A DNA stretch of 64,000 nt. Origin: an uncultured Chloroflexia bacterium (lineage in GTDB: Bacteria; Chloroflexota; Anaerolineae; Anaerolineales; UBA4823). The notes under the pieces were generated by a model that was given only the letters and a program-made list of their open reading frames with translations, ran no database searches and had not been told where the DNA came from. Positions 1 through 64,000 of this stretch are shown here, piece by piece; within the stretch, counting starts at the first letter, position 1; the number at the start of each line of letters is the position of its first letter. The position numbers were made by a program, and so were the translations under genes. The stretch lies in assembly GCA_963746255.1 (NCBI GenBank), contig CAVVAJ010000005.1, positions 301,346-365,345 of the forward strand. The letters are read 5' to 3'.

Positions 1-818
1 TTTATATCACTAATTGAATATCCGAGTGAGTTGAGTGCTCGAATCCGGTCATTTATCCGGTAGTGTTCATCTTTTTTTATGTGCTCGTCTCGCGTGACCT
101 CCTCCCATAATGCTTGATAACGAAGACGGATATACGCTCCGGGATAAGAATGCAGATCATCTTTAGGAATACCATCTCTGATGACAATTTCTTCCAGTTC
201 AGCATTTACATTTTCTTCCATGATTTCTAGATCGTGATGGCGCAGAGTGGGAGAAAAATCTGGACTTATTTCTACAGTTTCAGCATCAACCAAATAGGCA
301 CTGAGCGCACCGGCATCACGCCGGAAGAGTGTATTAGAAAGCGAGCAGTCTCCCCAGTATATACCTGCAAGATGTATCTGGACTAAGAGCCCAGCGATAG
401 CATCCAATAAAAATTTTCGGTAATTCATCAAGTGCTTCTGCACAAATAGGGTCCTGAAGGGAATGGATCGCTCAAGATAGCGGGTTATTAATATACTGGA
501 AGTATTATTAAGGAGGGCAGGGTAGATATACCCAACCGGAGTAACTGCAGGAAGGCGCGCTTGTTCAATTTCTGTCAGCAAATTGTATTCAGTCTGGGCG
601 GATCTTCCTGCCATCTGTTTTAATGCATAAATATCCCCGTCGAAATTAATAAACAGCACCCGATGGCGGGATACACCTGTTGGAACTGTAACTAAGCTGG
701 TGCAGTTGCTGTTATCCCAAGTAGTAAAATGGATATCCCAGGGTAGATGGAGAAAATCGGGATATCCTGATTTGATAAAAGTGCTCTCAATCCACTGCTT
801 ATTTTGGGTGCTCATCAT
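1..818 (-). CDS. Protein-kinase-like fold protein (DUF4032-like), C-terminus beyond window edge
   Basis: Manual reverse-strand translation gives an open frame from ATG at 818 to the window start: MMSTQNKQW...HLAGIYWGDCSLSNTLFRRDAGALSAYLVDAETVE, a kinase-like catalytic-loop-like motif. It is absent from the ORF track because it has no in-window stop. Confidence 0.55.
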   Translation of the reverse strand, partial: MMSTQNKQWIESTFIKSGYPDFLHLPWDIHFTTWDNSNCTSLVTVPTGVSRHRVLFINFDGDIYALKQMAGRSAQTEYNLLTEIEQARLPAVTPVGYIYPALLNNTSSILITRYLERSIPFRTLFVQKHLMNYRKFLLDAIAGLLVQIHLAGIYWGDCSLSNTLFRRDAGALSAYLVDAETVEISPDFSPTLRHHDLEIMEENVNAELEEIVIRDGIPKDDLHSYPGAYIRLRYQALWEEVTRDEHIKKDEHYRINDRIRALNSLGYSISDI

Positions 819-847
819 AGCGATGCTCTACGATTATTTCCGCGGCT

Positions 848-2671
848 CTAATCAGCCGGAACAAATGTCCTGGACTGTTCTACGTAGGAAAGGCTTTGGT
901 GCCTGAAATACGTATTATAGAGTTCAGCATAGTGACCTTGGGTGGTTAACAGAGATTCGTGATCACCCTGCTCAATTATCTTTCCCTGGTCGATTACGAT
1001 AATACGATCGGCGGCTTTAACGGTTGATAGACGGTGAGCAATAAGGATGCTGGTTGATTTTGATAGTATCAAGTCTAAAGCCTGTTGGATCTGCCACTCT
1101 GTAAAGGGGTCGATACTCGCAGTTGCTTCATCCAAGATAAATATGGAAGGATTCTGCACCAAAACGCGCATCAATGCCACCAATTGTCGCTGCCCCATCG
1201 ATAGACGCCCGCCTCTTTCACCCACTTCAGTTGCCAGACCATTTGGCAAAGAGTTCAGCCATTCGCCATCTCCGATTTTGTTTGCGAGTGCCAACAATTC
1301 ACTCGTTTTTATATCTTCAGGACAGCCATAGCTGATATTGTCATCCACGGTACCAGAAAACAAGAAAGGTGTTTGTGACACAATCCCAAGCTGGGTACGA
1401 AATGCCTTCAAGTTAAAATCGCGAATATCTGTGCCATCGATTAAGATTTGTCCACCCTGAAATTCATAAAACCGGGCAATTAATTTTGCTATCGAGGACT
1501 TGCCTGCTCCAGTGTGACCCACAAGTGCGATGCTCTCACCCGATCTAATGTGCAGCGAAAATTGTGTGAGCACCGGTTCATTATCTGAATATCTGAAATC
1601 TACTTTATCGAAAACAATCTCGCCTTGCAGACGGTCTGGAATGAGATTCCCACGCTGCCTTACCTTGGATTCGGCATCGATGAGAGCAAAAACCCTTTCC
1701 GAAGCCGATAGCCCAGTTTGAATCTGGGCCCAGAATGAGGATAGATTGAGGACGGGGAAAAAGAAACGCTCGAGGGCTTGCAGGAAAAGGAACCAGGCTC
1801 CCGCCGTTATCGCTCCTTGCACGACATTCAGAGCACCAACATACACAAGAATAGCGGTCCCAATACCTCCTAATGCGTTCAAAGTCGGGAATACTAGTGA
1901 AAGCACGAACCCCCGTCGGACATTTACCTGATATGATTTTTTATTTGCTTCATCAAATTCCCGAAAAATTGTCATTTCTTGACGGAAGTTTTTTGCGATG
2001 ATGATTCCACTCACAGTTTCTTTGATTGTGGCATTCACATTCGCCATTGCTTGCATACCGAGCCGAGTTACTACCCGTGCCAACCGCCGAAAACCTACCG
2101 CCGCAAGCAAGAGTATTGGTAAAAACCCAAATACCACCAAGGAAAGAAGCCAATCGATGTAAATTAGGATGAATGCCAGGATAAACGCTTGGATGAACTG
2201 CGAAGCGAGATCAGTAATTAGGGTGGCAACTTGTCCAAAATCCTGTGTATCGGAAGTGATTCGAGAGACAACCCGTCCTGATGAATATTCGTCGTAGAAT
2301 GATAGATCATGAGTTACCGAAGCACTGAATGCATCATTGCGTAGAGCTAATACCGTATCACCGACAATCCGGACAGTGAGCCGTCGACGAGCCCAATTTG
2401 CTCCCCAAACCAGTACTCCGCTCATCAACACCGCTCCGGGAATTAAGAGCAGCGATAGCGAAGAAGCTGTCAGATCATTGAGGAAGTCAATACCTCTGGA
2501 AACGATTATCAGAGTAGCTGTGTTGGCGAGTCCAATGACCAGCAATAAAAAGACGACCTGCCACATTTTTTTCTGATAGGGCTTAAAATAGGTCGCCATA
2601 CGGACAGTAAGTTCTCTGTCTGTATATTTCCTATCGTACCTTTCGGTGTCAAGACCTGAGAAAAAACTCAT
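848..2671 (-). CDS. ABC exporter, fused permease/ATPase (MsbA/multidrug type), subunit 1 of a heterodimer
   Basis: 607 aa with an N-terminal 6-TM region, Walker A GHTGAGKSS, signature LSMGQRQ and Walker B ILDEATASID. Confidence 0.85.
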   Translation of the reverse strand: MSFFSGLDTERYDRKYTDRELTVRMATYFKPYQKKMWQVVFLLLVIGLANTATLIIVSRGIDFLNDLTASSLSLLLIPGAVLMSGVLVWGANWARRRLTVRIVGDTVLALRNDAFSASVTHDLSFYDEYSSGRVVSRITSDTQDFGQVATLITDLASQFIQAFILAFILIYIDWLLSLVVFGFLPILLLAAVGFRRLARVVTRLGMQAMANVNATIKETVSGIIIAKNFRQEMTIFREFDEANKKSYQVNVRRGFVLSLVFPTLNALGGIGTAILVYVGALNVVQGAITAGAWFLFLQALERFFFPVLNLSSFWAQIQTGLSASERVFALIDAESKVRQRGNLIPDRLQGEIVFDKVDFRYSDNEPVLTQFSLHIRSGESIALVGHTGAGKSSIAKLIARFYEFQGGQILIDGTDIRDFNLKAFRTQLGIVSQTPFLFSGTVDDNISYGCPEDIKTSELLALANKIGDGEWLNSLPNGLATEVGERGGRLSMGQRQLVALMRVLVQNPSIFILDEATASIDPFTEWQIQQALDLILSKSTSILIAHRLSTVKAADRIIVIDQGKIIEQGDHESLLTTQGHYAELYNTYFRHQSLSYVEQSRTFVPAD

Positions 2672-2722
2672 TCAATTCGTTCTGTCAATCCATCTTAATC
2701 ATAAGATCGGTATGTGTATCCG

Positions 2723-4486
2723 TCATTCGCTGAAGATACGTTGGTACGCTTCCGATTCCTGCATTAGCTTTTCGTGGTTGCCTTGGGCAACTAGTTTACC
2801 TTTCCGAAGAACAAGAATAAGATCGGCCCATCGGATTTGTGATAAGCGGTGCGTGATAATGAACGTTGTGCGACCCTTGGCAGCCGCGTATATGGCACGC
2901 TGGATTTTATCTTCAGTTGCACTATCGATTGCACTGGTCGAATCGTCCAGAACTAAAATTTTAGGATCAGTTTCAAATGCTCTGGCTAAAGCCAATCGCT
3001 GACGTTGGCCTCCAGATAGGGTCACTCCGCGTTCTCCCAGTACAGTGTTATAGCCATCCTTGAAAGAGCGGATAAACTCATCTGCTTGGGCTGCTTTTGC
3101 TGCTGCAATGATTTGCCTATCAACTGCGTTTGGTGTACCAAAAGCTATGTTTTCGGCAATTGTTTTTGAAAAGAGGAAAATATCCTGCTCGATGATCGAT
3201 ATATTACGTCTTAGGGCATCTAGATTCCAATCCCTGACATCGATGCCGTCTAGCAGTACTTGCCCTTTGGTGACATCATATGTCCGGTTGACAAGTTTTA
3301 CTAGAGAGGTTTTGCCAACTCCCGTTTGACCGACGATCGCCACAGTTTGTCCAGGTTGAACTTTGAAGGAGATCCCCTCCAAAGTTGGTTCATTATCACC
3401 GTAACCAAAAGTGACATTGCGGAATTCAATCTCGCCTCTCATATCACCGGTATAACCAGCGATATTTTGATCTAGTTTTGTCTCTCGATTGATAAGCTCA
3501 ATAATTCGTCGAGCGCTGGCGATACCGACCGACACCTGTGAGTAAGAGAAGAGGGATACAAAGGTAGGAAATCCAAATAACTGCAGCAGTCCAAAGTATG
3601 CAATGACATCACCTATTTCCAACAAACCTTGTCGATAGAGGATCAGCGACATTAGCAGCCCGAGTCCTTGAACGATTCCGAGCAACAGCAGTGGAATAAA
3701 CCTAGCTTCAACATCACCTTGATCCGCGTATGCATTACGGAAGTCACGTGCGTTCTGATCGAATAGCTCTACTTCCACTTCCTCCTGAGCCATTCCTTTG
3801 ACAATTTCTATTCCATCAATAGACTCTGCTAACCTTGAGTTCATCTGTCCAAATGCATTTCTTGCATGGGTAGTGATCGGATTAAGCTCACGTAGATATT
3901 GCCAGATCGATATGCTATAACCGATAATGAAGATTAGCGGAGGGATTATTAACAGTGTATTGTATCTGGGTGCGAGGATCAGCGGTAAGATCATGAAATT
4001 AGCCGAACCGATAACCAGATTGAGACCCGGACTGAACATTAGGTTGATCTCACGCACGTCGTTTGTGGAACGGGCCATTGTGTCTCCCACTGATTGCAAA
4101 TTGTGGAAGGTCATACTCTTACCCAACAAACTGACATAAAGCTCATCACGTATATCGCGTTCTAGTTTCTGACCGACCAATTCTGCACCAAAATTACGTC
4201 CGAGCTGCAATACACCACGAACGATTTGAGTGCCGGTAATCGCCAGAGCGATCGTACCGATAGCAGAGATATCTGGTGGGGTTTCCAGGATCGCGTCGAA
4301 AGCTTGACCAATATACACTGGGACAACCGACGCCAAAGCAGCATTCCCAAAAGCACCAACGAGCATAAGGATCAATAAGTACCAGTAACGCAAAGCATGC
4401 ATAGTTATCCAGCGCACAGGACCACTGGAATCACTTTTTATCCGGTGTGGGATACTGAATTCAGCTGGGATTGATGTAGAACTCAT
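2723..4486 (-). CDS. ABC exporter, fused permease/ATPase, subunit 2 of the heterodimer
   Basis: 587 aa with Walker A GQTGVGKTS, signature LSGGQRQRLALARA and Walker B LVLDDSTSAID. It lies in tandem with the preceding ABC gene. Confidence 0.85.
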   Translation of the reverse strand: MSSTSIPAEFSIPHRIKSDSSGPVRWITMHALRYWYLLILMLVGAFGNAALASVVPVYIGQAFDAILETPPDISAIGTIALAITGTQIVRGVLQLGRNFGAELVGQKLERDIRDELYVSLLGKSMTFHNLQSVGDTMARSTNDVREINLMFSPGLNLVIGSANFMILPLILAPRYNTLLIIPPLIFIIGYSISIWQYLRELNPITTHARNAFGQMNSRLAESIDGIEIVKGMAQEEVEVELFDQNARDFRNAYADQGDVEARFIPLLLLGIVQGLGLLMSLILYRQGLLEIGDVIAYFGLLQLFGFPTFVSLFSYSQVSVGIASARRIIELINRETKLDQNIAGYTGDMRGEIEFRNVTFGYGDNEPTLEGISFKVQPGQTVAIVGQTGVGKTSLVKLVNRTYDVTKGQVLLDGIDVRDWNLDALRRNISIIEQDIFLFSKTIAENIAFGTPNAVDRQIIAAAKAAQADEFIRSFKDGYNTVLGERGVTLSGGQRQRLALARAFETDPKILVLDDSTSAIDSATEDKIQRAIYAAAKGRTTFIITHRLSQIRWADLILVLRKGKLVAQGNHEKLMQESEAYQRIFSE

Positions 4487-4497
4487 GAAATCAAAAC

Positions 4498-5220
4498 CTA
4501 ATCAATTTCATCTGGGAAAGGTAGCATATCTGCAATTAAATATGGTCCAAACTTTGGTAGCCCTTTACTTGTCGTTTGCTGCTTTCTCCCACTCGTCGGC
4601 GAAATTTTGTATATCTCACCTTGGTCGTCAAGTATCGTTATCGATGAGCCTTGTCTTTGGCTGTTGGTCCTAAGCTGGCTGGAATAGTAGCTGAAAATGT
4701 CCTTCTCATCAGGGTAGTACTTGAAGATTTGCGCGAAAGCAGCATAGAATGCCTGACAATAAGCAGGTGATACATAATCTAGGTTGCTGATCACCCAGCA
4801 TAGTTCACGGTACTCTACATAATATGAAATACCGCTAAACTTATCGAATTGATCGATGTATGGAAAGAATGGGAATGCACGGCAAGCGATGGTTCGGAAT
4901 GCTCGCTGACATGATTTATGCCCCAAACATTCGATGAGCACTTGACCATTAGGCACTTGCTCTTTTAACACTTCAGCTTTATCTGCAGCATCTGGCTGCC
5001 ATAAATGCCAAAGGTCTGTATGGACCTTGAGATACTGCCACTCACTGAGATAAGCTGCTGGGACGATATGACATGTGTCACAACAAAATGGTACTAGGCC
5101 TTCATTGTACGGAGCGCACTTATCTCCGCAATCGAAATTGCCTACCGGATCTTTAAATGCTTCATAGAGTGATATAAAATTCATCGGGAGAATAGCAGGC
5201 ATTTGTGTAGGATACCACAA
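4498..5220 (-). CDS. Cys-rich hypothetical protein (possible YkgJ/UPF0153-like metal-binding)
   Basis: 240 aa with a CGDKCAPYNEGLVPFCCDTCH cluster and a later ACRAFPFFPY. It is only 11 nt downstream of the ABC pair. Confidence 0.4.
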   Translation of the reverse strand: MWYPTQMPAILPMNFISLYEAFKDPVGNFDCGDKCAPYNEGLVPFCCDTCHIVPAAYLSEWQYLKVHTDLWHLWQPDAADKAEVLKEQVPNGQVLIECLGHKSCQRAFRTIACRAFPFFPYIDQFDKFSGISYYVEYRELCWVISNLDYVSPAYCQAFYAAFAQIFKYYPDEKDIFSYYSSQLRTNSQRQGSSITILDDQGEIYKISPTSGRKQQTTSKGLPKFGPYLIADMLPFPDEID

Positions 5221-5336
5221 AAACCTAGCTAATTCGCCCTAGTGCTAGAGCTCGAATAACGATTGTGAAGATTCGATCGATTATAATGGACATAGACAAG
5301 TAGCCCGTCTTCCGCCAACCAAAAAAGGAGCTGCAA

Positions 5337-6245
5337 ATGAAATCAGAATTCATCTGGATGGATGGTCAGATGATTCCATATGACCAGGCAACAGTTCATT
5401 TCATTAATCCAACCTTGCATTATGGTCTCGGTGTATTCGAAGGAATCCGGTGTTACAAAACAACTAAAGGCACGGGTGTATTTCGCTTACGTGAACACAT
5501 GGAGCGTTTTATTGAATCAATCCACATACTTGGGGTATTAGACATCCCATACACGGTGGAACAGCTGATCTTAGCGGTCCTCGATACGATCCGTAAGAAT
5601 GGTTTCGAGGAATGTTATATACGTCCGCTGATGTATTTAGAAGGACCATTAGGTTTAGATATGGATAAATCGCAGGTGAAAATAGGAATTGCTGCTTGGG
5701 AGTGGGGTCCATATCTGGGTGATGAAGCGGTTAGATCTGGTATCCATATGATGGTTTCATCCTTTACCCGACTGCACCCGAATATCAATATGACAAAATC
5801 AAAAGTGTCTGGGAATTATGTTAATTCAATGCTGGTAAAGACATTAGCGCTGCGATCTGGATATGATGAAGCTGTTATTTTGGACCCACAAGGCTACGTC
5901 GCTGAGTGCACAGGAGAGAACCTGTTCATGGTGCGTAAGGGAGTAATTTACACTCCACCTTTAGCCTCAGTCTTGGAAGGGATCACACGTGACGCGATCA
6001 TAATTTTGGCACAAGAACTTGGATACAATGTAATTGAAAATCAGATAACCCGTGACCAGCTCTACATTGCTGATGAGATATTCATCACTGGGACTGCAGC
6101 AGAAGTTGTCGGGGTTCGACGGTTAGATTACCGGGATATTGGGAATGGGGTGTTAGGCCCGGTTACTAAAAAGATTATTGGAGCCTACCAGGATGCGATC
6201 CATGGTAATAGCCCACATTCAAATGAGTGGTTGGAGTATGTTTAG
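5337..6245 (+). CDS. ilvE: Branched-chain amino acid aminotransferase
   Basis: 302 aa with the class IV aminotransferase N-terminus WMDGQMIPYDQATVHF...HYGLGVFEGIRCY, and an RBS AAAGGAG upstream. Confidence 0.9.
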   Translation: MKSEFIWMDGQMIPYDQATVHFINPTLHYGLGVFEGIRCYKTTKGTGVFRLREHMERFIESIHILGVLDIPYTVEQLILAVLDTIRKNGFEECYIRPLMYLEGPLGLDMDKSQVKIGIAAWEWGPYLGDEAVRSGIHMMVSSFTRLHPNINMTKSKVSGNYVNSMLVKTLALRSGYDEAVILDPQGYVAECTGENLFMVRKGVIYTPPLASVLEGITRDAIIILAQELGYNVIENQITRDQLYIADEIFITGTAAEVVGVRRLDYRDIGNGVLGPVTKKIIGAYQDAIHGNSPHSNEWLEYV

Positions 6246-6661
6246 ATTTAGGGATTTACTTAAACTGAGCTAAATAATTATTCCTTAAATTGGAAACGTC
6301 GTGTAACCTTTTCAGGTTTCAATGCATCTTAATGATGTAACTTTACTGGGGAATTTTTTTTACTACCGGAGGCTCACTAATCAAGTGAAATCGACAGTGG
6401 AAGTCAACCCTTATGTGACAACCTGCGAGCTCGACAATCTAACAATGGATATTGGCGCCCATGGTGGGTAGCAAAACCCAAAAATATCAGTGTATTGGAT
6501 CAAGCTTCATCATAGTTATTGGTGATGAAGATGAAATATAAATACTATTTCCAAATCTCCCATCTACGAAATAGACTTGCCAGGAGAGCAATAGCGAACG
6601 GATTTATGTCCAAGAAACTTTAGTGGAAGATTTGGTAATATTTTCAAGATAGAGGAAGAAA

Positions 6662-7657
6662 ATGGATTTCAACTTAACAGAGATGTCTACGAGTAAATCA
6701 ACCGGCAGTGAGCGTGTAAAAATGTTGATCATCGGCTCTGGTCCTGCCGGATTATCTGCAGCCTTATACGCCGCTAGAGCAAATCTTGAACCGGTATTAT
6801 TAACTGGTATGGAACTGGGTGGTCAAGTCTCTTTGACACATATTGTCGAGAATTATCCCGGGTTTCCGGAAGGTGTTGGTGGGAGCGAACTTGTAGAACT
6901 TTTCCAAAAACAGGCCGAACGCTTTGGTGCAAAAGTTGAATTTGACACAGCAACCGAAATCGATTTTTCTCAACACCCATTCCGAGTGGTTACCTATAAA
7001 ACAGAGTATTTCGCTGATGCGTTGATTATTTCCACGGGGGCCACTCCAAGGCATCTCGGAGTAAATGGTGAAACCGAATTGACCGGTCGTGGAGTCTCTT
7101 ACTGTGCGACATGTGATGGTTGGTTTTTTAAAGAGAAAGATGTGGTTGTCGTTGGCGGTGGTGACAGTGCATTAGAAGAAGCCCTATTCTTAACCCGCTA
7201 TGCCGACTCGGTAACAATTATCCACCGCCGGGATGAGCTGCGAGCAGGGGCAATTTTACAGAAAAGGGCGGAATCTAACCCAAAGGTAAAATTCGTCTGG
7301 GATACTATCCTGACTGAAATCTTTGGTGATGAGGCTGTGACCGGTGTGACTCTGAAAAATGTGAAGACTGGTGAGATTACTGAACTGACAACAGACGGTG
7401 TATTCATTTTTATTGGCCACCTACCAAACAACGATCTTTTCCAGGATCAGCTAGAAATGGATGAACTCGGTTACTTGGAGGTAGATGATCATATGCAGAC
7501 CAATGTTCCTGGTGTCTTTGCTGCCGGTGAGATCGCTGACCCTATCTTCAGGCAAGTTATCACGTCGGCGGGTATGGGAGCTGCGGCGAGTATGCAGGCC
7601 ATCCATTTCATTGAGGGTTTGGAAGATGAATTACCAGAATTTGAAGCATTAGCGTAA
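6662..7657 (+). CDS. trxB: Thioredoxin-disulfide reductase
   Basis: FAD motif [14 protein letters not shown], redox-active CATCDG and NADPH motif [12 protein letters not shown]. The true start may be one of the internal Met codons. Confidence 0.9.
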
Positions 7658-7782
7658 CCGATATTGAAAACTTGGTTGAAATGAATTAGGAAGAATTCCT
7701 GTGTGAAAGCGGAAAATTGGATACATTCCGAACTTTGTTTTACTAAAATTGATCATATAAAGAATATTAGGAGATAGTATAA

Positions 7783-8706
7783 ATGAATAAGGTCTCAATC
7801 ATTGGCGCTGGAATGACCGGTTCGACTACCGCCCATTGGCTTGCAGAACGTGAATTAGCTGACATTGTTCTGGTTGATGTGGTTGATGGGATGCCCCAAG
7901 GCAAGGCGCTTGATCTGCAGGAATTTTTACCAGTGATCGGTAAGGATGTTCAAGTTATTGGAAGCAACAGTTATGCTGAGACTACAGGCTCAGATATCAT
8001 CGTTATCACAGCTGGACTGCCTCGGAAACCAGGTATGAGTCGTGATGATCTTCTGATGGCAAATACAAAGATTGTCAGTACAGCGGCAGAAGCAGCGATC
8101 AAAGAATCACCGGATGCTATCTTCATCATTCTCACGAACCCACTTGATGTAATGGCATACCTAACTATGAAAGTCGCAGGTATACCAGCAGAACGGGTAG
8201 TTGGTCAGGCAGGCATCCTAGACTCAGCCCGCATGCGCGCATTTGTGGCCATGGAATTGGGTGTAAGTGTTGAGAATGTTCACTGTTATGTCCTTGGCGG
8301 ACATGGAGATGATATGGTGCCTTTGGTAAGGCATTCGAACGTAGCTGGAATACCGCTGGAGAAAGCGCTGTCGCCTCAGCAATTAGAAGCGATCGTTGAA
8401 CGAACCCGCAAGGGAGGGGGTGAGATTGTCAGTTTATTAAAAACCGGCAGTGCATTTTACGCACCATCAATAGCCATCACACAAATGGTTGAAGCAATAT
8501 TGAAGGACAAGCATTTGATTGTCCCGGCAGCTGCTTACTTGAACGGGGAATACGGTCTAAAGGATTTATTCTTTGGCGTACCAGTTCAGTTAGGGCGAAA
8601 AGGTATTGAAAAGATCTTTGAGTACGAGCTCACTGATTCGGAAAGGGCTGCGTTTATTAAATCCGCAAGCGGTGTAAAAGAAAATATCGCCAAATTATAT
8701 CTCTAA
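7783..8706 (+). CDS. mdh: Malate dehydrogenase (LDH-like family)
   Basis: 307 aa with IIGAGMTGSTTA Rossmann motif, ITAGLPRKPGMSRDDL and GGHGDDMVP, typical of LDH-type MDH. Confidence 0.85.
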   Translation: MNKVSIIGAGMTGSTTAHWLAERELADIVLVDVVDGMPQGKALDLQEFLPVIGKDVQVIGSNSYAETTGSDIIVITAGLPRKPGMSRDDLLMANTKIVSTAAEAAIKESPDAIFIILTNPLDVMAYLTMKVAGIPAERVVGQAGILDSARMRAFVAMELGVSVENVHCYVLGGHGDDMVPLVRHSNVAGIPLEKALSPQQLEAIVERTRKGGGEIVSLLKTGSAFYAPSIAITQMVEAILKDKHLIVPAAAYLNGEYGLKDLFFGVPVQLGRKGIEKIFEYELTDSERAAFIKSASGVKENIAKLYL

Positions 8707-8720
8707 AAAGGAAACGTGTA

Positions 8721-10016
8721 ATGGATCTACAGACCAAGTTGGAGAGTATTATCCCTGCATATCGTGAACGAGTGAAGACCCTTGTGAAGGAACGGGGAGA
8801 TGTAAAAGTTGATGAGGTCACCATTGCCCAAGTATATGGGGGGATGAGGGGAATAAAATCCTTAGTAACCGATATCTCATTCGTTGATCCGGATGAGGGC
8901 ATCCGTTTTCGGGGCTATACAATCCCAGAAACCCTTGCAATGCTGCCAAAACCACCCGCCTCTAAAGTCCCTTTTGTTGGGGGGTTGTATTATTTGTTTT
9001 TAGTCGGGGATGTACCGTCAGAAAATGATGCTTTAGCAGTCGAAAAAGAGTGGCAGGCACGCTCTCATGTACCGGATTATGTGTTCAATGTTTTGCGGTC
9101 TATGCCGGTCGGCTCACACCCGATGATGTTGTTCTCGCAGGCGATATTAGCATTACAGCATGAATCACTCTTCGCTCGCCGCTATCAGGAAGGGATGACG
9201 AAGGATGAGTATTGGATCCCGATGCTCGAAGATAGCTTGAATCTCACCGCCAAACTTCCCTCCATCGCGGCATTCATATATAGTCTGAAATATAAGGATA
9301 GTATCTACACAGCACCAAATCCAGAATTGGATTGGGGTGCCAATTTTGCCTACATGATGGGAATTGATACGCAGGAATATCGTGATTTATCTAGGTTGTA
9401 CTTCCTGCTGCATTCCGACCATGAAAGTGGTAATGCTAGTGCCCATACAACACATCTAGCAGCTTCTACCCTTTCAGACATATATTATGCCTTTTCCGCT
9501 GGGATCAACAGCCTTGCTGGTCCTCTACACGGCCTGGCGAACCAGGAATGTTTGCGTTGGTTGATCGGTGTACGCGATAGTTTTGGCGGCATCCCGGATA
9601 GGGTGCAGATTAAACAATATGCCTGGGAGACCCTAAACAATGGACAGGTTATCCCTGGGTATGGTCACGCTGTATTACGCAAACCCGACCCGCGCTTCAC
9701 CGCTCAATTTGAATTCGCTATGAGACATTTCCCAGACGATGAGCTGTTCCAAATTGCGAGACTAGTTAATGAAGTGGTTCCAGATGTTTTATTGGAACAA
9801 GGAAAAGCAAAGAACCCCTGGCCGAACGTTGATGCTATTAGCGGTACTTTACAGCAGCATTATGGCGTGCGGGAGATTGATTTCTATACCGTTATGTTCG
9901 GTGTCGGGCGAGCGTTAGGTGTTACGAGTAATGCCGTTTGGGCACGCGCATTGGGTCAGCCATTGGAGCGACCTAAATCTTTGACTACCGTTATGTTAGA
10001 AGAATGTTGTAAATAG
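8721..10016 (+). CDS. gltA: Citrate synthase
   Basis: 431 aa with the citrate synthase signature HSDHESGNASAHTTHLAASTLSD...GPLHGLANQE. It starts 15 nt after mdh. Confidence 0.9.
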   Translation: MDLQTKLESIIPAYRERVKTLVKERGDVKVDEVTIAQVYGGMRGIKSLVTDISFVDPDEGIRFRGYTIPETLAMLPKPPASKVPFVGGLYYLFLVGDVPSENDALAVEKEWQARSHVPDYVFNVLRSMPVGSHPMMLFSQAILALQHESLFARRYQEGMTKDEYWIPMLEDSLNLTAKLPSIAAFIYSLKYKDSIYTAPNPELDWGANFAYMMGIDTQEYRDLSRLYFLLHSDHESGNASAHTTHLAASTLSDIYYAFSAGINSLAGPLHGLANQECLRWLIGVRDSFGGIPDRVQIKQYAWETLNNGQVIPGYGHAVLRKPDPRFTAQFEFAMRHFPDDELFQIARLVNEVVPDVLLEQGKAKNPWPNVDAISGTLQQHYGVREIDFYTVMFGVGRALGVTSNAVWARALGQPLERPKSLTTVMLEECCK

Positions 10017-10037
10017 CAAACTAACCAGTAATTTGCA

Positions 10038-10084
10038 GAATCCCCACGGAGCTAATTTGCCAAGTGGGGATTTTTTGGTTTTGA
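10038..10084. terminator. Rho-independent terminator between convergent gltA and the LysM gene
   Basis: Stem GAATCCCCAC...GTGGGGATT followed by TTTTTTGGTTTT. Confidence 0.7.
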
Positions 10085-10102
10085 TAGTGTCTCGTAGTCT
10101 TT

Positions 10103-11254
10103 TTACGGTGAAGGTGTTTGAATGGTGCTGGTTCCGGTTATCGTAAATACGCGACGATCGCTTTCAGCTCCCGCAGATTCCCAGATGGCATTACCGTCAT
10201 CATCGGTACCGGTTTGGCGAACTGAGACAACCCACCAGCGCATAACATGTGGAATCTCTGTAGCAGGGCGGAAAGAATCTGGCAGGATGAATTTCGTATC
10301 GGTTGCGTAATCTACCAAGCGGCGGTCTTGACCCTCGGTTACATCGATAATTGTTACTGCGTAAGCCTCATTGTTGCGGAGAGCGCCAACGGAGGCCCAT
10401 TGAAGAGTGATTGTCTCGTCGCTAATGAAGAAAGGTGCTCCGTCTGCGGGAAGCAATAAGTTTGGTGCGCCGTAGGGTGGCGGTGGTGTCGGTGTAGGGG
10501 AGGGACCGGGTGTTGCCGCGCGTTCACATAAGGGGATAACTATGTTTTGACCGGAACGGACAATGTCGTTTACTAAACCATTGTACGTTTTAAGAACTGT
10601 GATAGGCACTGCATAGTTTGCTGAGATGCTGGATAGTGTGTCATTCTCTTGAACTGTGTAATCAATTTTCTGGCAGGCAGCATCCGTCGCATCAGCGGCA
10701 CTTAGAGTTGCCGTTGGAAGTGGTGTGCTCGTAGGAGTAGGATGGGGTATCCGTAAATCTTGTCCCACGATCAATGTATCACAAGCTGCTGGAAGCGTAT
10801 TCTCCAGCACAATGCTCTGGATTGAAACACCAAACGCAAAGGCGATGGAAGAGCAAGTATCACCGGACGAGACCTTGTATGTCAATGGGGTTGGCGTCGG
10901 CTGTTGAGTATTTGTAGGTGTGGGGGTCATGGGCGTTGGGGTAATCGTCGTTGTCGCCGTGTTTGTCAGTGTCGGAGTGATGGTTGGTTCAACTACTTGC
11001 CCAGTCTGTTGCAGTGCGTAGTAGACCAAAACCGCTCCAATTATGAGGAACAAGGCTAAAAGGGCTATAGCAACGGGCAGGCTTATAGTTATAGCCGGCA
11101 TTCGACTTCCCTGAACATTCGAAGGGCTTTTTCCACTGGCAGCTTGTTGGGTAAAAGAACCGCCGCACACGAGGCAGCGTTCCGCATCTTCACTAACGCG
11201 CGTACCGCATACCGGGCATACTTTTGTTGGTTTAGATGGAGAATCTGTGGTCAT
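10103..11254 (-). CDS. LysM-domain membrane protein with N-terminal zinc ribbon
   Basis: CPVCG...CLVCG ribbon, one TM helix, Thr/Pro-rich linkers and two LysM motifs (YKVSSGDTCSSIA and YTVQENDTLSSIS). Confidence 0.75.
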   Translation of the reverse strand: MTTDSPSKPTKVCPVCGTRVSEDAERCLVCGGSFTQQAASGKSPSNVQGSRMPAITISLPVAIALLALFLIIGAVLVYYALQQTGQVVEPTITPTLTNTATTTITPTPMTPTPTNTQQPTPTPLTYKVSSGDTCSSIAFAFGVSIQSIVLENTLPAACDTLIVGQDLRIPHPTPTSTPLPTATLSAADATDAACQKIDYTVQENDTLSSISANYAVPITVLKTYNGLVNDIVRSGQNIVIPLCERAATPGPSPTPTPPPPYGAPNLLLPADGAPFFISDETITLQWASVGALRNNEAYAVTIIDVTEGQDRRLVDYATDTKFILPDSFRPATEIPHVMRWWVVSVRQTGTDDDGNAIWESAGAESDRRVFTITGTSTIQTPSP

Positions 11255-11393
11255 AATAATATTCTACTGCCAGATAATATTGCGTACTGGTATAAACCTG
11301 GCGGATTATACCAGTCTTTATGAATACTTGAGTAATTTTAGTCTAGACAATCAATGCACTCTCGATTTATCAATACTGGTATACTCGCCCAGA

Positions 11394-12605
11394 ATGGAAT
11401 ACAGTCTATATATTCATGTCCCTTTCTGCAATCATCGCTGTGCGTACTGTGATTTTACTACGTACGCAGGTATTAACCATCTCATCCCAAACTATACCCT
11501 AGCTGTTTGCACAGAGCTGCAATTGCTCTCTAGTCAATTAACCAACAAAGAGCGTATTGGGAGTATCTATTTTGGTGGGGGCACGCCATCATTGCTGCCA
11601 ATATCGGCTTATGAACTGATTATTAACTGCATTAATGATCAGTTTGAAGTCAACAACAATGTCGAAGTTTCCCTGGAAGCGAATCCTGGGAGTCTATCAC
11701 TCGAATATCTCGCTGAGCTAAAGGAATTGAAATTCAACCGCCTGAGCTTGGGTATGCAGTCGTCCCATGCTCCGGAATTAAAATTTTTAGAGCGCCAGCA
11801 TACATTTGCTGATGTAATTTCGGCAGTTGAGTGGGCTCGCAAAGTTCAAATCGATAATTACAGTTTGGATTTAATCTTTGGGCTGCCTGGGCAGCCCTTC
11901 GACAAATGGATGCTATCTGTTCAACGAGCGGTAGACCTGTCTCCCACGCATTTATCAGTTTACGGTTTAAGCATAGAAGAAGGTACGCCATTAAAAACTT
12001 GGGTGGATGAAGGCAAGGTATGCAAACCTGATGAAGATGCAGCTGCAGAAATGTATGATTGGGTAAGAGGTTATTTAGCTCGTGAAGGTTATATCCATTA
12101 TGAAATTTCGAACTGGGCAAAAAAAGGGGCAGAGCCGAATACTTTCATGTGCAAGCACAATATGCAATACTGGCGTAATTTGCCGTATTTTGGTATTGGT
12201 GCTGGGGCGCATGGATATGCTTTTGGTAAGCGTGTAGCCAATCACAATCACCCTCGACAATATATTTCTTCTTTTTCCAAAATTAATAAAGAAAAACTGA
12301 ATAACGAACAAAGCCAAAAAATAACCTACCCATCTCTGCCTTGCACAAACGTAGCAAATCCGATTGACCTAGAAACAGAGATGGCTGAAACCATGATTTT
12401 ACGCTTGCGGTTACTTGAAGAGGGGATTACTGTGGGAGAGTTTTCCGAACGCTTCGGTTTGGATATGCAGCAGATTTATGGTGAGCAAATCCACAAATTG
12501 ATCGATTTCGGTTTGCTAGAGTGGCGTGGGAAAAATCTCGAGCGACTTTGCCTTAGTGATCGCGGGATTTTATTAGGCAATCAAGTGTTTCTCGAGTTTA
12601 TATAG
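11394..12605 (+). CDS. hemW: Radical SAM heme chaperone HemW / coproporphyrinogen III oxidase-like
   Basis: The CNHRCAYCDF radical-SAM motif sits close to the Met at 11394. The ORF-track start at 11247 would overlap the LysM gene and is probably an artificial extension. Confidence 0.8.
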   Translation: MEYSLYIHVPFCNHRCAYCDFTTYAGINHLIPNYTLAVCTELQLLSSQLTNKERIGSIYFGGGTPSLLPISAYELIINCINDQFEVNNNVEVSLEANPGSLSLEYLAELKELKFNRLSLGMQSSHAPELKFLERQHTFADVISAVEWARKVQIDNYSLDLIFGLPGQPFDKWMLSVQRAVDLSPTHLSVYGLSIEEGTPLKTWVDEGKVCKPDEDAAAEMYDWVRGYLAREGYIHYEISNWAKKGAEPNTFMCKHNMQYWRNLPYFGIGAGAHGYAFGKRVANHNHPRQYISSFSKINKEKLNNEQSQKITYPSLPCTNVANPIDLETEMAETMILRLRLLEEGITVGEFSERFGLDMQQIYGEQIHKLIDFGLLEWRGKNLERLCLSDRGILLGNQVFLEFI

Positions 12606-12615
12606 TATGAATAGA

Positions 12616-13641
12616 TCAAGACTGCCGATATAGAAGGGTTTCAACTAGCATGCGGAGTTCATTTCCTGCGATTGCGGATGGGTTTGCTAGATCCAGGGAA
12701 TCAATAGCCTCCTTATGCAGATTTACGGCTACATTTTGGGCATAAGACTTGGCCCCTTCCCCCTCGAGGACCGCGGCCAGATGCTCAACTTCATCCTCAG
12801 AAATTGCACCTTGCTGCCATCGAGCAGCGAATTCACCTCTATTGTTTAATGCATAAAGGATCGGCAAGGATTTTTTTCCGGTTATCAGATCACTCTCACT
12901 AGATTTGCCGGTCAGCGCTGCATCTCCCCAGATGCCAAGGATGTCATCTTGAACCTGGAAGGCAAGACCTAATTTGTAACCGAAGCTGCGGTATAGTTCT
13001 TGGATTGCAGGTTTTGATTCTGCGATGACTGCCCCAATTTCGGTGCAGGCACTGAGTAGCGCGGCCGTTTTACCTGCTACCATGGGCCAGTAATCCTCTA
13101 TTTTGAGCTCGCGGCGTTCTTCATATGCGATATCTAGATATTGACCTTTGGTAAGGTCTAGGCATGTTTGCTGGAGTAGTCTTGCCGAATGGAGAACAAT
13201 ATTTGGTGATGTATCTACTGCCAGGCCCAATATCGATAGGTGGGCAACTGTGAACATTGCATCACCAGTATTGATCGCTTGGGGTATTCCCCATTTAACC
13301 CAAACTGTCGGGCGTCCTCGTCGGTAAGGACTATTGTCTTCGATGTCATCGTGGATCAGAGAAAAGTTGTGAATTAATTCCACAGCGGCAGCCGCTGGTA
13401 AAGCTTCTTCCCACTTCCCGCCGGCAGCCGCAGATGACAGCAGCAATAACAATGGGCGAATTCTTTTTCCACTTGCTTTTTGTCCAGCATTGTCCCCAAC
13501 CCAGCCAAGATGATACTCCATCATTTCACGCAAGCCATGATATCGCTGATCGCCAATTTGCGCGAGAGTTCTTCTTAATTGATTTTCAACTGCGGTTAGG
13601 AGATTAACTTCGAGTAGGTCGGGTGACATTGCAGTTGGCAA
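12616..13641 (-). CDS. Polyprenyl diphosphate synthase (trans-isoprenyl diphosphate synthase family)
   Basis: First aspartate motif LIHDDIEDNS and second motif FQVQDDILG; 341 aa. Confidence 0.85.
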   Translation of the reverse strand: MPTAMSPDLLEVNLLTAVENQLRRTLAQIGDQRYHGLREMMEYHLGWVGDNAGQKASGKRIRPLLLLLSSAAAGGKWEEALPAAAAVELIHNFSLIHDDIEDNSPYRRGRPTVWVKWGIPQAINTGDAMFTVAHLSILGLAVDTSPNIVLHSARLLQQTCLDLTKGQYLDIAYEERRELKIEDYWPMVAGKTAALLSACTEIGAVIAESKPAIQELYRSFGYKLGLAFQVQDDILGIWGDAALTGKSSESDLITGKKSLPILYALNNRGEFAARWQQGAISEDEVEHLAAVLEGEGAKSYAQNVAVNLHKEAIDSLDLANPSAIAGNELRMLVETLLYRQS

Positions 13642-13687
13642 TTCGGTATCTTATTTGATTACTGCTGTTCTTGAGAATATTTCTAGT

Positions 13688-13800
13688 CCTTTATCAAGGA
13701 TGAAAGTTTCATTCGATATCCGAGGAAATACGCCCTTGACAAAGCTTAATGTGTTCCGTCTGCACTCTATTCTTACCAAACAATCAAATTTGTTGGAAAC
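13688..13800 (+). repeat. Dispersed bipartite intergenic element, copy R1 (modules A+B)
   Basis: Module A is CCTTTATCAAGG..CCCTTGACAAAGC enclosing the palindrome GATGAAAGTTTCAT. Module B is GTGTTCCG...AACAATCAAATTTGTTGGAAAC. It lies 47 nt upstream of the polyprenyl synthase start. Confidence 0.7.
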
Positions 13801-13809
13801 CTAGATGGC

Positions 13810-14841
13810 TCAGAGAGTCTTAATCAATTCCAATGCTAAAAGAGCTTCTATATCCTTCACTCCGGCGGCAAACATCGCTACTTGTATTTCCCGTTCAATT
13901 TCTCTGATTGTCATGACTGTCTCTTCCACTGAGATAGCTGCAGCCTTTAGAAATGGCGAAGCCATCCCGCCGATGTTGGCTCCCAAAGCAATGCATTTCG
14001 CGATATCCACACCTGTTCTAACACCACCTGATGCAATTAAGGGAATATCTTGATCGACATTACGTACGTTTAGTACCGATTGGGCTGTGGGATTACCCCA
14101 ATCACGGAAAGCTGCTGCAAGTCGCGCTTGGCTGGGAGATTTTGCTCGATACATTTCCACCTGCGACCAGGAGGTACCACCGGCACCTGCGACATCGATC
14201 GCAGCTACTCCGGCATTTATCAAAGACTTTGCTGCCTGTTCTGATATCCCCCAACCAACCTCCTTAGCAATTACAGGCACTCCTATTATGTTACACACAT
14301 GCTCAATCTTTTGGATTATTCCAGAAAAATCTGTGTCTCCTTCAGGCTGTACTGCTTCTTGGAGCGCATTCAGATGTAAAATTAACCCATCTGCAGCGAC
14401 CATTTCTACCGCGCGTAAACATTCATCAACTCCATATCCGTAATTCAGCTGAATTACCCCCAAGTTAGCAAATAATAAGATATCAGGGGCGAATTTCCGG
14501 ATCTGAAAGGTTAGATCCAAGGACGAGTCCTCCAGTGCGGCTCTTTGTGAACCCACGCCCATTGCTATTCCTGCTTCCTGGGCAGCGGTGGCTAACCTTT
14601 GGTTTAACCGTTCAGCTTCATCGCTACCGCCGGTCATTGATGAGATCAAGATAGGGGCACGAAGGGTTTTCCCCAGAAATTTCGTTTTTAGATTCACCTG
14701 ATTGAGATTCAGTTCGGGAAGTGCCTGGTGTTCGAAACGATACTGCTCTAATCCAGATGTGATAGACGAACTGACATCCTCATCGAGATTGATCCTGATA
14801 TGTTCTATTTTTCGGGAGCTGGTTGGCGTAACTTTTTCCAT
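13810..14841 (-). CDS. fni: Isopentenyl-diphosphate delta-isomerase, type 2 (FMN-dependent)
   Basis: 343 aa with N-terminal RKIEHIRI and glycine-rich FMN-binding segments ([13 protein letters not shown]). Confidence 0.85.
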
Positions 14842-15029
14842 TATGCGGTGTTCCTGTGAAGTAGAATTATATTACCAGTCTGATCTAGCTATGTCAACGA
14901 AATGTCCTTGAACGCTTGGCTCAGAAGTCAACAAGGACGAGTTGTTCAATATCGAGTTCGGAATTATACTTGACAGATGGGTAAGCGGAGTTAAAATTAG
15001 ATCGTATATAAAGGATAAGGAGGATTTAC

Positions 15030-15269
15030 ATGTCTGATACCTTCATCGAGGTCAGAGAAATCGTCGTCGACTTATTAGGTGTCGATGAATCAAAAGTTAC
15101 CCTGGATGCACGCTTCCGTGAGGATCTGGAGGCGGATTCGCTAGATCTTGTTGAATTAATTATGGCTTTTGAGGATAAGTTTGGCGGCGAGATCTCCGAC
15201 GAGGATGCTCAGAAGATTACAACTGTTGGTGAAGTTGTGAATTATATCAATGATAAAATGCTCGCATAA
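15030..15269 (+). CDS. acpP: Acyl carrier protein
   Basis: 79 aa with phosphopantetheine attachment motif [16 protein letters not shown]. Confidence 0.9.
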
Positions 15270-15342
15270 GTTGACGCTTGGAGAAATTCACCCCAGCTAA
15301 GTTTGAGATCCAGCTGAAAAATAATATTTTATGAAAAGCAAT

Positions 15343-15380
15343 AAGAAGGGCTATACGTTTTGCATAGCCCTTCTTATTTA
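15343..15380. terminator. Bidirectional rho-independent terminator (acpP and sucD)
   Basis: AAGAAGGGCTAT-loop-ATAGCCCTTCTT followed by ATTTAATTT. Confidence 0.65.
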
Positions 15381-15427
15381 ATTTGGGTATTTATTCTCAG
15401 ATCGGAAAACCCATACCGGTCGGCAAG

Positions 15428-16291
15428 CTAATTCAATAATTTAGGTAATTCTTCCGGATGATTCGCAATCTTTACACCGACCGCTTTCAAAGCGGCTATT
15501 TTATCTGCCGCCAAGCCCGATCCGCCTTCAACGATTGCTCCTGCATGCCCCATTCGTTTACCTGGCGGTGCACTTTGGCCGGCAATAAATCCGGCTACCG
15601 GTTTGGTCATGTTTTTGGAAATAAACTCGGCAGCTTTTTCTTCATCTGACCCACCAATTTCTCCAATCAACAACACATGATCTGTTTTATGGTCTTCTTC
15701 GAACATCCTTAAACAATCGATGAAATCCGTACCATTAATAGGATCACCCCCGATACCTACACAAGTGCTTACTCCTCTCCCAACGAGCTTGAGTGCATAA
15801 AGAACTTCATATGTGAGTGTTCCAGAGCGAGATACCACGCCAACATTGCCTGGAATTGCTATGTCGCCAGGGATGATACCAACCTTGGCTTCACCAGGCG
15901 TTAGTAATCCCGGGCAATTTGGTCCGACCAATCTGGCTCCTTTCTGATCCAGATAGGTGCGGACTTGCATCATGTCCTGGACTGGGATGCCTTCGGTAAT
16001 GCAGACGATCAGTCTTACTCCTGCATCTGCAGCTTCGAATATTGCATCAGAAGCAAAACGTGCTGGAACAAAGATTACACTAGTGTTAGCACCGGTAGCT
16101 TCTAAAGCGATTTTTACCGAATCAAACACTGGTACCTTTCCATCCAAAACCCATTCCCCGCCCTTTCCGGGAGTAACACCGGCGACAACATTGGTGCCAT
16201 AATCCACCATCTGGGTAGTATGGAATAAGCCTTCGTTCCCTGTCACTCCTTGAACGAGAAGCCGTGTGTCTCTGTTAACAAGAATACTCAT
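15428..16291 (-). CDS. sucD: Succinyl-CoA synthetase alpha subunit
   Basis: 287 aa with N-terminus [26 protein letters not shown] and the active-site region GHAGAI. Confidence 0.9.
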
Positions 16292-16308
16292 TAGTGATAA
16301 ACTCCTGA

Positions 16309-17442
16309 TTATGAGCGTGCAGCTGCAACGGCTTTTTGAGCAGCATCGGCTAGGGTTTCTGCTGTAATCATATCTGCATTGGCCAGGATCTTCCGTCCTT
16401 CTTCAGCATTCGTACCTACCAAACGGATTACCATTGGAACTTCAGTTTTCATCGCTTCGAGGGCGGAGAGTATACCGCGTGCAACTTCATCACCACGGGT
16501 AATGCCACCGAAAACATTGATCAGTACGGTTTTAACATTTGGATCCGAAAGGATGATTCGCAATGCTGCTGTAACGCGTTCAGCACTGGCGCCACCACCG
16601 ATGTCGAGGAAATTTGCTGGCTCTCCCCCGAATAATTTAATAATATCCATTGTAGTCATCGCCAATCCTGCACCGTTAACCATACACCCGATATCACCAT
16701 CCAGCTTTATGAAAGATAGGCCATACTTCCGAGCACGAATTTCTGATTCAACCTCCACGTCAAGATCACGCATCTCAGCGATATCGATATGCCGGAAAAG
16801 TGCATTATCATCAATTACCATCTTGCCATCCACAGCTATTAGTTGGTTATCGGTTGTGATCACTAGTGGATTGATCTCGGCTAATGTGGCATCTGATTTA
16901 AGGTATGCGTTCCATAATCCTGATGCGATCGAACCAAATGATCTCCAAAGATCACGCGGCAGGTCTATACAAGCTGCAATGTCCCGGGCTTGGTAGTCTT
17001 TTAACCCTAAGAGTGGATCAATGTTTACCCGGACGATTTTTTCAGGTGTCTCGCGAGCGACTTCTTCAATATCAACACCGCCCGCTGCGGAGGCCATCAG
17101 GACAGGTTTACGCGTGGCACGATCGTTTGTTATTCCTAGATAAATTTCAGTTTCTATCTGTGCAGCTTCGTCGACCAGGACCTTACGGACGGGTAGGCCT
17201 TTAATTTCCATTGCCAGGATTTGAGTAGCAACTTCTTCGGCTTCCATTGGAGATTTGGCGAGTCGAATACCGCCTGCTTTCCCCCGGCCTCCGACCAAAA
17301 CTTGAGATTTAACAACAACGCGGCCACCTAATTCTTCAGCAATTTGCTTAGCTTCTTGGGAGGTAGCCGCTACTCTCCCTTTCGGGATGGGGATGCCATA
17401 TTTTGCGAATATATTCTTCGATTGATACTCGTGTAATTTCAT
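16309..17442 (-). CDS. sucC: Succinyl-CoA synthetase beta subunit
   Basis: 377 aa with [21 protein letters not shown]-grasp N-terminus. It ends 17 nt upstream of sucD. Confidence 0.9.
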
Positions 17443-17717
17443 CCAGTTTGCTTCTCCATATTATTGGCAGTCGCTATATCATGGTTAATTTCTGATTGTT
17501 TCCCACTTTTTTCGTTATTAGGAGTGCGAGGTCACTGCGAGAAAATTATACCATGCAGCACTTTTGGTTATCCTGCTGATGCTCGCCGAGAAACTAATAT
17601 CTTCTACCCAACCTCTCCCGCTTGAATCCAACTTTAAAATAGGGTGCAATTCCCAAGTATATTCTTCAGCGTCCGTATTTGATAAATCTTGGTTTTATCT
17701 TTTTGGGGGATAATGAT

Positions 17718-17750
17718 GACCAGACCGGGGCATCAGCCTTCGGTCTGGTC
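17718..17750. other. Perfect 10-bp inverted repeat (GACCAGACCG / CGGTCTGGTC) with 13-nt loop
   Basis: Seen directly in the intergenic region between the large GT-C/NHL gene and sucC. It has no clear U-tract. Confidence 0.5.
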
Positions 17751-17805
17751 GTGACTAAGTAGGTCTTCTCCCCATGTCAATCGAAAAGAATTCCACAAAA
17801 TAATT

Positions 17806-20800
17806 TCAAGGGAGAGTAAAGTGCATTATACGGCTGTTGCCTGTATCACTTACCCAGATCCCCTCCTCTTTGTCAGCTGCGATGCCTCCAACTAAATCAA
17901 AGCCATCCAATCCGGTTGATAAATCTCCGATGAAGCCAATAATTTCACCACCCAATGAAAAGACCAGCACTCGATAGGCTTCTGGGTCGGTTGCGAATAA
18001 GCGGTCCTTTGAGTTTATTGTGAGGAATGGTTTATTATCCAACGATTGCCCATACCACCCAACGACATCCCAGCTATTCACCGCTTGGTATTTATCTTCC
18101 CCCCCTGGGATAAACTCTTGGATGCGTTGGTTCCATGTATCAGCGATGAAAAGCTGACCGGATTCATTCGAGGTGATACCGATCGGTTCGTCAAATTCAC
18201 CAAGTGCAAAACCTGCCTGCCCAAATTCCGTGATCGCGTTACCACCCTGGTCAAATACGAGAATTCGTTTATTCCCGGTATCACTTACGAATATTTTCCC
18301 ATCTATGTCGATATAGACATCTCGCGGTCCCCACAAAGCATATAGGGACTCAGCTTGACCGAAATATCCCCAGGAGTTCAGGAAAATCCCATCTGGTGTG
18401 AATTTCTGGATACGGTGATTCCAGGTATCTGCGACATATACTGATCCATCGGGTCCGACATCAATTCCCCAAGGTTCATAGAATGTACCACCTGGTGCTT
18501 CGCCCACACTGCTATCAGCAAAACTTCCCCAGATATGGAGCACATTACCATTAGCGTCCATATGCTGAATGCGGTGGTTATCTGTATCAGCGATGTAGAT
18601 TGTGCCATCTTCCGCAACTGCTACACCCCGAGGCCTGTTAAATTGCCCCGATTCGGTCCCGTACTCACCAATGACTGTGTCTGCAAGGATATCGATTTGC
18701 TTCCCTTCATACGGATCGGCAATAATCTCGTCTGGTGCAGGGCCGACACCATAGTTCCATATCTGTGAGGTGATATCCTTGCGAATATAAAGCCTCATCC
18801 GATTTGATGGATACCAATTGCCAAGGCTCATGTCCTTGCCGGTAAGTTGGCTGTACAAAGAAAAATCCCGATTAAGCCAAATCTGGAACAGAGCAGTACG
18901 CATTTGAGGGTCTGTAATTGCGTTTCTTATCCTTTCCCAAGTGAGGTCATAATAATCCTGGTTTGGCCACCAAATCCGGATGTAATCATATTTGTTATAA
19001 GCTTGCCCAACAACTGGCTCTACTTTTCCGTAGTTACCTTCTCCAACTAAAATTATTGGCGCGTCCCGCTGAGCGCGTGAAGGCGTGCTTCCGTAGTAAT
19101 CCTGGTTTGAATAATTTCGGAGATACCACCAATATGGGTAAGTTGTCTCATTGTCGTATGCAACTCGAATAGCTAGGTCATCTGTTGTTCGCCGGGATAT
19201 CTCTTCTATTTGGTTAAGTGCCAGTTTTGGTCCGCTCCCGGAATGTGCGTAGACAAGATATTCTGTTGGGTAGTCATAATCTATATACGTTGCTCTGAAG
19301 GCACTGCGCGCAGTCAGCAGGGTCAAAAATCCAAATATTGCCAGAATAATTACCCGGATGAGTTGACTGTTCGACCAATCTTTTACCAAGTAGGCAATCC
19401 CATATCCCGATGCAAGGGAAACGAGTAAACCGAAGATAAAAGTGCTAGATGCTCGCAACTGCTCGAGTTCTTTACCTTGAAACGGTGGGTTTGGTCCCAG
19501 TATCGAACCGATTGTTGAACCAAGTGCGATGAGAAATACAATCAACAAAAGTATCAACAGCAAGCCTTTTTGCTGAAAAAACGTTGTCCAATTAATACTT
19601 TCAATGAGCTGTCCAAGGAACCAAGCCGCGGTCAATATCATAGGGAGAGCAATGTGGACGGTTAACCAAGGCATTTTTTCCCCAGCGATAGTGAAAGCAA
19701 GCATACTAGTAATACTCCAAAAAAGGAGCAATGTGATTGTCGTTCCGGGGAATAACTGATTGTTCTCAGAATTGCTTTCGATTGGGGTGTGATATTTAAG
19801 ACTTCTAAATGGGGGATTTAAAGAGTCACCTTCAGAATGGTCAAGCTCCGAAATTGGGTATGCCTTTCGAGCAATAAATGGGGTTACTAGTAAGGCGATG
19901 ATCGTTCCAAGAGCAGGGAGAAATTCATAAATGGGAATTTGGATCAGCCCGTAATAATACCAAGGTTGGCTGCCGCGGTTTACGGCTTGTTGTTCCAGCC
20001 AATACCCCAAAGAACCGACCATCCCGGTAATGAAGCCAAATCCGTTCGTGAATAGACTGGTATAGAAAATCGTAAAAATTGAGTAGAAGATCAGCGCGCA
20101 TATTGACCAAACACGCCAATTCCATAACAGTCCAAACACGATAGCTACAACAGCCAAACCCCCAAGCCATAAACCAATCATGGTTATGCTTTGTGTATTG
20201 GAATAATCAATCGGGTTGTACCCCAAGAGCTTTACTGGGAATGGGGATAACATAGGTAATACCATTGTGATCAAAACGACTAATATCCCAAAGCTTCGTT
20301 CTTCACGCAGACATTGCCATGTGAAACCTTTCAATACAAAGAATATCCCAGTGAGTATAAGTATCCCACCGACTAGGAGCAAACTTATCGCCAGTACTGG
20401 GAATTCAGATAGTGGTTGTGTGGAGAGGCTTCCTCCTGTCGATTCTGGTGTACTGAGATTCTCGCTTTGTTGACTAGCCGAGTTACCTGTTACATACAGT
20501 CCTCCGCCGATGCCAAGTAATAATAATCCAACGACTATAACGATTACAAACCTTTGCCGGTATTCTGGGTTTTGCCAATTTGCTTGTATCAGGCGCATTA
20601 CAAGATAAAATGCAAGGAATATCATTGCTTGGGCGGTATAGATAAAAGCTGTTTCTTTAGTTGTAAAATGTAATGCACTGATTGCAGCTATCCAATAAAG
20701 ATATTTATTTTCTCCGCTGGCTAAGTACTTTAAAATCGCCCATAACGTCACAACTCCAAAGAACGCTACAAAAGCTTCATTGCGCACATATCGACCGTAG

Positions 20801-21219
20801 TACAGTAGATATGGGGAGATAATCATCAGCAGTGCGGCGACTATTGCCCCTATTCGACCGATAATCTGACGATAATTCCACATAAACAATACAGTTGCGA
20901 TACTAAATAAGGCGGCAGGTATTCGCGCAGTGAAATCATTATCACCGAACATGAAATAAGACAATGCCACTACATGGAACTGGAAAGGACCATGTGTAAC
21001 AGGGTCATGAGAGTAGCCACGACCTTGCTCAAAGAGCCAGGAAAAATATACATGTGATGTTTCATCATGGCTCATAACTCGGGATTCGAGATCATAAAAC
21101 CGGCTGACGATGGCAAGAATGATCAATAGCGAGAATAAGATAGTCTCCCAATTTAATGAGATGAGGTTGAATAATGGTTGATCCATCCAGGATCGGCTGT
21201 TTGTGGATGTTTCCTGCAT
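17806..21219 (-). CDS. Large multi-TM GT-C/PMT(ArnT)-like glycosyltransferase fused to a C-terminal NHL-repeat beta-propeller
   Basis: 1137 aa. It has a DE motif (SHDETSHV) in the first loop after TM1, about 15 predicted TM helices, and a C-terminal run of NHL repeats (YIADTDNHRIQ, YVADTWNHRIQKF, FVSDTGNKRILVF, FIADTWNQRIQEF, WVSDTGNSRIMHF). Confidence 0.7.
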   Translation of the reverse strand: MQETSTNSRSWMDQPLFNLISLNWETILFSLLIILAIVSRFYDLESRVMSHDETSHVYFSWLFEQGRGYSHDPVTHGPFQFHVVALSYFMFGDNDFTARIPAALFSIATVLFMWNYRQIIGRIGAIVAALLMIISPYLLYYGRYVRNEAFVAFFGVVTLWAILKYLASGENKYLYWIAAISALHFTTKETAFIYTAQAMIFLAFYLVMRLIQANWQNPEYRQRFVIVIVVGLLLLGIGGGLYVTGNSASQQSENLSTPESTGGSLSTQPLSEFPVLAISLLLVGGILILTGIFFVLKGFTWQCLREERSFGILVVLITMVLPMLSPFPVKLLGYNPIDYSNTQSITMIGLWLGGLAVVAIVFGLLWNWRVWSICALIFYSIFTIFYTSLFTNGFGFITGMVGSLGYWLEQQAVNRGSQPWYYYGLIQIPIYEFLPALGTIIALLVTPFIARKAYPISELDHSEGDSLNPPFRSLKYHTPIESNSENNQLFPGTTITLLLFWSITSMLAFTIAGEKMPWLTVHIALPMILTAAWFLGQLIESINWTTFFQQKGLLLILLLIVFLIALGSTIGSILGPNPPFQGKELEQLRASSTFIFGLLVSLASGYGIAYLVKDWSNSQLIRVIILAIFGFLTLLTARSAFRATYIDYDYPTEYLVYAHSGSGPKLALNQIEEISRRTTDDLAIRVAYDNETTYPYWWYLRNYSNQDYYGSTPSRAQRDAPIILVGEGNYGKVEPVVGQAYNKYDYIRIWWPNQDYYDLTWERIRNAITDPQMRTALFQIWLNRDFSLYSQLTGKDMSLGNWYPSNRMRLYIRKDITSQIWNYGVGPAPDEIIADPYEGKQIDILADTVIGEYGTESGQFNRPRGVAVAEDGTIYIADTDNHRIQHMDANGNVLHIWGSFADSSVGEAPGGTFYEPWGIDVGPDGSVYVADTWNHRIQKFTPDGIFLNSWGYFGQAESLYALWGPRDVYIDIDGKIFVSDTGNKRILVFDQGGNAITEFGQAGFALGEFDEPIGITSNESGQLFIADTWNQRIQEFIPGGEDKYQAVNSWDVVGWYGQSLDNKPFLTINSKDRLFATDPEAYRVLVFSLGGEIIGFIGDLSTGLDGFDLVGGIAADKEEGIWVSDTGNSRIMHFTLP

Positions 21220-21267
21220 ATTTGATCCTTCGCTAGTTAACGCATGGGCTTTATTGATAGACGGTAA

Positions 21268-22140
21268 TTACTTGGTTGGGATTGGTGTCAAACTCTCGGC
21301 CATTTCCAGTAAGATCGATTTACTTAATCTCTGACCGATAGCCAGAATTTCATACGTCACACCATTTTCCTCCCAACGCATAATCCGTTGTGATTGATTT
21401 TGATCCCAGTATATATTTAAATTTTCACTAATTTTCATCAAATGATCCGGAGTGATAATTGACTTTTTATCTATTGCATGCCATCCACCAACTACATATT
21501 CACCGGGATTACCATTTATCATGACTAATTCAATTGGCGCAGAGGCTCCAATACTGGAAAATTCTAGCATACTCTCTGTTGGGCGTTGTGTAAAATAAAT
21601 AGTCTTATCTGCTCCTTGATACTGTATTGTCACTGAGGATATTTCCTTATTGTAGTTGGCGCCTGAGTATTTTAATCCAAGTAGTTGTTCAGGAATGACC
21701 AGCAGATCAAACTCAATCAGCTCCGTTAGAGTGGCGATATCCATGGAGAAATACCCCGGAGCATCGTAGGTCACTAAGTTTCCGTCCTGCCCAACAGTGA
21801 TTGGAATAGAGATTGTGTCTGTTTCGGCAGGGACAAAGAAACTAAAGAATTGTTTTGCCGCTGCTTTTATTGTCGGTGAGGCGGTATAACTAATGATTGT
21901 GAGTATGAGAATTGAGCTGACCAGTATAGCGAGGCGTATAGGTAGGGACGTGGGCAAGAAGTTTGTGCTGACTTTAGTGACAATATTCAAACTGGAAGAT
22001 TTCTTCCAAGGTGCCGTATACATCTTGCTATGAAATGATTCCTCCGGCACTGGTCTGAAGTGGATCAGTATCTCTTCGATCTCATTATCTGTTGGGTTTT
22101 GTAGTTTTTGGTAAATTATTTCGTCACTCATACCGGCCAC
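21268..22140 (-). CDS. Putative anti-sigma factor (single TM, extracytoplasmic domain)
   Basis: 290 aa. It overlaps the ECF sigma gene stop by 13 nt and has a central TM helix (LAILVSSILILTIISY). Confidence 0.5.
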   Translation of the reverse strand: MAGMSDEIIYQKLQNPTDNEIEEILIHFRPVPEESFHSKMYTAPWKKSSSLNIVTKVSTNFLPTSLPIRLAILVSSILILTIISYTASPTIKAAAKQFFSFFVPAETDTISIPITVGQDGNLVTYDAPGYFSMDIATLTELIEFDLLVIPEQLLGLKYSGANYNKEISSVTIQYQGADKTIYFTQRPTESMLEFSSIGASAPIELVMINGNPGEYVVGGWHAIDKKSIITPDHLMKISENLNIYWDQNQSQRIMRWEENGVTYEILAIGQRLSKSILLEMAESLTPIPTK

Positions 22141-22697
22141 GCATTTCGGATTTGGGTTAATGCTCTTCGAATACGAACTGTAACCGTATTCTCAAGCATA
22201 TCAAAATGTTCGGCTATCTGCTTTACTGACCAACCCAGTATGTATCTTAGAACAATCATTTCGCGAGTATCGATAGGCAAAGAGGATAGGATCTCTAAGA
22301 TGATCATTTGGTTTTCTTCTGCCACCAATTCATCTTCGGGATGGATTATAGATTTATCCTCTGGTTCAAACCGATCTGAATCTTCAAATTGCTGCGGTTG
22401 TATAGAGCGCTTATTTTTACGATAGTCGTCGATAACTAGGTTCCGTGCAATTGTTAATATCCAAGCATATGAGGCTTTTCGGTCTCCGTAGAAACGCTTA
22501 CGGGCTTTCCACGCCCGGATAAAGGCATCAGCTGTGAGGTCTTCGACATCTTCTGCTGGTCCTCCATGTAAGCCATAAATATATCTGTATACTTGTAGGA
22601 AAGTTTGATCGTAAAATTGCTCAAAGGCAGATTTGTCACGTAAGATTCTAGCTGAGCCGCTCATATAACTATCTAACGAAAATAACGCAAACATCAA
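22128..22697 (-). CDS. ECF-family RNA polymerase sigma factor
   Basis: Sigma-70 region 2 (YRYIYGLHGGPAEDVEDLTADAFIRAW) and region 4 HTH (LPIDTREMIVLRYILGWSVKQIAEHF). Confidence 0.85.
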   Translation of the reverse strand: MMFALFSLDSYMSGSARILRDKSAFEQFYDQTFLQVYRYIYGLHGGPAEDVEDLTADAFIRAWKARKRFYGDRKASYAWILTIARNLVIDDYRKNKRSIQPQQFEDSDRFEPEDKSIIHPEDELVAEENQMIILEILSSLPIDTREMIVLRYILGWSVKQIAEHFDMLENTVTVRIRRALTQIRNAWPV

Positions 22698-22890
22698 GGA
22701 AATATGACGTAGACGAGAAGGATCGTATAATGATGAGCTTGCTCATGAATTTTGATGAACTGATAAATATCCCCGCAACAGTCAAACGGTCTATAGTTAT
22801 TACATCCTCAGATTTCGATTAATCTAATAATCCGCCGAATTACTAAGAGTGAATATTTATAGTGGCTTGTCGACAGCATAATTCCTGAGA

Positions 22891-23589
22891 TCATGAACTT
22901 CCTGATCGGACAATTTTCGCCATTGGCGAGGCTTTTAAGGATCCTAGCCAGATGCTGCCAATCCGCGTTCTGATAATCTTGACAACAGGCAGCCCTAATA
23001 AACTTCCAGTTTCACGGATTTGTCGTTTGCGCCCTTCATGCATGACAATATTTAACCAAACTCCTTTTCCATGGGTTGATAAGACTTCAACGATCGCGGG
23101 TGCAGAATGATACCCATCGCTAAGTATAATCCCTCGTCTCCATGCTTCTAATTGCTTCTCATCAGGATGTTTAGCGATTAGGACCCGGTATTGCTTTTCG
23201 TGCTCATACCTGGGATGGGTAAGGCGATTTGTTAACTCGCCATCATTCGTTAGCAGGATTAAGCCCTCACTATCAACATCTAATCTGCCAACAGGATAAA
23301 CACGCTCAGGGATCTGGACAATATCGATTACCGTTGGGCGGGTATCCTTTTCTGAGTGAACTGTTGATAATACACCACGGGGTTTGTACAAAGCGATATA
23401 TGTATTTTCTGGCGTATTGGCTATCGGGCGTCCATCAATTCGGATATCATCCACATGTGGATCTGCTTTTGTCCCGAGTGTGATGAGCTTACCGTTGACA
23501 GTGACACGGCCAGATGAAATGAACTTTTCACATGAGCGGCGAGAACCGTAGCCTGCGCGAGCTAGTATCTTTTGTATTCTTTCTTCCAT
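22891..23589 (-). CDS. rluB: Pseudouridine synthase, RsuA/RluB family
   Basis: S4 domain (ILARAGYGSRRSCEKFISSGRVTVNG) and catalytic motif GRLDVDSEGLILLTNDG. Confidence 0.85.
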   Translation of the reverse strand: MEERIQKILARAGYGSRRSCEKFISSGRVTVNGKLITLGTKADPHVDDIRIDGRPIANTPENTYIALYKPRGVLSTVHSEKDTRPTVIDIVQIPERVYPVGRLDVDSEGLILLTNDGELTNRLTHPRYEHEKQYRVLIAKHPDEKQLEAWRRGIILSDGYHSAPAIVEVLSTHGKGVWLNIVMHEGRKRQIRETGSLLGLPVVKIIRTRIGSIWLGSLKASPMAKIVRSGSS

Positions 23590-23801
23590 TAGGTTTTCTA
23601 ATACTTGTGTAATTCGGGGATGGACATAATTGTCTTGGATCGTAGTCCGAATTTATCGGGGTGTGTGCTGGTTGCTCGATTAATAATGAAGAATTACTTC
23701 TATCTCCATTCCTTTGCTTGGTTCAAAGTCGATACTACTAATCCTGGTCATTCCCGTCCCACAAATATTAATTCATCCTTTAATTATATTTCGCGATCAT
23801 T

Positions 23802-24350
23802 CTACTCGAATTCTATGTTTGAATCTATTTTTGTGATTTCTGTAAGTGGGGGTAATTCAGATATGGAATTCAGGCCAAATTGCTGAAGGAATTCTGGGGT
23901 TGAACTATAGAGGATTGGACGACCGGGGCTCTCTGCACGCCCTACCTCCTGGATCAAACCTTTCCGGAGCAAGCTTTTTAAAACTCCATCACTATTCACG
24001 CCTCGAATAGCGTCAATTTGAGGGCGAGTTACTGGTTCATTGTAAGCAATAATCGCTAAGGATTCGAGCGCAGCTTGGGAAAGATGTGTTGTTGCTTCCA
24101 AACCAAGGAATCGCTCAATTTCCGTGGCCACTTCTGGTGATGTCGTAAGCTGTAGTTTTCCATGATGGCTTTGTATACGCAACCCATGAATATTTCCATG
24201 ACTTGTATAATGAGCTAATAATTCACTAATTCCTTCTTCTACCTTGTTTTTTGATACCTGGAGTGCTTCTGCTAGTTGGGCACTTGTGACACCCATGGGT
24301 GCAATAAACAATAACGCCTCTAATTTTCCAACTAAACTGTTATCTGTCAT
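23802..24350 (-). CDS. scpB: Segregation and condensation protein B
   Basis: 182 aa with N-terminus LEALLFIAPMGVTSAQLAEAL and the winged-helix pattern typical of ScpB. Confidence 0.8.
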   Translation of the reverse strand: MTDNSLVGKLEALLFIAPMGVTSAQLAEALQVSKNKVEEGISELLAHYTSHGNIHGLRIQSHHGKLQLTTSPEVATEIERFLGLEATTHLSQAALESLAIIAYNEPVTRPQIDAIRGVNSDGVLKSLLRKGLIQEVGRAESPGRPILYSSTPEFLQQFGLNSISELPPLTEITKIDSNIEFE

Positions 24351-24392
24351 ATTGGGAAGAATTAATACTGCTATGATAAAATTTAGATCGAC

Positions 24393-26006
24393 ATGCGATT
24401 ATACCATCCCGCAATTATTGCAGTTTTCTTGATATTCAACTTGATCGTCGGTTGTTCTCCACCACAGGCCACTCAATCAGTAATTAGCGTAAGGATCTTG
24501 TGGGACGGGAAGACAATCGATATCACACTCCCTGCAGGAAGCAGCACCCAAAGGGCAATAGACGAAGCTAATATCAGTGTAGGTCCATTAGATTTTGTTG
24601 ATCCACCAGTGTATTCGATACTAAATAATGATGAAGAGATAAAGGTTATCCGCGTAAGAGAGGATTTTAGCGTCGAGCAGGAGACAGTGCCATACGAAAA
24701 GCAAATCCTGCAAACTGAATCCTTATCTGATCAGGAACAATTGCTTGCTCAAAGCGGTGTAACTGGAAAGCGTGAAATAACGTACCGATACCTCTACCAT
24801 GACTCGTTATTGGTTTCCAAGGATCCAGTGAAGTCAGTGATTATTCAGGAAGCGATCCCTGAGATTGTTATGGTTGGAGTACAAACACCGTATTCTCCTG
24901 TCGAAATCCCAGGCAGGATCGTTTACCTAATGGGGGGCAATGCCTGGCTGATGGAGGAGACAACTGCCAACCGACGTCCAGTAATAAATGCGGGCGATAT
25001 GGATGGCCGTATCTTTTCTGTTTCAGAAGATGGGACCTGGTTGCTGTTTACTCGCCGATCTGACGAAGAAGAAATAATCAATACACTATGGGCAGCGTCT
25101 CTTGATACGGATCCGCCACAGTTATTCGATCTGGGTGTAGAAAATGTAATTCACTTTGCAGATTGGGTACCAGGTTCAAAGAATAATCGAGTGGCATTCT
25201 CAACTGTAGAACAACGTGCTACTGCTCCGGGTTGGCAAGCGAATAACGACCTGAATATCCTGACATTTAGTACGAGTGGTTGGGTATCGCAATGGGAAGA
25301 GATTATTGAAGCTAATGCGGGAGGTATTTATGGCTGGTGGGGCGCCAATTTTCTATGGGGACCGAATGGGGATGAGATGGCGTACGCACGCCCAGATGGG
25401 GTAGGCTTAGTTGATTTCGAGAAAAACACATATAATCCACTCATGGAAATCATCCCCTTGCAGACTGGCGCAGACTGGGCTTGGGTGCCTGGTATTAACT
25501 GGTCGCCGGATGGGAAGACATTATATATTGTCAATCATCTACAACAAGACGGGTCCGACAATCCGGAGGAATTGCCTGTGTTTGATTTATCAGCCATCCT
25601 GATTACTGAAGGTATATCAATTGACATTACCCCTCAAACGGGCATGTTTGCATACCCAACTGCTTCACAAAACAGGATCACAGCCAACGGTGAAGATGCT
25701 CATGAAATTGCTTACTTGCAAGCGGTATTTCCGATGCAGAGTGATAACACCCGCTACAGGCTCACCGTCATGGATCGAGATGCTTCAAACCCTACGGTTT
25801 TATTTCCCAGTCAGGGCGAGCCTGGTGTTGATCCGCAGCAAGTTGTTTGGTCGCCAGTCCCGACTGGTGAATCGGAGGATTTCTTAATTGCGGTGATCCA
25901 TCAGGGGAATATCTGGCTCATCGATAGCTCAAACCAATCCCCACCTCTGCAAGTTACTGGTGATGGGTTGATTACCCGGCTGGATTGGCAGTTGACTGAT
26001 TCATGA
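24393..26006 (+). CDS. Lipoprotein with DUF348/G5-like N-terminal region and TolB-like (PD40) beta-propeller
   Basis: Lipobox LIVGCS, a G5-like segment (...SGVTGKREITYRY...) and WSPDGKTLY propeller blades. Confidence 0.5.
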   Translation: MRLYHPAIIAVFLIFNLIVGCSPPQATQSVISVRILWDGKTIDITLPAGSSTQRAIDEANISVGPLDFVDPPVYSILNNDEEIKVIRVREDFSVEQETVPYEKQILQTESLSDQEQLLAQSGVTGKREITYRYLYHDSLLVSKDPVKSVIIQEAIPEIVMVGVQTPYSPVEIPGRIVYLMGGNAWLMEETTANRRPVINAGDMDGRIFSVSEDGTWLLFTRRSDEEEIINTLWAASLDTDPPQLFDLGVENVIHFADWVPGSKNNRVAFSTVEQRATAPGWQANNDLNILTFSTSGWVSQWEEIIEANAGGIYGWWGANFLWGPNGDEMAYARPDGVGLVDFEKNTYNPLMEIIPLQTGADWAWVPGINWSPDGKTLYIVNHLQQDGSDNPEELPVFDLSAILITEGISIDITPQTGMFAYPTASQNRITANGEDAHEIAYLQAVFPMQSDNTRYRLTVMDRDASNPTVLFPSQGEPGVDPQQVVWSPVPTGESEDFLIAVIHQGNIWLIDSSNQSPPLQVTGDGLITRLDWQLTDS

Positions 26007-26143
26007 TTTAGATACACGATTATGTGATTGAGCTGGTCATCTCAGAAATATAACTATCGTAGTTTTTTCACCGTTGATTTAATAAATCCCAGATAAATCC
26101 GATAGAAAATTTGGGTGACGCATATTGACTTGAGGTGAAATTA

Positions 26144-27103
26144 ATGAGAATTCTAATAACTGGGGCTGCGGGATTCATCGGGTCGCATTTAAGCACCCGT
26201 TTAGTGAACGATGGGCATGAAGTAGTTGGTATGGATAACTTCGTAACCGGAAACCCGGAAAATTTGGCTCATCTTTCTGGTAATCCGAAATTCTCATTCA
26301 TCCGACACGATGTTTCGAATTTCATCTTTGTGCCTGGGAAGGTAGATGCTGTTCTCCATTTTGCTTCCCCAGCAAGTCCAAATCCCGCCTCGCCCTATGG
26401 TTATGTAAACTTGCCAATACAAACTATGAAAGCTGGCGCGTTGGGTACACATAACAGCTTGGGGGTGGCTAGAGCACACAGTGCCAAATTCCTGCTCGCG
26501 TCTACGAGCGAAATCTATGGAGATCCTCTTGAGCATCCTCAAGTCGAAACATATTGGGGGCACGTTGATCCGATCGGTCTCCGTTCGGTATACGATGAAG
26601 CCAAGCGTTTTGCAGAGGCGTTAACCATGGCTTATCATCGCTTCCACCAAATCGATAGTCGGATAGTTAGGATTTTTAATACTTATGGTCCACGTATGCA
26701 TATCGATGACGGTCGGGTGGTTCCAAACTTTATCCAACAGGCTTTGCGAGGCGAGCCCTTGACGATATATGGGGATGGGACCCAAACGCGTAGTTTTTGT
26801 TATGTCGATGATCTTGTTGAAGGAGTGGTTCGATTACTGCATTCGGATGTGAATACACCGGTGAATATTGGTAATCCTGAGGAGACTACGATACTAGAAT
26901 TTGCGGAGAAGATAAATAATTACATTGGGAACAACGCAGGAGTTGTGTACAACCTGGAATCAAGAGGTGAAGGAGACCCGCAGCGCAGGCGACCGGATAT
27001 ATCGCGAGCTGACAGTCTCTTGAATTGGCAGCCAAAAACAACCATTGAATACGGATTGGATAAGACCATCCCATATTTCAAAGCTACCATGGGGTTAGAA
27101 TGA
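26144..27103 (+). CDS. UDP-glucuronate decarboxylase (UDP-xylose synthase), SDR family
   Basis: [14 protein letters not shown] plus the [13 protein letters not shown] pattern of UXS/ArnA-type decarboxylases; RBS GAGGTG. The ORF-track start is a GTG at 26135. Confidence 0.8.
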
Positions 27104-27561
27104 CGGTATTGCTAAACAATCCACGCGAAAGGGCGCGCTTCTTTCGATTTGCAGCGGTTGGGGCGTTTGGTGCAGTCATAGATTTCGGGACATTCAATTT
27201 ACTGAATGGTTTATTCGGTGTGGTAGCAGTGTGGGCGAGCGTTTTATCATTTTTGGCAGCAGTCATCAGCAACTTCACTTGGAACCGGTATTGGACCTAT
27301 CCTGATTCACGTTCGAAACGGTTATCCCTTCAGCTGGTCGAGTTTTCAATCATAAGCCTGATCGGCTTAGCAATTCGAACACCCTTATTCGCAGTCATGG
27401 ACAGGCTGCTGAATAATTTATTCACGTCATTCGGTATCAGTGTACTGGGTTTGGGAACAGATTTCTTCAGCCACAACCTCGCTTTAGCCATTGCTGTCAT
27501 CGTTGTGATGTTTTGGAATTTCTTCGTTAACCGGTATTGGACTTATAATGATGTGAAGTAA
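27100..27561 (+). CDS. GtrA-family membrane protein (polysaccharide biosynthesis)
   Basis: 153 aa with 4 TM helices and the GtrA N-terminal motif [23 protein letters not shown]. It overlaps the UXS stop by 4 nt. Confidence 0.75.
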
Positions 27562-27598
27562 TTTGTTATAGGTCGATCACAGAATCGGTATCAAGTAA

Positions 27599-27997
27599 TT
27601 GCACAAATGTGAGCAAGTTATGGGGACTGTGTCAAATGCAATACTGATTTATATAACCCAAGGTGAGGTTGAGGCAGTTTTAATTTACCCTTATATCTAC
27701 AGTTTACTGGGTGAATGGATCGGATGGGTTACTTCTGATAGAGATGTTTATTCGGTTCATGGACATTACGTTGGGTGGCTGAGCGATGATCCCCGCATCT
27801 TGCGTAGGAGATCAGGAGACATCATAAAGCCTCGCCGTGAACCGCCGCCTGAACCAGAAGAAATCGTGATCCCAGCGACTGTTCCACTGGCGCCAATGCT
27901 GCCTGAGTTGCCAATAGGTTGGTTTGATGTCCTGGAAGAAACTCCCGAACTGCTTCCGGCTGTCGATTATGGTGACCTGCGAGATGATATGGATTAA
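27599..27997 (+). CDS. Hypothetical protein
   Basis: ORF only, with an acidic Pro-rich C-terminus. The true start may be the internal Met (MGTVSN). Confidence 0.35.
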   Translation: MHKCEQVMGTVSNAILIYITQGEVEAVLIYPYIYSLLGEWIGWVTSDRDVYSVHGHYVGWLSDDPRILRRRSGDIIKPRREPPPEPEEIVIPATVPLAPMLPELPIGWFDVLEETPELLPAVDYGDLRDDMD

Positions 27998-28246
27998 TCT
28001 GTTACAGAAATTTTTCAGTTACTTATTATTTCGTGACGAATAGTAAGATTCAACACCTATATTTTCGCACAACATTATTCGCATAGGTAAAAAATATTTC
28101 ACCTAATCAACTTCAAATGGATATTCATCCTACTCGTTGAAGTCACAAAATTCTATAAATATTTCCCCATTAACTCATTTGGGAGTTAACCTGCGATTTA
28201 GATGGCATAAATCCCACGCAGGGAGCTCACCAGGAGAAATTAATTC

Positions 28247-29467
28247 TTGGAAAATGAAGATCGCATTACTCATCCAACGAAAAACGACGATGGCGCAGGT
28301 GTCCGCTCACTAAAGGACCTGCTCAATATCATTTCTGGGAAGGATTTTGTTACTCCCGAACAACGTGAAGACGCAGGTATTGCCGAATCGATACCGTTTC
28401 CGTTTCTAGCGTTAGTCGGCCAGAATGACATGAAGTTGGCATTGATACTTGCGTTGATTAATCCTGCGGTGGGAGGGGTATTGCTCATCGGCCCACGCGG
28501 TACGGGAAAAACAACTGCGGTACGCAGTTTGATAGACTTACTCCCCAATGTCCCGCGTAGCCTTTGCTACTATGGCTGCCTGCCCGAAGATATCGAGAGC
28601 GGAGGTATAGATGCTGTATGCCCTGATTGTGCCAAGAAATATGCTCAGGGAGAGCCGTTAGCCAAATTAGATCTTGGGCGGTTAGTTGAACTACCTTTGA
28701 ATGCAGAGCTGGAAGATGTGGTTGGTGGAATCGATGAACGCGCAATTGTACATGACCGCATGCGCCTGCGCAGAGGGTTGTTAGCACAATCAGATAGGAA
28801 TATTCTGTACGTTGATGAAGTAAATTTGCTGTCCGATGATGTGGTAAATGCTCTGCTAGACGCATCCTCACAAGGGAGTTTTACCGTTCGTCGTGGTCCG
28901 ATATCGGCGACCTATTGGTCGAGATTTGTATTAATCGGATCAATGAATCCCGAGGAAGGTAAGTTGCGACCACAAATCCTGGACCGGTTTGGTTTGCGTG
29001 TTATCGTACGTGGGCTTGAGGATACAGGATTGCGTCTCGAAGCCTACAAACGTGTGCATGCGTATCTAGAGAACCGCCGCCAAAGTGTTCAACAATTTGC
29101 CTTCGAGACGGACATAGCAAGGGGCGAAATTCAATCTGCCCGTGATCTTCTCCCTCAGGTAGTTCTGCCAAGCATCGTAGCGGAAAAGGGGCTATCAATC
29201 ATAAATGACCTTGGAGTTGACTCTCTACGGGCAGAGATAACACTTTTTGAAGCTGCACGCGCGCATGCAGCGGCAGATGCGCGCGCTGAGGTGACGATAG
29301 CGGACTTAGAGACTGTGGCGTTCATGGCATTGAGATTGCGGCGATCCCGTTATATTGAAGAGTTTTTCGCTGAACGAATATCTGAAGACAATGAAATAAC
29401 CAGAATTGTGGAACAAACATTTGCCAAAGCAAATCATGAGGATGGAGAGGAAAAACATGACAGATGA
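28247..29467 (+). CDS. ChlI/BchI-like AAA+ ATPase (Mg-chelatase subunit I family) with Cys4 insertion
   Basis: PFLALVGQNDMKLAL, Walker A GPRGTGKTT, Walker B ILYVDEVNLL and sensor region FVLIGSMNPEEGKLRPQILDRFG. It also carries a CYYGC...CPDC insertion. Confidence 0.8.
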   Translation: MENEDRITHPTKNDDGAGVRSLKDLLNIISGKDFVTPEQREDAGIAESIPFPFLALVGQNDMKLALILALINPAVGGVLLIGPRGTGKTTAVRSLIDLLPNVPRSLCYYGCLPEDIESGGIDAVCPDCAKKYAQGEPLAKLDLGRLVELPLNAELEDVVGGIDERAIVHDRMRLRRGLLAQSDRNILYVDEVNLLSDDVVNALLDASSQGSFTVRRGPISATYWSRFVLIGSMNPEEGKLRPQILDRFGLRVIVRGLEDTGLRLEAYKRVHAYLENRRQSVQQFAFETDIARGEIQSARDLLPQVVLPSIVAEKGLSIINDLGVDSLRAEITLFEAARAHAAADARAEVTIADLETVAFMALRLRRSRYIEEFFAERISEDNEITRIVEQTFAKANHEDGEEKHDR

Positions 29468-29813
29468 TGCTACCGGGACAGAGCACAATGATGAGCTATC
29501 AAATTTCATCAATGCGGGCTGGAAGTTCCACACCGAAGGAAATGATCAGGATGCAGAAAAGCAATTCAATAAAGCATTAGCCATTAATCAAAAGTCAGTC
29601 GAAGCCCATTATGGATTGGGCATTGTGATGAAGAGTCAAGGAAATACCAATGCGATGATAACCAATTTCGAGAAAGTAATTCAACTGGTTGCTGAGATTG
29701 TGGAGGACCGGTCTAAAGCAGAAATGCTGCGCAGGTTAGCGATGGGTCATATCAACCAGGCACGGAACGGAGATTGGGGTCTGGAGGGTGAAATTTGGAA
29801 ACACAGCAGCTAA
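29457..29813 (+). CDS. TPR-repeat protein
   Basis: TPR-like AEKQFNKALAINQKSVEAHYGLGIV. Its start overlaps the ChlI-like stop, which suggests translational coupling. Confidence 0.55.
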   Translation: MTDDATGTEHNDELSNFINAGWKFHTEGNDQDAEKQFNKALAINQKSVEAHYGLGIVMKSQGNTNAMITNFEKVIQLVAEIVEDRSKAEMLRRLAMGHINQARNGDWGLEGEIWKHSS

Positions 29814-30805
29814 GATATACAAACAGTCATAGGACACGGTTGGAGCAGGTTATTTCAGGTGAGGCTGCAGATCGCGTACCAGTTGCATTATGGCGACATT
29901 TTCCGGTAGATGATCAATCACCGGAAAATCTCGCTGCGGCAACCCTAGACTTCCAGAAAACCTATGATTTTGATTTCGTGAAAGTCACCCCTGCTTCATC
30001 ATATTGTTTAAAGGATTGGGGGATACGAGATGAATGGACTGGCGCTACTGAGGGTACACGTGATTATGTTTCCCGAGTGATTCATATTCCTGAAGATTGG
30101 CTTACTTTGACTGTACTAGATCCATATTCCGGCACACTAGGTGCCCAGATAGATTGTCTCAAGAGAATTACTTCGGAACTGGGCGCCAGCGTGCCGGTTA
30201 TCCAAACGATCTTTAATCCCCTGTCTCAGGCAAAAAACCTGGTGGGGAGAGAGAAATTGCTTTATCATATGCGCAGCAATCCACAAGCCCTCGCTGCAGG
30301 TTTGAGAACAATCTCCACAAGTACTCAGTTATTTATGGATGCTGCTAAGGCCACAGGAATTTCAGGATTCTTCTATGCTGTTCAGCATGCACAATACCAC
30401 CTGTTGTCCCCCGAAGAATATCATGAATTCGGCCGAATCTACGATTTGGAGTTGCTTACGAGCGTCGATGATATGTGGTTAAACGTCCTTCATCTGCATG
30501 GTAACAATATCATGTTCAAGGATGTAATTGATTACCCGGTTTCGGTAATCAATTGGCATGACAGGGACACGCCCCCGACCTTGAAAGATGGTCTTGTAGA
30601 TTTCCGAGGCGTGGTGTGCGGTGGTTTGCGACGGGAGCAGTCTATGGTGCTTGGTTCACCAACGGAAGTAACCGCGGAAGCATTGGATGCGATCGAAAGT
30701 ACAGGTGGGAAAAGGTTTATCTTGGGTACTGGTTGTGTTGTCCCGATCACCGCGCCGCGAGCTAATTTAATCGCTGCTCGCCAAAGTGTCGAATTAACGC
30801 GGTAA
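29795..30805 (+). CDS. Uroporphyrinogen decarboxylase (URO-D) family protein, MtaA/CmuA-like
   Basis: 336 aa with the RVPVALWRHFP N-terminus characteristic of the URO-D fold. It overlaps the TPR gene by 19 nt. Confidence 0.65.
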   Translation: METQQLRYTNSHRTRLEQVISGEAADRVPVALWRHFPVDDQSPENLAAATLDFQKTYDFDFVKVTPASSYCLKDWGIRDEWTGATEGTRDYVSRVIHIPEDWLTLTVLDPYSGTLGAQIDCLKRITSELGASVPVIQTIFNPLSQAKNLVGREKLLYHMRSNPQALAAGLRTISTSTQLFMDAAKATGISGFFYAVQHAQYHLLSPEEYHEFGRIYDLELLTSVDDMWLNVLHLHGNNIMFKDVIDYPVSVINWHDRDTPPTLKDGLVDFRGVVCGGLRREQSMVLGSPTEVTAEALDAIESTGGKRFILGTGCVVPITAPRANLIAARQSVELTR

Positions 30806-30841
30806 TTTATCAAGAATCGTATCGACTTCAATGCTCAATAT

Positions 30842-31402
30842 ATGAAGAGTTTGCGTGTGATTTCCGGAATGGCGCGTGGTCAGAGATTGCGGTCTGTGCC
30901 AGGTGATAAGACCCGACCGATTACTGACCGTGTAAAAGAGGCGCTGTTTAACATAATAAGTTCGGATATTGTAAACGCATCACTATTAGATTTATTTGCC
31001 GGAACCGGAGCGGTTGGTATTGAAGCCCTTTCCCGAGGAGCAGAGCATGTTCGATTTGTTGATACCCAACCCCAAGCGATACGAACGATTAAAACTAACC
31101 TGATTCAAACGGGTCTAACTGAAAAAGCGACGGTCATCCGCCAGGACGCGTTCAAACTTCTCTCCTCTGCCTCTGATCGTGCCTACGATTATATATATAT
31201 CGCACCTCCTCAATATCAGGGTTTATGGTCCAAATCCTTGCATCTGCTTGAGCAGAATATTGAGTGGCTAGATAAGTATGGGTGGGGGATCATTCAAATT
31301 GACCCAATTGAATACCAAGAAATACAATTAGCAAACCTGGTCGAGTTTGATCAGCGGCGGTATGGCAGCACTCAGCTTGTCTTTTATGAGAGAACTGACT
31401 GA
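30842..31402 (+). CDS. rsmD: 16S rRNA (guanine966-N2)-methyltransferase
   Basis: RVISGMARGQRL, LDLFAGTGAVGIEALSRGA and the DAF...IYIAPPQY motif. Confidence 0.85.
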   Translation: MKSLRVISGMARGQRLRSVPGDKTRPITDRVKEALFNIISSDIVNASLLDLFAGTGAVGIEALSRGAEHVRFVDTQPQAIRTIKTNLIQTGLTEKATVIRQDAFKLLSSASDRAYDYIYIAPPQYQGLWSKSLHLLEQNIEWLDKYGWGIIQIDPIEYQEIQLANLVEFDQRRYGSTQLVFYERTD

Positions 31403-31408
31403 TAAAAA

Positions 31409-31446
31409 ATCCCTTCCACTATCCAGATGTGGGAGGGATTATTTAG
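31409..31446 (+). terminator. Rho-independent terminator after rsmD
   Basis: ATCCCTTCCAC-loop-GTGGGAGGGAT followed by TATTTAG. Confidence 0.6.
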
Positions 31447-31469
31447 AAAACCTGCGCTTTGCCTAGTAC

Positions 31470-32531
31470 TCAACCGTTAAGAAAAGCGTCTAAGGCATCT
31501 TTACTTATCCGGAAAGCATTGCCAATTTTCCTCGCAGTGAGGTCCCCCGCTTCAATCGCTGCCAGCACATCTTCTTCGGAGACCCTTAGATATTGCGCGG
31601 CTTCCGTAGGGGTCATTACGCTTGGTCCGCCTGCTGCAGGAGCGTCTCCAGTAGGTGCTGCTTGACCTGCGCCTGCGGCACCAGCCCCTGTCATTCCTGC
31701 TAATGATTGGCTGAGGACATTTCCAACACCCAGCCCGGCACCGATTCCGGCAGTTAGCCCAGCACCACCACTTGGATTCTGAGCAGCATCCCGCATTGCA
31801 TCAGCTGCTTGCAGTTGGGTGTAGGTCTGCATATCAAGCATACCCATCGCACGTAATTCCTCAGCTGATTTACTGGAAGGTTTTAAGTTCTCTAAGTAAA
31901 ACGATTTAAGAGTTAATCCTAAGGCTAAGAAATCATCCTGAGCTTTAGCCCTTACGCCCGCACCTAATTCTTCGGTCAATCCAATCAATTCTGGTACTGA
32001 GTTCTCTGCAGCAGTCTCACCAAGCAGGTCCGAAAGCTTCGACAGTAGCATAGAACGCAATCGCGATTCGATCTCTGCAGTCCTAAATATCCCCTGTGCG
32101 CCTACCACCTGGTTGACGAATTGCTGCGGGTCTTGAACCTGGAAGCTGTAGGAGCCAAAACCTTGCAGTAAGGCAACCCCAAGCCCCATATTCGGATTCC
32201 GTACAATGATCGGTTGTGGGGTTCCCCATTTTCGGTCAACGAACTCCCGCATCGCGACGAAGTATACTTCAGCAGGGAATGGGGTTTGTTCGTTGAAGAC
32301 CCGCCCAAGGGCGTTGACAAGGAGCGGGATATTATATGTGACAATCGTATGACGACCCGGACCAAAAGTGTCAAGCGCATTTCCGTCACGGGAAAATATT
32401 GCGGTTTGTGATTCACGAACAATTACCTGAGAACCGATCCGAAAGTTGCCGGGGCCTACTTCGGGAAAACGATGGACGATTTCGTCTCGCATCTCATTGG
32501 GGTACTCAATAACATCAAAAATCCTAGCCAT
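31470..32531 (-). CDS. SPFH/band-7-like (COG4260-type) protein fused to a C-terminal excisionase-family HTH
   Basis: N-terminus MARIFDVIEYPNEMRDEIVHRFP, then a Gly/Ala-rich linker, then C-terminus MTPTEAAQYLRVSEEDVLAAIEAGDLTARKIGNAFRISKDALDAFL (HTH_17-like). Confidence 0.65.
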   Translation of the reverse strand: MARIFDVIEYPNEMRDEIVHRFPEVGPGNFRIGSQVIVRESQTAIFSRDGNALDTFGPGRHTIVTYNIPLLVNALGRVFNEQTPFPAEVYFVAMREFVDRKWGTPQPIIVRNPNMGLGVALLQGFGSYSFQVQDPQQFVNQVVGAQGIFRTAEIESRLRSMLLSKLSDLLGETAAENSVPELIGLTEELGAGVRAKAQDDFLALGLTLKSFYLENLKPSSKSAEELRAMGMLDMQTYTQLQAADAMRDAAQNPSGGAGLTAGIGAGLGVGNVLSQSLAGMTGAGAAGAGQAAPTGDAPAAGGPSVMTPTEAAQYLRVSEEDVLAAIEAGDLTARKIGNAFRISKDALDAFLNG

Positions 32532-32572
32532 AGTATTTTCTCCTACAATTCATCTTAGCGGACTAATGCCAC

Positions 32573-33142
32573 TTATGCACCTGCAGCACCAGTGACGACT
32601 TCTGAACGGCGGTTGTAAACATCAATGCATTGTTGGGTGGTTTTCTCTAGGTGTCGGATAGCAGCATTTAGACCGTCTGTCCCGACCGACATCTCAATAT
32701 TGTCTATTGCACGGCTTACTTCATCAACCAAATCCAGCATGGTTGCATCATAATCATATAACTGTGTCAATTCTTCTTCGTTGATTTTTACGGCGTCAAA
32801 CAATCCCGAGTAGCCCCTGGGCGCTCTCCGAATACGGTCTGCAAAAGTACGCATCTTTATCGCCGCAGCTTCTAGGTCATCCACATACTGGATCTGATTA
32901 TTTCGTATAAATTCCCTCTGTAACGCAGATACGCGTTGCCATAATTCTTCAAAACGATTGGCTAGGGTATCCCTTAATATTTTATCTGAGTCACGGCGAG
33001 CTTGTCTTTCCATATACCCGGAGAATCCGGGGATTTTAGTCAAAATCTTCTTGAAGGGATCCATGTCGGAGCTAACTTTTCCATAAATCTGATCTTCGGG
33101 GTCGCCCATGCTATTCTCCTTAATTAATTTAGTCAATGTCAT
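32573..33142 (-). CDS. Hypothetical coiled-coil protein, operon partner of the SPFH-HTH protein
   Basis: 189 aa, predicted helical; it lies 41 nt upstream of the SPFH gene. Confidence 0.4.
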   Translation of the reverse strand: MTLTKLIKENSMGDPEDQIYGKVSSDMDPFKKILTKIPGFSGYMERQARRDSDKILRDTLANRFEELWQRVSALQREFIRNNQIQYVDDLEAAAIKMRTFADRIRRAPRGYSGLFDAVKINEEELTQLYDYDATMLDLVDEVSRAIDNIEMSVGTDGLNAAIRHLEKTTQQCIDVYNRRSEVVTGAAGA

Positions 33143-33389
33143 TCTTACTGATTATAGCCTTTGTTGTATTTCAAGGCAACCATTCTTCGGCAATCATAAC
33201 AACTCGTACAACATCAGTTTTTCTCTTACATTATCAATTTATTCACAACTCAACGGCAGTATTCATTACCGATACCGATAATCAAAACGAGATGTGTACT
33301 TTATTAGGTGTGCTTATGGGTTTCGATTATAATTTATCCACTACACTCTCTAAGCACAGCAGACCTATCTTAGAATAAAGGAGATTTAG

Positions 33390-34346
33390 ATGATCGTAAC
33401 TACAAAAAAGCTGTTTGAATTAGCATATGGGAAATACGCGATCGGTGCGTATAACATTAACAATCTTGAACAAACCATCGGTCTATTTAGGGGAAATGTT
33501 GAAAGTCAAGCCCCTTTTATTATCCAGATCAGTAAAGGTGCCCGTTCCTATACCCATAAAACCATGTTGGAAGGATTGATTCGCAGCGCGGAAAAAGTAT
33601 TTCCCGAAGCGATCTTCGCAGTTCATATTGACCATGGTGATGAACAGACATGTTACGATGCGATTGATAGTGGCTTTTATTCATCAGTGATGATTGATGC
33701 AAGCCATGAGGATTTTGATCATAATATCGCCACGACGAGAAGAGTAGTCGACGCCGCACATGCCAGAGGCGTTGTTGTGGAGGCTGAGTTGGGCATGTTG
33801 GGTGGAGTTGAAGAACATATCTCTGTTGCTGAAGCAGATGCCAAACTTACTAACCCAAATCAAGCTGCTGAATTCGTAGAACGGTCAGGTTGTGACTCTT
33901 TGGCTGTCGCAATTGGAACCAGCCATGGGGCTTATAAATTTTCTGGTTCCCAGGCATTAAGGTTTGATGTTTTAGAGAAAATCCAAGCGAAATTGCCGAA
34001 TTTCCCTCTGGTCATGCATGGGAGCAGTTCGGTTCCGGAAGAAGAAGTTGCGCGGATTAATGCTGCTGGTGGGAAAATGCTTGGAGCGAAAGGCGTCGAT
34101 GCAAATCAATTCAAGCGCGCCGCTGAATTAGGTGTTACCAAGGTTAATATCGATACGGACGGGCGGCTAGTTTGGACTAGGGTTCACCGTGAATTTTTCA
34201 AGGAAAAACCAGAGGGATTTGACCTGAGGCAACCCGGCAAAATATTCATGAGTGAATATGCAAACTTTATTGCCGGGAAGAATGAGAAACTTGGGAGCGC
34301 AGGACAGCTCGAAAACGTGCGCATGACGCTTAGAACAGTTGACTGA
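33390..34346 (+). CDS. fba: Fructose-bisphosphate aldolase, class II
   Basis: N-terminus MIVTTKKLFELAYGKYAIGAYNINNLEQ and HxDHG metal site (VHIDHGD). Confidence 0.9.
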   Translation: MIVTTKKLFELAYGKYAIGAYNINNLEQTIGLFRGNVESQAPFIIQISKGARSYTHKTMLEGLIRSAEKVFPEAIFAVHIDHGDEQTCYDAIDSGFYSSVMIDASHEDFDHNIATTRRVVDAAHARGVVVEAELGMLGGVEEHISVAEADAKLTNPNQAAEFVERSGCDSLAVAIGTSHGAYKFSGSQALRFDVLEKIQAKLPNFPLVMHGSSSVPEEEVARINAAGGKMLGAKGVDANQFKRAAELGVTKVNIDTDGRLVWTRVHREFFKEKPEGFDLRQPGKIFMSEYANFIAGKNEKLGSAGQLENVRMTLRTVD

Positions 34347-34412
34347 GATATTTGCATTTAGCTCCTCGGGGATTGAACTGACAAGTTCAATCCCCATTAT
34401 CATGAGTGAGCC

Positions 34413-34952
34413 TTGTTGGAAGGATGTTCTGAGCGGATTATGGCGTCAGCTGATCAAGGATTTTCTAAAGATCGCTATTCAGTGATTCCCCGCACCCTAA
34501 TTTTCTTAGATTGTGGGGACATGGTGCTGATGCTTAAAGGAAACCCCAGCAAGAGAATTTGGGCTTCAAAGTACAACGGTATCGGAGGGCACGTCGAGCG
34601 TGGTGAGGACATCTTCCGCGCCGCAAAGCGTGAGTTATTCGAGGAATCTGGATACCAAGCGGAAGATTTATGGTTAGGGGCTGTGGTAACTATTGATGCG
34701 CGAGACACTGGTGGTATCCTTCTCTTCGTTTTCCGTGGTCAAATCGAGAAAGATACCTATAAGAATCTGAAACCAACGACTTCCATTGAGGGGATTCTCG
34801 AATGGGTTCATAGATCTGAGGTGTATGAGCTACCGCTTGTTGAAGATTTACCAGTACTTTTACCAAAATTGTTCTTGATCCGGAAAGGCGACCCAGTTAT
34901 CTATGCACACTACAAATATCACGATGATGATCTTGCGATTGTGTTTTCATAA
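34413..34952 (+). CDS. NUDIX hydrolase
   Basis: Nudix box GGHVERGEDIFRAAKRELFEESG. Confidence 0.8.
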   Translation: MLEGCSERIMASADQGFSKDRYSVIPRTLIFLDCGDMVLMLKGNPSKRIWASKYNGIGGHVERGEDIFRAAKRELFEESGYQAEDLWLGAVVTIDARDTGGILLFVFRGQIEKDTYKNLKPTTSIEGILEWVHRSEVYELPLVEDLPVLLPKLFLIRKGDPVIYAHYKYHDDDLAIVFS

Positions 34953-34983
34953 GCTGCAATTATTTTCTCTACGATGAACTACT

Positions 34984-35098
34984 GTTCCGTCAAATTTGAT
35001 TGTTTAGGTAGACAAGAGTGTAGACGGAACACTTTATGCTTTGTCAAGGGCGTCTACTTGGAAATTGCATGAACCTTTCATCCATGACAAAGCACTAG
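34984..35098 (-). repeat. Dispersed bipartite intergenic element, copy R2 (reverse orientation; B then A on + strand)
   Basis: GTTCCGTCAAATTTGATTGTTTAG...CGGAACAC followed by GCTTTGTCAAGG...CATGACAAAGCACTAG. It ends 40 nt upstream of the pentapeptide gene. Confidence 0.7.
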
Positions 35099-35137
35099 CT
35101 GTCGAAAAAAACTTGAAAACGACGGAGAGAAATCTAC

Positions 35138-35614
35138 ATGAGCGATCTAACCCGGACTCAAATGGTGATGCTGATTGCCACAAACATGAACGCGCATAAG
35201 GGGTTGTTGCTGCGGGGAGTTAACTTAAATGGGGTTGACTTATCGAAATTATATTTGGCAGAAGCCGTTTTAGAAATTGCAGACTTGAGCGAATCGAATC
35301 TGACTGGCAGCGATCTCAGCAAGGCAAATCTAATACAAGCAGACCTGAGCTATGCAGATTTAAGTGAAGCGAATCTAAGGGGAGCAAATTTACATGAAGC
35401 AAAGCTAATTGGTGCAGATTTGCGAGCAGTAGATTTTACTGATGCCAATCTTCAAAATGCTGATATAAGGGGGGCAAACTTGCGAGGTGCTGATCTGACT
35501 CGCGCAAATCTTTGGCACTCAGATATGGCTGAGACGACTTTAGTGTACGCTAATCTTGAGACTGCCAAAGGGATTCCAGATGATATTAAAGAGTGGATGG
35601 AACGAAATCAGTAG
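35138..35614 (+). CDS. Pentapeptide-repeat protein
   Basis: Tandem A(D/N)LxxA(D/N)L repeats through most of the 158 aa. Confidence 0.85.
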   Translation: MSDLTRTQMVMLIATNMNAHKGLLLRGVNLNGVDLSKLYLAEAVLEIADLSESNLTGSDLSKANLIQADLSYADLSEANLRGANLHEAKLIGADLRAVDFTDANLQNADIRGANLRGADLTRANLWHSDMAETTLVYANLETAKGIPDDIKEWMERNQ

Positions 35615-35939
35615 GCTGAATCTCCAGCAACAATATTTCATTTTGAGATTGCGGCTCCAGATTGTTGAAATCAATATTGGAGGATGTGATCCTGTCTGGG
35701 AAATTAATCTCGCTAGGGGGTGATTTGCGTTTATGCAACTTTGGACAAGAAAAATAGGTCGATTTGAATAATTAAATATATGGATTGCCAACTGCATTAT
35801 TGTTGATATGGTTCGGAAACCATGATACAGCGCTACGTTGTGGGTGAAATGGGGCTCCTATCTATCCCACCAATCTTTATGATCCCTACCCAGCTACATC
35901 GATGGCTTGAGTTAATTGTTAATGTGTCCTAATCAAAGA

Positions 35940-36644
35940 TCAGTTCTGTGGTAAGGCTTCTTGAAGTTTTTTGACCACAGATAATGAGATCGGTTTGGTT
36001 TTGGCAGACTTCCTGATCAAGTCTTTTAATTTATTCAGGGGGATTGTTGCAGCAGGTAAGTCTTGCTCTTTATCGATCTCTATTACGGCTCCCGGATTGG
36101 TGAAGACTAATACGGTGGAGATTTGTGATAGGTCGTCGTCAGGTAGAATTTTTGCGAAATACTTTTCCAAGCTTTCGATATCGCCGAGCATTTCGAGATC
36201 AGGACGACCGAGTCCTTCTTGAGCAAAGATTTTTAGATAGGTCATTAACATCCCGCCCCCACGTTGCTTCCAACGTCCCTTATCGAAGGTAATCGTCCCG
36301 CGTTGATGTTTTGGAAAGATCGCCCAAATGCCTGCTGGTCCAACGAGTAGGTGAGAGCTTGGCGTTTTGTAATGATACATTGAGTATTGATCATCCAGAC
36401 CCTTCAGAGATTGATCAATCTGTTCATCAGGTCGGGGTCTTCGTCCCCAGCGATTACTGAAATAGATACCTATTTGGGATAAGATAAAACCGAGCAACAA
36501 AGCAACTAGTGATAAGTAAAAATGGTCGGGCATCTGGAAGGATACATACATGCCACCTGCCAGAACTGCTAAACCACCAATCATGGTTATCTGCGCGATA
36601 CGGCGATTGCGATTGATTTTATTTTCGTTAATAATGATTTTCAT
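35940..36644 (-). CDS. Membrane-anchored NERD-like domain protein
   Basis: Two N-terminal TM helices, then a segment (LLVGPAGIWAIFPKHQRGTITF) resembling the nuclease-related NERD domain. Confidence 0.45.
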   Translation of the reverse strand: MKIIINENKINRNRRIAQITMIGGLAVLAGGMYVSFQMPDHFYLSLVALLLGFILSQIGIYFSNRWGRRPRPDEQIDQSLKGLDDQYSMYHYKTPSSHLLVGPAGIWAIFPKHQRGTITFDKGRWKQRGGGMLMTYLKIFAQEGLGRPDLEMLGDIESLEKYFAKILPDDDLSQISTVLVFTNPGAVIEIDKEQDLPAATIPLNKLKDLIRKSAKTKPISLSVVKKLQEALPQN

Positions 36645-36653
36645 ATCTTAATT

Positions 36654-37913
36654 TCACTCCTGGAATCGCTTGAGCACCAAGCATGCATTTTGACCACCTA
36701 AGCCAAATGAATTTGAGAGTGCAGCATTGACACTCATATGGCGTGCTTCATTCGGCGTGTAATTGAGGTCGCAATCAGGATCAGGGTACTCATAGTTTAT
36801 TGTTGGGGGAATGATCGAATTTTGTATAGATAGTACTGTAGATATGGCTTCCAAAGTACCTGAAGCACCCATGGCATGACCGATCATAGATTTTGTCGAG
36901 CTGATGGATAAATTATAGGCATAGTCGAGAAATAGTAGTTTGATCGCCTTTGTCTCCACGGCATCATTTAAGGGTGTGGAGGTACCGTGGGCATTTATAT
37001 AATCTATGCCATCTATATTTATCCCTGCATCCTTGAGTGCCCATTTCATCGTGCGGACAGGGGCTTTCGCTTCAGGGTCAGGTGCTGCTATATGGAAGGC
37101 TTCTGAGGAGGCGGCATGCCCGGCAATTTCCGCATAAATACGGGCACCGCGTGCGCGTGCGTGATCAAGACTTTCCAATACCATTGCACCAGCACCTTCT
37201 GAGAAGATAAATCCCTCTCTTTTCGCGTCAAATGGGCGTGAAGCGGATTGCGGAGCATCGTTGTAGCTTGTTGGCAAGGCACGCATTGCTGAAAACCCGC
37301 CAATAGCGTAATCTTGGATAACCGCTTCTGTACCACCTGAAATCACCACATCTGCCACACCACGGCGGATGTATTCGCAACCCTCACCCAAGACCTGGGT
37401 CCCCGTTGCGCAGGCGGTGGAGATAGTAATATTCGGTCCAAAACAATGGAAACGCCGGGCAATTAAGAATGCTCCGATATTTGGAATTCCTGAAGGGAGG
37501 ACGAAAGGATTTACCCGGGACAGGCCCACGGTTCTGAGGAGCTTAATTCCGTCGTCGAAGCGTTCTAAACCGCCGATTGTTGTACCAAAAGCGACACCAA
37601 CTCGCTCAGCATTCGCCATTGTGTCTGGAAGTCCTGCATCGGCTACCGCTTGAGTAGCTGCGCCTAGCGCAAATTGTGCAGAGCGTGCAACGCGCCGTGC
37701 TTCTTTGCGTTCCATATAATCTTCAGGATCAAAATCGGGGACTTCTCCAGCGATTTGGCAGGGCATGTCACTGGCGTCAAATTGGGTAATTTTGCGCACA
37801 CCAGATTGTCCAGCAACCAATCCATCCCAGAATTGGCTGATCGAAGAACCCAAAGGAGTGATTGCACCTAAACCAGTGATGACAACTCTTGGACGAGAAT
37901 TATTATTTGACAT
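36654..37913 (-). CDS. fabF: 3-oxoacyl-ACP synthase II
   Basis: 419 aa with N-terminus RVVITGLGAITPLG, active-site Cys region ISTACATG, and the His/His motifs. Confidence 0.9.
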   Translation of the reverse strand: MSNNNSRPRVVITGLGAITPLGSSISQFWDGLVAGQSGVRKITQFDASDMPCQIAGEVPDFDPEDYMERKEARRVARSAQFALGAATQAVADAGLPDTMANAERVGVAFGTTIGGLERFDDGIKLLRTVGLSRVNPFVLPSGIPNIGAFLIARRFHCFGPNITISTACATGTQVLGEGCEYIRRGVADVVISGGTEAVIQDYAIGGFSAMRALPTSYNDAPQSASRPFDAKREGFIFSEGAGAMVLESLDHARARGARIYAEIAGHAASSEAFHIAAPDPEAKAPVRTMKWALKDAGINIDGIDYINAHGTSTPLNDAVETKAIKLLFLDYAYNLSISSTKSMIGHAMGASGTLEAISTVLSIQNSIIPPTINYEYPDPDCDLNYTPNEARHMSVNAALSNSFGLGGQNACLVLKRFQE

Positions 37914-37945
37914 TAATACTCCAATAAAAAGGGGAATCTCAGGTA

Positions 37946-38941
37946 TTACGCTAAAGCAGTCCTAATTGAGTCTTTTAAGGCAGTGAGCAGATCTGAATCT
38001 ACCGCTTGTCGGGCTACTCTAATTGCGTTGACTAACGCATGGGCATCAGAACGACCGTGACCTACAAAAACCAAACCATCGATGCCCAATAGAGGGGCAG
38101 CTCCGACTTCTCCGGGGTCCATTAATTTCCTAATGTTCCCAAAGGCAGGCTTTGCCAAGAGCGCTCCTATCTTCGTGATCAGGCTGCTGGTTAATTCTTC
38201 TTTGAGCATATCGGTGATCATCTTCGCGACCGCTTCACTTGTCTTCAGAAGCACATTGCCTGTGAATCCATCTGTGACGACCACGTCAGCTTGGCCGCCA
38301 AAAAGCTCTTTTCCTTCCACGTTCCCGATAAAATTCAATCCACTGTTTTGCAGCAGAGGGAACGTATGCTTTACCAAATCGTTGCCTTTGCCGGCTTCCT
38401 CACCATTTGATAGTAAACCGACCCGCGGATTTTGTTTTCTAAGGACTTTGTCGGTGTAAACCGCACCGAGATGTGCAAACTGTAATAGGTACTCTGGTTT
38501 ACAATCTGCATTTGCGCCGATATCCAATACAGCGCAATGTCCATTTTTAACCGGGAACAACCCAGTCAAGGCGGGGCGTTTAACCCCACGAATTCGTCCC
38601 AACCGGAATAAGGCATTCGCCATTGCTCCACCCGTGTTACCGGCAGTTACAAAAGCATCCGCTTCACCAGATTTTACCAGGTCCATACCAACAGCCATTG
38701 AGTTATCGCTTTTCCGGCGTGCATTCTCTGCTGGCTTGTCCGTCATGGCGACAATTTCAGATGCGTGCACGATCCTTATCTGCTGAAAATCTCCTGCTAC
38801 AGCATTCAGGCGGGCTGATATTTGCCCTTCATGACCGACTAAGGTGATCTCATCGCCAAATAATTTAACCGCCTCAACCGCAGCGTTGATTTCCGGTTCT
38901 GGATGGTTATCACTTCCCATGGCGTCCAAAACTATCTTCAT
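37946..38941 (-). CDS. plsX: Phosphate acyltransferase
   Basis: 331 aa with N-terminus MKIVLDAMGSDNHPEP typical of PlsX. Confidence 0.9.
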   Translation of the reverse strand: MKIVLDAMGSDNHPEPEINAAVEAVKLFGDEITLVGHEGQISARLNAVAGDFQQIRIVHASEIVAMTDKPAENARRKSDNSMAVGMDLVKSGEADAFVTAGNTGGAMANALFRLGRIRGVKRPALTGLFPVKNGHCAVLDIGANADCKPEYLLQFAHLGAVYTDKVLRKQNPRVGLLSNGEEAGKGNDLVKHTFPLLQNSGLNFIGNVEGKELFGGQADVVVTDGFTGNVLLKTSEAVAKMITDMLKEELTSSLITKIGALLAKPAFGNIRKLMDPGEVGAAPLLGIDGLVFVGHGRSDAHALVNAIRVARQAVDSDLLTALKDSIRTALA

Positions 38942-39036
38942 TGGATCTCCTTGTTCAGGATTTATTTTGAAAACTGAGTCACCACAGGGTGGAAACTTGA
39001 CACAGATGCAGGGCCGATTATAATACGGCTAAGCTT

Positions 39037-39118
39037 GCGCTGGTGCTGGAATTGGCAGACAGGCATGGTTGAGGGCCATGTGCCGCAAGGCGTGTGGGTT
39101 CAACTCCCACCCAGCGCA
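39037..39118 (+). tRNA. tRNA-Leu (anticodon GAG), type II with long variable arm
   Basis: Manual fold: acceptor GCGCTGG/CCAGCGC, anticodon stem CATGG/CCATG with loop TTGAGGG, T-arm GTGGG-TTCAACT-CCCAC; no encoded CCA. Confidence 0.8.
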
Positions 39119-39125
39119 TGAGTAG

Positions 39126-39155
39126 AGATATCAGCGTCCAATAGCGCTGATATCT
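39126..39155. other. 11-bp perfect hairpin (AGATATCAGCG / CGCTGATATCT) between tRNA-Leu and a convergent permease gene
   Basis: Seen directly. It is a possible bidirectional terminator, but the U-tract is weak. Confidence 0.5.
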
Positions 39156-39159
39156 TGCT

Positions 39160-40026
39160 TTAATCCTCAATTTTCATTCGCTTTTCAATATAGCGAACTC
39201 CAGCAGATAAAAGCAGGGTCATTGCGAGATAAAGGAAGACTACTACATTGAAAGTCTCAAAAACTCGAAAGGTGCTCGAGCGTCTTTTGCGGCTCAATTG
39301 AGTGAGTTCATTAACTGCCAGGACGGTTAATAGCGCCGAGTCTTTCAATAATGAGATGAAATCATTGCCTAGAGGGGGTAGGACTGCTCGAATTGCTTGT
39401 GGTAAGATGATAAGCCGCATAGCTTTAAAATAACTCATACCAAGCGATCGGGCGGCCTCCATCTGACCTCGACTGATTGCTTGTATGCCAGCTCTAAAAA
39501 CCTCTGCTTCATAAGCGCCATAGCCGATACCGAGTGCTAAGATCCCCCGAAACTCCATCGAGATATTACGAATTGTATATTCGGACAAATATAGAAATAA
39601 TTGTTCAAGCGCTGTCCCCGTCGAAGGATCTAAGCCCACATTACCCAGGTAATTCACGAATGTGATAAATAAGGGTACCACACCGAATGCGATATAAAGT
39701 ATCAGGACGATCATCGGAATACCGCGGATTACCTCCACATACAATGTGGCAATTGTGTAGACAAACGTGTTCTTCGATGTGCGTGCTATTCCGGTGAGCA
39801 AGCCGATGACTAGTGATAAGATATACGCAAAAAAAGTGATCCGGATGGTTGTTACAACACCGTCTTTCAGGAATATAAATGTATCTTGGTAGTTATCATT
39901 TGTGAGGATGAGGTAGGTGATAGCCAGTGCTGACACGAGAATCACGATTCCCCACCATGGGAGCTTGTTTAACTGCAATCGGTCAACGATACCTGGTCGT
40001 TCATCCATACTGCGGGTAGTTTCCAT
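39160..40026 (-). CDS. Polar amino-acid ABC transporter permease
   Basis: 288 aa multi-TM protein with the EAA loop EAARSLGMSYFKAMRLIILPQA. Confidence 0.85.
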   Translation of the reverse strand: METTRSMDERPGIVDRLQLNKLPWWGIVILVSALAITYLILTNDNYQDTFIFLKDGVVTTIRITFFAYILSLVIGLLTGIARTSKNTFVYTIATLYVEVIRGIPMIVLILYIAFGVVPLFITFVNYLGNVGLDPSTGTALEQLFLYLSEYTIRNISMEFRGILALGIGYGAYEAEVFRAGIQAISRGQMEAARSLGMSYFKAMRLIILPQAIRAVLPPLGNDFISLLKDSALLTVLAVNELTQLSRKRRSSTFRVFETFNVVVFLYLAMTLLLSAGVRYIEKRMKIED

Positions 40027-40193
40027 AATCCGGTTCCTAGGGCTTAGGTAATTTGGTTAATAATTCTATGGAAATATTTGTAATGAAAATATTATTGATT
40101 TAACCTATTTGTTGGATCTATTGATAAGGTGTGAGAGAGTGCTGTTGTAGGAGTCGCCGGGTGTGGGTTTCGGTATGCAGCACCGTATCGAGT

Positions 40194-40302
40194 GCTTTGT
40201 CAAGGATAAAAGTTTCGTTTGATAACTGAGTTAATAAGCCCCTGACAAAGCTTTAAGTGTTCCAACTAGACTCCATTCTATCTAAACAATCAAATTTAAA
40301 GG
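40194..40302 (+). repeat. Dispersed bipartite intergenic element, copy R3a (A+B)
   Basis: GCTTTGTCAAGG...CCTGACAAAGC followed by GTGTTCC...AAACAATCAAATTT...GGAATACTAG. Confidence 0.7.
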
Positions 40303-40311
40303 AATACTAGT

Positions 40312-40424
40312 GCTTTGTCAAGGATGAAAGTTTCATCGATATCCGGTAACTATACCTTTGACAAAGCTTTAAGTGTTCTGTCCGTGATCTATTTTTTAAA
40401 GAATCACATTTGAGGGAACACTAG
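40312..40424 (+). repeat. Dispersed bipartite intergenic element, copy R3b (A + degenerate B), in tandem with R3a
   Basis: GCTTTGTCAAGGATGAAAGTTTCATCG...CCTTTGACAAAGC followed by GTGTTCTGTCCG...AATCACATTTGAGGGAACACTAG. Confidence 0.7.
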
Positions 40425-40433
40425 TACACTTTT

Positions 40434-40463
40434 CCGGGATGGGAAAATTGTTTCCCATCCCGG
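40434..40463. terminator. 13-bp perfect stem-loop (CCGGGATGGGAAA / TTTCCCATCCCGG) just downstream of the triple-SBP gene
   Basis: Seen directly. It is the likely transcription terminator of the SBP gene, although the U-tract is poor. Confidence 0.5.
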
Positions 40464-40495
40464 AGTTAGTGATTTCGAGTAACTGGTGTTAAAAT

Positions 40496-42748
40496 CTACT
40501 GCACCAGTCCCCACATCAGATTGAGTTCTTCCAGCTTGCCATCCGCTTTCATCGAGAGCAAGGCGGCGTCAACCGCATCTCGCAGCTCGCTGCCTGGCGG
40601 GAAGACGAAACCGAGCTGTTCATCGGATGTGAGCTGTCCAATGATCTTGAGCTTGCCTTCATTCGCTTCCATAAAACCGAGCGCGGACACATTGTCAATC
40701 ACCACACCATCGATGTCATTGGCGAGCAGTGCTAGGATTGTGGCGGGGAAATCTTCAAAGGACTTGATGCGCTCGACCGGGAAGTACTCCTGGGCAACAA
40801 TCTCGTTGGTGGTCCCGATCTGTGTACCGATCAGCATATTGTCATCCGCGACGAAGTCATCAACCGTAGCGGTTTCATCGGTGCGCACCAGCAAGGTCTG
40901 TCCGATGGTGACATAGGGCACCGAGAAATCAACGATCTTGGCACGCTCTTCGGTGATGGTAACGCCATCTGCGAGCCAGTCATACTCGCCCGCTTCCATG
41001 GCTGGGAAAATGCCATCCCAGGCGGCTTCAACGAACAGCGGGACGCAGTTGATCCGGTTACAGATCTCACGGGCAGCGTCGTAGTCCCAACCGACGGGTT
41101 CCCCGCTGGCCTCATCAATCGAGTTGAAGGGCGGATAGGCGTTTTCCACTGCGACAGTGACTTCCATACCACCCAGGTCTGGTAGTTCTGCGGCTGGGGC
41201 TTCTTTGGTGATCAATCCCCAAGTCAGGTTGAGTTCTTCGAGTGTGCCATCCGCTTCCATGGCGAGCAAGGCGGCGTCAACTGCATCTCGCAGCTCGCTG
41301 CCTGGCGGGAAGACGAAACCGAGCTGTTCATCGGATGTGAGCTGTCCAATGATCTTGAGCTTGCCTTCATTCGCTTCCATAAAACCGAGCGCGGACACGT
41401 TGTCAATCACCACACCATCGATGTCATTGGCGAGCAGTGCTAGGATTGTGGCGGGGAAATCTTCAAAGGACTTGATGCGCTCGACCGGGAAGTATTCCTG
41501 GGCAACGATCTCGTTGGTGGTACCGATCTGAGTGCCGATCAGCATATTGTCATCCGCGACGAAGTCATCAACCGAAGCGGTCTCATCGACGCGCACCAAC
41601 AAGGTCTGTCCGATGGTGACGTAGGGTACCGAGAAATCAACGATCTTGGCACGCTCTTCGGTGATGGTAACGCCATCTGCGAGCCAGTCATACTCGCCCG
41701 CTTCCATGGCTGGGAAAATGCCATCCCAGGCGGCTTCAACGAACACTGGGACGCAGTTGATCCGATCACAGATCTCACGGGCAGCGTCGTAGTCCCAACC
41801 GACGGGTTCCCCGCTGGCTTCATCAATCGAGTTGAAGGGCGGATAGGCGTTTTCCACTGCGACAGTGACTTCCATACCACCCAGGTCTGGTAGTTCTGCG
41901 GCTGGGGCTTCTTTGGTGATCAATCCCCAAGTCAGGTTGAGTTCTTCGAGTGTGCCATCCGCTTCCATGGCGAGCAAGGCGGCGTCAACTGCATCTCGCA
42001 GCTCGCTGCCTGGCGGGAAGACGAAACCGAGCTGTTCATCGGATGTGAGCTGTCCAATGATCTTGAGCTTGCCTTCATTCGCTTCCATAAAACCGAGCGC
42101 GGACACATTGTCAATCACCACACCATCGATGTCATTGGCGAGCAGTGCTAGGATTGTGGCGGGGAAATCTTCAAAGGACTTGATGCGCTCGACCGGGAAG
42201 TATTCCTGGGCAACGATCTCGTTGGTGGTCCCGATCTGTGTACCGATCAGCATATTGTCATCCGCGACGAAGTCATCAACCGAAGCGGTCTCATCGACGC
42301 GCACCAACAAGGTCTGTCCGATGGTGACGTAGGGTACCGAGAAATCAACGATCTTGGCACGCTCTTCGGTGATGGTAACGCCATCTGCGAGCCAGTCATA
42401 CTCGCCCGCTTCCATGGCTGGGAAAATGCCATCCCAGGCGGCTTCAACGAACAGCGGGACGCAGTTGATCCGGTTACAGATCTCACGGGCAGCGTCGTAG
42501 TCCCAACCGACGGGTTCCCCGCTGGCCTCATCAATCGAGTTGAAGGGCGGATAGGCGTTTTCCACTGCGACAGTGACTTCCACACCCCCAAGATCTGGGA
42601 ATGCTCCGTGAGCTGGTTCCTCCGGTGTTTCTGGTTCTTCAGGCAATTGTTCTGGCGCAGTCGTTGGGGGAGGTGGTGCTTCCGTAGGTGTCGCAGATCC
42701 CCCACAACCTGAGACTGCAATCATAATCATGATTAATATGACTGCCAA
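40496..42748 (-). CDS. Lipoprotein with three tandem near-identical family-3 (polar amino acid) solute-binding domains
   Basis: 750 aa with signal/lipobox MAVILIMIMIAVSGCGG and a Pro/Glu-rich linker. A 236-aa SBP unit (LGGMEVTVAVENAYPPFNSIDEASGEPVGWDYDAAREIC...EELNLTWGLITKEAPAAELPD) is then repeated three times, and the DNA shows a 708-bp period. Confidence 0.85.
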   Translation of the reverse strand: MAVILIMIMIAVSGCGGSATPTEAPPPPTTAPEQLPEEPETPEEPAHGAFPDLGGVEVTVAVENAYPPFNSIDEASGEPVGWDYDAAREICNRINCVPLFVEAAWDGIFPAMEAGEYDWLADGVTITEERAKIVDFSVPYVTIGQTLLVRVDETASVDDFVADDNMLIGTQIGTTNEIVAQEYFPVERIKSFEDFPATILALLANDIDGVVIDNVSALGFMEANEGKLKIIGQLTSDEQLGFVFPPGSELRDAVDAALLAMEADGTLEELNLTWGLITKEAPAAELPDLGGMEVTVAVENAYPPFNSIDEASGEPVGWDYDAAREICDRINCVPVFVEAAWDGIFPAMEAGEYDWLADGVTITEERAKIVDFSVPYVTIGQTLLVRVDETASVDDFVADDNMLIGTQIGTTNEIVAQEYFPVERIKSFEDFPATILALLANDIDGVVIDNVSALGFMEANEGKLKIIGQLTSDEQLGFVFPPGSELRDAVDAALLAMEADGTLEELNLTWGLITKEAPAAELPDLGGMEVTVAVENAYPPFNSIDEASGEPVGWDYDAAREICNRINCVPLFVEAAWDGIFPAMEAGEYDWLADGVTITEERAKIVDFSVPYVTIGQTLLVRTDETATVDDFVADDNMLIGTQIGTTNEIVAQEYFPVERIKSFEDFPATILALLANDIDGVVIDNVSALGFMEANEGKLKIIGQLTSDEQLGFVFPPGSELRDAVDAALLSMKADGKLEELNLMWGLVQ
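40499..42622. repeat. Three tandem 708-bp direct repeats (>95% nt identity) inside the SBP gene
   Basis: The same nt strings recur at 40.55, 41.26 and 41.97 kb, and spurious antisense ORFs recur with a 708-bp offset (40831/41539/42247). Confidence 0.9.
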
Positions 42749-42993
42749 AAGTATAGCGAATTTTCAATTCCTCATTTTTCTCTCCTTGATATATTCGTTG
42801 GAATGAAATTATTGACCATTCTCAATGAACCGGTGCCGCAACCGGAACTAAAGAAGGTGCTCGCCGCCGCCTATATTAGAATAGACTAACTTACGAAATT
42901 TTGCAAGCTGATCCATGTATAATAATAGTCGTTAACCCAGAAAATGCATAGTATGACTGTATAAATTTATGGTTTTGTTACGCGAGGATTACT

Positions 42994-43398
42994 ATGGCAC
43001 AATTCCCTACCGAAGATTGGGTTAATGCTTTAATGGACAAATTGAATACTGATGAGCAGTATGCTCAGATTGCCAAAAAGTGGGAAGGGGCTATCCTCTT
43101 TAAAATTGATCCCGATGGTGATTTTCAGGACACCAGGATTCTCTATCTTGATCTTTGGCATGGTAATTGCCGCGCTGCGTATATGGTTGGCGACGGAAAT
43201 GTGCAAGATGCTGCTTTCAAGCTGACCGCTTTTTACAGCAATTATGTGAAGCTGTTGAATGGTGAGATCGATCCAATGCAAGCATTACTTACACGTAAAT
43301 TGGGCGTCAAGGGTAATATGGCAGTGTTGATGCGCAGCGTACCCACGGTATTGGACTTTGTCCGTTGCTGTAGGGAGATTACAGATAGTTTTGAGTGA
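42994..43398 (+). CDS. SCP2 (sterol carrier protein-2-like) domain protein
   Basis: 134 aa with WVNALMDKLNTDEQYAQIAKKWEGAILFKI and the C-terminal LLNGEIDPMQALLTRKLGVKGNMAVLMR, typical of the SCP-2 fold. Confidence 0.65.
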   Translation: MAQFPTEDWVNALMDKLNTDEQYAQIAKKWEGAILFKIDPDGDFQDTRILYLDLWHGNCRAAYMVGDGNVQDAAFKLTAFYSNYVKLLNGEIDPMQALLTRKLGVKGNMAVLMRSVPTVLDFVRCCREITDSFE

Positions 43399-43505
43399 CC
43401 CTGGAGCGGGTGGAAGTTGCGCCGCAAGAATCCTTGCGGCGTTTTTTGTAGGAGTTCTCCGCATTTCGGAACCAGACAACCAATTGGATCGTCTAGCTTA
43501 ATATC

Positions 43506-53333: not shown

Positions 53334-54198
53334 TGTGATGATGATGAGTTGTCATATAAATTGGTCTAGGGGGGATATTTCATCAATTGTAATTGGTGAA
53401 GAATACGGGCAGTATATCACAGCACTGCGCAACGCTGGTGTACTCCTGAGAGGATTATATGGGTAACCTGACCACTTATACAGAATAGATATTGCACGAT
53501 CTGGCACATTGAGTATTTATGACGATTGAAGTCTAACTCTTATGGGTTCGGGCAATAAAATGTGAACAGAATTATTGTATTATGGAAAGAAGTAAATAAA
53601 CGAGAAAAGGTGTGGGAAAAAGCCCCATTGGAAAAAACCAGTCCAGAAATAATTCGAGATGATATGGTACGGGGGGGGCAGGTGAGTCATATCAACCGGG
53701 GGGGCGACGACGACCTACTGTTCGTCGGAGAGTTCTATGCTGATTTTTGAGTAATAAATTATTTTATTCACAAGTTCCGAAAGGGAGCAGGATTATGCGG
53801 GGGGCAGAGAAGAATGAAGAGCATTATTACTAGAACAATTGTACTATAAGATTTGGATTTGCGCAAGTGTTCTAGATGAAGAATTTTAGATATTCATTTC
53901 AAATACCCAATTAAAGTTTTGAGGGAGGTAGTCGGTAGAGAGGGGACAAAGACTACCTGCAGCAGCGCGGTGACTCAGATCCTGGCTAACACCTGAATAA
54001 AACGACCAACCCGGGATAGTCATTTGTGCCAGAGAATTTACCATGCAATAAATAACTCGATGGTTATTATAATTATCAAATTAGCTCTCAGTTTCTTTCC
54101 GGTGTGCCTGATTACCTGCCTTACCGCCGCAATGCATATGAACCCCTGCTGCAACTTGCGGCTGGGTGCATCGGATTGTTGGGTTAACTCATGTGCTG

Positions 54199-54915
54199 CT
54201 AATCGTTTCTCAAGTCATCACGTTCTATCTTTTCTGCTTGCCTACTGAGTATGTCTCGCACAGCCAAAGCCGACATGTCTTCGGCGGCCAGTCTGCGGGC
54301 AATTTGTGCAATTGCTGTCTCATAGTCTGCTTGATACTCACTCGAAATTTTACCGTGCACGTCGTGCGTGATTTCCGCCCAAGCGTCTTGAAGTTTTGTC
54401 CGAATCTGGATTTCGCAGATCATGCTATCCTCGACGACAGTGCGTTCTTTTTTGTAGGTCTTCACACGATCATAAGTAATATCTGCCAGAAGGTGTATCG
54501 ATCTGTATCCAGTGCGCTTTGGATCTCTGATGTAGTCTTCCAAAGACCGCGGCTTGATGCGGAACTGCTTGGTAGCCTGGATGTAGTCCAGCATACCGTA
54601 GCAATCATCAACAAACCAGCAAATCACTCTGGCGCCAATAAGGTCCGTGATAACTTCGGTCGGATAGTGGAATATTGGCCAGTTTGTCTTCTCCAGTTTC
54701 CTGAGAAAACTCGCCAATGACTTGACTCTAGCGTACACGTCAACAGCTCTAGACGGGAGTTCGTTTTCTACAGTGTAAGCCGAAGCCAGCTGATCAAGCC
54801 TGATTTTGAGAAGTTGGCTTATCAATTCCAGTTCGTCTTCGTAGGAATCGAAGAACCGAATGGTTCTTTCGGTTAAGAAGTCTCGCCGTTCCTTTCGGGT
54901 TCGGGGCTCGGCCAT
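54199..54915 (-). CDS. RelA/SpoT-domain small alarmone synthetase ((p)ppGpp synthetase, single domain)
   Basis: 238 aa with RVKSLASFLRKL, DLIGARVICWFVDD, GYRSIHLL and EIQIRTKLQDAWAEITHD. Confidence 0.8.
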   Translation of the reverse strand: MAEPRTRKERRDFLTERTIRFFDSYEDELELISQLLKIRLDQLASAYTVENELPSRAVDVYARVKSLASFLRKLEKTNWPIFHYPTEVITDLIGARVICWFVDDCYGMLDYIQATKQFRIKPRSLEDYIRDPKRTGYRSIHLLADITYDRVKTYKKERTVVEDSMICEIQIRTKLQDAWAEITHDVHGKISSEYQADYETAIAQIARRLAAEDMSALAVRDILSRQAEKIERDDLRND

Positions 54916-55215
54916 GACTCACTCCTGCTAGTTTTTTCGTCTCCCCACCGGGAGTTTCACCTGCTGGGCGTTTACATAGTGATTGCTGCTTAATTAGAGC
55001 CAAAAATAGCGAATCGCGCTGCGTATCACTTGGGCGAAGCTCGGCCAGCTGCAAACTGGGTTGGACTGCTCCTTATGCTAATGTTATTGTAACTTACTCA
55101 ATTTCCCTTTTCGCATTTAGTTTCCCCTTTAGTTCTTGCCGTTCTTGTACCCGCTGATCAATTTACTTTTGCCGTTCCTTTCTCATCTAATTATCCTTCC
55201 TGAGGTCCTCATAAC

Positions 55216-55246
55216 AAAAGCAGGCAGCGATCTGCCACCTGCTTTT
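55216..55246. terminator. Rho-independent terminator downstream of the small membrane protein gene
   Basis: AAAAGCAGGCAG-CGAT-CTGCCACCTGCTTTT, symmetric with T/A runs on both sides. Confidence 0.6.
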
Positions 55247-55269
55247 ACAACTTGGGAAGTTATTGCGAA

Positions 55270-55593
55270 TTAATCCCGGGCGGCTTGGAACAGTTCTTTT
55301 AATGCGACCACAATCGTCGCACCAGCGACAAAGGCTACCACAAATGGCAGGACTAATGAAAAAGCTGTCCCCACTACGGGTAAGCTATTAAGCGCCGTCG
55401 CGGAAAGAGTTAACGCAATCGCAGCCAACAAAAAGCTTCGCGTGTCTTCGGCGGTGACATTGAGAATGCCGACAATCACACCCAGGATCGCCAACACCCA
55501 AATCGCCCAGTCGGGTTGATAGAAAAGCCCGGCGAGCACGGCAATAACAAGGCCAATAATAAAAGCCCATTTGCCAATTCTTGCAGTATTCAT
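55270..55593 (-). CDS. Small integral membrane protein (3-4 TM)
   Basis: 107 aa, almost entirely hydrophobic helices. Confidence 0.5.
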   Translation of the reverse strand: MNTARIGKWAFIIGLVIAVLAGLFYQPDWAIWVLAILGVIVGILNVTAEDTRSFLLAAIALTLSATALNSLPVVGTAFSLVLPFVVAFVAGATIVVALKELFQAARD

Positions 55594-56299
55594 TTTAGTC
55601 TCCTTTCAATTAATTGATTACATTGGCGAATAATGGTGCAAACCGTCTTCAAGACGATGCGGTGTTTCACTACTATATAACACTTTTCAGGTAAACAAGT
55701 TATGGGATTATCTCGATATTTGGCTGGGAAGGAGGTTATACGAAAGGGTTCGGCTGCAATATAGCTATCCTGATCCGGTGGGAGAACCATGTTACATGCG
55801 GCCCGAACCCTTACGCTCAGGATGGCACACGGCCATTGCGACCTATGAAGATATTTCCGAAGAGCGATTTGAGTACAAATGGCGATTTGTGGTCATCGCC
55901 GAGGGTTGAGCGCAAGTATCGCAGGGTATTGAATGCTGGGCGGCATGCTGCCACACGGTGCGGTCGTCGCCAGGTGATCCGGGACAGTTGTATCCGCTGT
56001 CGGAGAGGGAGTATCTCATTAGACCCCCTCCTCGGTTCTCCCCCCACGAGGGAAGAAGGTTTTTCTTGGTCCGCATAATTTTTCCCTTGCCCATAGTCTG
56101 CATTACTCCCCATTCCAACTGGGAGGGGGTCGGGGGGTTGGTATATCATCAATCAACACATTATTCTCAGCTCGGTGGGTACATACACCTGGCGGCATTG
56201 CACCCGCCATCTCATCCGCAGTGCTGGTTACAGCGGGCAGATCGAACTGCTGGATGAACTGTCTGGTGAGTGAGCAACCTACCGGGGTAGTATTTACTT

Positions 56300-56569
56300 T
56301 CAATATGTCCAGAACGGGTGGTTACCCGACCCAGGCTGAGTATCTGTCCGTTTTTCAGGCGACTTGTCAAGTGAAATATTGGGACCCTTTCCCTTTGGAT
56401 CAGTGAGAATCACAAAGCCACCACTTGCAGGTCTGACAGGTACATTCCCAAGCACCTCCTGCCATAACTTCATCATTTTATCGAACTCATAGCACCGAAT
56501 TACGATTGAGCCAATTCTCATTTTATAAATGTAACGCCTGGCAAAAAAGGTTTCAACAAAAAGGTGCAA
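56300..56569 (-). pseudogene. Possible truncated VOC/glyoxalase-like gene remnant
   Basis: An 89-aa ORF, IGSIVIRCYEFDKMMKLWQEVLG...GGFVILTDPKG, resembles the first half of a VOC domain but then ends in low-complexity sequence. It sits inside a 1.1-kb non-coding gap. Confidence 0.25.
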
Positions 56570-56675
56570 AGCGCATGTTGAAGGATCTCGGAACTATAGC
56601 TGCCTAACGTCTGGCTTCACCGGCGCCGCGAAGCGGCATCGGGTGGAAGCCAATGTTTGGTTTCTATTTCAAGTA

Positions 56676-57599
56676 TCAACGGGCAAATGCCCGAAAGGGG
56701 TTGACGTGAGTTAGTTGATGGATCATTACTTCATCCAATCCGATAGCCCGCAGCTTTGGCAGAAACTGGTCTGCGAGGTATGTGTATGGTTTGGGAACAC
56801 CGCCACCCGGCAACGCCGGATCATACCATCCTCGGTCATGACTCAGCAGCAATTTACCACCCAAACCAGCGTCTAGTAGGCGTTGAATGTGCTGCAAATA
56901 GTACTCATCAATTTCACTATCGATATTACCAATGGCGTCGTACTCAATCCAAGCCCCGCGTCGAGCCATCTCTAGATGTAACTCGAAATCCGGCTCTGCT
57001 TGGGTATGGATCCAGATAAATCGTTCTACATCATAATTCATCGCCTCGATAATATCGAGTTGGTCCCGAACAACCCGGCCTCGGATCGTATGGCTGCCTA
57101 TAACAGCATTCGTTTCGCGACCAGCAGTTGCAGCCGCCCGTAAGATTTTGGCTTCACATGCAGTTAATCCGTCATCACCTGCGCTCAACTTAATCCAACC
57201 GGCTTGCACACCGCTCTCTTCAATTTCACCTTGCAATTCGCCCAGCATCCAACCGGTCAATTCGGCTTCGCTAGCCGCGTGAGCCCAATCAGGAACCCAA
57301 GGTTCACGATAAATACCAGTTGGAATTACCAAGGGTAGATTGGTGGCTTCAGATACAGCTCGATCAATATCAGCCCGACGTCCCACGCCGACTGTACTGC
57401 ATTCTACAATGGCTGTCACACCGACTTTTTGTGCCTGTTTTATTTCCGGAGCCATTAGCTGGATAACTTCTTCAACTTCAGCCTGGGCATAACCAGGAGT
57501 GTCCCAAGTCCGAAGATCGACAAAGATGTGTTCGTGGGGCAAAATCGACCCCAATTCGGAAGAACTTTTAAGACCAAGGGTGGTAGTTATTCTAGCCAC
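56676..57599 (-). CDS. Phosphotriesterase-family (PTE/Php) metal-dependent hydrolase
   Basis: 307 aa with ILPHEHIFVDL (HxH metal site) near the N-terminus and a TIM-barrel amidohydrolase pattern. Confidence 0.75.
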   Translation of the reverse strand: MARITTTLGLKSSSELGSILPHEHIFVDLRTWDTPGYAQAEVEEVIQLMAPEIKQAQKVGVTAIVECSTVGVGRRADIDRAVSEATNLPLVIPTGIYREPWVPDWAHAASEAELTGWMLGELQGEIEESGVQAGWIKLSAGDDGLTACEAKILRAAATAGRETNAVIGSHTIRGRVVRDQLDIIEAMNYDVERFIWIHTQAEPDFELHLEMARRGAWIEYDAIGNIDSEIDEYYLQHIQRLLDAGLGGKLLLSHDRGWYDPALPGGGVPKPYTYLADQFLPKLRAIGLDEVMIHQLTHVNPFRAFAR

Positions 57600-58144
57600 A
57601 ATACTATTCCTTATCTATTTGCGTTTTCCAAATACCCGCCAGTATTGTAATTATGCAGCGGATAACGGCGAAACCTAACGAATTAAGATTATTGATGTGG
57701 TGCGGTTCCGAATAATACGAACGCTAAACCCAAGATCAGCCACCACATAATCCGCTTTTGAACAAAGCCGAGCAGTCAAAATCGCTATTTGTAATATTAG
57801 CAGAAATTCCCACGAGGTACCCCAGCAAAATCTATGCTGATCTAGAAAGATTGTAGCAATAACCCCCAACATATGCAAGCAACAAGGAAGACGAAAAGCA
57901 AGCTGTGATGTTTAATCGGAGCGCAAACAAAGGGGCAAAGATAGCCACATTTGCAGCCTATTCGATCACAGCAAGACAGGGAGCGGGTACATCAGGGAGG
58001 CTTGCGTTCATAGGTAGGCATGATTTCCTCTTCTTTGCATGTTGCGTCCGGAAAACCGAATCGAGGAAGCTAGGCGAAACAATATGGTACACTAAATTTG
58101 GGGGCTGCGTATCGTGCTCCCCAAATTCAATACACGAGGGAAAT

Positions 58145-60476
58145 ATGACCGATGCAATTACTTTTGGACTGGCACGCATGCACGTGGAATACGGCGAGCG
58201 GCGTGACTTTTTGCCAAAGCTGGTGGCAGACCTGGAGAAACGCGGCGCGCGGGTGTATTTGGAATATGGGTACGGCACCGGTCTGGGATTGACCGAGGAA
58301 GATTATCTGAAGGTCGCTCCGGGGGTGCGCTTTGTTTCGTATCAGGAAGTTTTTAAACAACAAAATGTGCTGGTGTTACGCTGTCCGGCGAACGAGGATT
58401 TGAAAATGATGGAACCAGGCTCCTGCCTGATCTCCATGCTGCACTATCCCACTCGACCGCAGCGCGTGGAATTCCTGCGCTCGCTGGAGATCGAGGCCGT
58501 ATCGCTGGACTCGCTCAAAGACGATTCCGGCCGCCGCATGATCGAAAACCTGCAATCTGTGGCCTGGAACGGGTTGGAAGCGGGTTTCCAGGTGCTGGGC
58601 AGCACCTATCCCTCGCCAGGTCATGGAAAATCCAAAGCGTGGGCCGATCCATGCCACCGTGCTGGGGGTAGGTGCGGTCGGCGGTCACGCGGTGCAGGCA
58701 GCCAGCCGCTACGGCGATATAAAGCTCTGGAAAACGCTGGCCAAACGCGGCACACCCGGCGTACAGGTAACGGCCATTGACTACGACCTGGCCGGGCGAG
58801 AAGAGGTTATGCATGACATCCTGGCGCGCAGCGACCTCCTGGTGGACGCCACCCAGCGCCGTGATACAAGCAAGGCGGTCATCTCCAACGAATGGGTTGG
58901 CTGGCTGCCTGAGCATGCCGTGATCGTGGATTTATCGGTAGACCCGTATATCTGCCAGTATGAGCCAATCGAGGTAAAAGGTATTGAGGGCATTCCACAG
59001 GGCAATCTGGATCAGTATGTTTTCATGCCAAACGACCCGGCGTATGAGCACATACCAGACTGTGTCTCCACAAAAAACCGCCGCTATACGGTTTCCTGTT
59101 ATTCCTGGCCAGGCATCCATCCCAAGAGATGTATGAAATTATACGGGGAGCAAATCCGTCCGATATTACGAACCATCACAGACCGGGGCGGCATTCAGAA
59201 TGTCAACCCACACGGCCGGTATTTTGAACGTGCCATTTGGCAGGCTATGCTTTCGCAATGGGTAAGCCAACTACCTGGCCAGTGGCTCAATCAATCCAGA
59301 GCAGGAGGACAAAGGATGAACCCACCCAAAACCATCGGCTTCCCCCGGATGAGGAACGAAGTAGGAGAGAAGCGCGTTTTCTTACCCGAGTTTATTCAGT
59401 ATCTTGCCAACCTTGGTATGAAAGTGTATATCGAAGAAGGCTATGGCGCACGCTCTGGTTACACGTATGAAGATTACAAGCGCGCCAGTCTCAACATGCA
59501 CATATGCAGCCGCGAGCAGGCCTTCCAAAAGGATGTGTCCATCATCCTGCGCAGCCCTAAACCGGAGGAGTTTGATCTGGTCAAACCCGGCAGCACGCTG
59601 ATCTCCATGCTGCATTATCCAACCCGCTCCAACCGCGTAACCCGATTGCAAGAAGGCGACATCAAGTCCATCTCGCTGGATAGCATCGTCAATGATAGCG
59701 GCATCCGCCTGGTGGAAAACATGAAAGCCGTCGCATGGAACGGTCTCGAAGCGGCCTTTGACTGGCTCGAAATGCAATGGCCAGGCCTGGAACGCCCCGA
59801 CGGGAAACCCATCCAGGTGTTGATCCTGGGGACAGGCATGGTCGGGAAACACGCCATCGAAGCTGCCACCAAACTGGGGAATGTGGAACGCAACAGCGAT
59901 CACATCGCAGAAAAAGGACCGGGTGCTATCGCTCTCTCTGTGGGACGGAATCTTTCATCCAACCCTGTCACGATGGAAGAACTTATGCGGCAATGCGATA
60001 TCCTGGCAGACGCCACCCAGCGCCGCGACACCAGCAAACCGGTTGTTCCAAACGAGTGGATCGCCTGGCTACCAGAGCACGCCGTGATCGTAGACCTGGC
60101 CGTAGACCCGTACACGCTGGATGCCGAACCGCCCGTTGTGCGCGGCGTTGAGGGCATCCCGCAAGGAAACCTGGACCAATACGTCTTCCCGGCAGATGAC
60201 CCTAAATGGGACAAACTTGTACCCGCATCGATTCCATCCAAACACCGCCGCACTACGGTCACATGCTACTCATGGCCGGGCGTGCATCCTGAAGCCTGTA
60301 TGCGGCACTATGCGCACCAACTGGAACCACTCATGTATCACCTGGTCAAAAAAGGCTACGACGGCATCTCCATCGAAGGGGATTACTTCGAGCGCGCGCT
60401 CTACCGCGCCACACTCAAAGCCTGGTTGCAAGATGAAGCTGACAAATCTGGGAGAAAGCAAAAAGGGTCGGAATAG
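58145..60476 (+). CDS. Tandemly duplicated AlaDH/PNT-family dehydrogenase (two full N-domain+Rossmann units in one frame), with a frameshift near 58625-58640 in unit 1
   Basis: Unit 1 N-domain MTDAITFGLARMHVEYGERRDFLP...ISMLHYPTRPQRV...AWNGLEAGF is in frame 2. Its Rossmann domain VLGVGAVGGHAVQAA continues in frame 0. Unit 2 (MNPPKTIGFPRMRNEVGEKRVFLP...ISMLHYPTRSNRV...VLILGTGMVGKHAIEAA) follows with no stop codon between the units. Local GC is about 55%. Confidence 0.6.
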
Positions 60477-60819
60477 GATAACCGGTGGAAAACACATCCG
60501 CTGCCAGCGGGTATTACCTCTTCGATGTGATTCCGGGTGATGATTACTTGGGTCATTGATGAAAACAAGAATGAAGAAAGAATAGCCATTGATGGAATTG
60601 ATGATATTCACAACTTTGCAGATCAAAATTGCCATTGTTCAGCGTTATGATTCTCAGTAGTTATAGTGAAAAACTGCCTAACCCATGTTGTAGCAGACCG
60701 GAGCTATGGGTTGAGCAGAGCGGTGGAGGAGTACATCGCGGAGGCCAACTGGTAAGCCTCCCCTAAAATAATACCAAACGAAATTGGATTTTTCTGGCAC
60801 AATTAAGCAGGAGATTCCG

Positions 60820-61137
60820 ATGAAAAGATCAAGCTACACCGAAACGCAGATAGTCAAAATCCTCAAAGAAGCTGAAGCAGGTGTCGCAGTAGAAGAACCC
60901 AGTCGCCAGCATGGCTTCAGCAAAAGCGCTTTTTACAAATGGAAAGCCAGATACGGTCCCATGGATGCGGCTGCCCTAAAACACCTCAAGGAACTGGAAG
61001 CGGAGAACCAAAAACTGAAAGAGATGTATGCGGACCTGAATCTGGAACACAAAGTGTTGAAGGACATTGTTGAAAAAAGTTGTCACAATAGCGGAGCGCT
61101 GACAGTGAGGTATTCTTTGAACAGTCTGTTGCACTGA
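60820..61137 (+). mobile_element. IS3-family transposase OrfA (HTH + leucine zipper); OrfB missing (IS remnant)
   Basis: MKRSSYTETQIVKILKEAEAGVAVEEPSRQHGFSKSAFYKWKARYG and the canonical A_AAA_AAG slippery heptamer at 61073-61079. All three frames then hit stops within about 60 nt, so there is no transposase catalytic ORF. Confidence 0.75.
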
Positions 61138-61291
61138 CGAGTTGAACCCAGGAATTTTGACGGAACCATTCGCACAGGTATTACATGCAATTGATCGTGC
61201 AGCGTTGAAAGACAGCTTTAAGAAATCTTTGAAGCCATAGATATCCACAGCCGCAAAAAGTGAATCAATTTCGCAGTAGATGGTCAGCTGT

Positions 61292-62872
61292 TTATTCGAG
61301 TTCTTGGCAGCCGGGGCGATTATCGGAAACCTGGGTATAGTCGAAAGGGGTTTTATAGACAGAGAAGAGGCTGATATCCGGCAAGAGTTCGTATTGACCA
61401 TTGAAATAACGGTTGAAAATTACCCGAAATGTGTTGACAGGTGAGATCTGGATATATAAATCCACGCTGCCATTTTCAGGTAGGTAATACGCGTTTAATA
61501 TTTTCATGCGGTTTTTTGGGGCTAGCTCGACACCACCGTGGTCTGCCTGCAGGATAATGACCGGTGGGGTCTCCGATTCAATTATCATCGTACCCAGCAT
61601 TGGAATGAGCTGTTGATTTAAAAAGGTCACCTGGTCGCGGTACGCAGTTAATTTCTCTTGGTCGTAATCCCTAAATTCTCCGTCCGGACCAAAGACATAC
61701 GGTGGGTGGGGGATCACAAGATGGGCGAAGACAAATTTCGGCCCTGATTGTGTTGGTAATTTTTCCAATTGATCAAGAGAATATATGATGCGGTCACGGT
61801 GGATTCGGCGGGGGTTATCGAAATCCGGCAGGAGGTATTCGGGCATCTTTCTGGATGCGTCTACGAAAACTGAGGCTGCTGAGTTATTCAGGAGCATCAA
61901 TTCAAATCCGTTTATCCCGGAAACAATCTGTAAATTTCCTAATGAGGATGGAGATGGCGAGAAGTAGAAATCGGCGTCATCCCATTCGGTGCCTTTAAAA
62001 CCTGTTTCAAATGCGACTATGTCATAGCCGAGTTTTTCAAATATTTTACGCACCTTGCTGTGCTGGATGAATTCATGGATGCCGATCCTTTTTTGATTGC
62101 CTGGATTAAATTGCTCACTCAGCCTGTCTAGATAATCATAATTCAACGAGGATGCTAGAGATAATTGGGTCTGGGAATAATTACTCTGACTGCAGTTGGC
62201 AACAAAAAAACCGAGCTGTTCCAGTTGATTTAAGAACGAGGAATTATCCAGATCATAATATTTAAGCAGTTCATCATCTCGCGAATAGGCATCCAAGATG
62301 ATGTAGTAGACATCTGGCGGACTCGTACCTTGTGAGAAGCGTAATATCCCGGATTCAGCATCGATATAATCTTCATCAGCTGCCGTTGGTTGAGCATGAA
62401 AACTGTAAGATGCAATCTGGAAAAGCGGTATGATCAAGGCAATGGATGCAACCAGGTTGAGGTATCTGTTGGTATTTTTCAATTCTGGCTTTACCCGTCT
62501 CAGCCAATAAAATATCACGGTCAGCACTGCTATCGATATAGGTATGAGTAACCGGTGTCTGGCAGCAGCAACCCCGATGCGATCCATATCTTTCAGGAAG
62601 TGGTACACGTGGCCGTAGCTGAAGAAGGTGATCAGGGTAGTTGTTGTCAGAATTGCAGCATAGTCCCACTGCTTAAGTATTAATCGGAAGATGATCATCA
62701 ACAATATTGATACCAGGAGTGAGACAAAGAGTGCTCGCACCGCAACATACGGTCTGATCTCTTCGATATTGTGACCCAGGAGAGCTATCCCTGGATACAG
62801 CGCGAAAAGTAATGGGTAAATGGGAAGTTTAATCAAGCTGCTCAAATTTTCGGTAATTTTCATATCAAACAA
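61292..62872 (-). CDS. Membrane protein with N-terminal 5-TM region and extracytoplasmic sulfatase/alkaline-phosphatase-superfamily-like domain (LtaS/EptA-like)
   Basis: 526 aa with TM helices over the first ~150 aa, then DVYYIILDAYSRDDE; the call rests on this architecture resemblance only. Confidence 0.4.
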   Translation of the reverse strand: MFDMKITENLSSLIKLPIYPLLFALYPGIALLGHNIEEIRPYVAVRALFVSLLVSILLMIIFRLILKQWDYAAILTTTTLITFFSYGHVYHFLKDMDRIGVAAARHRLLIPISIAVLTVIFYWLRRVKPELKNTNRYLNLVASIALIIPLFQIASYSFHAQPTAADEDYIDAESGILRFSQGTSPPDVYYIILDAYSRDDELLKYYDLDNSSFLNQLEQLGFFVANCSQSNYSQTQLSLASSLNYDYLDRLSEQFNPGNQKRIGIHEFIQHSKVRKIFEKLGYDIVAFETGFKGTEWDDADFYFSPSPSSLGNLQIVSGINGFELMLLNNSAASVFVDASRKMPEYLLPDFDNPRRIHRDRIIYSLDQLEKLPTQSGPKFVFAHLVIPHPPYVFGPDGEFRDYDQEKLTAYRDQVTFLNQQLIPMLGTMIIESETPPVIILQADHGGVELAPKNRMKILNAYYLPENGSVDLYIQISPVNTFRVIFNRYFNGQYELLPDISLFSVYKTPFDYTQVSDNRPGCQELE

Positions 62873-62945
62873 ATCACTAATTCATAAAAACAATGCTCCA
62901 AACTGGATGTTTGGAGCCGGCGTTATCCAAGATTATTCTAGAAAG

Positions 62946-63017
62946 AGCGGGTGACGGGACTCGAACCCGTGACATCCTGCTTGGGAAGCAGACGTTCTAC
63001 CACTGAACTACACCCGC
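62946..63017 (-). tRNA. tRNA-Gly (anticodon CCC)
   Basis: The reverse complement reads GCGGGTGTAGTTCAGTGGTAGAACG...CTGCTTCCCAAGCAG...GGGTTCGAGTCCCGTCACCCGCT. Acceptor GCGGGTG/CACCCGC; anticodon loop TTCCCAA. Confidence 0.8.
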
Positions 63018-63054
63018 CGATGTTTTTGGATTATAGTCATGGCCGCGATAGATG

Positions 63055-63768
63055 TCAAGTCAGTTGATCTGCTGGTGCAATTTCATAAACGTAGGCATTA
63101 CCACGTTTGCCGGTCATTCTGATATTGCCCATGTGCTTTAAACAATAGGACATCTTTTGGGCAAGGCGCAGCGGAATAGAACCCTGCTCAGCCAAATCAC
63201 GTGCGGAAAAAGAGGTTGGTAGGTCTGGCGGCAGAAACTGTTGAAAATCACGCGGATTTTTCAAGACCAACCGGTCGATAACTGCAGTTAACGTGCGGTC
63301 AGAGATGCTCCAACCTTTCCGCCGCCATGATCCTTTTCCATCTTGAATGCGGATCTCCTCGACATGTATAAGTAAGATTTCTAGGCTGAATTGGGGGTGA
63401 GTGATTAGATCTGGTATACGGACTAGTTCATCGAATATGTGGATAAATCGACCGCGCTTGGGTGACTTCCGGCGCGAAGGAGAATTATTGCCATTTTCTG
63501 GAAGGCGGGTGATCCATTTCTCCTGGGAAATTGGATGGACGAGATGGACAGTGTGATTTTCGAGCAATGTACGGAGTTTATGCTTGATTTGGGCGAAATT
63601 TCGGGTTTGGATTTCGATCAGCAGATCATCCCGCAGGATATCGATTACGTAACCGTTCATTGGGACTTCAAGTCGATCGCCGGGGATGGCATACCAATCT
63701 TTTACTGCCGCGTGGAGTGAGGATTCACTTAGGGTTCCAATTAATGGGCTGGATCCTTCATCCTTCAT
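63055..63768 (-). CDS. Hypothetical protein, possible PD-(D/E)xK nuclease-fold
   Basis: 237 aa with YVIDILRDDLLIEIQTR, a D...(D/E)xK-like motif, and a basic Ser/Arg-rich internal segment. It lies immediately next to tRNA-Gly. Confidence 0.3.
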   Translation of the reverse strand: MKDEGSSPLIGTLSESSLHAAVKDWYAIPGDRLEVPMNGYVIDILRDDLLIEIQTRNFAQIKHKLRTLLENHTVHLVHPISQEKWITRLPENGNNSPSRRKSPKRGRFIHIFDELVRIPDLITHPQFSLEILLIHVEEIRIQDGKGSWRRKGWSISDRTLTAVIDRLVLKNPRDFQQFLPPDLPTSFSARDLAEQGSIPLRLAQKMSYCLKHMGNIRMTGKRGNAYVYEIAPADQLT

Positions 63769-63771
63769 ATT

Positions 63772-64000
63772 TTATCCAGACGATAACACCGAAATTAACA
63801 TATCCGACAATCTAAACAAGGGAATCTCGCTGGGTAAGTATACTCTAATCGCTGCTTCTCCATTGACAGGGCATTTATACATACAGATCCCACACCCGAT
63901 GCAGAGCTGGTGATTAATGAGTGGGGCTGAGACTGTCGCAGCATTGTCATAGCCGGCTAAATTCTCCCTGATTTCCAACGAGATAGCCTTCTCTGGTCGG
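63772..64000 (-). CDS. 4Fe-4S ferredoxin-domain protein, N-terminus beyond window
   Basis: CIGCGICMYKCP cluster motif. The frame stays open upstream of the TTG at 63978 to the window edge. Confidence 0.4.
   Translation of the reverse strand, partial: RPEKAISLEIRENLAGYDNAATVSAPLINHQLCIGCGICMYKCPVNGEAAIRVYLPSEIPLFRLSDMLISVLSSG

What the first reader, a model, noticed from the sequence alone, without database searches (positions are those of the whole stretch)
40496..42748. Three tandem, nearly identical copies of a complete amino-acid-binding domain in one lipoprotein gene
The SBP gene contains three consecutive 708-bp units that are >95% identical at the DNA level; the few substitutions include CNRINCVPLF versus CDRINCVPVF and LVRVDETAS versus LVRTDETAT. 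Each unit encodes a full family-3 solute-binding domain behind a single lipobox, and Pro/Glu-rich linkers join them. Such high nucleotide identity implies very recent amplification or ongoing gene conversion. It also creates a recombination-prone locus that can vary in copy number. A permease lies next to the gene, but no ABC ATPase is adjacent.
Basis: seen in the sequence. Interest (0 to 1): 0.65.

Follow-up and report, generated by a model that had tools for sequence, protein, structure and literature searches.

The report
Triplicated amino-acid-binding domain lipoprotein gene
An Anaerolineae-type (Chloroflexota) bacterium encodes a membrane-tethered nutrient receptor made of three almost identical amino-acid-binding modules, and relatives commonly carry two- or three-module versions whose copies are kept alike by recombination: a real and interesting variant of known tandem-receptor ABC importers, not a new kind of system.

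Summary
ORF 40496-42748 (-) holds three in-frame 708-bp units, 94.8-98.2% identical in DNA. Each unit is a complete SBP_bac_3 domain. A Pro/Glu/Thr tether precedes them, 9-residue linkers join them, and a permease follows. No importer-type ATPase lies in the 64 kb.

The array is not a one-off. Of the 120 best homologues (Chloroflexota), 111 have two domains and 9 have three. Sibling domains average about 92% identity while orthologues fall to 45%. Positional orthology survives only between close relatives. One clean DNA case, L073/L074, shows concerted evolution.

Inside the window gene the differences are mosaic. The array edges are about 15 times more diverged than the core. Both junctions are identical over 287 bp. 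This points to an older duplication, later homogenisation, and a 2-to-3 unequal crossover.

dN/dS is 0.09-0.17, and a syntenic three-domain orthologue has within-gene dS of 0.5-1.4. Both indicate that the copies are selected.

Most likely function: a beads-on-a-string receptor with several equivalent binding sites for a polar-amino-acid ABC importer.

Caveats:
- An in-frame TGA follows the ancestral start codon.
- Copy number cannot be checked against reads.
- No close strains were found.

Novelty: a new variant of a known kind.

The parts
42780..42787 (-). Shine-Dalgarno-like AAGGAGAG, 4 nt upstream of the ancestral ATG
   Evidence: Read directly from the sequence
42764..42775 (-). ATG AGG AAT TGA: the likely ancestral start codon, followed by an in-frame stop at codon 4. 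It is in frame with the rest of the ORF. Read through, the N-terminus would be MRN*KFAILLAVILIMIMIAVSGC.
   Evidence: TGA is a normal stop in this window (14 of 34 long ORFs). The syntenic orthologue L087 starts MKKLNYLIALLVIAVFILVSC.
42704..42748 (-). The remaining hydrophobic signal-peptide core and lipobox (L/M)AVILIMIMIAVSG-C, read from the first in-frame TTG. The NCBI gene call starts at MIMIAVSGC.
42599..42703 (-). 35-residue Pro/Glu/Thr/Ala-rich tether: GGSATPTEAPPPPTTAPEQLPEEPETPEEPAHGAF
   Evidence: Composition is P10 E7 T5 A5. AF2 pLDDT is below 50 for residues 1-48.
41891..42598 (-). Repeat unit 1 (708 nt): SBP_bac_3 domain plus the linker TKEAPAAEL (41891-41917)
41183..41890 (-). 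Repeat unit 2 (708 nt): SBP_bac_3 domain plus the linker TKEAPAAEL (41183-41209). It is a chimera. Its 5' end and the preceding linker match unit 3. Its 3' part and the following linker match unit 1.
40496..41182 (-). Repeat unit 3 (684 nt plus TAG): SBP_bac_3 domain. The core is near-identical to units 1 and 2. In the last 79 nt, 18 positions differ.
40434..40463 (-). Hairpin CCGGGATGGGAAA-CAA-TTTTCCCATCCCGG, 33 nt after the stop codon. No T-run follows it, and the terminator scan did not call it.
40193..40424 (-). Two abutting copies (40307-40424 and 40193-40310, sharing a CTAG) of a 118-nt dispersed repeat. They lengthen the spacer between the binding-protein and permease genes to 470 bp.
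   Evidence: Relatives have spacers of about 0-130 bp.
39160..40026 (-). ABC importer permease (BPD_transp_1, 288 aa), the presumed partner of the binding protein
   Evidence: The binding protein followed by a permease is conserved in nearly all 80 related loci.

Best explanation
The gene encodes the extracytoplasmic receptor of a polar-amino-acid (PAAT-type) ABC importer. The host is an Anaerolineae-class Chloroflexota bacterium.

Architecture: a signal peptide with a lipobox, a flexible Pro/Glu/Thr tether, then three independently folded and functionally equivalent substrate-binding domains. The domains are strung together by 9-residue linkers.

How it arose (inferred): an older two-domain gene had its copies repeatedly homogenised by gene conversion or unequal crossing-over. 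One unequal crossover then added a chimeric middle unit, taking it from two copies to three.

How it works (inferred): each domain binds the same amino acid and delivers it to the downstream permease dimer, powered by an ATPase encoded elsewhere. Several identical sites on one anchor raise the receptor number and local concentration per translocator. Copy number therefore acts as a recombination-adjustable dosage knob.

The same design, with one to three copies and siblings kept alike, recurs throughout the homologous family in Chloroflexota.
For: Shown by tool results:

Domain identity and fold
- Three SBP_bac_3 matches.
- AF2 gives three folded domains with pLDDT about 90. The N-terminus and the linkers are disordered and pTM is 0.40, so no fixed inter-domain packing is predicted.
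- Single domains superpose on GlnBP, ArtJ and ArgBP with TM 0.85-0.92. The best multi-domain match is the GlnPQ SBD1-SBD2 tandem, 6h30.
- The closest solved sequences are Arg/Gln-type binders, E 1e-33 to 1e-26.

Equivalence of the three domains
- All 43 family-invariant residues are present in all three units.
- Only 11 amino-acid positions vary, and none is an invariant column.

Selection on all copies
- dS is 0.066-0.128 and dN is 0.006-0.019.
- The syntenic orthologue L087 (three domains, then permease, PlsX and FabF) has kept three domains at within-gene dS 0.48-1.43 with dN 0.03-0.06.

Recombination inside this gene
- The 'odd-one-out' labels along the unit form 7 runs (p=2e-5; interior sites only, p=0.03).
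- The 3' edge has 18 differences in 79 nt against 9 in 592 nt of core.
- Both junctions are identical over 287 bp.

Family-wide pattern
- 111 two-domain and 9 three-domain proteins among the best 120 hits.
- Sibling identity averages about 92% whatever the divergence between orthologues. Positional-orthology sites exceed the control only above roughly 80% identity.
- L073/L074 share the junction WFLGA-EA-LPDLMG. They have 18 species-specific sites common to both domains, 0 positional sites and 1 cross site. dS is 0.03 and 0.07 within genes, 0.11-0.125 between species, and 0.34 in the flanking permease.
- L086 carries three copies at 99.0-99.9% nt identity on a 1.41-Mb contig.

Gene neighbourhood
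- The binding protein followed by a permease is conserved.
Against: - An in-frame TGA at codon 4 separates the good SD+ATG from the signal peptide, and TGA is a normal stop here. The gene may be poorly exported, recently inactivated, or carry a base error.
- No ATPase partner lies in the 64 kb.
- The ligand, the docking of each domain and any dosage benefit are all inferred and untested.
- The three-copy count rests on one assembly. The exact repeats of 247-287 bp are long enough to mislead a short-read assembler.
- Some lineages show no homogenisation. L028/L033 have clear positional orthology and within-gene dS of 0.8-1.0. Conversion is therefore episodic, and part of the family pattern could come from repeated fresh duplications.
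- The top-120 protein list is biased towards multi-domain hits, because the query itself has three domains.
Confidence: 0.7

Rival explanations
1. Assembly artefact. The true locus has a different number of units (for example two), and the third unit reflects mis-joined strain variants or repeat mis-resolution.
For: Exact repeats of 287 bp and 247 bp link the units. Related short-read contigs often break inside this repeat: L001, L005, L031 and L032, and L083-L085. No reads were available, and the exact protein occurs on only one long contig.
Against: Each unit carries private variants that are mostly synonymous or conservative (10 synonymous to 3 non-synonymous for u1/u2). That is evolutionary signal, not consensus error. 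The linker-to-domain junction is distinct from the tether-to-domain junction, so at least two units must be real. Three-domain genes exist elsewhere with copies too diverged to be mis-assembled (L087 and L069, 82-89% nt). They also exist on a 1.41-Mb contig (L086).
Confidence: 0.1
2. A one-off, recent and selectively neutral tandem amplification. There has been no gene conversion, the extra copies have no functional role, and they are transient.
For: The DNA identity is high. No close strain was available to show that the array persists.
Against: Divergence is strongly non-uniform: about 23% at the 3' edge against 1.5% in the core. The differences are mosaic. dN/dS of 0.09-0.17 shows that differences accumulated under purifying selection. 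The syntenic orthologue has kept three copies to dS above 1. Two or three copies are common across the family.
Confidence: 0.12
3. GlnPQ-like division of labour. The three domains are diverging towards different ligands or affinities, which would broaden the specificity of one transporter.
For: The closest structural analogue of the multi-domain arrangement is the GlnPQ SBD1-SBD2 tandem. In that system, according to the literature, the two domains differ in specificity (PMC8025302).
Against: Only 11 of 228 positions vary among the units. All 43 family-invariant positions are identical, including the GxTxT..R motif and Asp163. Five of the variable positions lie in the C-terminal helix next to the linker or the stop codon. 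Homogenisation works against divergence.
Confidence: 0.05
4. The gene is a recent pseudogene. The nonsense codon at position 4 abolishes proper export, so the array is a relic without current function.
For: ATG AGG AAT TGA follows a strong SD. TGA is used as a stop here. The downstream TTG and ATG starts leave a signal peptide with no positively charged n-region. Two copies of a dispersed repeat have also been inserted between the binding-protein and permease genes.
Against: The 750-codon frame is otherwise intact, with no frameshifts or internal stops. The differences between copies still show purifying selection. Re-initiation at the TTG 15 nt after the stop is plausible. A single base error cannot be excluded.
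Confidence: 0.15

Closest known systems
GlnPQ of Lactococcus lactis and other Firmicutes (PAAT-family ABC importer with tandem SBD1-SBD2; PDB 6h30)
   Same: Two or more SBP_bac_3-type domains sit in one polypeptide, joined by short flexible linkers, and serve a type I amino-acid importer. It is the best structural match to the model and also matches by sequence (6h30_A, E 3e-18, two stretches).
   Different: In GlnPQ the domains are fused to the transmembrane domain and differ in ligand specificity and affinity (PMC8025302). Here the domains form a separate lipoprotein-type gene that ends in TAG, 470 bp before the permease. There are three domains, 96-99% identical, with identical conserved residues.
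Single-domain lipid-anchored or periplasmic polar-amino-acid binding proteins (GlnH/GlnBP, ArtJ, ArgBP, HisJ/LAO; Pfam SBP_bac_3)
   Same: Each unit is a full member of this family by sequence (PDB hits at E 1e-33 to 1e-19) and by fold (TM 0.85-0.92). A BPD_transp_1 permease follows. Single-domain orthologues exist on long contigs (L006, L011).
   Different: There are three copies in one chain. No cognate ATPase is in the operon.
Bacterial surface proteins with long, DNA-identical tandem repeats and variable copy number (for example alpha C/Rib-type repeats of streptococci). This comparison is from my own knowledge and was not tested here.
   Same: In-frame head-to-tail repeats are kept near-identical by recombination. 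Copy number differs between lineages, and the edges of the array are more diverged than the interior.
   Different: Those repeats are small structural or antigenic modules. Here each 236-residue repeat is a complete ligand-binding receptor of a transporter.
Tandem Venus-flytrap sensor domains of BvgS/EvgS (PDB 4q0c, 9ilw)
   Same: Consecutive type II binding-protein folds in one extracytoplasmic chain (ranks 3-4).
   Different: Those domains are diverged, packed against each other, and coupled to a histidine kinase. The match here is 15-17% identity with no kinase and no packing predicted (pTM 0.40).

Membership tests
PAAT-family ABC importer substrate-binding protein (Pfam SBP_bac_3, type II binding-protein fold) | Sequence match to SBP_bac_3 above the curated threshold | tested here: met
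   340.9 bits against a cut-off of 26.4, in three stretches
PAAT-family ABC importer substrate-binding protein (Pfam SBP_bac_3, type II binding-protein fold) | Two-lobed alpha/beta fold with a hinge | tested here: met
   AF2 gives pLDDT about 90 for each domain. Foldseek TM is 0.85-0.92 to GlnBP, ArtJ and ArgBP structures.
PAAT-family ABC importer substrate-binding protein (Pfam SBP_bac_3, type II binding-protein fold) | Residues that hold the alpha-carboxylate and alpha-ammonium groups of an amino acid (Thr/Arg of the GxTxT..R motif; Asp of lobe 2) | tested here: inconclusive
   G73, T75, R80 and D163 are invariant in the family alignment and present in all three units. Their equivalence to GlnBP G68/T70/R75/D157 comes from my recollection of the GlnBP sequence, not from a tool result.
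PAAT-family ABC importer substrate-binding protein (Pfam SBP_bac_3, type II binding-protein fold) | Cognate permease and ABC ATPase genes | tested here: inconclusive
   The permease is adjacent. No importer-type ATPase lies in the 64 kb. Distant relatives have the binding protein, permease and ATPase together, whereas the closest clade mostly lacks the ATPase as well.
PAAT-family ABC importer substrate-binding protein (Pfam SBP_bac_3, type II binding-protein fold) | Export signal with a lipobox for membrane anchoring | tested here: inconclusive
   The lipobox AVSG-C and the hydrophobic core are present, but an in-frame TGA cuts off the charged n-region.
PAAT-family ABC importer substrate-binding protein (Pfam SBP_bac_3, type II binding-protein fold) | Binds an amino acid and stimulates transport | not testable with these tools
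   Needs biochemistry
GlnPQ-type tandem-SBD importers | Two or more substrate-binding domains in one polypeptide | tested here: met
   Three domains
GlnPQ-type tandem-SBD importers | Substrate-binding domains covalently fused to the transmembrane domain | tested here: not met
   The ORF ends in TAG at 40496. The permease is a separate ORF 470 bp downstream.
GlnPQ-type tandem-SBD importers | Domains with different specificity or affinity | tested here: not met
   By sequence proxy only: 96-99% identity and identical conserved residues. Binding was not measured.
Tandem repeats under concerted evolution | Repeats within a gene are more alike than orthologous repeats between species, although the duplication is shared | tested here: met
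   Family level. L073/L074 share a junction and have 18 concerted, 0 positional and 1 cross site. Window against 12 relatives: 48-75 concerted sites, 0 positional, 0-1 cross.
Tandem repeats under concerted evolution | Mosaic or edge-effect pattern of differences inside the array | tested here: met
   Runs test p=2e-5, or 0.03 for interior sites only. The 3' edge has 18/79 differences against 9/592 in the core.
Tandem repeats under concerted evolution | Copy-number polymorphism among strains of one species | not testable with these tools
   No relative closer than about 73-79% was found. Between species, copy number is 1, 2 or 3.

The most novel reading that the evidence does not exclude
Chloroflexota of the Anaerolineae type use a distinct way of organising ABC-importer receptors. 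They concatenate whole binding proteins on one anchor. Some are homo-tandems, whose copy number (1-3) is tuned by unequal crossover and whose copies are kept identical by gene conversion under selection for receptor dosage. Others are hetero-tandems that join different binding-protein families (SBP_bac_1, SBP_bac_5, Phosphonate-bd or Peripla_BP_6 with SBP_bac_3). The window gene would be one snapshot of this dynamic. It would also supply a natural 1x/2x/3x series for testing how the number of tethered receptors sets transport rate.
Probability: 0.3. Interest if true: 0.6.

Novelty: new variant of a known kind. Interest (0 to 1): 0.45.

Why it matters
Tandem substrate-binding domains are known from GlnPQ-type importers, where the domains differ from each other and are fused to the membrane subunit. 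This locus differs in two respects. The receptor is a separate, tethered protein. It also carries two or three equivalent domains that are kept alike by recombination across a whole bacterial group.

That offers three things:
- A natural series (1, 2 or 3 identical domains) for testing how receptor number per translocator affects uptake.
- A clear prokaryotic example of concerted evolution acting on a complete functional domain.
- A practical warning. Short-read assemblies break or may collapse at these genes, so domain counts in metagenome-assembled genomes are unreliable.

Tried and rejected
- Tandem Repeats Finder returned nothing, because the 708-nt period exceeds its 500-nt limit. The repeat finder and my own offset comparison were used instead.
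- An Rfam search of 38.9-43.6 kb found only tRNA-Leu. Nothing matched the intergenic repeat.
- An exact look-up of the NCBI protein P0001 found no contig on record. Its cluster has a single unnamed member. PlsX located only a 1.8-kb Logan contig without DNA. The source organism is therefore known only as Anaerolineae-like, from the names of its homologues.
- The metagenome scan for close relatives gave 5 loci. The best was 79% identical and partial, so strain-level copy-number variation could not be tested.
- Five literature searches found nothing on lipid-anchored homo-tandem binding domains or their concerted evolution. They returned only GlnPQ papers. Absence from the held library is not proof of novelty.
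- An alternative genetic code (TGA as a sense codon) was rejected, because TGA ends 14 of 34 long ORFs.
- 'A single ancient duplication without conversion' was rejected. Concerted sites outnumber positional sites by 10 to 400 times once orthologues fall below 90% identity.
- 'Only independent recent duplications' was rejected. Positional sites exceed the cross-pattern control among close relatives: 419 against 17 in the 90-100% bin and 955 against 338 in the 80-90% bin. L073 and L074 also share a junction.
- An intrinsic terminator after the gene was not supported. The hairpin at 40434-40463 has no T-run.
Full report
**1. The observation**

The region 40496-42748 is one open reading frame on the minus strand, 750 codons from a TTG. 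The repeat finder reports three copies with spacing of 708 and 708 nt. Tandem Repeats Finder was silent only because its longest period is 500.

My own register-by-register comparison gave these differences:

| Pair | Differences | Identity |
|---|---|---|
| u1/u2 | 13 of 708 nt | 98.2% |
| u1/u3 | 31 of 687 nt | 95.5% |
| u2/u3 | 36 of 687 nt | 94.8% |

Over the 227-codon domain cores the identities are 98.1, 96.6 and 95.9%.

The unit coordinates, checked by translation, are 42598-41891, 41890-41183 and 41182-40496. Units 1 and 2 each end in an identical 27-nt linker that encodes TKEAPAAEL.

**2. What each unit is**

- Pfam finds three SBP_bac_3 stretches (340.9 bits).
- The nearest solved sequences are arginine/glutamine-type binding proteins: AncCDT-1, AncQR, Thermotoga ArgBP, ArtJ and GlnBP, at E 1e-33 to 1e-19.
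- An AlphaFold2 model of the whole protein has three confidently folded domains (pLDDT about 90).
- In that model, residues 1-48 are disordered and confidence is low at 279-284 and 515-520. pTM is 0.40, so no fixed inter-domain arrangement is predicted.
- Foldseek puts the GlnPQ SBD1-SBD2 tandem (6h30) first. Single binding proteins follow at TM 0.85-0.92.
- All 43 columns that are invariant in an alignment of 22 family domains are conserved in all three units.
- Only 11 amino-acid positions vary among the units, and none is an invariant column.

By sequence, therefore, the three binding sites are equivalent.

**3. The surroundings**

- Downstream lies a 288-aa BPD_transp_1 permease at 39160-40026.
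- Next comes tRNA-Leu(GAG) on the other strand, then plsX and fabF.
- The only ABC ATPase in the 64 kb is a 592-aa exporter-type protein.
- In 80 related loci the binding protein is almost always followed by a permease.
- Distant clades add an ATPase. Most of the closest relatives do not: L001-L003, L005-L009, L011 and L013-L015.

The missing ATPase is therefore a conserved trait, not an oddity of this locus.

The spacer between the binding-protein and permease genes is 470 bp here, against roughly 0-130 bp in relatives. It holds a hairpin and two abutting copies of a 118-nt dispersed repeat.

Upstream, a strong SD and an ATG are followed by an in-frame TGA at codon 4 (MRN*KFAILLAVILIMIMIAVSGC). 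TGA is an ordinary stop in this window. The syntenic orthologue begins MKKLNYLIALLVIAVFILVSC, which marks the upstream ATG as the ancestral start. This is either a real nonsense mutation, with possible re-initiation at the TTG, or a base error.

**4. Relatives**

A search with the whole protein gave 1045 hits. The names attached to them are all Chloroflexota, mostly Anaerolineae.

- All of the best 120 carry several domains: 111 have two and 9 have three.
- Within a protein the domains are mostly 85-100% identical.
- The proteins themselves are only 44-71% identical to the query.

This list is biased towards multi-domain hits, because the query has three domains. I therefore also scanned species-representative genomes with a single-domain profile. 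Among those 80 loci:

- About a third have two or three domains.
- Others are truly single-domain on megabase contigs (L006, L011).
- Several contigs break inside the repeat (L001, L005, L031, L032).

Near-identical arrays are therefore probably under-counted in short-read assemblies.

**5. Concerted evolution in the family**

I compared all pairs among 131 two-domain proteins.

- Within-protein identity stays near 92% whether the two proteins are 45% or 95% identical to each other.
- Both proteins' sibling domains are more alike than any between-protein pair in 85-100% of comparisons below 90% identity.

I then counted three site patterns in each quartet of domains. 'Concerted' means both domains of one protein differ from both domains of the other. 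'Positional' means domain 1 matches domain 1 and domain 2 matches domain 2. 'Cross' is the homoplasy control.

| Between-protein identity | Concerted | Positional | Cross |
|---|---|---|---|
| 90-100% | 4.4 | 9.3 | 0.4 |
| 80-90% | 17.5 | 1.45 | 0.5 |
| below 70% | 60-91 | 0.2 | 0.2 |

Values are sites per quartet. The quartets are not independent of each other.

The duplication is older than the splits between close relatives, yet the positional signal is erased with time.

One clean DNA case is L073/L074, two Phototrophicaceae chromosomes:

- They share the same junction, WFLGA-EA-LPDLMG.
- They have 18 species-specific sites shared by both domains (10 at third codon positions), 0 positional sites and 1 cross site.
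- dS is 0.03 and 0.07 within genes, 0.11-0.125 between species, and 0.34 in the flanking permease.

Homogenisation is not universal. L028/L033 show plain positional orthology, with within-gene dS of 0.8-1.0. Across loci, within-gene dS runs from 0.03 to about 2.

**6. History of the window gene**

The differences among the three units are not scattered.

- Labelling each variable codon by the unit that is the odd one out gives 1111 2222 333333 222 33 2 333333333. That is 7 runs (p=2e-5; interior sites only, p=0.03).
- Unit 3 differs from unit 1 at 9 of 592 core positions but at 18 of the last 79.
- Unit 1 has 4 private differences in its first 16 nt.

Diverged edges around a homogenised core mean the copies do not share one age. 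An older duplication was followed by homogenisation of the interior.

The two junctions are identical over 287 bp. Unit 2 matches unit 3 at its 5' end and unit 1 over its 3' part. That is the product expected from one unequal crossover in a two-unit gene (inference).

The copies differ mainly at synonymous sites: dS 0.066-0.128, dN 0.006-0.019, dN/dS 0.09-0.17. This argues both for real evolutionary differences and for selection on every copy.

**7. Is the three-copy state functional or transient?**

- L087 is the syntenic orthologue: three domains, then permease, PlsX and FabF. Its PlsX is 64% identical to the window's.
- Its three domains are now dS 0.48-1.43 apart but only dN 0.03-0.06. In that lineage the three-domain protein has been maintained for a long time.
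- L086 has three copies at 99.0-99.9% nt identity on a 1.41-Mb contig.
- Between the window and L087, all nine domain pairs have dN 0.22-0.24, with no positional signal.

**8. Mechanism proposed**

Shown:
- three equivalent, independently folded amino-acid-binding domains on a flexible tether;
- a cognate permease next door;
- recombination between the copies;
- purifying selection on each copy.

Inferred:
- the domains each capture the same polar amino acid and dock on the permease dimer;
- the energy comes from an ATPase encoded elsewhere;
- several sites per anchor raise receptor dosage near the translocator;
- unequal crossover changes copy number, while conversion keeps the copies alike.

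**9. Comparison with what is known**

The locus works like the tandem-domain importer GlnPQ, but it fails two of that family's defining features. The domains are not fused to the membrane subunit, and they are not differentiated (PMC8025302).

Each unit is an ordinary member of the SBP_bac_3 family. The repeat dynamics resemble those of surface proteins with identical tandem repeats (my own knowledge, not tested here).

Five literature searches found no description of lipid-anchored homo-tandem binding domains or of their concerted evolution.

**10. Verdict**

It should be widened from 'a recent amplification in one gene' to 'one instance of a family-wide, recombination-maintained multi-domain receptor design in Chloroflexota'.

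It is a new variant of a known kind, of moderate interest.

Main uncertainties:
- the copy number in the absence of reads;
- the in-frame stop at the start of the gene;
- the untested function.

Noticed in passing
window 42764-42775 (-): The likely ancestral start (SD AAGGAGAG, 4 nt, then ATG) is followed by an in-frame TGA at codon 4, ahead of an otherwise canonical lipoprotein signal (MRN*KFAILLAVILIMIMIAVSGC). TGA is a normal stop in this window. This is either a nonsense mutation with possible re-initiation at the TTG at 42748, or a base error.
   Followed up: partly
window 40307-40424 and 40193-40310 (-); also about 13660-13810 (-) and 34970-35120 (+): A dispersed intergenic repeat of about 118 nt has four copies in the 64 kb. 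The two copies between the binding-protein and permease genes abut and share a CTAG. The element folds into two hairpins (-33.8 kcal/mol, z -4.9), contains a TTGACA hexamer and has no Rfam match. It could be a MITE/REP-like element or a small RNA.
   Followed up: partly
L002:8591-10684, L056:9833-11725, L045:2772-4532, L068:9749-12289, L046:1262-3703: Relatives carry hetero-tandem fusions of whole binding proteins from different families in one ORF: SBP_bac_1+SBP_bac_3, SBP_bac_3+Phosphonate-bd (two loci), SBP_bac_3+SBP_bac_5, and Peripla_BP_6+2xSBP_bac_3. Concatenating receptors therefore seems to be a general habit in this group.
   Followed up: partly
L001, L005, L031, L032 (contig starts); L083-L085 (contig ends): Short-read contigs repeatedly begin or end inside the repeated domain. 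Single-domain gene calls in short-read MAGs may therefore be collapsed arrays, and multi-domain versions are probably under-counted.
   Followed up: partly
L042:8270-10717: On a 3.56-Mb long-read contig the homologous multi-domain gene is split into four overlapping frames. This is either frameshift errors in the assembly or a decaying array.
   Followed up: no
L086:4001-6190, L073 and L074 gene starts, P0031, P0047, P0048: Some multi-domain family members have a plain signal peptide (for example ...LMLGAQ|ELPDL and ...PFAAADGHLPDL). They lack both a lipobox cysteine and a Pro-rich tether. How they stay at the cell surface is unclear.
   Followed up: no
window 38997-39024 (+) and 39036-39119 (+): A perfect sigma-70 consensus (TTGACA, 16 nt, TATAAT; 12 of 12 matches) lies directly upstream of tRNA-Leu(GAG). 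The tRNA sits between the permease and plsX, on the opposite strand.
   Followed up: no
L087 (JGI 3300028840, Ga0309773_1000081) compared with window 35940-42748: The gene order three-domain binding protein, permease, plsX, fabF, then a gene of about 230 aa is conserved with a relative whose PlsX is only 64% identical. The locus is therefore old and stable, even though the repeats turn over.
   Followed up: yes
window 47227-49494 (-), 43506-44753 (+), 35940-36644 (-): Three sizeable ORFs (755, 415 and 234 aa) have no Pfam match. The 415-aa one has long Pro/Thr-rich stretches.
   Followed up: no

What the first reader, a model, noticed from the sequence alone, without database searches (positions are those of the whole stretch)
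57900..63768. GC-rich island next to tRNA-Gly: tandem-duplicated, frameshifted AlaDH-family dehydrogenase, an IS3 remnant and a sulfatase-like membrane gene
The segment 57.9-60.5 kb is visibly GC-richer than the rest of the window (about 55% versus 45%), and its reverse strand is full of spurious ORFs as a result. It encodes two complete AlaDH/PNT-like units in tandem with no stop codon between them. The first unit carries a frameshift between its N-domain and its Rossmann domain, possibly a ~13-nt insertion relative to unit 2 near 58625-58640. An IS3 OrfA follows directly, with an intact A AAA AAG slippery site but no OrfB. A membrane sulfatase-like gene and then tRNA-Gly(CCC) come next. This pattern fits a horizontally acquired island inserted at a tRNA, caught in the middle of duplication and decay.
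Basis: partly seen in the sequence, partly recalled or inferred. Interest (0 to 1): 0.6.

Follow-up and report, generated by a model that had tools for sequence, protein, structure and literature searches.

The report
Acquired dehydrogenase gene pair, one broken
A 2.4-kb, GC-rich two-gene dehydrogenase operon that is widespread in Anaerolineales bacteria was horizontally acquired here; its first gene is broken by two single-base insertions, an ordinary case of gene transfer and decay (or of assembly error), not a tRNA-targeted island or a fresh duplication.

Summary
58145-60476 is 55.7% GC against 46% elsewhere, with GC3 of 64-65% against 43.7±4.8%. It holds two AlaDH/PNT-like genes with no stop between them in one frame, then an IS3 OrfA fragment, a sulfatase-like gene and tRNA-Gly(CCC).

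Most of the interpretation does not hold.
- The two units are only 43-48% identical. They form a conserved bicistronic operon (390 aa + 386 aa, ATGA overlap) across Anaerolineales, so this is not a recent duplication.
- Unit 1 carries two 1-nt insertions, at 58621 and about 59283, not a 13-nt insertion. The second removes the normal stop and puts unit 1 in frame with unit 2.
- A backbone relative (L076, 90% nt) shows that the tRNA, the sulfatase-like gene and 200 nt beyond it are native. The lineage-specific segment is 55975-61089. The IS3 fragment ends exactly at its right junction.
- There is no tRNA direct repeat and no integrase.

Horizontal acquisition of the 2.4-kb cassette (58021-60512) is well supported. 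It is 94% identical to a copy in a 52%-GC genome with unrelated flanks, whereas other clades keep synteny at 83-87%.

Whether the frameshifts are real or assembly errors is unresolved, at about 50:50. Both lie at CCWGG motifs.

Natural unit1-unit2 fusions suggest a heteromeric, uncharacterised oxidoreductase.

The parts
55975..61089 (.). Lineage-specific 5.1-kb segment between two backbone anchors. The relative L076 carries an unrelated 2.9 kb at this position.
   Evidence: L076 79-2897 matches window 63946-61090 at 90% nt. L076 5839-6031 matches window 55974-55764 at 84%. Nothing in between is homologous.
56300..56569 (-). Short ORF resembling the first half of a glyoxalase/VOC domain; possibly a gene remnant.
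   Evidence: Glyoxalase_6, E = 0.01, profile positions 1-54 of 106 only. Weak evidence.
56676..57599 (-). Intact phosphotriesterase-family gene with host-like composition (GC3 42.5%).
   Evidence: PF02126, E = 2.6e-42. GC3.
58021..60512 (+). Transferred cassette: the block homologous to relatives, holding promoter, leader, gene A, gene B and about 35 nt of 3' tail.
   Evidence: 93.9% nt identity to L001 over 58021-60500. 86-88% identity to L002, L006, L007 and L016 over about 58077-60488. Homology stops on both sides.
58085..58093 (+). Conserved extended -10-like box, TGGTACACT.
   Evidence: Conserved as TATGGTA(A/C)ACT in relatives. Promoter function is inferred.
58100..58121 (+). Conserved 5'-leader hairpin (GGGGGC ... 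GCTCCC).
   Evidence: RNAalifold predicts 6 pairs; 3 of them show a compensatory change in at least one relative.
58145..59319 (+). Gene A (unit 1), an AlaDH/PNT-like protein of 390 aa in relatives. Here it is read in frames 2, then 0, then 1 because of two 1-nt insertions.
   Evidence: DNA alignment to L001, L002, L006, L007, L016 and L018. Deleting bases 58621 and 59283 restores a 390-aa ORF that is 92% identical to L001.
58621..58621 (+). Insertion 1: an extra T immediately 3' of CCAGG, between the N-domain and the Rossmann domain.
   Evidence: CCAGG-CATGG in both orthologues aligned at this site, L001 and L002. Motif context.
59281..59284 (+). Insertion 2: one extra base (GGCCAGTGGC against GGCCAA-GGC). 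It abolishes the normal stop and puts gene A in frame with gene B.
   Evidence: Absent from L001, L018, L007, L016, L006 and L002.
59303..59308 (+). Shine-Dalgarno sequence AGGAGG for gene B, 7 nt before its ATG.
   Evidence: Read from the sequence. Conserved in relatives.
59316..60476 (+). Gene B (unit 2), an AlaDH/PNT-like protein of 386 aa, intact.
   Evidence: 94-95% aa identity to P0001-P0003. Pfam N and C domains score above cut-off. AlaDH/PntA fold.
60751..61089 (+). IS3-family 5' remnant: a putative left end TGGTAAGCC..., OrfA from ATG 60814, and the slippery A AAA AAG at 61073-61079. It is truncated about 10 nt later.
   Evidence: HTH_Tnp_1, E = 3e-18; NF033516 positions 2-83 of 369. 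Backbone homology to L076 resumes at about 61090. The left end at 60751 is inferred only.
61292..62863 (-). Sulfatase-like (alkaline-phosphatase superfamily) membrane protein of 523 aa. It is native backbone, not island.
   Evidence: 89% aa identity (P0122/L076) and 82% (L022) in the same position beside tRNA-Gly. GC3 is 48.9%.
62945..63017 (-). tRNA-Gly(CCC), native and conserved in L076 and L022.
63055..63768 (-). DUF8091 gene, native backbone.
   Evidence: An identical protein lies on an independent Logan contig in the same gene order. The L076 gene order matches.

Best explanation
The GC-rich block is one copy of a self-contained, two-gene operon. It encodes two anciently diverged AlaDH/PNT-superfamily paralogues: A (390 aa) and B (386 aa). 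The operon has its own promoter-like box and leader hairpin. The A stop overlaps the B start (ATGA).

The operon is common in Anaerolineales (Chloroflexota). In the clade that includes this window it behaves as a mobile 2.4-kb cassette. Here it arrived by horizontal transfer from a GC-richer relative. It now sits in a 5.1-kb lineage-specific segment (55975-61089). The right edge of that segment is marked by the 5' 340 bp of an IS3-family element.

The neighbouring sulfatase-like gene, tRNA-Gly(CCC) and the DUF8091 gene are ordinary backbone.

In the sequence as given, gene A has two +1 single-base insertions:
- The first separates its substrate domain from its Rossmann domain.
- The second removes its stop and places the rest of A in frame with B.

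Gene A therefore cannot yield a normal protein. Gene B is intact and keeps its own strong ribosome-binding site.

What is shown: the anatomy, the age of the paralogues, the backbone and island boundaries, the compositional anomaly and the lack of synteny.

What is inferred:
- the direction and mechanism of the transfer;
- that A and B act as a heteromer (from translational coupling and from natural A-B fusions);
- that the enzyme is an NAD(P)-dependent oxidoreductase acting on a carboxylate-bearing substrate.

I put about 50% on the two insertions being real mutations (a decaying accessory gene). The rest goes to the assembly-error rival.
For: Ancient paralogues and a conserved operon:
- Window A and B are 43-48% identical to each other. 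Each has 65-95% orthologues in the same order, with a 4-bp overlap, in L001, L002, L006-L012, L014, L016, L017, L019 and L020.

Two 1-nt insertions:
-.

Foreign origin of the cassette:
- GC3 z = +4.3 and +4.5.
- Cassette GC tracks host GC in 13 relatives (r = 0.81). That predicts 50.7% here; 55.7% is observed, +3.1 SD.
- It is 94% nt identical to L001, whose flanks are 52% GC and unrelated. No flank homology exists with any of the 86-94% relatives. L008/L009 (87%) and L014/L017 (83%) keep 81-87% flank synteny.
- One MAG carries two copies (98% over 2.9 kb) in different contexts.

Backbone and boundaries:
- Collinearity with L076 and L022, and the junction alignments.

IS3 remnant:
-.

No general frameshift problem:
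- Every other overlapping ORF pair that was checked consists of two distinct, intact genes.

Heteromer inference:
- ATGA coupling, plus the natural 776-aa A-B fusion P0249 (a cluster of 9 members) and P0014.

Fold and catalytic residues:
- Pfam hits score above cut-off.
- Top PDB hits are AlaDH and PntA dI, at E = 1e-12 to 1e-20 by sequence and 1e-17 by fold.
- The equivalents of AlaDH Arg15, His95 and Asp269 are invariant in both paralogues, and both keep GxGxxG.
Against: - The transfer mechanism is not visible. There are no flanking repeats, no integrase, and no transposase next to the cassette in relatives.
- In most genomes the operon is mildly GC-richer than its flanks (+1 to +5 points), so part of the anomaly is intrinsic to the genes.
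- Only one backbone relative (L076) spans the variable site.
- Reality of the frameshifts is untested. Both lie at CCWGG/GCCAGG motifs (chance about 0.004), which looks like a systematic artefact.
- The 660 nt between the insertions has no stop, and the repaired protein is 92% identical to L001. If real, the lesions are very recent.
- The window-lineage N:S ratio in A (9:7) is not significantly above that of B (7:12) or of L001-A (12:23), p = 0.2-0.3.
- No independent assembly carrying the same insertions could be found.
Confidence: 0.7

Rival explanations
1. The architecture and origin are the same, but the two insertions are assembly or base-calling artefacts. In the organism the A-B operon is intact and functional.
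For: - Both insertions sit at CCWGG/GCCAGG motifs (about 0.4% by chance). That fits motif-specific (for example methylation-linked) consensus errors.
- The repaired ORF is full length and 92% identical to L001.
- No significant excess of non-synonymous change is seen.
- The probable source is a MAG contig of 880,774 bp. From memory, contigs of that size usually come from long reads.
- In another MAG, a duplicate cassette copy (L016) carries 7 clustered single-base deletions. Such local indel clusters therefore occur in assemblies of this cassette.
Against: - None of the roughly 55 other ORFs in the window looks frameshifted, although the window holds 153 CCWGG sites and 37 GCCAGG/CCTGGC sites.
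- Both lesions are non-homopolymer insertions. Typical long-read errors are homopolymer deletions.
- Two hits in one 1.17-kb gene and none in gene B fit relaxed selection after a first hit.
- The segment also holds other apparent remnants: the IS3 5' end and a half VOC domain.
- The motif link for insertion 2 depends on where the indel is placed, because relatives read CCAAGG there.
Confidence: 0.45
2. One reading: a single horizontally acquired island (57.9-63.8 kb) integrated at tRNA-Gly and caught in the middle of tandem duplication and decay of one AlaDH-like gene.
For: The block lies close to a tRNA, is GC-rich, has an IS3 remnant, carries a frameshift, and holds two similar units.
Against: - The units are 43-48% identical, and each has its own orthologues across the order.
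- The tRNA, the sulfatase-like gene and 200 nt beyond it are conserved backbone.
- The window holds no repeat of the tRNA 3' end, and no integrase was found among the ORFs of 53-64 kb.
- The sulfatase-like gene has host-like GC3.
Confidence: 0.03
3. Vertical inheritance: the operon is native here. Its GC-richness is a property of these highly conserved genes, and the lack of synteny reflects fast genome rearrangement.
For: - The operon is 1-5 GC points richer than its flanks in most relatives.
- It is nearly universal in sampled Anaerolineales.
- No conserved neighbours exist anywhere.
Against: - The excess here is +9.7 points, z = 3.3 against relatives.
- 94% nt identity to a copy in a genome whose flanks differ by 6 GC points and share no homology. 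Elsewhere, 83-87% identity comes with syntenic flanks.
- The 90%-identical backbone relative L076 has other DNA at this site.
- The scan of GTDB species representatives found no copy closer than 91% aa.
Confidence: 0.07
4. The frameshifts are programmed: two +1 ribosomal frameshifts yield a full A protein, or a regulated A-B fusion.
For: - The frame between the two sites is open.
- The second shift alone would yield an A-B fusion of the kind seen naturally in P0249.
Against: - All six to eight close orthologues lack both insertions.
- No known +1 shift motif or stimulatory structure is evident at either site.
- Two independent programmed shifts unique to one strain is implausible.
Confidence: 0.01

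Closest known systems
L-alanine dehydrogenase (Ald, EC 1.4.1.1; TIGR00518; PDB 1PJB, 2VHX, 8HYE)
   Same: - Two-domain AlaDH/PNT fold; these are the top fold and sequence hits.
- GxGxxG motif.
- Equivalents of the catalytic Arg15, His95 and Asp269 are conserved.
   Different: - Only about 20% identity: 57.5 bits against an equivalog cut-off of 391.85.
- Lys74 is invariantly replaced by Arg.
- About 15 extra residues lie between helix αA and strand β2.
- It comes as a coupled A/B paralogue pair or as a fusion.
- A canonical AlaDH is encoded separately at 50966-52129.
Domain I of the proton-translocating transhydrogenase alpha subunit (PntA; NF006942, TIGR00561; PDB 1X13, 1F8G)
   Same: - Best NCBIfam hit and an equally good PDB hit.
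- The same fold.
- dI works as a dimer (established knowledge).
   Different: - 63.7 bits against a cut-off of 383.
- No membrane domain II.
- No pntB or domain III gene in any of the contexts examined.
IS3-family insertion sequences (IS3/IS911/IS150 type, OrfA-OrfB by -1 frameshift)
   Same: An OrfA with HTH_Tnp_1 and the A AAA AAG slippery heptamer at the expected place.
   Different: Only about 340 bp of the 5' end remain. There is no DDE OrfB and no right end. Truncation falls about 10 nt after the heptamer, at the junction with backbone DNA.
tRNA-linked genomic islands (integrase-mediated)
   Same: Atypical composition, an IS remnant, and a tRNA within 2 kb.
   Different: - No integrase.
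- No direct repeat of the tRNA 3' end.
- A conserved native gene lies between the tRNA and the variable segment.
- Only the 2.4-kb cassette is compositionally foreign.
LtaS/EptA-like membrane-anchored sulfatase-superfamily transferases
   Same: An N-terminal hydrophobic block (about five predicted helices, judged by eye) followed by a sulfatase-like domain. Homologue clusters carry PF00884.
   Different: The Pfam score is below cut-off in this protein and there is no NCBIfam hit. The function is unknown. It is part of the backbone, not of the acquired DNA.

Membership tests
AlaDH/PNT superfamily (Pfam PF05222 + PF01262) | N-terminal AlaDh_PNT_N domain scoring above the gathering score | tested here: met
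   Unit 1: 52.7 bits. Unit 2: 59.6 bits. Cut-off: 30.4.
AlaDH/PNT superfamily (Pfam PF05222 + PF01262) | Rossmann-type AlaDh_PNT_C domain with GxGxxG | tested here: met
   Unit 2 scores 48.4 bits against a cut-off of 23. GVGAVG (A) and GTGMVG (B) are invariant. Unit 1 in the window gave no separate PF01262 hit, but its orthologues carry a weak one.
AlaDH/PNT superfamily (Pfam PF05222 + PF01262) | Fold matches solved AlaDH / PntA dI structures | tested here: met
   Foldseek top hits are 8HYE, 1PJB, 2VOE and 1X13, E about 1e-17. TM is only about 0.4 because the model is of moderate quality (pLDDT 75, pTM 0.59).
Alanine dehydrogenase proper (TIGR00518 equivalog) | Score above the equivalog cut-off | tested here: not met
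   57.5 bits (B) and 34.2 bits (A orthologue) against a cut-off of 391.85.
Alanine dehydrogenase proper (TIGR00518 equivalog) | Catalytic Arg15, Lys74, His95 and Asp269 | tested here: not met
   Arg, His and Asp are conserved. Lys74 is invariantly Arg (R79) in both paralogues.
PntA transhydrogenase alpha subunit (TIGR00561 / NF006942) | Score above cut-off, a C-terminal membrane domain, and an adjacent pntB | tested here: not met
   63.7 bits against 383. Only profile positions 2-197 of 510 are matched. No pntB-like neighbour appears in the loci whose gene tables were read.
Saccharopine dehydrogenase (LYS1 type) / N5-(carboxyethyl)ornithine synthase | Specific sequence similarity to characterised members | tested here: inconclusive
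   Single-sequence and profile searches of the PDB returned only AlaDH and PntA chains, at E ≤ 0.01 and ≤ 0.001 respectively. No dedicated CEOS model or structure was available to test.
IS3-family insertion sequence | OrfA with an HTH and a slippery A6G motif | tested here: met
   HTH_Tnp_1, E = 3e-18; NF033516 positions 2-83 of 369; heptamer at 61073-61079.
IS3-family insertion sequence | OrfB DDE transposase and two terminal inverted repeats | tested here: not met
   The -1 frame hits stops within about 10 codons. Backbone homology to L076 starts at about 61090. No second copy or matching inverted repeat exists in the window. It is a remnant, not an element.
tRNA-integrated genomic island | Direct repeat of the tRNA 3' end at the distal boundary | tested here: not met
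   The 26-nt 3' part of the tRNA has one match in the window even with up to 3 mismatches. The repeat scan of 54000-63200 found none.
tRNA-integrated genomic island | Integrase/recombinase gene, and the island abutting the tRNA | tested here: not met
   No integrase domain was found among the ORFs of 53-64 kb that were scanned. A native sulfatase-like gene separates the tRNA from the variable segment.
tRNA-integrated genomic island | Composition distinct from the host | tested here: inconclusive
   True only for 58021-60512. PTE (GC3 42.5%), the sulfatase-like gene (48.9%) and OrfA (51.9%) are host-like.
Horizontally transferred gene cassette | Near-identical copy in an unrelated context, absent from the orthologous site of a close backbone relative | tested here: met
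   94% identity to L001 with non-homologous flanks at 52% GC. L076 (90% backbone identity) has other DNA between the same anchors.
Pseudogene (real inactivation) | Frameshifts verified in reads or in independent isolates; relaxed constraint | not testable with these tools
   No reads are available. Exact-product look-ups and a metagenome pattern scan found no second instance. The N:S ratio is not significantly raised.
Sulfatase / alkaline-phosphatase superfamily | PF00884 scoring above the gathering score | tested here: inconclusive
   18.3 bits against a cut-off of 25 in the window protein. Many homologue clusters are annotated PF00884, and one NCBI name reads 'sulfatase-like hydrolase/transferase'.

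The most novel reading that the evidence does not exclude
The conserved A/B pair may be an undescribed heteromeric enzyme of the AlaDH/PNT superfamily that uses two different cofactors.
- Paralogue A keeps an acidic residue at the end of strand β2 (A-[ILV]-[DE]-[YH]-D), which is NAD-type.
- Paralogue B has [SAT]-[VI]-G-R-N there, which is NADP-type.
- The genes are translationally coupled.
- In one clade they are fused into a single 776-aa protein.
- The proteins are unusually conserved (75-95% aa identity across Anaerolineales).

Such an enzyme could couple an NAD-linked step to an NADP-linked step, as in a soluble transhydrogenase-like reaction or a redox-neutral amino-acid or opine conversion. 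In one clade it spreads as a 2.4-kb mobile cassette.

Insertion 2 in this window would then be a fresh example of how the A-B fusion arises: any +1 shift in the last ~12 codons of A reads straight into B.
Probability: 0.2. Interest if true: 0.6.

Novelty: new member of a known kind. Interest (0 to 1): 0.3.

Why it matters
For genome annotation the result is corrective.
- This is not a tRNA island or a duplication in progress.
- It is a small transferred operon in a variable locus.
- One of its genes should be flagged as frameshifted, pending read-level verification.

The wider point concerns the operon itself. It is a very widespread and highly conserved pair of AlaDH/PNT-like paralogues in Anaerolineales, with about 2,900 clustered proteins. 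It has no characterised member, no informative neighbours, natural fusions, and paralogue-specific cofactor motifs. This abundant and poorly cultivated group dominates many sediments and digesters, so the function of the pair is worth testing biochemically.

The co-location of both indels with CCWGG motifs is also a practical warning for anyone calling pseudogenes in MAGs.

Tried and rejected
- A riboswitch or known RNA upstream of the operon, or elsewhere in 53.3-64 kb: Rfam gave only the tRNA.
- A tRNA-derived att repeat: none.
- Other copies of the IS or of the cassette flanks in the window or in the loci held at the time of each search: none.
- Synteny between the window and L001 through LytR and helicase genes: the LytR proteins are only 43-46% identical and the 759-aa ORF is unrelated. 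Rejected.
- A general frameshift problem in the window: five overlapping ORF pairs all turned out to be distinct intact genes.
- Finding the window's own gene calls, or an independent copy of the frameshifted products: exact look-ups of the 617-aa, 386-aa, 211-aa and 523-aa products failed. A search with the 617-aa ORF found no near-identical protein. A JGI metagenome scan for the junction pattern, with or without the extra T, found nothing.
- Function from gene neighbourhood: every context differs.
- Literature: two full-text searches returned nothing.
- The afdb50 fold library was unavailable.
- An AF2 run on the natural fusion was not attempted. MAFFT misplaced the only unit 1 N-terminal row, so the first 143 residues would have had no alignment depth.
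- RNAalifold on a wide leader alignment gave no structure. A narrower one gave the 6-bp hairpin.
- The VOC-like ORF could not be shown to continue in another frame.

Full report
**1. What is in the sequence**

Composition
- 58145-60476 is 55.7% GC. The rest of the window is 46.0%. This is the GC-richest 2.3-kb stretch of the 64 kb.
- Third-position GC is 64.2% and 65.1% for the two coding units. The 49 other long ORFs average 43.7 ± 4.8%, giving z = +4.3 and +4.5.
- The minus strand of the block is full of short ORFs, as expected for GC-rich coding DNA.

Genes
- Pfam finds AlaDh_PNT_N in both units and AlaDh_PNT_C in the second, all above the gathering scores.
- Downstream lies HTH_Tnp_1 (IS3 OrfA).
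- Next is a 523/526-aa membrane protein with a sub-threshold Sulfatase match.
- tRNA-Gly(CCC) is at 62945-63017 on the minus strand.

**2. The two units are an old, conserved operon, not a fresh duplication**

- Unit 2 has about 2,900 clustered homologues. The best 120 are all 75-95% identical, and the few that carry an organism name are from Anaerolineales/Anaerolineae.
- In nearly every relative whose DNA I could read, a 376-394-aa gene (A) precedes a 386-388-aa gene (B). This holds for L001, L002, L006-L012, L014, L016, L017, L019 and L020. The pair is usually joined by an ATGA overlap.
- Window A (after repair) is 66-92% identical to the A genes of relatives. It is only 42-46% identical to their B genes. 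The converse holds for B.
- The duplication therefore predates the divergence of these lineages.
- No neighbouring gene is conserved from one context to another. The pair is a self-contained unit.
- A short conserved leader precedes gene A. It has an extended -10-like box, TGGTACACT (58085-58093). A hairpin follows at 58100-58121, and its stem co-varies in relatives.

**3. The lesions in gene A**

A DNA alignment with L001 (94%) and L002 covers all of gene A, and one with L001, L006, L007, L016 and L018 covers its 3' part. Together they show exactly two differences in length.
- An extra T at 58621: CCAGG[T]CATGG.
- One extra base at 59281-59284: GGCCAGTGGC against GGCCAA-GGC.

Gene A starts at ATG 58145 in frame 2, continues in frame 0 after the first insertion, and should end in frame 1 at TGA 59317-59319, which overlaps the ATG of B. 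Deleting the two bases restores a 390-aa ORF that is 92% identical to L001-A.

- The suggested ~13-nt insertion is wrong.
- The two extra residues of A at the interdomain linker, relative to B, are a conserved paralogue difference.
- Gene B is intact and keeps AGGAGG 7 nt before its ATG.

The second insertion alone would create an in-frame A-B fusion. Such fusions exist naturally in a more distant clade:
- P0249 is 776 aa, full length, in a cluster of nine members.
- P0014 (L005) is a partial example.

**4. Where the foreign DNA begins and ends**

The cassette
- Homology to every cassette-bearing relative is confined to 58021/58077 through 60488/60512.

The backbone
- An exact copy of the sulfatase-like protein lies on an 880,774-bp NCBI/ENA contig, which is probably the source.
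- An 89%-identical copy lies on ENA contig L076.
- L076 is collinear with the window at 90% nt from 63946 down to about 61090. That covers DUF8091, tRNA-Gly(CCC), the sulfatase-like gene and 200 nt past its stop.
- L076 matches again at window 55974-55764 (84%).
- L022 (85%) confirms the tRNA and sulfatase-like block.

The variable segment
- Between the anchors L076 has an unrelated 2.9 kb. The window has 5.1 kb (55975-61089), holding in order:
 - a possible half VOC domain;
 - an intact phosphotriesterase-family gene with host-like GC3;
 - the cassette;
 - 238 nt of unknown origin;
 - the IS3 fragment.
- Backbone homology resumes about 10 nt after the A AAA AAG heptamer. Only the 5' ~340 bp of the IS survive, and the last 16 codons of the 'OrfA' ORF are backbone DNA.

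The tRNA-island model
- The tRNA and the sulfatase-like gene are native.
- The window holds no repeat of the tRNA 3' end.
- No integrase was found among the ORFs scanned.
- The tRNA-island model fails its defining tests.

**5. Evidence for horizontal transfer of the cassette**

- Composition: see section 1.
- Host tracking: in 13 relatives the cassette GC follows the flank GC (r = 0.81). For a 46% host that predicts 50.7%. The observed 55.7% is 3.1 residual SD higher.
- Synteny by clade:

| Comparison | Cassette nt identity | Flanks |
|---|---|---|
| L008 vs L009 | 87% | syntenic at mostly 87% (one 1.1-kb stretch at 79%) |
| L014 vs L017 | 83% | syntenic at mostly 81-83% (one 0.4-kb stretch at 73%) |
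| Window vs L001 | 94% | no homology; L001 flanks are 52% GC |
| Window vs L016, L007, L002, L006 | 86-88% | no homology |

- Duplication: one MAG (MFD03804.bin.2.42) holds two copies that are 98% identical over 2.9 kb, in different contexts.
- Site occupancy: the 90%-identical backbone relative lacks the cassette at this site.

Together these make acquisition from a GC-richer relative the best reading. The mechanism is not visible. The adjacent IS3 stump is circumstantial evidence only.

**6. Are the frameshifts real?**

For real decay:
- None of the other ORFs in the window looks broken. All five suspicious overlapping ORF pairs are distinct intact genes.
- Both hits are in one 1.17-kb gene and none is in B.
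- They are non-homopolymer insertions.
- The segment holds other apparent remnants.

For an artefact:
- Both insertions touch CCWGG (GCCAGG). This has about a 0.4% chance if indels fell at random in A. The placement of the second indel is ambiguous, however.
- The interval between the insertions is stop-free and well conserved.
- The window-lineage N:S ratio in A (9:7) is not significantly raised.
- The source is a MAG with a very long contig.
- The duplicate copy L016 in another MAG shows seven clustered single-base deletions.
- I could find no independent assembly with or without these bases in the same context.

I leave this at about 50:50. Read-level data would settle it.

**7. What the operon probably does**

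- Sequence and profile searches of the PDB, and a fold search with an AF2 model, all return only L-alanine dehydrogenases and transhydrogenase domain I. The model has pLDDT 75 and pTM 0.59.
- The NCBIfam equivalogs for AlaDH and PntA are missed by a wide margin.
- There is no membrane domain and no pntB gene.
- A canonical AlaDH is encoded elsewhere in the window, at 50966-52129.
- Both paralogues keep GxGxxG and the equivalents of AlaDH Arg15, His95 and Asp269. Both replace Lys74 by Arg.
- The residues after strand β2, located from the model, differ consistently. A has an acidic D/E-x-D, which is NAD-like. B has G-R-N, which is NADP-like. That cofactor reading is my inference from general Rossmann-fold rules.
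- Translational coupling and natural fusions argue that A and B work together.
- My best guess is a heteromeric NAD(P)-dependent oxidoreductase acting on a carboxylate-bearing substrate. The substrate is unknown.

**8. Verdict**

The case is an ordinary example of a small transferred operon in a variable locus, with possible early decay or an assembly error. The more interesting by-product is the uncharacterised, highly conserved A/B enzyme pair itself.

Noticed in passing
window 58616-58621 and 59279-59285: Both single-base insertions in gene A lie at or within a CCWGG (GCCAGG) motif. About 6% of positions in the gene touch such a motif, so both doing so by chance is about 0.4%. This could be a motif-linked consensus error or a real mutational bias. 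The placement of the second indel is ambiguous.
   Followed up: partly
P0249 (776 aa, Logan) and L005 1-1902 (P0014): Natural in-frame fusions of gene A and gene B exist in a clade about 61-65% identical to the window. They keep the paralogue-specific motifs. This is Rosetta-stone evidence that A and B act together.
   Followed up: partly
alignment A2; window gene B residues 204-212, gene A equivalent: The motif after strand β2 is paralogue-specific. A has A-[ILV]-[DE]-[YH]-D (NAD-like). B has [SAT]-[VI]-G-R-N (NADP-like). Each is conserved across its orthologues.
   Followed up: partly
window 58085-58121: A conserved extended -10-like box (TGGTACACT) is followed at once by a hairpin (58100-58105 pairing with 58116-58121). 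The stem co-varies among relatives. It is probably a 5'-terminal mRNA stem-loop.
   Followed up: partly
L007 8517-11441 and L016 8727-11643: One MAG (MFD03804.bin.2.42) has two cassette copies, 98% identical over 2.9 kb, on different contigs. The L016 copy has seven single-base deletions within 1.6 kb; three of them fall in gene B and frameshift it. This is either decay of a redundant copy or a long-read assembly error.
   Followed up: partly
window 40496-42763 (-): A 755-aa protein with three tandem SBP_bac_3 amino-acid-binding domains is the only other strong compositional outlier (GC 55.6%, GC3 63.5%). It lies next to an ABC permease and near tRNA-Leu(GAG).
   Followed up: partly
window 49662-53351 (-): A canonical alanine dehydrogenase (50966-52129) has strong Pfam hits to both domains. 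It lies between an acetyl-CoA hydrolase/transferase gene and a class-III aminotransferase gene. The genome therefore has a normal AlaDH as well as the A/B pair.
   Followed up: partly
window 53352-54198: An ~850-nt stretch has no convincing ORF, about 41% GC and an unusually strong GC skew (+0.26 to +0.30). No Rfam family matches it.
   Followed up: partly
window 56300-56569 (-): An 89-aa ORF matches only the first half of a glyoxalase/VOC domain (E = 0.01). It may be another gene remnant inside the variable segment. No continuation was found in other frames.
   Followed up: partly
L015 9893-11119; L013 629-1747: Two of the loci read show only a single B-like gene with no A gene detected upstream. 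The family therefore occurs in solo, paired and fused forms.
   Followed up: partly
L018 1-100: The 5' end of this public metagenome contig is poly-C followed by a Nextera adapter sequence (AGATGTGTATAAGAGACAG). This is an artefact in that record.
   Followed up: no
window 39036-39119: ARAGORN calls tRNA-Leu(GAG) here, but the Rfam gathering-threshold scan of the whole window did not report it.
   Followed up: no
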